Source: Bdellovibrionota bacterium
GTDB lineage: Bacteria > Bdellovibrionota_C > UBA2361 > JBGSMV01
Length of the DNA: 12,340 bases
Direction of reading: 5' to 3'
Assembly: GCA_044356455.1 (NCBI GenBank)
Contig: JBIKWF010000121.1
Coordinates: forward strand, 1 to 12,340
In this document: positions 1-12,340 of the stretch, one piece after another
How positions within the stretch are numbered: the first letter of the stretch is position 1
How the letters are laid out: each line of letters begins with the position of its first letter
Translations under genes and position numbers: made by a program
The notes under the pieces: model-generated
The model's database searches: none
What the model saw: the letters and a program-made list of their open reading frames with translations, nothing else
Told to the model about the DNA's origin: nothing

Positions 1-23
1 CACGCCGGGACGGCGCGCCCTAC
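1..23 (-). repeat. GTAG-type REP-like hairpin (truncated by window edge), overlapping purN stop codon
   Basis: Minus strand reads GTAGGGCGCGCCGTCCCGGCGTG: GTAG followed by a GC-rich imperfect palindrome (CGCGCCG-TCC-CGGCGTG). It shares the GTAGGGCGC start with the copies at 10410-10502. Confidence 0.6.
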
Positions 24-667
24 CGCGGCAATAGGAACCCAAGCTGCGCGGCCTCGCGCCTCGCTGAGTCCTGTATTGAAACTTCTCGCCCATTAATTGC
101 AACAAGTCCCTTTGCAATATTCGAAATTACCCAAGGATAAATTCTATGCTCGAGCTCTAAGACCCGCGCCGCAAGCGCCTCGGCGGTCTCTCCGGGAATT
201 ATCTTCGTCGACGCCTGCGCTACAATAGGCCCGGTATCCACTCCCGAATCAACGAAATGAACCGTGCAGCCGTGTTCCGTGTCTCCGCTTTCAAGTGCAC
301 GGTCATGCGTATGGAGCCCTGGATGCTTAGGAAGAAGGGAAGGGTGGATGTTAAGAATCTTGCCGAAGTGTTTCTGAGCAAAACTCGCTTCTACTATCTG
401 CATAAAGCCAGCGAGCACAATCAGCTTTGGTGAAAAGCTTTCAACAGCTCGGTAGATCGCCTCCTTCTGCGCAAGTTTACTAGGAAATTCTTGCCGGCCA
501 ACCGCGCGCACCTCAATTCCGGCTTCACGAGCAACCGTAAGCCCAGGCGCCTCTGGCTTGTCGCTTACTACCCCCGCAATGCGGAAATGCGTCAGGTGGT
601 GAAGGAGTGCGGAAAAATTAGAACCGCGCCCCGAGAGCAACACAACTATGGGGAAATCAGGTATCAT
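20..667 (-). CDS. purN: Phosphoribosylglycinamide formyltransferase
   Basis: Motifs LSGRGSNF, LAGFMQI, NIHPSLLP, GCTVHFVDSGVDTGPI and EHRIYP; 215 aa. Confidence 0.97.
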   Translation of the reverse strand: MIPDFPIVVLLSGRGSNFSALLHHLTHFRIAGVVSDKPEAPGLTVAREAGIEVRAVGRQEFPSKLAQKEAIYRAVESFSPKLIVLAGFMQIVEASFAQKHFGKILNIHPSLLPKHPGLHTHDRALESGDTEHGCTVHFVDSGVDTGPIVAQASTKIIPGETAEALAARVLELEHRIYPWVISNIAKGLVAINGREVSIQDSARREAAQLGFLLPR

Positions 668-719
668 GCGCTATACTTACTACTAGGCGCTTCGGACTTA
701 CCAGAGAAAGGATTTACCT

Positions 720-1184
720 ATGCGTTTCCCCTCCTACGTGCGGTCAAGCCTTCAGCTATTTTTGGCGGCGCCGGTAGCGGCGCTCGGCCTCGTGCTTGCA
801 CTAACCGGCACTGAAGCGGGGTGCTCTGGTAAGGGCTGCTCATTCGCTTGGGCAGACGAAGGTCCAGACACCCAGACCGAATCGGCGGCTCGAGCATCCG
901 CTCCTAACCCAGAGGCTAACCTGGCACCAGGATCCGACGCGAGCTTCGACAAGCGGCTTCCGCCTGTGCTTCCAGGGGAGTCAGTGCCTAACAGCGGCAA
1001 GCGCATGAAGATTTGGTCAACGGGCGGCGAGCTTGCGTCTCAAAAACCACCGCGCCCCGAAAGCACGTGCCGAGTGCTAAAGGATACTAAGACAGGAAAG
1101 GTTTCTGAGCTTTGCGACAGGGATGAACTTCCGAGTGGGTTAGGTATCGTAGTAGATGGAAGGTCCTCAGCGGAACAAAGGTAG
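720..1184 (+). CDS. Hypothetical exported protein
   Basis: ATG preceded by SD-like AAAGGA; hydrophobic N-terminus with a possible cleavage site (TEA or AWA-DE); divergent from purN and fills the gap. Confidence 0.7.
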   Translation: MRFPSYVRSSLQLFLAAPVAALGLVLALTGTEAGCSGKGCSFAWADEGPDTQTESAARASAPNPEANLAPGSDASFDKRLPPVLPGESVPNSGKRMKIWSTGGELASQKPPRPESTCRVLKDTKTGKVSELCDRDELPSGLGIVVDGRSSAEQR

Positions 1185-1200
1185 CTGGTCCTGCTTTCTA

Positions 1201-1320
1201 AGGAACCTGAAAAACCTCCATTCCTAATAAACCTCTGCGTCCTCTGTGGTGAAATTTTCATAAAGAAATTCACCACAGAGGACGCAGAGTTACACAGAGG
1301 TGAGTTTCTCAGAGGCTCCC
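1201..1320. mobile_element. Composite TIR/hairpin MITE-like element, copy A
   Basis: Ends AGGAACC--TGAAAAA and TTTCTCAGAGGCTCCC; perfect 21-bp internal inverted repeat 1233-1253/1269-1289; lies between convergent genes. Confidence 0.75.
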
Positions 1321-1347
1321 AAATTTACCCGAGAAGCTAAGAGTATC

Positions 1348-1764
1348 TTACTTCCCCCTCTGGCAACGTCCCGCCACACAGGCAACTGTTGGGAGCTCAG
1401 AAGGGCATGGGCTAGCAGGAGCACTCGCAGCGTCATCTTCTCCACAAGACGAGTGCACATCACGCACGAGGGCCTGATACGAAGCCACTTTGCTCTCTGC
1501 GAGTAGGGGTGCTTTCCCAATGACAAGGGGAATCTGGCAAGCAGCCTCCCCACATTCAATATAAGCAGCCTCGCAGTCAGAATCTTTCTCACAAGAATTT
1601 TGCACAACCGAATCAACAAAAGCACGGCAGCTTCCCTGCGCCTGCTTGCACAGGAACGAGCTCTTGGGCGGTGATTCAGAGCAGGAGGCGAGCAGCAGTA
1701 AAAAAACAGCCAGAATGCAAGGCGCGCGTCTCGCCAAAGCCCAAGATTTTAGGAGAGTGCTCAT
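1348..1764 (-). CDS. Cysteine-rich putative lipoprotein
   Basis: Lipobox LLLLAS-C after a hydrophobic stretch; 10 further Cys including CEKDSDC and a C-terminal CVAGRC; GAGGA about 10 nt upstream of the ATG. Confidence 0.75.
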   Translation of the reverse strand: MSTLLKSWALARRAPCILAVFLLLLASCSESPPKSSFLCKQAQGSCRAFVDSVVQNSCEKDSDCEAAYIECGEAACQIPLVIGKAPLLAESKVASYQALVRDVHSSCGEDDAASAPASPCPSELPTVACVAGRCQRGK

Positions 1765-1769
1765 ATCTT

Positions 1770-1849
1770 CTCTGTCCTCTGTTCTTTAACAACTTAAATC
1801 AACCACAGCGGGCGCAGAGTTCACAGAGCAAACTTTTTCGAAGCTTACT
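1770..1849. mobile_element. Decayed composite element, copy B (right half)
   Basis: AACAACTTAAATCAACCACAGCGGGCGCAGAGTTCACAGAG...TTTTTCGAAGCTTACT|TA aligns with copies C (reverse complement) and E; its end coincides with the cutA stop codon. Confidence 0.7.
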
Positions 1850-2169
1850 TATGGCTTCACAGACTGCCTAACCCACTCGGCATAAGCGGCGGAAACTTGG
1901 CAGGCTTCCAGCACCACAAACTCAGGGAGCTTATACGGGTGCAGCTCCTTAAGGCGCGCCTCAAGGGCTGATACTTTCTCAGCCGCTGTCTTAATCAACA
2001 ATAAAACTTCGGGGTCGGTATTGAGAGCCCCTTCCCAGGAATAGACAGAGCTTAGGCCTGGAACAATGTTAACGCAGGCAGCAAGGCGCACTTCAACGAG
2101 CGTCTTAGCAATCTGGGCCGCTATTTCTTGAGAGGGAAAGGTAGAAAGCACTATGCGGATTTCATTCAT
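1849..2169 (-). CDS. cutA: Divalent-cation tolerance protein CutA
   Basis: LVEVRLAACVNIVPG, SVYSWEG, EVLLLIKT, LHPYKLPE, YAEWV; 106 aa; AGGA SD 6 nt upstream. Confidence 0.95.
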   Translation of the reverse strand: MNEIRIVLSTFPSQEIAAQIAKTLVEVRLAACVNIVPGLSSVYSWEGALNTDPEVLLLIKTAAEKVSALEARLKELHPYKLPEFVVLEACQVSAAYAEWVRQSVKP

Positions 2170-2188
2170 ACATATCCTAAATTGCCAT

Positions 2189-2217
2189 TTGCCCGCTGAT
2201 ATTAAAAGTCTTAGGAT
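2189..2217 (+). promoter_or_regulatory. Putative sigma70 promoter for the gene at 2247
   Basis: TTGCCC-17 nt-TAGGAT, upstream of the AAGGAG SD at 2233-2238. Confidence 0.45.
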
Positions 2218-2246
2218 TTAGCCTGAGTTAGCAAGGAGCTTTCCCC

Positions 2247-2876
2247 ATGGCTAGATATACTCACTTCTTTAGCAGCACCGTCTGTAAAAGCGCCGCTCGC
2301 ATAGCCCTTGCGGGCTCGCTGTTTCTTATGTTCCAAGCAAGCGCCTCGTTTGCTCAAGTTTCAACGCCAGTTCCTGTGGCAACAGCTGCGAGTAAAATTA
2401 GGGAAGTGCCTCCGACACCCGCACCTCCCACGCCGACCCCGTTCCCACAAAAGGGCGTGCTCTCGCGAGCCGCAACCAAGAACTACAACACTAAAATTGT
2501 TGATGGCCCTTGGGCTGGAGGAGGGGATTCTCAGGGCGCAGCTCCAATTGCAGGCTCGGTTTCAAGAAAGTCCGACCGTGAATGGGTGGCGAAGCTCTAC
2601 AACAACTCAGAGGACGCCTACAGCGTTTCGGTAGAAGTCATTCAGATGAACAAGAATGGAAAGCGCGAAAAATCAGATAGCTTTGCCACTCGCCTTTCGT
2701 CCAAGGGCAGCTACGAGCGTGTACTCAGAGCTACCGAGAGAACCGTTGACTGCCAGCTAAACCTGGTAAGCTGGAAAAATCTCACCGCAAAGAAGGCGCT
2801 ACAGGAAGATAGGGACGCATCCCTCGAAGAGGGAGCAGGCGGGGGAACGCAGCAACCTCCAGCGATAAGCCGCTGA
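2247..2876 (+). CDS. Secreted hypothetical protein with Pro/Thr linker and a small beta-rich domain (possibly FxLYD/YcfL-like)
   Basis: Strong AAGGAG SD; signal peptide ending ASASFA; PPTPAPPTPTPFP linker; alternating beta pattern AKLYNNSEDAYSVSVEVIQMNKNG. The domain assignment is tentative. Confidence 0.75.
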   Translation: MARYTHFFSSTVCKSAARIALAGSLFLMFQASASFAQVSTPVPVATAASKIREVPPTPAPPTPTPFPQKGVLSRAATKNYNTKIVDGPWAGGGDSQGAAPIAGSVSRKSDREWVAKLYNNSEDAYSVSVEVIQMNKNGKREKSDSFATRLSSKGSYERVLRATERTVDCQLNLVSWKNLTAKKALQEDRDASLEEGAGGGTQQPPAISR

Positions 2877-3160
2877 AACTAATGGCTTTTCACTATCGCA
2901 TCCTGTCATGTGGTAGCGCCGAAGCTTCTGGGTAAGGCGGAGCTGCTCGATTTTATAAGTGCCTGGCACCTGGGAACACGGCGGTGGGCGCTCCGCGTGC
3001 CTAATCCGCGCTTTAATGGTACGCTTTCCCACGTAACTACCTCTCGTTACATCTTTTTTGTTCTGTCAACCTCTTCGTCCAGCCGCGCCAGGCGTGGCGT
3101 TGGTGAGGTTTGTTCAGAATAACGCTGACTTTTGTTTTTTTTTTTGAGACTTCGCTCCGG

Positions 3161-5047
3161 ATGGGAACTCGCCGCCAAACAGAACCAGAAGCCGATCAGA
3201 GGCGCCTGCGCGAGCTGGAAACTCATCTCGTTTCCCCATCACGCCATGGAGGAGACCTTCGCATACACTTGGTGTACCCGAATAGTTACTGGGTGGCGAT
3301 GTCGAACCTTGGGTTTCAAGCGGTCTACCGTTTATTTGCAGAGCAGCCGGGAGTCGTCATTGAACGTGCCTTTCTCCCCGATAGACCTTACGACCAGCAA
3401 ACGTTCTCAAGCTCCTGGCGCACTTTTGAATCGTCTCGACTGATAGGTGATTGCGATATCCTCGCCTTCAGCCTTTCCTTTGAGACTGACTATCCACACC
3501 TTTTCCGCATTCTTAGAAATCAAGGACTCCTTTCACTCTCCCCAGAGGAACGCGCAGCGAAGGCGGACGGCTCTAAATTCTCCACGCCCCTTATTATTGC
3601 GGGCGGGACTTCCGTGACGCTTAATCCCGAACCCGTGGCTGACGTTCTTGACCTCGCCATGCTGGGCGAAGCAGAGGAGTGGATTCCTGAATTTACTGGC
3701 TCAATTAGGCGGTCAAGAGAACTTGGGCTAAACCGCCAGCAGACGCTTGCGCGCCTTACTCAAATTGAAGGCGTCTACGTGCCTCGCTTTTACACCCCGC
3801 ATTACGAATCAGATGGCCGGATTGCGCGCTTTGAACATCAAGTCCTCCCGCTTGTTGACGATGCAGGCAACGAGACGCAAACGAGCGCGCCAAAGGCGCA
3901 AAGAAGATTTGTTAAGGATCTTTCTAAATTTCCTACCTACACAAGCATTCTCACGCCAGAGACAGAATTCCGATCCATGTTTCTCACGGAGACAGGCCGA
4001 GGTTGTGAGATGGGATGCCGCTTCTGCGTTGCTGGCTACATCTACCGCCCGGTGCGTAAGCGCAGCGAAGAATCGATCTCTGGCTCCATTAAGCTCGGCC
4101 TCGAGAAAAGCAATGCCGTAGGATTTGTTGGGGCCTCAGTATCCTCGCATAAAGCAATTGCCAAACTTGCGAGCAGCGTCGCCAAGACAGGAGCGCGCGC
4201 ATCGCTTAGCTCACTCATGTCTCAGAAGATTACCAAGGAACTCGCCGCAAGCCTTTCAGAAAGCGAATACAAGACTGTGGCTCTTGCCCCCGAAGCAGGA
4301 AGCGAAAGGTTAAGGCGCGCAGCGGGGAAACGGGTAACCAATGCCCAAGTCGTCGAGGCAGCCACGGAACTCGCCGAGGCCGGAATCAAAGGCTTTAAGC
4401 TCTATTTTATCGTAGGGCTCCCCACTGAGACGGATGAAGATATCGAAGCGATTGTAAACCTGGCTTCTCAAATTCGTGAAGCAGTGGTGAATGCCTCGAA
4501 GGAAAGCGGGAAGGCTGCCTGGGTGGTACTTTCGGTAAATCCTTTCATCCCCAAGGCGAACACGCCCTTTCAGTGGGAACCGATGCTTGACCAAAAGGTT
4601 CTAAGCAGAAAGATAGATCTCATTCGTGCCGCGATTAAGCGCATACCCAATATTGAGCTGCATTTCGAACCACCCAAGGAAAGCTACTTTCAGGCTCTCT
4701 TATCTCGAGGGGACCGGCGCGTGGCGCAGCTTTTGTTTGCGGCTGAAAACGCGGGTAAGGATTGGAAGTGGCTCCTCTCGAACGGCTCAGAGCGCCTGGC
4801 GCCTGGGGTACCAGAAATTGATTTCTACGCGACGCGGCGCTTTTCTTTTGATGAACCGCTGCCCTGGGAGATCGTCGATTCTAGAATCGATAGGCGCCTG
4901 CTTTTACGGGAAGCCCAGAGGGCGCACCATGGCGAGAGCTACCAGCTTCCTGAGGGGAATGAATGTGTGGAAGAAATTGAACGGCCTGTGGTTGAAGGTA
5001 CCTCTATGCTGCGGGAGAGTAGCGTTTTGAGCGAACAACTTGCATGA
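3161..5047 (+). CDS. Radical SAM protein, uncharacterised family (TIGR03960/YgiQ-like)
   Basis: CxxxCxxC motif (RGCEMGCRFC), YPNSYWVAMSNLG, APEAGSERLR, KLYFIVGLPTET, PFIPKANTPFQW, LPWEIVD. ATG 3161 is preferred over TTG 3110, which would translate a poly-T tract. Confidence 0.9.
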   Translation: MGTRRQTEPEADQRRLRELETHLVSPSRHGGDLRIHLVYPNSYWVAMSNLGFQAVYRLFAEQPGVVIERAFLPDRPYDQQTFSSSWRTFESSRLIGDCDILAFSLSFETDYPHLFRILRNQGLLSLSPEERAAKADGSKFSTPLIIAGGTSVTLNPEPVADVLDLAMLGEAEEWIPEFTGSIRRSRELGLNRQQTLARLTQIEGVYVPRFYTPHYESDGRIARFEHQVLPLVDDAGNETQTSAPKAQRRFVKDLSKFPTYTSILTPETEFRSMFLTETGRGCEMGCRFCVAGYIYRPVRKRSEESISGSIKLGLEKSNAVGFVGASVSSHKAIAKLASSVAKTGARASLSSLMSQKITKELAASLSESEYKTVALAPEAGSERLRRAAGKRVTNAQVVEAATELAEAGIKGFKLYFIVGLPTETDEDIEAIVNLASQIREAVVNASKESGKAAWVVLSVNPFIPKANTPFQWEPMLDQKVLSRKIDLIRAAIKRIPNIELHFEPPKESYFQALLSRGDRRVAQLLFAAENAGKDWKWLLSNGSERLAPGVPEIDFYATRRFSFDEPLPWEIVDSRIDRRLLLREAQRAHHGESYQLPEGNECVEEIERPVVEGTSMLRESSVLSEQLA

Positions 5048-5070
5048 GGGCTGATTACCTCGGTAAATTA

Positions 5071-5202
5071 GGGAAGCTCTGAAAAAGTCCACTCTGTGAG
5101 CTCTGTGCCCTCTGTGGTTGATTTAAATTGTTGAAAAACCACAGAGGACACAGAGATCACAGAGAAAAAAAAATAGAATATCGAGGTTTTTCAGAGATTC
5201 CT
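5071..5202. mobile_element. Composite TIR/hairpin MITE-like element, copy C (inverted relative to E)
   Basis: TA|GGGAAGCTCTGAAAAA ... TTTTTCAGAGATTCCT|TA; 28-bp internal inverted repeat 5092-5119/5137-5164 with 2 mismatches; TTAG at both junctions. Confidence 0.85.
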
Positions 5203-5247
5203 TAGGTAAAATCTTAAGAACCGAAAGAGGGTCAAATTTTCCCACCC

Positions 5248-5290
5248 CTTAGTGGTCTTTGTGGTTGTCTTTTCATTATTATGAAATTTA
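5248..5290. repeat. Possible relic hairpin arm of the same family
   Basis: 9-nt units CTTAGTGGT-CTTTGTGGT-TG followed by an AT-rich palindrome TTTCAT-TATT-ATGAAA. Confidence 0.3.
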
Positions 5291-5312
5291 ATTCAGTGAG
5301 CGCTGAGAGACT

Positions 5313-6095
5313 ATGATGAAGCATATTGTCCCCATCATCTCTGGGAAAGGCGGAGTGGGAAAATCCACCGTAGCGGCGAATCTCGCGGTTGCTCTCGCAC
5401 GCACCGGCGCTTCCGTTGCACTGATTGACAGCGATTTTTATGGCCCGAGCGTGCCGACCCTGTTTGGGGGCGGCGCTATCCAGACGGACCATGAGGAGAA
5501 AATTATTCCTCCGCTTAAGTTTGGGGTGAAGTACATTTCCCTCGGCTTTTTTCTAAGGAATCCCGACGACGCCATTATTTGGCGTGGCCCGATGTTCAAT
5601 AAGGCTCTCACCCAGATGTTCCAAGATGTGAACTGGGGTGACGTGGACTACTGCATCATTGATATGCCTCCAGGAACGGGAGACGCGCAGCTCTCCCTCT
5701 CTCAGCTCGTAAAGTGCCGGGGAGCAGTGGTGGTGACTACCCCGCAGGAAGTCGCTCTTGCCGACGTAAGGAAAGCCGTCAACATGCTCTCCAAGGTCAA
5801 CATTGATGTGCTTGGTATCATTGAGAACATGTCGGGATTTATTGCACCCGACGGCACACGGCATGACATTTTTGGCTCTGGGGGCGGAGCTTTGCTGGCA
5901 CAGAACCTAGGGGTACCGCTCCTCGCCACCCTCCCAATCCAGCCGGAAATTCGCGAGGGAGGGGATAAGGGCGTTCCTAGTGCCTCCAGGGACGACAGCC
6001 AAGCCGGCCGGGCCTTCCAAGAGATCGCATTGAAATTAATCAATATTCTTGATAGCAAGCTTGCAGCGCAGCCAGCACTACAGGTGGTGAATTAG
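5313..6095 (+). CDS. mrp: Mrp/NBP35 (ApbC) family P-loop ATPase, Fe-S cluster carrier
   Basis: SGKGGVGKST, DSDFYGPS, IIWRGPM, DMPPGTGD, VTTPQ, IENMS, IFGSGGG. Confidence 0.93.
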   Translation: MMKHIVPIISGKGGVGKSTVAANLAVALARTGASVALIDSDFYGPSVPTLFGGGAIQTDHEEKIIPPLKFGVKYISLGFFLRNPDDAIIWRGPMFNKALTQMFQDVNWGDVDYCIIDMPPGTGDAQLSLSQLVKCRGAVVVTTPQEVALADVRKAVNMLSKVNIDVLGIIENMSGFIAPDGTRHDIFGSGGGALLAQNLGVPLLATLPIQPEIREGGDKGVPSASRDDSQAGRAFQEIALKLINILDSKLAAQPALQVVN

Positions 6096-6240
6096 GGAGT
6101 CTCTTTAAAAGTCCTCCTTCGTGCTCTTCGCGTCCTTTGCGTCCTTCGCGTTAAATAAACCCGGCGCGTAATGTATTGCACAATAACGCGAAGGACGCCG
6201 GGGACACGAAGGGGAAAAACAAAGTTCCTCAGAGGTTCCC
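6095..6240. mobile_element. Composite TIR/hairpin MITE-like element, copy D (different internal cargo)
   Basis: TA|GGGAGTCTCTTTAAAA ... TTCCTCAGAGGTTCCC|TA; four 9-nt units (CTTCGTGCT, CTTCGCGTC, CTTTGCGTC, CTTCGCGTT at 6117-6152); perfect 15-bp inverted repeat 6139-6153/6184-6198; starts within the mrp TAG. Confidence 0.8.
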
Positions 6241-6281
6241 TAGCTCCTCTAAGGCAACAGTTCCATTAAGGTAATAGGCCC

Positions 6282-6794
6282 ATGTTCTACTTTATTGTTT
6301 CAGTCCATTTCTTTCTTTGTTTGCTCTTAGTTGGCCTCGTTCTTCTTCAGCAGGGGAAGGGCGCTGATATGGGTCCCGCATTTGGCTCCGGGGGCGCAAA
6401 TTCTTTGTTTGGTGCTGCAGGAGCTGCTCCCTTCATTGTAAAGCTCACCACAGGCGTCTGCATCCTCTTCATGGTGACCTCCATTTTCCTCATTAAAAAT
6501 TACGATAAATTCGCGGCTTCGCGGGTTGCTGTAGGCGACGCTCTGTCAGGGTCAGTGCTTGATGGGGCGGCACTTGGGGGTTCGGAAGCCTCAAAGCCAG
6601 CCGCTGAAACAACTTCAGAAACAGCAACGACTGAAGCTCCTTCAGCAGCAGCCCCCTCAGAAGCGGCCCCCGCCGCAGCGGCAGTTCCGCTTGCTAAAGA
6701 TGCCGCTCCTGCATCGGAACCAGTTGCGGCCCAAGGTTCCACTACTGGCTCTAAGGCCCCAAGCGCAGCGTCAGGAAGCGTGCCCACAAAGTAG
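6282..6794 (+). CDS. secG: Preprotein translocase subunit SecG with long Ala/Pro/Ser/Glu tail
   Basis: LVLLQQGKGADMGPAFGSGGANSLFGAAG, two TM segments, followed by tRNA-Leu(GAG) as in the conserved secG-leuU arrangement. Confidence 0.95.
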   Translation: MFYFIVSVHFFLCLLLVGLVLLQQGKGADMGPAFGSGGANSLFGAAGAAPFIVKLTTGVCILFMVTSIFLIKNYDKFAASRVAVGDALSGSVLDGAALGGSEASKPAAETTSETATTEAPSAAAPSEAAPAAAAVPLAKDAAPASEPVAAQGSTTGSKAPSAASGSVPTK

Positions 6795-6869
6795 GGCGAG
6801 TTAGCTAAACCCTGAACAATGCTGGACGATTATCCAAAGAAAAAGCATAGAGGAAAATGCCTCGCATGC

Positions 6870-6898
6870 TTGATTCTAAACTGCGGTGCGGGTAGAAA
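6870..6898 (+). promoter_or_regulatory. Putative sigma70 promoter of tRNA-Leu
   Basis: TTGATT-17 nt-TAGAAA followed by a C-rich discriminator-like stretch, 17 nt upstream of the tRNA. Confidence 0.4.
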
Positions 6899-6915
6899 TA
6901 CCCCTCGCATCATCT

Positions 6916-6998
6916 GCCCAGATGGTGGAATGGTAGACACGCCAGCTTGAGGGGCTGGTGGACGCAAGTCCGTGGAGGTTCAAGTCCTCTTCTGGGCA
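6916..6998 (+). tRNA. tRNA-Leu (anticodon GAG), CCA not encoded
   Basis: Acceptor GCCCAGA/TCTGGGC+A; D loop GGAATGGTAGAC; anticodon stem CCAGC-TTGAGGG-GCTGG; long variable arm GGAC-GCAA-GTCC; T arm GGAGGTTCAAGTCCTC. Confidence 0.97.
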
Positions 6999-7065
6999 TT
7001 CTTTTTGGTAAGGCACGTAACCTTCTTTTTTCTAGAAGAGACGTTGCTTCTCACTCTACAAATTA

Positions 7066-7129
7066 GCTCCTTGGTCCAAATACTCATTGGCCTAAGTGCT
7101 CCTTGGCCTAAATGCTCCTAGGGCTCAAT
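7066..7129 (+). repeat. Degenerate 16-bp tandem repeat, 4 copies
   Basis: GCTCCTTGGTCCAAAT / ACTCATTGGCCTAAGT / GCTCCTTGGCCTAAAT / GCTCCTAGGGCTCAAT. Confidence 0.85.
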
Positions 7130-7151
7130 TGCTCGGGAGGCACCAGACAAT

Positions 7152-7185
7152 CCCTCTACCCGTTCTGCCCCTCTACCCGTTCTGC
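7152..7185 (+). repeat. Perfect 17-bp tandem duplication
   Basis: CCCTCTACCCGTTCTGC occurs twice in tandem. Confidence 0.9.
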
Positions 7186-7199
7186 CGCGATTTTTGAGT

Positions 7200-7304
7200 C
7201 TTTGGCGACCTCGGCGATGAATTTCTTCTTGAAAATTCAACCAAGGGGGGACGCTAAAGTGTACAGAAGTGTATTCAGACTGAAGGTTTTCAGAGGTTTC
7301 ATTA
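7200..7304. mobile_element. Heavily decayed composite element, copy F
   Basis: Hairpin remnants CTTTGGCG/CGCTAAAG and TGAATTT/AAATTCA (loop region resembles copy A), plus a right-TIR-like AGGTTTTCAGAGGTTTCATTA. Confidence 0.45.
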
Positions 7305-7352
7305 GGCTCAAATCAAGGTATTCTCTTATCCCAGTATTCGAGGAGCATACCC

Positions 7353-10300
7353 GTGTCCAGCAAACCTGCATCTGACAGCCACCCACAAGAATCAACCCCG
7401 CTTCCACCAACTACGTTCTCCGAGCATTTTGAGTTCGGAAAGCGAGAGCCTGAGCTTTATGCTCTTTGGGAGAAGGGCGGTTCGTTTTCTTTCGACTACG
7501 CCAAGCCCTCGCCAAAGCTCCCTCTCAATGAGCAGGCGTTTGTGCTTTGCATGCCGCCGCCGAACGCCAACGGCGAGTTACATCTCGGCCACTCCTATGG
7601 CTACTCAATAATGGACACCCTTGGCCGATACTACAGGGCCCAGGGCAGACGTGTGCTTCTTCTTCCGGGTAAGGATCACGCAGGCATTCAGACCCAAGTT
7701 GTTTTCGAGAACAAACTCCGCGCCGAGGGAAAAGACCTCACCAAGATGACGCGCGAGGAACTCTATGATGCGTGCTACGCCTTTTGCATGGACCGCTCGA
7801 ACTACATGCGAGCGCAAGAAAAACAGCTCGGCGTTTCGGCAGACTGGAAGCGCGAATTTTTCACCCTCGATCCGCGCCTTACCAAAGTTATTTATGAAAC
7901 ATTCACCAAACTTTGGAATGATGGCCTGATTTACAAAGGCAAGCGAATTGTTAACTGGTCCGTGCTCTCAGGCACCGCAATCTCAGATGTAGAGGTTGAG
8001 CGCAAAGAAGTTGAGGGCACGCTCACTTACATTCGCTACCCCTTTGTCTCGAAACCTGGCTCGCCTCGTACAAAACCAGCAGCGCTTAGCTCAGAGGCGC
8101 AGATTCACCAAGGCCCGAACGGCGTTTCCCTAGTCCTTTCAAGCAAGGAATATGGAGCAGGGGACATTCTAACCATACCTGCCGCCAAGGAGGGAGAAGA
8201 AGACAAAAGGCTGGTATGCGTTGAGGCGCTCCACGTGTCCGCGCAAACCACCACTCTTAAGAAGCTTTGCGAAGAGCTCTCAGTCCCCGATGAATTAGGG
8301 CAGCTCAAAACTGCACTTGATGCGTTTCTTGCCGCAGGCGGCGGGGCCATTTCGAAATGTGTCTCTTACTTTGAAGTCACCGAAGACATGATCACGGCGA
8401 CTACTCGGCCTGAGACAATGCTCGGTGACACGGCGCTTGCCGTTCACCCCAAGGATCCTCGCTACGCACACGTGGTGGGGACTCAGGTGCAGGTGCCGCT
8501 CATCGGAAGAAAAATTCCCATTGTCGCTGACGAACGAGCAGAGATGGGATTTGGAACAGGCGTGATCAAAGTTACCCCGGCCCACGACTTTGTGGACTTT
8601 GATATTGGTGCTACGCACAAGCTACCTGTGGTGCAGGTCATTGGACCTGACGGCAAAATGACCGATGAAGCAGGACGCTTCGTTGGCCTGGAAGCAAAGA
8701 AATGCCGGGCGCAAGTTGTCGCTGACCTTGAAGCAGAAGGCCGAGTGCTGCGGATTGAGAAAATCAAGCACAAAGTGCCTATCGCCGAACGCAGCAAAGA
8801 CATCATCGAGCCCCTTATCTCAGAGCAGTGGTTCATCGCCGTTGACGCTCCCGGGAAAAGCCTCAAGGAAAAGGCGCTTGCTCTCGTGGAAGCCGGCAAG
8901 ATTCAGATCCATCCACCGCACTTTAGGAAGGAATTTGAGCACTGGCTTAAGAGCCTTAGGGACTGGAACATCTCGCGCCAGCTCTGGTGGGGGCACAGAC
9001 TTCCAGTTTGGTACAAGACAGGCGCAGATGGCAAAGAGGAACTCTTTGTCGGATCGGAAGCACCCAAGGGTGAAGGCTGGCGCCAGGAGACCGATACTTT
9101 CGACACCTGGTTCTCCTCTGGGCAATGGGCATTCTCAACGCTTGCGGGATGCGGGGAAGTGGACCTGGCTACGGGGGCATCGCCTCGCGGAGCGTTCCCA
9201 TCCCAGTGCATGCAGATGGGCCGCGATATCCTTTTCTTCTGGGCCTGCCGCATGCTGCTGCTTACCGCCTACCGCATGAGCGAAGTTCCTTGGCAGAGCA
9301 TCTACTTTACTGGCCTCATCCGCGATGAACAGGGCCAGAAGATGTCGAAATCAAAGGGCAACGGCGTTGAACCTGGTGTCATGATTGCAAAGTATGGCGC
9401 CGACGCACTGCGCCTCGCGCTGCTCTTTGGCACCACTCCAGGAAACGACGTAAACATGGGCGAAGGGAAAATTGGCGGATACTCGAAGTTCGTCAATAAG
9501 CTCTGGAATGCGGGTAAGCTGCTCGAAATGCGCGTTCTTGGCGGAGTCTCAGGCCAGCTCCCCACACCTCCTAAACTCACCAGTGATGCCGCTCGCTGGA
9601 TAGTGGATGAGACTAACAAGCTTCGAAAGCAGGTCCGCCACTTGATGAACACGTACCAGCTTGGTCAAGCACTTACGGAGCTTTACAGCGCGACGTGGGA
9701 CACCTTTTGTGATTGGTACCTTGAAATCGCAAAAGTGCTCTCCAAAGACGAAAACTCTCCGCAAAGAGGCGAGCTCCAGTGGGCCGCCCAGTATAGCTTC
9801 GGGAGCATTGTTGAGATGCTGCATCCCTTTATTCCCTACATTACCGAGGAGCTCTGCCAAAAGCTTCCTGGCCTGGTAGCTGGCACAACCGTCTGCGGTA
9901 GCGAGTGGCACGCCGACTATGTGTTTAGTGACGCAAAAGGCGCAGCTGCCCCTGGAGCACCGATTGCAGAAGTAGTTGAAATTGTAAAAGCGATTCGCTC
10001 CAGCAAGGCGGTACTTGGCGGCTTGGGCTCAGGCATCCCTGTGGCACTGACAGGCGGCTCCCTCTCTGCCGAGGGAGAATTGCTCGTACAAGAACTTGGG
10101 CGAATTCGCCTCGTTAAGCCTCAGGAGATTCCGGCTGAGCGCTCGGTGAAAAAAGCTTTCTCGCTTGGCGTGCTGACGTTCGACCATCCCGACCGAGAGG
10201 GATTTGCACAGAAACTTAAGAAAGAGGCCGAGAATCTGAAAGCAACTATTGAACGTCTTGAGTCGCGGCTCAATTCGGATTTTGCGGCTCGTGCACGGCC

Positions 10301-10391
10301 CGATGTGGTTCAAGGAGAAAGGGATAAACTCGCCACTGCCCAAAAGACCTTGCAGCATCTCTCGGCGGAGCTGGAGGCGTTGGGTGGGTAG
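7353..10391 (+). CDS. valS: Valine--tRNA ligase with an insertion in the editing domain
   Basis: PPPNANGELHLGH (HIGH), DHAGIQTQ, ATTRPETMLGD, GTGVIKVTPAHD, DWNISRQLWWGHR, DTWFSSG, KMSKSKGN and C-terminal coiled coil; GTG start with GAGGAG SD at 7340-7345. Confidence 0.97.
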   Translation: MSSKPASDSHPQESTPLPPTTFSEHFEFGKREPELYALWEKGGSFSFDYAKPSPKLPLNEQAFVLCMPPPNANGELHLGHSYGYSIMDTLGRYYRAQGRRVLLLPGKDHAGIQTQVVFENKLRAEGKDLTKMTREELYDACYAFCMDRSNYMRAQEKQLGVSADWKREFFTLDPRLTKVIYETFTKLWNDGLIYKGKRIVNWSVLSGTAISDVEVERKEVEGTLTYIRYPFVSKPGSPRTKPAALSSEAQIHQGPNGVSLVLSSKEYGAGDILTIPAAKEGEEDKRLVCVEALHVSAQTTTLKKLCEELSVPDELGQLKTALDAFLAAGGGAISKCVSYFEVTEDMITATTRPETMLGDTALAVHPKDPRYAHVVGTQVQVPLIGRKIPIVADERAEMGFGTGVIKVTPAHDFVDFDIGATHKLPVVQVIGPDGKMTDEAGRFVGLEAKKCRAQVVADLEAEGRVLRIEKIKHKVPIAERSKDIIEPLISEQWFIAVDAPGKSLKEKALALVEAGKIQIHPPHFRKEFEHWLKSLRDWNISRQLWWGHRLPVWYKTGADGKEELFVGSEAPKGEGWRQETDTFDTWFSSGQWAFSTLAGCGEVDLATGASPRGAFPSQCMQMGRDILFFWACRMLLLTAYRMSEVPWQSIYFTGLIRDEQGQKMSKSKGNGVEPGVMIAKYGADALRLALLFGTTPGNDVNMGEGKIGGYSKFVNKLWNAGKLLEMRVLGGVSGQLPTPPKLTSDAARWIVDETNKLRKQVRHLMNTYQLGQALTELYSATWDTFCDWYLEIAKVLSKDENSPQRGELQWAAQYSFGSIVEMLHPFIPYITEELCQKLPGLVAGTTVCGSEWHADYVFSDAKGAAAPGAPIAEVVEIVKAIRSSKAVLGGLGSGIPVALTGGSLSAEGELLVQELGRIRLVKPQEIPAERSVKKAFSLGVLTFDHPDREGFAQKLKKEAENLKATIERLESRLNSDFAARARPDVVQGERDKLATAQKTLQHLSAELEALGG

Positions 10392-10409
10392 TGCGGAACG
10401 TCTTGTTTT

Positions 10410-10502
10410 CGGCGCCCTGGTACAGGGCGCCCTACCAAGCAATGGTATTGCCATTCAACGTGAGGGCGATACATGGTAGGGCGCCTTGTCCCTAAGGCGC
10501 CG
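10410..10502. repeat. Inverted doublet of GTAG-family REPs (REPIN/BIME-like)
   Basis: Minus strand 10435-10410 GTAGGGCGCCCTGTACCAGGGCGCCG; plus strand 10476-10502 GTAGGGCGCCTTGTCCCTAAGGCGCCG; each is GTAG plus an 8-9 bp stem; the 40-nt spacer contains AATGG-TATTG-CCATT. Confidence 0.8.
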
Positions 10503-10567
10503 AACAAATGCTACGTCAATAGAAACGGTGCCTGAGTTTGCCACGACTAATCATTTGAGATCCCCAC

Positions 10568-12118
10568 ATGGCGCCACCTATCGCAATCTTCTATGACCTA
10601 GAAACCTCCGACAAAAGCCCCATCGGCCAAATCCTCAACTATTCATTCATTGCGGTAGACCAATCACTCTCCATGGTGGCGGAGTGTTCGGGAGATGTGC
10701 GCCTTTCCCGCCTACAGCTTCCAAGCCCAGAAGCTATCCTTAAGAACCGTGTTAACGTTGCCACCCTACAAAAGACCACGAGCACCACCGAACGAGAGGC
10801 CATGGCTCGAATTGCAGAGTTTATTGGTGCCCAAATTAAGGCGGCGCAAGCAACCAATAAGGGCAACGCGCAATACGGAAAGCAGAAACTTATTTTTATA
10901 GGGTATAATTCCAGCAAATTCGACCTCCCGTTTCTACGCACCAGCTGGATTCGGAGCGGCATAAATCCTTATTTCAACGGGAATCTGCTCTATCGAGATG
11001 TGCTCTTGGCGGTGAGAAAGCTCTCGGTAAGCCATCCAGACTTCCCTCGTGTAGGGGCTCAGCACCAGAGCAGCCAAGATGAAGGACTTCCCGCTCGACT
11101 TTCCCTATCCCTGGAGACGGTCACTCACGCGCTAAAACTTCTTGAGGGAGCCCAGTCGCATCACTCACGCGATGATGTGATTCTCACGATAGATCTCGCC
11201 AAAGCACTCCGTGAGCGCTTTGGTCTCGATGTGCTTTCGTATGAGTCTTTTGAAGCAGGCGCTTGGCTCAAGAGCCCAAGCCCCGGAAGAATATTCTGGG
11301 CTCATTCTCCCAATTACGATCTTTCGAAGAGTCAGCTCTTCGAACGCACCCCGTTTGCACTTCTAGAGGCAAACTATCGCTACTGCCTTTTGGTGAACCT
11401 TGAGCGCTTCGCAAAAGGCGAAGGGAGGCGCAGTATCCAGTGGTTTAACCAGGCAGGCGGAGCTCTTTATTTTGGGGGAGCGGCATCTGAGCAAGAATCA
11501 ATTTCGCTAGAAACAGGTGAAACTTTCGCCCTCGGGGAGCTTGCAGCCAAGGCGAGAGAGGAATGTAAAGGCATCACGCTCACCAATTTTTTCCCCACCA
11601 GCACATGCGATATCGAGCAAGACATCTACCGCCTCGATATGCCTCGCATTGGCGCGCTCGAAACAGCCCTCTGGGGAGGGGACACGAAGCCCCTTTCAGA
11701 GCTTAAAGACAGAGACGCCAAAGTAGTCTACTTGCGTGCGCTTCTCGCGGAATACCGCTGGCAAGGAGGAAGAATTCCCGTGCCACCTGAAAGCGCAGCC
11801 TCTGAGCAGGATGCGAAAATGGCAAAAAGCCTTAAAAATTACGCGCTCTACCGCTACGGGGGCAAACTCCAAATGGCCAAATCCCTCGACGGAGCCAAAG
11901 AAGACGAGGCCTTCCACCCGACTCTTACGAATCTTTTCGAGCGGCTTACCAAATGCAAAGAGCAGGCGTCGGCGCGCGGCGCTAGTGAAGACCTCGCTCT
12001 ACTGGCTGCGGTGCAGGAGTACTATGACCGCTCGGAGATAGTGCAAATAGCGGGGCCTGAGCTGCTTGGCCAATCGCAAGCAGACCCTCACGCAACTGCG
12101 GAAAACGGGACTACTTAG
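10568..12118 (+). CDS. DEDDh 3'-5' exonuclease, divergent Exonuclease I (SbcB)-like
   Basis: ExoI motif FYDLETS, LPSPEAIL, ExoII motif GYNSSKFD, SLSLETV, ExoIII motif HHSRDDV; C-terminal DIEQDIY resembles the SbcB D-x-D/E-x-x-L-Y motif; 516 aa. Confidence 0.8.
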   Translation: MAPPIAIFYDLETSDKSPIGQILNYSFIAVDQSLSMVAECSGDVRLSRLQLPSPEAILKNRVNVATLQKTTSTTEREAMARIAEFIGAQIKAAQATNKGNAQYGKQKLIFIGYNSSKFDLPFLRTSWIRSGINPYFNGNLLYRDVLLAVRKLSVSHPDFPRVGAQHQSSQDEGLPARLSLSLETVTHALKLLEGAQSHHSRDDVILTIDLAKALRERFGLDVLSYESFEAGAWLKSPSPGRIFWAHSPNYDLSKSQLFERTPFALLEANYRYCLLVNLERFAKGEGRRSIQWFNQAGGALYFGGAASEQESISLETGETFALGELAAKAREECKGITLTNFFPTSTCDIEQDIYRLDMPRIGALETALWGGDTKPLSELKDRDAKVVYLRALLAEYRWQGGRIPVPPESAASEQDAKMAKSLKNYALYRYGGKLQMAKSLDGAKEDEAFHPTLTNLFERLTKCKEQASARGASEDLALLAAVQEYYDRSEIVQIAGPELLGQSQADPHATAENGTT

Positions 12119-12240
12119 GGAGCCTCTGAAAAACCTAGATATTTTATTTCTTTCCCTCCGTGTTCTCTGTGCCCTCTGTGGTTTTTCAGCAATTTAAAAC
12201 AACCACAGAGGGCACAGAGCAGATTTTTTCAAAGCTTCCC
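12118..12240. mobile_element. Composite TIR/hairpin MITE-like element, copy E
   Basis: TA|GGGAGCCTCTGAAAAA ... TTTTTCAAAGCTTCCC|TA; perfect 19-bp internal inverted repeat 12165-12183/12201-12219; starts within the exonuclease TAG. Confidence 0.85.
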
Positions 12241-12247
12241 TAGGAGT

Positions 12248-12307
12248 CTGTCCCGTAGAAAATTTCTACCACTACATGTTGTGGTGGCAGCGGGACAGCC
12301 CACCTAC
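12248..12307. repeat. Small multi-hairpin element abutting copy E
   Basis: CTGTCCCG (12248-12255) and CGGGACAG (12291-12298) enclose GTAGAAA/TTTCTAC and CCACTAC/GTTGTGG stems; the minus strand also reads GTAGGTGGGCTGTCCCGCTGCCACC, which is REP-like. Confidence 0.45.
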
Positions 12308-12340
12308 GGATTGTGTCCAAAATGAAGATTTATGTTTCTA

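Follow-up and report, generated by a model that had tools for sequence, protein, structure and literature searches.

A stretch of 12,340 nt from the draft genome of a lake-dwelling Bdellovibrionota bacterium (hereafter the window, meaning the whole stretch that was analysed) carries several short, similar sequences between its genes, which raises the question of what kind of element they are, what moved them and where their interior came from. The reading that we consider highly probable is that they are a non-coding MITE of ~128 bp with the terminal repeats of the IS5 group and a 4-bp duplication of the target YTAR, present at about 570 loci in the genome and as four full and two truncated copies in the window, and likely mobilised in trans by a DDE transposase of the IS5 group, one that is absent from the assembly. 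Such a transposase would bind both terminal repeats and insert the element at YTAR.

Copies in the window and in the host genome

The repeat family that an earlier note had described in the window is confirmed as real: copies A, C, D and E are complete, two others are truncated, and one further stretch is a borderline fragment of a hairpin. With up to three mismatches allowed, the terminal motif GGAACCTCTGAAAAA has 8 matches in the window where 0.53 would be expected, and none of 200 shuffles reaches 8; one of the eight matches, at 10601, falls within an ORF and is probably due to chance. Copy coordinates and E-values were taken from a profile search limited to the window, and refined borders were read off the sequence.

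Copy A (profile match 1200-1321, plus strand, E 2e-23) has its element proper at 1202-1319 and spans 1198..1323 with its flanks, CTAA on the left (1198-1201) and a degenerate CAAA on the right (1320-1323). Two bases are missing from its left repeat, and it represents a subfamily with a short hairpin. Copy C (5069-5203, minus strand, E 2e-41; element 5072-5201, with flanks 5068..5205) shows a perfect target duplication, TTAG/TTAG. The flanks are TTAG (6092-6095) and CTAG in copy D (6093-6242, minus strand, E 1.5e-14; element 6096-6239, with flanks 6092..6243), which is a variant with a CTTCGCG hairpin, and TTAG (12115-12118) and CTAG in copy E (12116-12243, plus strand, E 1.6e-34; element 12119-12239, with flanks 12115..12243). 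C and E had been called close homologues in opposite orientation and indeed share 109 nt at 87% complementarity. The shared terminal repeat proposed earlier is present too, but it is 15 bp long and not 16, its first R belonging to the target duplication; likewise, the TA reported on both sides of C, D and E is there, but as the middle of the 4-bp YTAR duplication.

One truncated copy (profile match 1770-1851, plus strand, E 3.9e-16; feature 1770..1852) consists of the right part only, profile positions 51-135, with its right repeat ending at 1848 and followed by the flank TTAT (1849-1852). The other (profile match 7202-7300, minus strand, E 4.8e-6; feature 7202..7305) is degenerate, belongs to the copy A subfamily and retains a single terminal repeat (7286-7300). 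The possible relic at 5248-5290 is only partly upheld: the profile gives a borderline match around it (5212-5309, plus strand, E 1.2e-3), but the terminal repeat is absent, and the segment is one arm, that is half, of a related hairpin family lacking terminal repeats (CTTAGTG type). The full copies fold much more stably than shuffles, with z values of -8.7 (A), -9.2 (C), -4.8 (D) and -6.3 (E); the relics in the window fold no better than shuffles (z about -0.7).

Genome-wide, a search run with nhmmer from copy E and then with a profile returned 574 distinct loci across the 4.7 Mb of the draft genome, of which 341 are full length, in keeping with the high copy number that had been supposed. The element proper measures ~128 bp, is bounded by 15-bp terminal inverted repeats and a 4-bp YTAR duplication, and contains no transposase gene; 245 of 360 repeat pairs are spaced 120-139 bp apart. 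Its description as a non-autonomous element holds. Shorter elements of 44-70 bp, with little beyond the two repeats, are also present in the genome.

The motif GGARCCTCTGAAAAA, with at most one mismatch, occurs 560 times in the host genome and 0 times in a reversed control. A genome of the same genus has 17 occurrences, and three genomes of the same family have 0, 0 and 1 (the genome collection used includes 124 of the host phylum), which marks the repeat family as a species-specific burst. Nearest-neighbour identity between copies has a median of 91.7%, and identity reaches 98% in only 7 of 46,971 pairs; the copies are fairly diverged, and any current activity is putative. Single-linkage clustering of the interiors places 302 of 320 elements in one cluster, with no clean subfamilies. 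The family accounts for the likeness among the intergenic spaces, and among many of the contig breaks, of this genome. As a separate observation, other mobile elements of the host genome use the copies as landing sites.

Insertion sites, target duplication and transposase

The 4-mers that flank full copies are identical on both sides in 155 of 306 cases, compared with 68 on average and at most 94 across 1000 shuffles. TA flanks nearly all copies (left 268 and 277 of 306, right 286 and 293 of 306), and the variable positions of the two flanks agree more often than expected (Y 239 against 177, R 249 against 165, n=306); positions next to the 4-bp flank agree no better than expectation. The target duplication is therefore the 4-bp YTAR of the IS5 subgroup and not TA alone. 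In the roughly one half of copies whose flanks differ, the difference may reflect later mutation, or the flanks may never have been identical.

Since YTAR contains TAA or TAG, 92 of 307 full copies lie exactly on a gene stop codon, their duplicated TAR terminating an open frame of 100 codons or more; the other two frames per side give 2 to 11 such cases. Three of the window features are placed in this way: the left flank TTAG of copy D holds the TAG stop of an Mrp/NUBPL-type ATPase gene (5313-6095), that of copy E the TAG stop of a 516-aa ORF (10568-12118), and the TTAT beside the 1770-1848 relic the minus-strand TAA stop of a CutA1 gene (1849-2169). An insertion on a stop codon would rebuild the stop and leave the protein unaltered, so that such copies would be tolerated and could accumulate behind housekeeping genes. 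For annotators this offers a rule, the duplicated YTAR being placed on the stop codon. By crude ORF calls, copies occupy 147 of 713 convergent, 250 of 2232 tandem and 56 of 739 divergent gaps, are enriched at gene 3' ends and fall inside ORFs at only 15 of 574 loci.

Empty orthologous sites, which the earlier note had advised looking for, are found for copy D in three genomes of other genera in the same family (G002, G003 and G004), none of them the same population as the host. The Mrp gene, which ends ...AATTAG with copy D, ends TTAG in G003, TTAA in G002 and CTAA in G004, with Mrp-to-secG spacers of 25, 22 and 48 nt, respectively. The same-genus genome has an unrelated 150-nt spacer where copy D sits. 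Contigs of four other lake-water runs, compared with the window, contained no joint skipping exactly one copy and no empty allele; depth rises at the copies, to which sequence from every copy aligns, and the comparison is uninformative on present mobility.

No matching IS5-type transposase was found in the host assembly, where PF13586 and PF05598 have no matches. The PF01609 match is a single 440-aa IS4-like gene (C213) without terminal repeats and was rejected as the parent. The earlier note had also advised looking for a longer copy with a transposase between the same repeats, and none was found in the assembly: of the repeat pairs 0.67-2.2 kb apart (15 listed), the three inspected consist of host genes between two copies, enclosing a GreB-like gene, a coiled-coil HTH protein and the IS4-like gene, and none of 18 contig ends with a repeat reading outward continues into transposase sequence. 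With the assembly 93% complete and its smallest contigs at least 2.6 kb long, a repeated element of 1.2 kb could be absent for technical reasons.

Candidate partners occur elsewhere. A genome of the same order (G033) contains a defective 881-bp element that has these repeats, is flanked by a TTAA/TTAA duplication and carries an IS5-type transposase gene with an internal deletion. An intact relative, in G086, reaches 377 bits against the model NF033581 (IS5 family transposase). Among 80 inspected metagenome loci encoding relatives of the G086 transposase, 51 have a repeat pair (at most 4 mismatches) 1167-1270 bp apart flanking the transposase gene; in these 51, the 4-bp flanks are identical in 32 and YTAR stands on both sides in 39. 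The consensus of these IS5-group ends differs from the MITE repeat at no conserved position. The comparison with IS ends singles out IS5-group elements from public metagenomes, which share both ends and duplication, and of the two alternatives named in the earlier note it is the IS5 subgroup (YTAR) that is borne out. The probable mover of the family is an IS5-group DDE transposase, acting in trans and missing from the assembly.

Origin of the central hairpin

The interior of the element is a long hairpin, each arm of which is made of three CTnnGnG heptamers at 9-bp spacing. Hairpin cells are paired in 87.6% of cases, compared with 37-52% when the partner is slid, and paired cells changed on both sides number 420, compared with 79-210 when slid; Watson-Crick pairing is restored in 502 of 1729 mutated left-arm cells, against 274 expected. 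Pairing is preserved through changes in both arms, with counts inflated by shared descent of subfamilies. A new finding is that this hairpin also occurs without terminal repeats, in the host and its relatives, and inside other ends in another genome.

The rival that survives best, although we judge it improbable, is that the element is an ordinary deletion derivative of one IS5-type IS, with the hairpin as leftover interior and the repeat-less hairpins as eroded copies. This is the textbook origin of a MITE, and the 44-70 bp elements of little but two repeats and the defective parent-like element in G033 both speak for it. However, the hairpins without repeats are of a different subtype. Of the 666 loci that bear a hairpin, both repeats are present at 291 and neither at 179; the former include 227 of the CTCTGTG type and 2 of the CTTAGTG type, the latter 22 and 94, respectively. 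Moreover, 38 repeat-less loci are complete hairpins ending cleanly in unrelated DNA, the same core is enclosed in G019 by two or more other kinds of ends, and inspected hairpin copies in G049 and G100 are bare, the bare core reaching the genome of another order. The heptamer hairpin is absent from all 80 inspected like-ended elements of other genomes.

Because related hairpins occur without repeats, and inside other ends in another genome, we infer that the element is a composite of IS5-type ends around a REP-like hairpin and not a simple IS deletion product. A bolder extension, which we put forward tentatively as possible but rather doubtful, is that the hairpin is a class-wide, REP-like portable cassette of 9-bp-phased CTnnGnG heptamers, which would multiply without repeats by a route left unspecified, would have been joined independently to at least three unrelated sets of ends (IS5-type here and two others in G019) and would have its pairing under selection. 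If so, one reason for such selection may be that a fold-back core draws both ends of a very short element towards each other; another may be that it insulates neighbouring genes against read-through. The lineage suits the study of how bacterial MITEs gain interiors and whether a fold-back core aids the transposition of short elements.

Less likely than the deletion derivative is that the host selects the structure (REP/BIME-like, a terminator or an RNA-stabilising hairpin), that a tyrosine transposase or recombination has spread it and that its terminal repeats are incidental. Such a structure would fit the two-armed changes that preserve pairing, the concentration of copies at gene 3' ends and the existence of a family without terminal repeats, but REPs make no target duplication, and the clear 4-bp one seen here stands against it. 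For the bare hairpins, a Y1 (RAYT-like) transposase was considered as mover and rejected for lack of adjacency: three weak Y1-transposase (PF01797) matches, the best of which scores 30.4 bits, lie more than 4 kb from any hairpin or MITE. The 10 terminator-like sites of the window all fall outside the elements, although the simple scan is a weak test, as it permits loops of 3-8 only. In Rfam the elements reach no gathering threshold, with microRNA-precursor look-alikes at 21-33 bits against thresholds of 45-100.

Least credible is a Stowaway-like MITE moved by an IS630/Tc1-mariner transposase and duplicating TA only, the other of the two alternatives originally named, which would account for the TA that borders nearly all copies at either end but fails because the duplication reaches one base either side of TA, the repeats match the ends of IS5-group elements that make the same duplication, and MITEPsy1 has nearly the same repeat and target.

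Comparison with known elements

The earlier suggestion that the element is possibly undescribed holds for the family but not for its kind. Literature string searches with the repeat, covering main texts, returned only unrelated primers, and a member of the same kind is already in print as MITEPsy1 from ISPsy2 (PMC3189936). Neither IS5-type targets nor stop codons were found by term search in a 2024 MITE review (PMC10969869) and a 2011 small-repeat review. MITEPsy1 is described as a 100-nt element with 6 copies in Pseudomonas syringae pv. phaseolicola 1448A, with the repeat GGAAGGTCTGAAAAAGCC and a 4-nt duplication of CTAG or YTAA; its movement is attributed to the trans action of the IS5-family ISPsy2, the presumed parent, and transposition was demonstrated in a trapping experiment (PMC3189936). 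Its repeat equals the host repeat at 13 of the first 15 bases, and both elements are small and non-coding with a 4-nt duplication of CTAG or YTAA. They differ in size and number (100 nt and 6 copies versus ~128 bp and about 570 loci) and in the long heptamer-built hairpin, a feature of the host family, MITEPsy1 being compared through its printed ends. In addition, MITEPsy1 has trapped mobility and a presumed parent in ISPsy2, whereas mobility of the host family is putative and its assembly contains no parent.

The IS5-group IS of NF033581 type share the end pattern GGAAnCnCTGA and the 4-bp YTAR duplication with the host family, but they are 1.17-1.27 kb long and encode a transposase, whereas the host element encodes nothing. 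E. coli IS5 likewise has YTAR targets and similar ends. The nearest annotated match is a 1210-bp Ralstonia solanacearum element labelled 'transposase TIS1021', which begins with GGAAACGCTGAT and is flanked by CTAG and CTAT, although its protein shares only 60% identity with the relative from the host order. ERIC and Correia are whole-element palindromic bacterial MITEs, short, intergenic and present in hundreds of copies, which form long hairpins when transcribed and often lie near gene ends. The host family resembles them in shortness, copy number, intergenic sites and long hairpins, but they have other ends and TA targets, and we know of none with arms of 9-bp-phased CTnnGnG heptamers.

The repeat-less hairpins of the host, ~75 bp, palindromic, extragenic, present at ~140-180 loci and with no visible duplication, resemble REP/BIME sequences (Di Nocera et al. 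2013, PMC3733652), although no GTAG or CGTC tag and no adjoining Y1 transposase were seen. Unlike REPs, the window copies with terminal repeats make a target duplication.

Window copies and their hairpin

The gene content of the window is ordinary, comprising a formyl transferase, CutA1, a radical SAM protein, an Mrp/NUBPL-type ATPase, SecG, tRNA-Leu, a class I aminoacyl-tRNA synthetase with a valyl-type C-terminal arm and three ORFs without a Pfam match. The 516-aa ORF at 10568-12118 has no Pfam match at E 1e-5. Downstream of tRNA-Leu lie three overlapping 28-nt direct repeats with 16-nt spacing (7066-7125) and, near 7151-7186, a doubled 17-18-nt unit; a further 17-nt unit is present at 7151 in one contig from another lake run. 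The window makes up all of one contig (C128) of the draft genome, which amounts to 4.70 Mb in 216 contigs (GC 52.5%, estimated completeness about 93%, shortest contig 2.6 kb).

The MITE copies sit between these genes. The repeat family described in the earlier note is real: the 15-nt terminal motif occurs eight times in the window with up to three mismatches versus 0.53 expected, a count reached by none of 200 shuffles, and a profile search restricted to the window recovers copies A (1202-1319, +), C (5072-5201, -), D (6096-6239, -) and E (12119-12239, +) at full length. Three further matches from this search are the right-hand part of a copy (1770-1851, E 3.9e-16), a degenerate copy (7202-7300, E 4.8e-6) and a stretch of borderline significance (5212-5309, E 1.2e-3). 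A repeat finder pairs 5092-5155 with 12156-12219 and places the terminal stretches in three to four copies each. Copy C has TTAG on both sides; D and E have TTAG on the left and CTAG on the right, and A has CTAA on the left and CAAA on the right. The hairpin of copy D is of a CTTCGCG type and that of copy A of a short type. Single-strand folding of the four full copies is far better than that of shuffles (z -4.8 to -9.2); that of the relics is not better. Rfam returns no family at its threshold for the elements, and a simple terminator scan of the window flags no copy.

When 307 copies are aligned, their consensus forms a single long hairpin (-82.6 kcal/mol), in which a 17-nt AT-rich bulge on one side lends the element an orientation. 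Each arm holds three CTnnGnG heptamers at 9-bp spacing, in which C, T and both Gs are near-constant and the n positions vary together with the opposite arm. Paired cells make up 87.6% overall, versus 37-52% when the partner is slid by one to three columns; 420 paired cells are changed on both sides, versus 79-210 when slid; and 502 of 1729 mutated left-arm cells are back to Watson-Crick pairing, versus 274 expected under independent arms. These counts, which are inflated by shared descent, show that the source copies kept their pairing, rather than selection at each locus. From C121:47943 onward, at least six 9-bp units in tandem (TCCTTCGCG) come after the terminal repeat of one copy, and the heptamer array is evidently able to expand in the manner of a minisatellite.

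Genome-wide family and target sites

An nhmmer search of the genome's contigs started with copy E and continued with a 136-position profile gives 574 distinct loci (341 full length, 183 one-sided, 50 internal only), bearing out the high copy number that had been proposed. This is about one per 8 kb, so that the six to seven copies in the 12.3 kb of the window amount to some four times the average density. In 245 of 360 cases the spacing of a repeat pair is 120-139 bp; a small cluster lies around 210 bp, and a few pairs fall at 30-80 bp. Divergence among copies is moderate: median identity is 91.7% to the nearest neighbour and 85% to the consensus, and no more than 7 of 46,971 pairs are at least 98% identical. 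With at most one mismatch, the repeat motif occurs 560 times in the genome (reversed control 0), versus 17 in a genome of the same genus and 0, 0 and 1 in three genomes of the same family (controls 0-1). The expansion is therefore confined to this species or its near kin.

Flanks were compared in the 306 full copies with enough flanking sequence. The left 4-mer is CTAG, CTAA, TTAG or TTAA in 238 and the right one likewise in 260, and the two are identical in 155, versus a mean of 68 and a maximum of 94 in 1000 shuffles. The two variable positions agree across sides in 239 and 249 copies, where 177 and 165 are expected, and positions adjacent to them, outward and inward, agree no more than expected. 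As agreement is limited to those 4 bp, the duplication is 4 bp long and the element proper begins GGAACC and ends GGTTCC. Of the two kinds of mover put forward earlier, an IS630/Tc1-like transposase with a TA target and an IS5-subgroup transposase with a YTAR target, only the second agrees with these flanks; a TA-only duplication is excluded because the Y and R positions also agree above expectation.

The site of copy D is empty in relatives, a comparison that the earlier note had suggested for orthologous loci. Copy D lies at the final codons of the Mrp-type gene, which reads ...AATTAG directly before the element, and in three same-family genomes of other genera this gene ends TTAG, TTAA and CTAA and is followed after 25, 22 and 48 nt by secG, with no element between. 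In the same-genus genome, this place is taken by an unrelated spacer of 150 nt. When the window was compared with contigs of four other lake runs, no copy-less allele was seen.

In 92 of 307 full copies the duplicated TAA or TAG serves as the stop codon of an open frame 100 or more codons long (39 on the left, 62 on the right, 9 on both sides), the other two frames giving 2 to 11 per side. In the window, the genes concerned are the Mrp-type gene at copy D, the 516-aa ORF at copy E and, on the minus strand, CutA1 at the relic 1770-1848. By crude ORF-based calls, copies occupy 147 of 713 convergent, 250 of 2232 tandem and 56 of 739 divergent gaps, and only 15 of 574 loci lie inside ORFs. Insertion at a YTAR containing a stop codon would rebuild the stop and spare the protein, which may be why stop-codon copies, and copies behind genes generally, persist.

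Origin of the ends

The longer, transposase-bearing copy for which the earlier note had suggested looking was not found in this genome, where PF01609, PF13586 and PF05598 and the contig ends were checked. There is no match to PF13586 or PF05598 and hence no IS5-type candidate, and the sole PF01609 match (C213:3654-4973, 440 aa) is IS4-like and without MITE terminal repeats. An outward-reading repeat is present at 18 of 432 contig ends, none of which runs into transposase sequence.

Relatives point to an IS5-type origin. A genome of the same order (G033) contains a defective 881-bp element (C129, 184-1064) with the MITE repeats at both ends and TTAA on both sides, which holds N- and C-terminal remains of an IS5-type transposase gene with an in-frame stop and an internal deletion. 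Its ends are 65-bp foldbacks of terminal repeat, GC-rich loop and inverted repeat copy. The N-terminal piece matches 7 of 91 genomes of the order, and one of the seven (G086) has an intact 320-aa gene scoring 377 bits on NCBIfam NF033581 (IS5 family transposase; cut-off 140), in an element with one recognisable end, GGAAGCTCTGAATAAG. Ends were compared at 80 public metagenome loci encoding relatives of this protein. At 51, the gene lies between two ends that differ from the MITE repeat by at most four mismatches and are 1167-1270 bp apart; 32 of these 51 have identical 4-bp flanks and 39 have YTAR on both sides. A single end or an irregular pair is seen at 23 loci and no end at 6, with many of these contigs ending early. 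In the pooled ends, G1, G2, A3, A4, C8, G10, A12 and A15 vary hardly or not at all, just as in the MITE repeat. The nearest annotated relative in a plasmid collection, a Ralstonia 'transposase TIS1021' element (60% identical over 93% of the query), has ends CTAG|GGAAACGCTGAT...|CTAT, 1210 bp apart.

Origin of the hairpin and comparison with MITEPsy1

The hairpin also exists by itself. A profile of repeat-less hairpins gives 333 loci in the genome, 150 with both terminal repeats, 43 with one and 140 with none, and 38 of the last comprise the whole hairpin (about 75 bp) and are bordered by unrelated DNA in which no duplication is visible. Bare palindromes of this kind, with CTTAGTG/CTCTGTG heptamers and no visible target duplication, number about 140-180 loci (for example C35:46897-46977, C117:1659-1738 and C154:56141-56221); window 5248-5290 is half of one, lacking terminal repeats. 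The two profiles together yield 666 loci. The 291 with both repeats are of CTCTGTG type in 227, CTxxGCG type in 45 and CTTAGTG type in 2, versus 94 of CTTAGTG and 22 of CTCTGTG type among the 179 without repeats; by this difference, the bare hairpins form a separate lineage rather than being worn-down MITEs. In a genome of another family of the order (G019), the same core lies within elements of at least two other end kinds, one starting TACTCTGTAAACGAA beside CTAG and the other ACTCATTAAC; its two PF01609 matches lack these ends. Among 124 genomes of the phylum, a 73-nt core matches four (this one, G019, G049 and G100, the last in another order), and the two copies inspected in each of G049 and G100 are all bare. 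A search for Y1 transposases gave three weak matches with no hairpin within 4 kb. We infer that the window element is composite, combining IS5-type ends with a REP-like hairpin.

The MITE copies themselves seem to receive other sequences. The same 127-nt stretch ends five contigs (C63:1-118, C85:4596-4731, C99:4089-4249, C171:2573-2719 and C155:1-127), entering MITE copies at different points. In Rfam this stretch resembles domains V-VI, at the 3' end of a group II intron, with a score under the gathering threshold (RF00029, E 6.6e-4, 31.4 versus 40 bits); the hairpins seem to be landing sites for the intron. An identical sequence of about 125 nt follows the hairpin arm (after ...CTCTGTGTCCT) at four contig ends (C28, C157, C175, C192), and a second follows ...CCACAGAG at three (C203, C207, C206:86-172); these look like the two junctions of a further multi-copy element targeting a fixed hairpin point.

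The family is confirmed, and the evidence supports the IS5/YTAR form of its interpretation: an undescribed MITE family, of a kind already known, whose interior is modular and unusual. In agreement with its supposed novelty, the repeat strings match only unrelated primers in the papers searched. A precedent is MITEPsy1, which according to Bardaji et al. (2011, PMC3189936) is 100 nt long, has repeats GGAAGGTCTGAAAAAGCC / GTATCCTCTGAAAAAGCC, duplicates 4 nt (CTAG or YTAA), was caught transposing in a trap and is attributed to the IS5-family ISPsy2; the authors remark that similar sequences may be widespread. This is borne out by a scan of one genome per species, in which at least 111 stretches have two repeat cores 85-115 nt apart. 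Of 80 stretches inspected, 44 have GGRN outside both cores, 20 of these with YTAR on both sides and 19 of the 20 with identical flanks; sources are Pseudomonas, Cellvibrio, Nitrosomonas, a Rickettsiales MAG, Peribacteria and others. All 80 have fewer than three CTCTGTG/CACAGAG heptamers. The ends are thus common to many taxa, and the hairpin interior is particular to this lineage.

Follow-up and report, generated by a model that had tools for sequence, protein, structure and literature searches.

Element D, between mrp and secG of a Bdellovibrionota bacterium, is probably two repeat families nested in one IS5-type MITE

The gap between mrp and secG in this Bdellovibrionota bacterium holds a short element, here called D, in which a hairpin with arms built of tandem 9-mers is enclosed by terminal inverted repeats (TIRs). 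The question raised by the locus is where such an interior comes from. The window (the whole 12,340-nt stretch of DNA that was analysed) also contains the related copies A, B, C, E and F, and a preliminary description of it noted that in A, C, D and E the left arm fits the right arm of its own copy better than it fits the other copies. Two explanations were offered: either the hairpin is selected or corrected from arm to arm within each copy, or a second, independent repeat family is nested in a TIR shell. The evidence set out here points to the second, and we put the probability at about 0.8 that D combines two repeat families, one nested in the other, and is not a self-correcting hairpin. 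The features of the locus are collected in Table 1.

Table 1. Coordinates of D and its parts, of the host genes and of the other copies (positions in the window)
Feature	Position	Strand	Remarks
Copy A, second subfamily	1202..1319	.	By eye, loop inverted relative to spacers
Copy B, eroded, largest subfamily	1769..1846	.	Adjoins stop of minus-strand ORF 1849-2169
Copy C, largest subfamily	5072..5201	.	TTAG/TTAG duplication
mrp/NUBPL ATPase, host gene upstream of D	5313..6095	+	PF10609, E 3e-91
Left target duplication TTAG	6092..6095	+	Includes TAG stop of the mrp/NUBPL gene (ORF end 6095)
Element D, whole MITE	6096..6239	.	144 nt; CTTCGCG-unit subfamily; nhmmer E 6.5e-29
Left IS5-type TIR of D, decayed	6096..6111	+	11/16 to consensus; PWM score 16
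D core arm 1, four tandem 9-mers	6117..6153	+	Sense of the arm downstream of GxxExxY genes
D loop, 30 nt, subfamily-specific	6154..6183	.	
D core arm 2, three tandem 9-mers	6184..6211	+	Sense of the arm upstream of GxxExxY genes
D purine-rich spacer (long side)	6212..6223	+	Sequence; subfamily consensus
Right TIR of D	6224..6239	-	14/16 to consensus; PWM score 28
Right target duplication CTAG	6240..6243	+	One mismatch vs left copy TTAG
secG, host gene downstream of D	6282..6794	+	PF03840, E 4e-18
Copy F, eroded	7204..7299	.	E 7.6e-11
Copy E, largest subfamily	12119..12239	.	At TAG stop of ORF 10568-12118

A recount of the hairpins reproduced the first description exactly: the arms match within a copy over 21/21 positions in A, 26/28 in C, 15/15 in D and 19/19 in E, the loops measure 15, 17, 30 and 17 nt, respectively, and the tandem 9-mer units are as they had been written. 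The window contains the two-unit 9-mer pattern 14 times, where shuffling predicts 0.04 (maximum 1 in 200 shuffles). By sequence, the two arms of D are unequal, with four units against three, and mismatches occur beyond the 15 inner pairs; RNA folding of the element gives z = -5.0. Its subfamily has 47 matches genome-wide, 21 of them at least 100 nt long. The claim that an arm fits its own partner better than the arms of other copies holds between subfamilies and fails inside one: over the 18 loop-proximal bases, the left arm of C matches the right arm of E at 18/18 positions, and its own right arm at 17/18.

The gap between mrp and secG is 186 nt here, and 38 nt after D is subtracted; in relatives it is about 25 (G003), 48 (G004) and 42 nt (G019), a comparison of empty sites by length only, the flanks being too diverged for alignment. 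In G001 the gap is about 152 nt and the shell is absent. That gap carries an array resembling three 16-nt-spaced direct repeats found in our window at 7066-7125, after the tRNA gene at 6916-6998, where they are single copy in the genome. Contigs of four sequencing runs gave no joint skipping D among the matches listed, and contigs cannot show absence; one run contig extends into the left part of D, with 33 differences across 602 nt. A plasmid search with D as the query gave no match. Just 5' of mrp there is a lone CTTAGTG-type arm (window 5248-5263).

The shell was identified from its ends and its target. An end weight matrix finds 912 sites in the genome and 6 in the shuffled genome, and these ends form 315 pairs, of which 237 span 120-140 nt. 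Of the 307 pairs no longer than 260 nt, 152 have the same four bases on either flank, the permutation null being 62.6 +/- 6.2 with a maximum of 81, and the duplicated target is YTAR, chiefly CTAG, CTAA or TTAG. Profile searches put the family at 608 matches and 68 kb; its members are short, non-coding, dispersed and multi-copy, with 4 of 438 long copies within ORFs. In other genomes the TIR of this family also bounds elements of 1150-1154 nt with YTAR duplications, and the 311-aa protein of one of these reaches 347 bits against the IS5-family profile NF033581, for which the cut-off is 140. On the sequence features testable here, D is a predicted non-autonomous IS5-type MITE. The copies look old: nearest-neighbour identity has medians of 0.93, 0.89 and 0.88 in three subfamilies, and 7 of 223 copies in the largest subfamily are at least 98% identical to their nearest neighbour.

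Three observations on other elements may be added. At L074, shell ends of this family bound a 1045-nt element with a TTAG/TTAG duplication and a 296-aa non-transposase ORF. At several contig ends in this genome, G000 (C63, C85, C99, C171), one and the same foreign sequence interrupts the MITE near the first arm unit; we take it to resemble the 3' end of a group II intron. At the end of the window (12244-12340, running off the end), a member of a second MITE family sits on top of copy E's right target site; this family is about 109 nt long, with a CTAG duplication that is identical in 46 of 71 paired copies, and has 116 long matches.

The transposase itself may have been lost. A PF05598 search of this genome gave no match and no intact IS5 transposase was found, in both cases in a 93% complete assembly; the only trace is a frameshifted C-terminal remnant, 40-45% identical (C113:42716-43185), which adjoins a 67-nt double-ended mini-shell. 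Mini-shells of this kind, 65-67 nt long, border IS5 remnants both here and in G033 (L321:184-1064), the latter remnant having one at each end with outer TTAA/TTAA, and they are a possible source of ready-made shells. The only DDE_Tnp_1 gene in the genome, on C213, was ruled out as the partner, its ends being different. The GxxExxY protein had been put forward as a candidate partner enzyme; because the target duplication and the ends point to an IS5 transposase, the sequences indicate that enzyme, and not GxxExxY, as the mover of these copies.

Taken alone, the shell is ordinary. The interiors fall into subfamilies of 153, 76, 33, 12, 5, 3 and 2 copies, together with 23 singletons; each subfamily has its own 9-mer unit, loop and spacers, and a few chimeric interiors were seen. 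The nested alternative supposed that the two layers are independent, and both are indeed found apart. Of 196 doublets of one pattern, 36 are more than 60 nt from any shell end, and of 142 matches to D-type arms, 39 (a few of them due to chance) lack such an end within 170 nt. Shells likewise occur with unrelated cargo: 68 distinct short shell elements among the fetched loci, this genome included, have interiors in 35 clusters, and of 34 that were folded, 21 reach z <= -2. REP-like cargos lie inside this shell in other genomes (L060, L067, L071, L072 and L149); several look like CGTC-type REP dimers. By exact pattern, the composite of shell and arm is present in 3 of the 124 genomes searched within the phylum, G033 being missed because its units alternate between 8 and 9 nt, and it is confined to one order; it was found in none of 1053 genomes from three other phyla, and viral scans for shell plus arm gave two loci, neither of which is a full composite.

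A GC-rich hairpin of about 70-80 nt is in places inserted into CTCCGCG- and D-type cores, for example at C113:37911-38120 (23 long matches), and is a third nested layer.

Where, then, do the cores come from? It had been suggested that similar repeats flank GxxExxY genes, and the genome bears this out. It has five such loci, of which three are intact, one is frameshifted and one runs into a contig end; every flank in the assembly carries 9-mer arms, which overlap or adjoin the gene ends; at the C211 gene the arms are of D type, 31/31 inverted. The arms point inward around a GxxExxY gene and stand tail to tail in the MITE, and tail-to-tail doublets are also found beside some GxxExxY genes (L001, L165, L177). 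D-type arms in gene polarity occur inside a second shell with CTAG duplications, in five full copies; a search for a third shell gave one full copy only, and no family is claimed. GxxExxY genes are present in 40 of 124 genomes of the phylum. An inverted arm match scoring at least 30 was found at 24 of 31 scored loci in relatives and at 39 of 64 usable metagenome loci (80 loci, minus 9 short and 7 duplicate), with none in shuffles, and the period is 9 in 33 of the 39. Both flanks carry one arm type in 83 of the 100 loci that could be typed among 107, against a null of 26.3 +/- 3.3, and it is at these gene loci that the real covariation of the arms lies. It counts against the nested reading that these arms are short, with little complexity: among cross-locus arm pairs, too, 33% score at least 30, and the own arm comes out best in no more than 11 of 64 close relatives.

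The partner gene family is PF13366 (PDDEXK_3 / GxxExxY). In its acidic-acidic-lysine motif E88 and K90 are invariant, and D78 is present in at least 90% of 55 rows. The model of the protein has a pLDDT of 93.5 and its best structural matches are nuclease folds, with Z up to 7.4 and an rmsd of 3.3 over 97 aligned residues, while a Foldseek search gave no match at E 0.001. The protein is thus modelled as a PD-(D/E)XK fold with no specific structural relative. A Holliday-junction resolvase was not singled out by the fold search, in which Hjc (Z 6.0) is tied with many others. On the protein tree, some clades group by arm type (CATGAAG, 9 rows), and switches of type are frequent; the tree was built by a quick method, with 56 of 104 inner branches open, and because of this poor resolution and of the switching we make no claim of co-evolution.

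It is worth adding that the GxxExxY genes on C1, C216, C36 and C211 share an upstream repeat ending in GTTCT, attC-like by eye, and that 3' of it there is a conserved AAGCAACTT...CGAT motif, which recurs upstream of many of the GxxExxY genes in relatives and may be a promoter. This genome also has two more arm families in gene polarity, of CACAAAG type and CGCGGAG type (43 and 6 loci), which apparently are gene-less derivatives of the cassette; the latter has a 119-nt interior and flanks like those of the C216 cassette.

Some of the cores can be matched to particular genes. With the flanks of 117 GxxExxY loci ranked for each core, the top place went to the resident gene for the consensus sequences of C/E and of the D subfamily, for the G033 element (in which gene arm and core are the same over 32 nt) and for the single G019 element. 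The match is incomplete, which counts against the nested reading. D itself, unlike the consensus of its subfamily, ranks its resident gene third. For the A-type core the resident gene is seventh, and for the CTCCGCG core it is fifth, the best match being a gene of the sister genome G001. The CTTAGTG core and the G001 element have no resident match among the 117 loci; two to three of the eight core types lack one.

It could be argued that all copies descend from one ancestral MITE, whose hairpin diverged by arm-to-arm correction in each copy, through template switching or inversion, and that the likeness to GxxExxY arms is secondary. Such a history would suit an element length that stays near 129-131 nt in several core types and genomes, the limitation of the composite to one order, and two traces of exchange: loop inversions (3/145 and 9/59 copies) and a small excess of compensatory doubles (8 against 3.3 +/- 1.6, and 19 against 9.2 +/- 2.9). 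It is largely refuted by the pairing itself. Own-arm and cross-copy pairing are equal, at 0.903 and 0.897 (n=153) and 0.826 and 0.827 (n=76), and in smaller subfamilies at 0.850 and 0.857 (n=33) and 0.815 and 0.823 (n=12). Since an arm pairs no better with its own partner than with that of another copy, the covariation was inherited from different founders. Rare single mismatches outnumber compensatory doubles by 288:13 and 304:1; r2 between partner positions is at most 0.07 save for one pair of loop bases. The subfamilies differ in loops and spacers, and cores match resident genes in three genomes. We therefore regard it as very unlikely, and neither correction between arms nor selection for pairing in each copy, the first of the two original explanations, is supported as the source of the pattern. 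The slight excess of doubles and the loop inversions do point to occasional exchange between arms.

The same covariation might be ascribed to selection for pairing in an RNA, the hairpin serving as a terminator, an mRNA stabiliser or a small RNA. The positions of the copies are in keeping with this: 76 of 307 end exactly at a stop (odds ratio 2.5 over the available YTAR sites), convergent gaps are favoured (126 of 410 copies against 620 of 3351, odds ratio 1.95), and between co-directional genes the long spacer is downstream in 141 of 235 copies (p = 0.003). So is the lower divergence of the arms compared with the shell ends, with per-site medians of 0.027 against 0.096 (p 2e-7), 0.061 against 0.134 (p 7e-8) and, in a third subfamily, 0.073 against 0.112 (p 0.06), although tandem units may mask changes in the alignment. 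The substitutions themselves speak otherwise. The arms have no G-U bias towards one strand (68 against 61), which argues against tolerance of G-U pairs on a transcribed strand, and transitions are not spared in them (fraction 0.51, against 0.57 in TIRs); the combination of compensatory covariation and G-U tolerance that marks a structured RNA is not found among the copies. None of the elements attains the cut-off of any Rfam family: in the window the tRNA alone does so, and miRNA matches on the hairpins are far below the gathering scores. A scan covering loops of 3-8 nt found no intrinsic terminator (GC stem and U run) at D. A role in RNA could account for retention at gene ends but not for the differing founder units, and we consider an RNA origin of the covariation most improbable.

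The difference in divergence between arms and TIRs disappears at a 2% rare-allele threshold (0.016 against 0.013), but this threshold censors fast sites and the per-site medians are therefore preferred. By rare alleles, the seven fixed positions of the 9-mer are conserved no more than the rest of the arm. Exchange without bias from one arm to the other should not lower mean divergence, and would instead turn single changes into doubles. The lower divergence fits best with a constraint at the level of the sequence, as from binding of a protein, or with conversion between copies; variable sites show little linkage (median r2 0.01). A broader proposal, which we offer as speculative and rather doubtful, is that GxxExxY cassettes are undescribed selfish elements: the candidate nuclease would recognise its own 9-mer arms and spread or repair them by cut-and-copy conversion, IS5 ends would systematically pick up such doublets, and REP-like ones, at end-to-end lengths spaced by about a helical turn, and the nuclease would still homogenise the arms after the death of the IS5 shell. 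Were this true, homogenisation would explain why the arms are better conserved than the TIRs without compensatory change. On the spacing, shell lengths across clusters recur at steps of about 9.5-10 nt (Rayleigh p 3e-4 for the best among 13 periods, with clusters that are not fully independent), which suggests helical phasing of the two shell ends.

The order of events could also have been the reverse, with the shell as target and not captor: the arm doublets themselves would be mobile, and would insert into, or overwrite, the interior of existing IS5 mini-shells. The mini-shells beside the IS5 remnants in G000 and G033 and the few chimeric interiors speak for this, and REP dimers inserted within such palindromes are described in the section of PMC3733652 discussed below. 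On the other hand, shells shorter than 80 nt are rare (7 of 315 pairs) and several of them resemble, by eye, deletion products of full subfamilies, while the spacers vary by subfamily and no single empty-shell sequence is kept. Core, loop and spacer are common to all copies of a subfamily, and each subfamily therefore spread as whole units. We regard insertion of doublets into waiting shells as improbable.

Returning to two nested families, the history we favour is as follows. Arm doublets would first have arisen beside GxxExxY cassettes, or spread from them. At least five founder doublets here, and others in three related genomes, would have ended up between two IS5 ends, and an IS5 transposase acting in trans would have inserted copies of each founder at YTAR sites, where TAA or TAG stop codons are often found. 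The transposase has presumably since decayed, so that most copies would be old and immobile. The arm covariation would have originated among the cassettes, whose two arms change in concert, and each subfamily would then have inherited it. If so, the interiors of bacterial MITEs can come from repeated uptake of the doublets of another system, beyond internal deletion of a parent IS. This single genome also supplies matched pairs of gene and arm for a widespread, uncharacterised nuclease family, and these make possible a test of cognate against non-cognate binding and cleavage.

Two further features of the window may be recorded. A pair of GTAG-containing inverted repeats (10419-10492) follows the long ORF at 7353-10391 and has 13 short matches in the genome. 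The 516-aa ORF at 10568-12118 has no Pfam match; its N-terminus, as we take it, resembles a DEDDh exonuclease.

A search of the open-access literature gave no account of arms flanking GxxExxY genes or of the nesting of shell and core. The genes beside the arms belong to PF13366/TIGR04256, a family described as of unknown function with multiple transfers, and its row in the family table of PMC3424549 has nothing on flanking repeats. For the shell, the closest comparison is MITEPsy1 of Pseudomonas syringae, described as 100 nt long, present in six copies and shown to transpose; its proposed mover is the IS5 transposase of ISPsy2, from whose IS it is thought to derive (PMC3189936). Like the D shell, MITEPsy1 and the IS5-family MITEs have the motif TCTGAAAAA in their ends, are non-coding, and duplicate 4 nt of CTAG or YTAA (PMC3189936). 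Unlike MITEPsy1, the shell here has some 600 copies, and interiors from a second repeat system.

For the nesting, PMC3733652 is a partial precedent. In Halothiobacillus neapolitanus it describes dimers of the CGTC-1 REP within a palindrome of 41 bp, the dimer lying asymmetrically inside this outer palindrome, as in D, and the consensus of that palindrome resembles, by eye, the ends of the shell here. Section 7 of that paper does not call the arrangement an IS5 MITE, and its authors left it uninvestigated; empty outer palindromes were not found in H. neapolitanus. The cargo differs, being a CGTC REP there and the tandem 9-mer arms of a nuclease gene here.

The core is best compared with REPIN-RAYT systems, which, as described, have in common with the GxxExxY system a single gene with flanking inverted repeats, gene-less repeat doublets dispersed between genes, and several repeat groups each tied to one gene (PMC3116915; PMC3733652; PMC3184786). 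The partner in REPIN-RAYT is an HUH tyrosine transposase, whereas here it is a protein of PF13366 with a predicted PD-(D/E)XK fold, and the one Y1_Tnp locus over the cut-off in the genome has no arm motif in 3.2 kb. REPIN units have a palindrome and a GTAG tag, whereas the arms here are tandem 9-mers with no GTAG and no internal palindrome. Because the enzyme fold differs and GTAG palindromes are absent, the core system is not a member of REPIN-RAYT; by analogy it would work like one.
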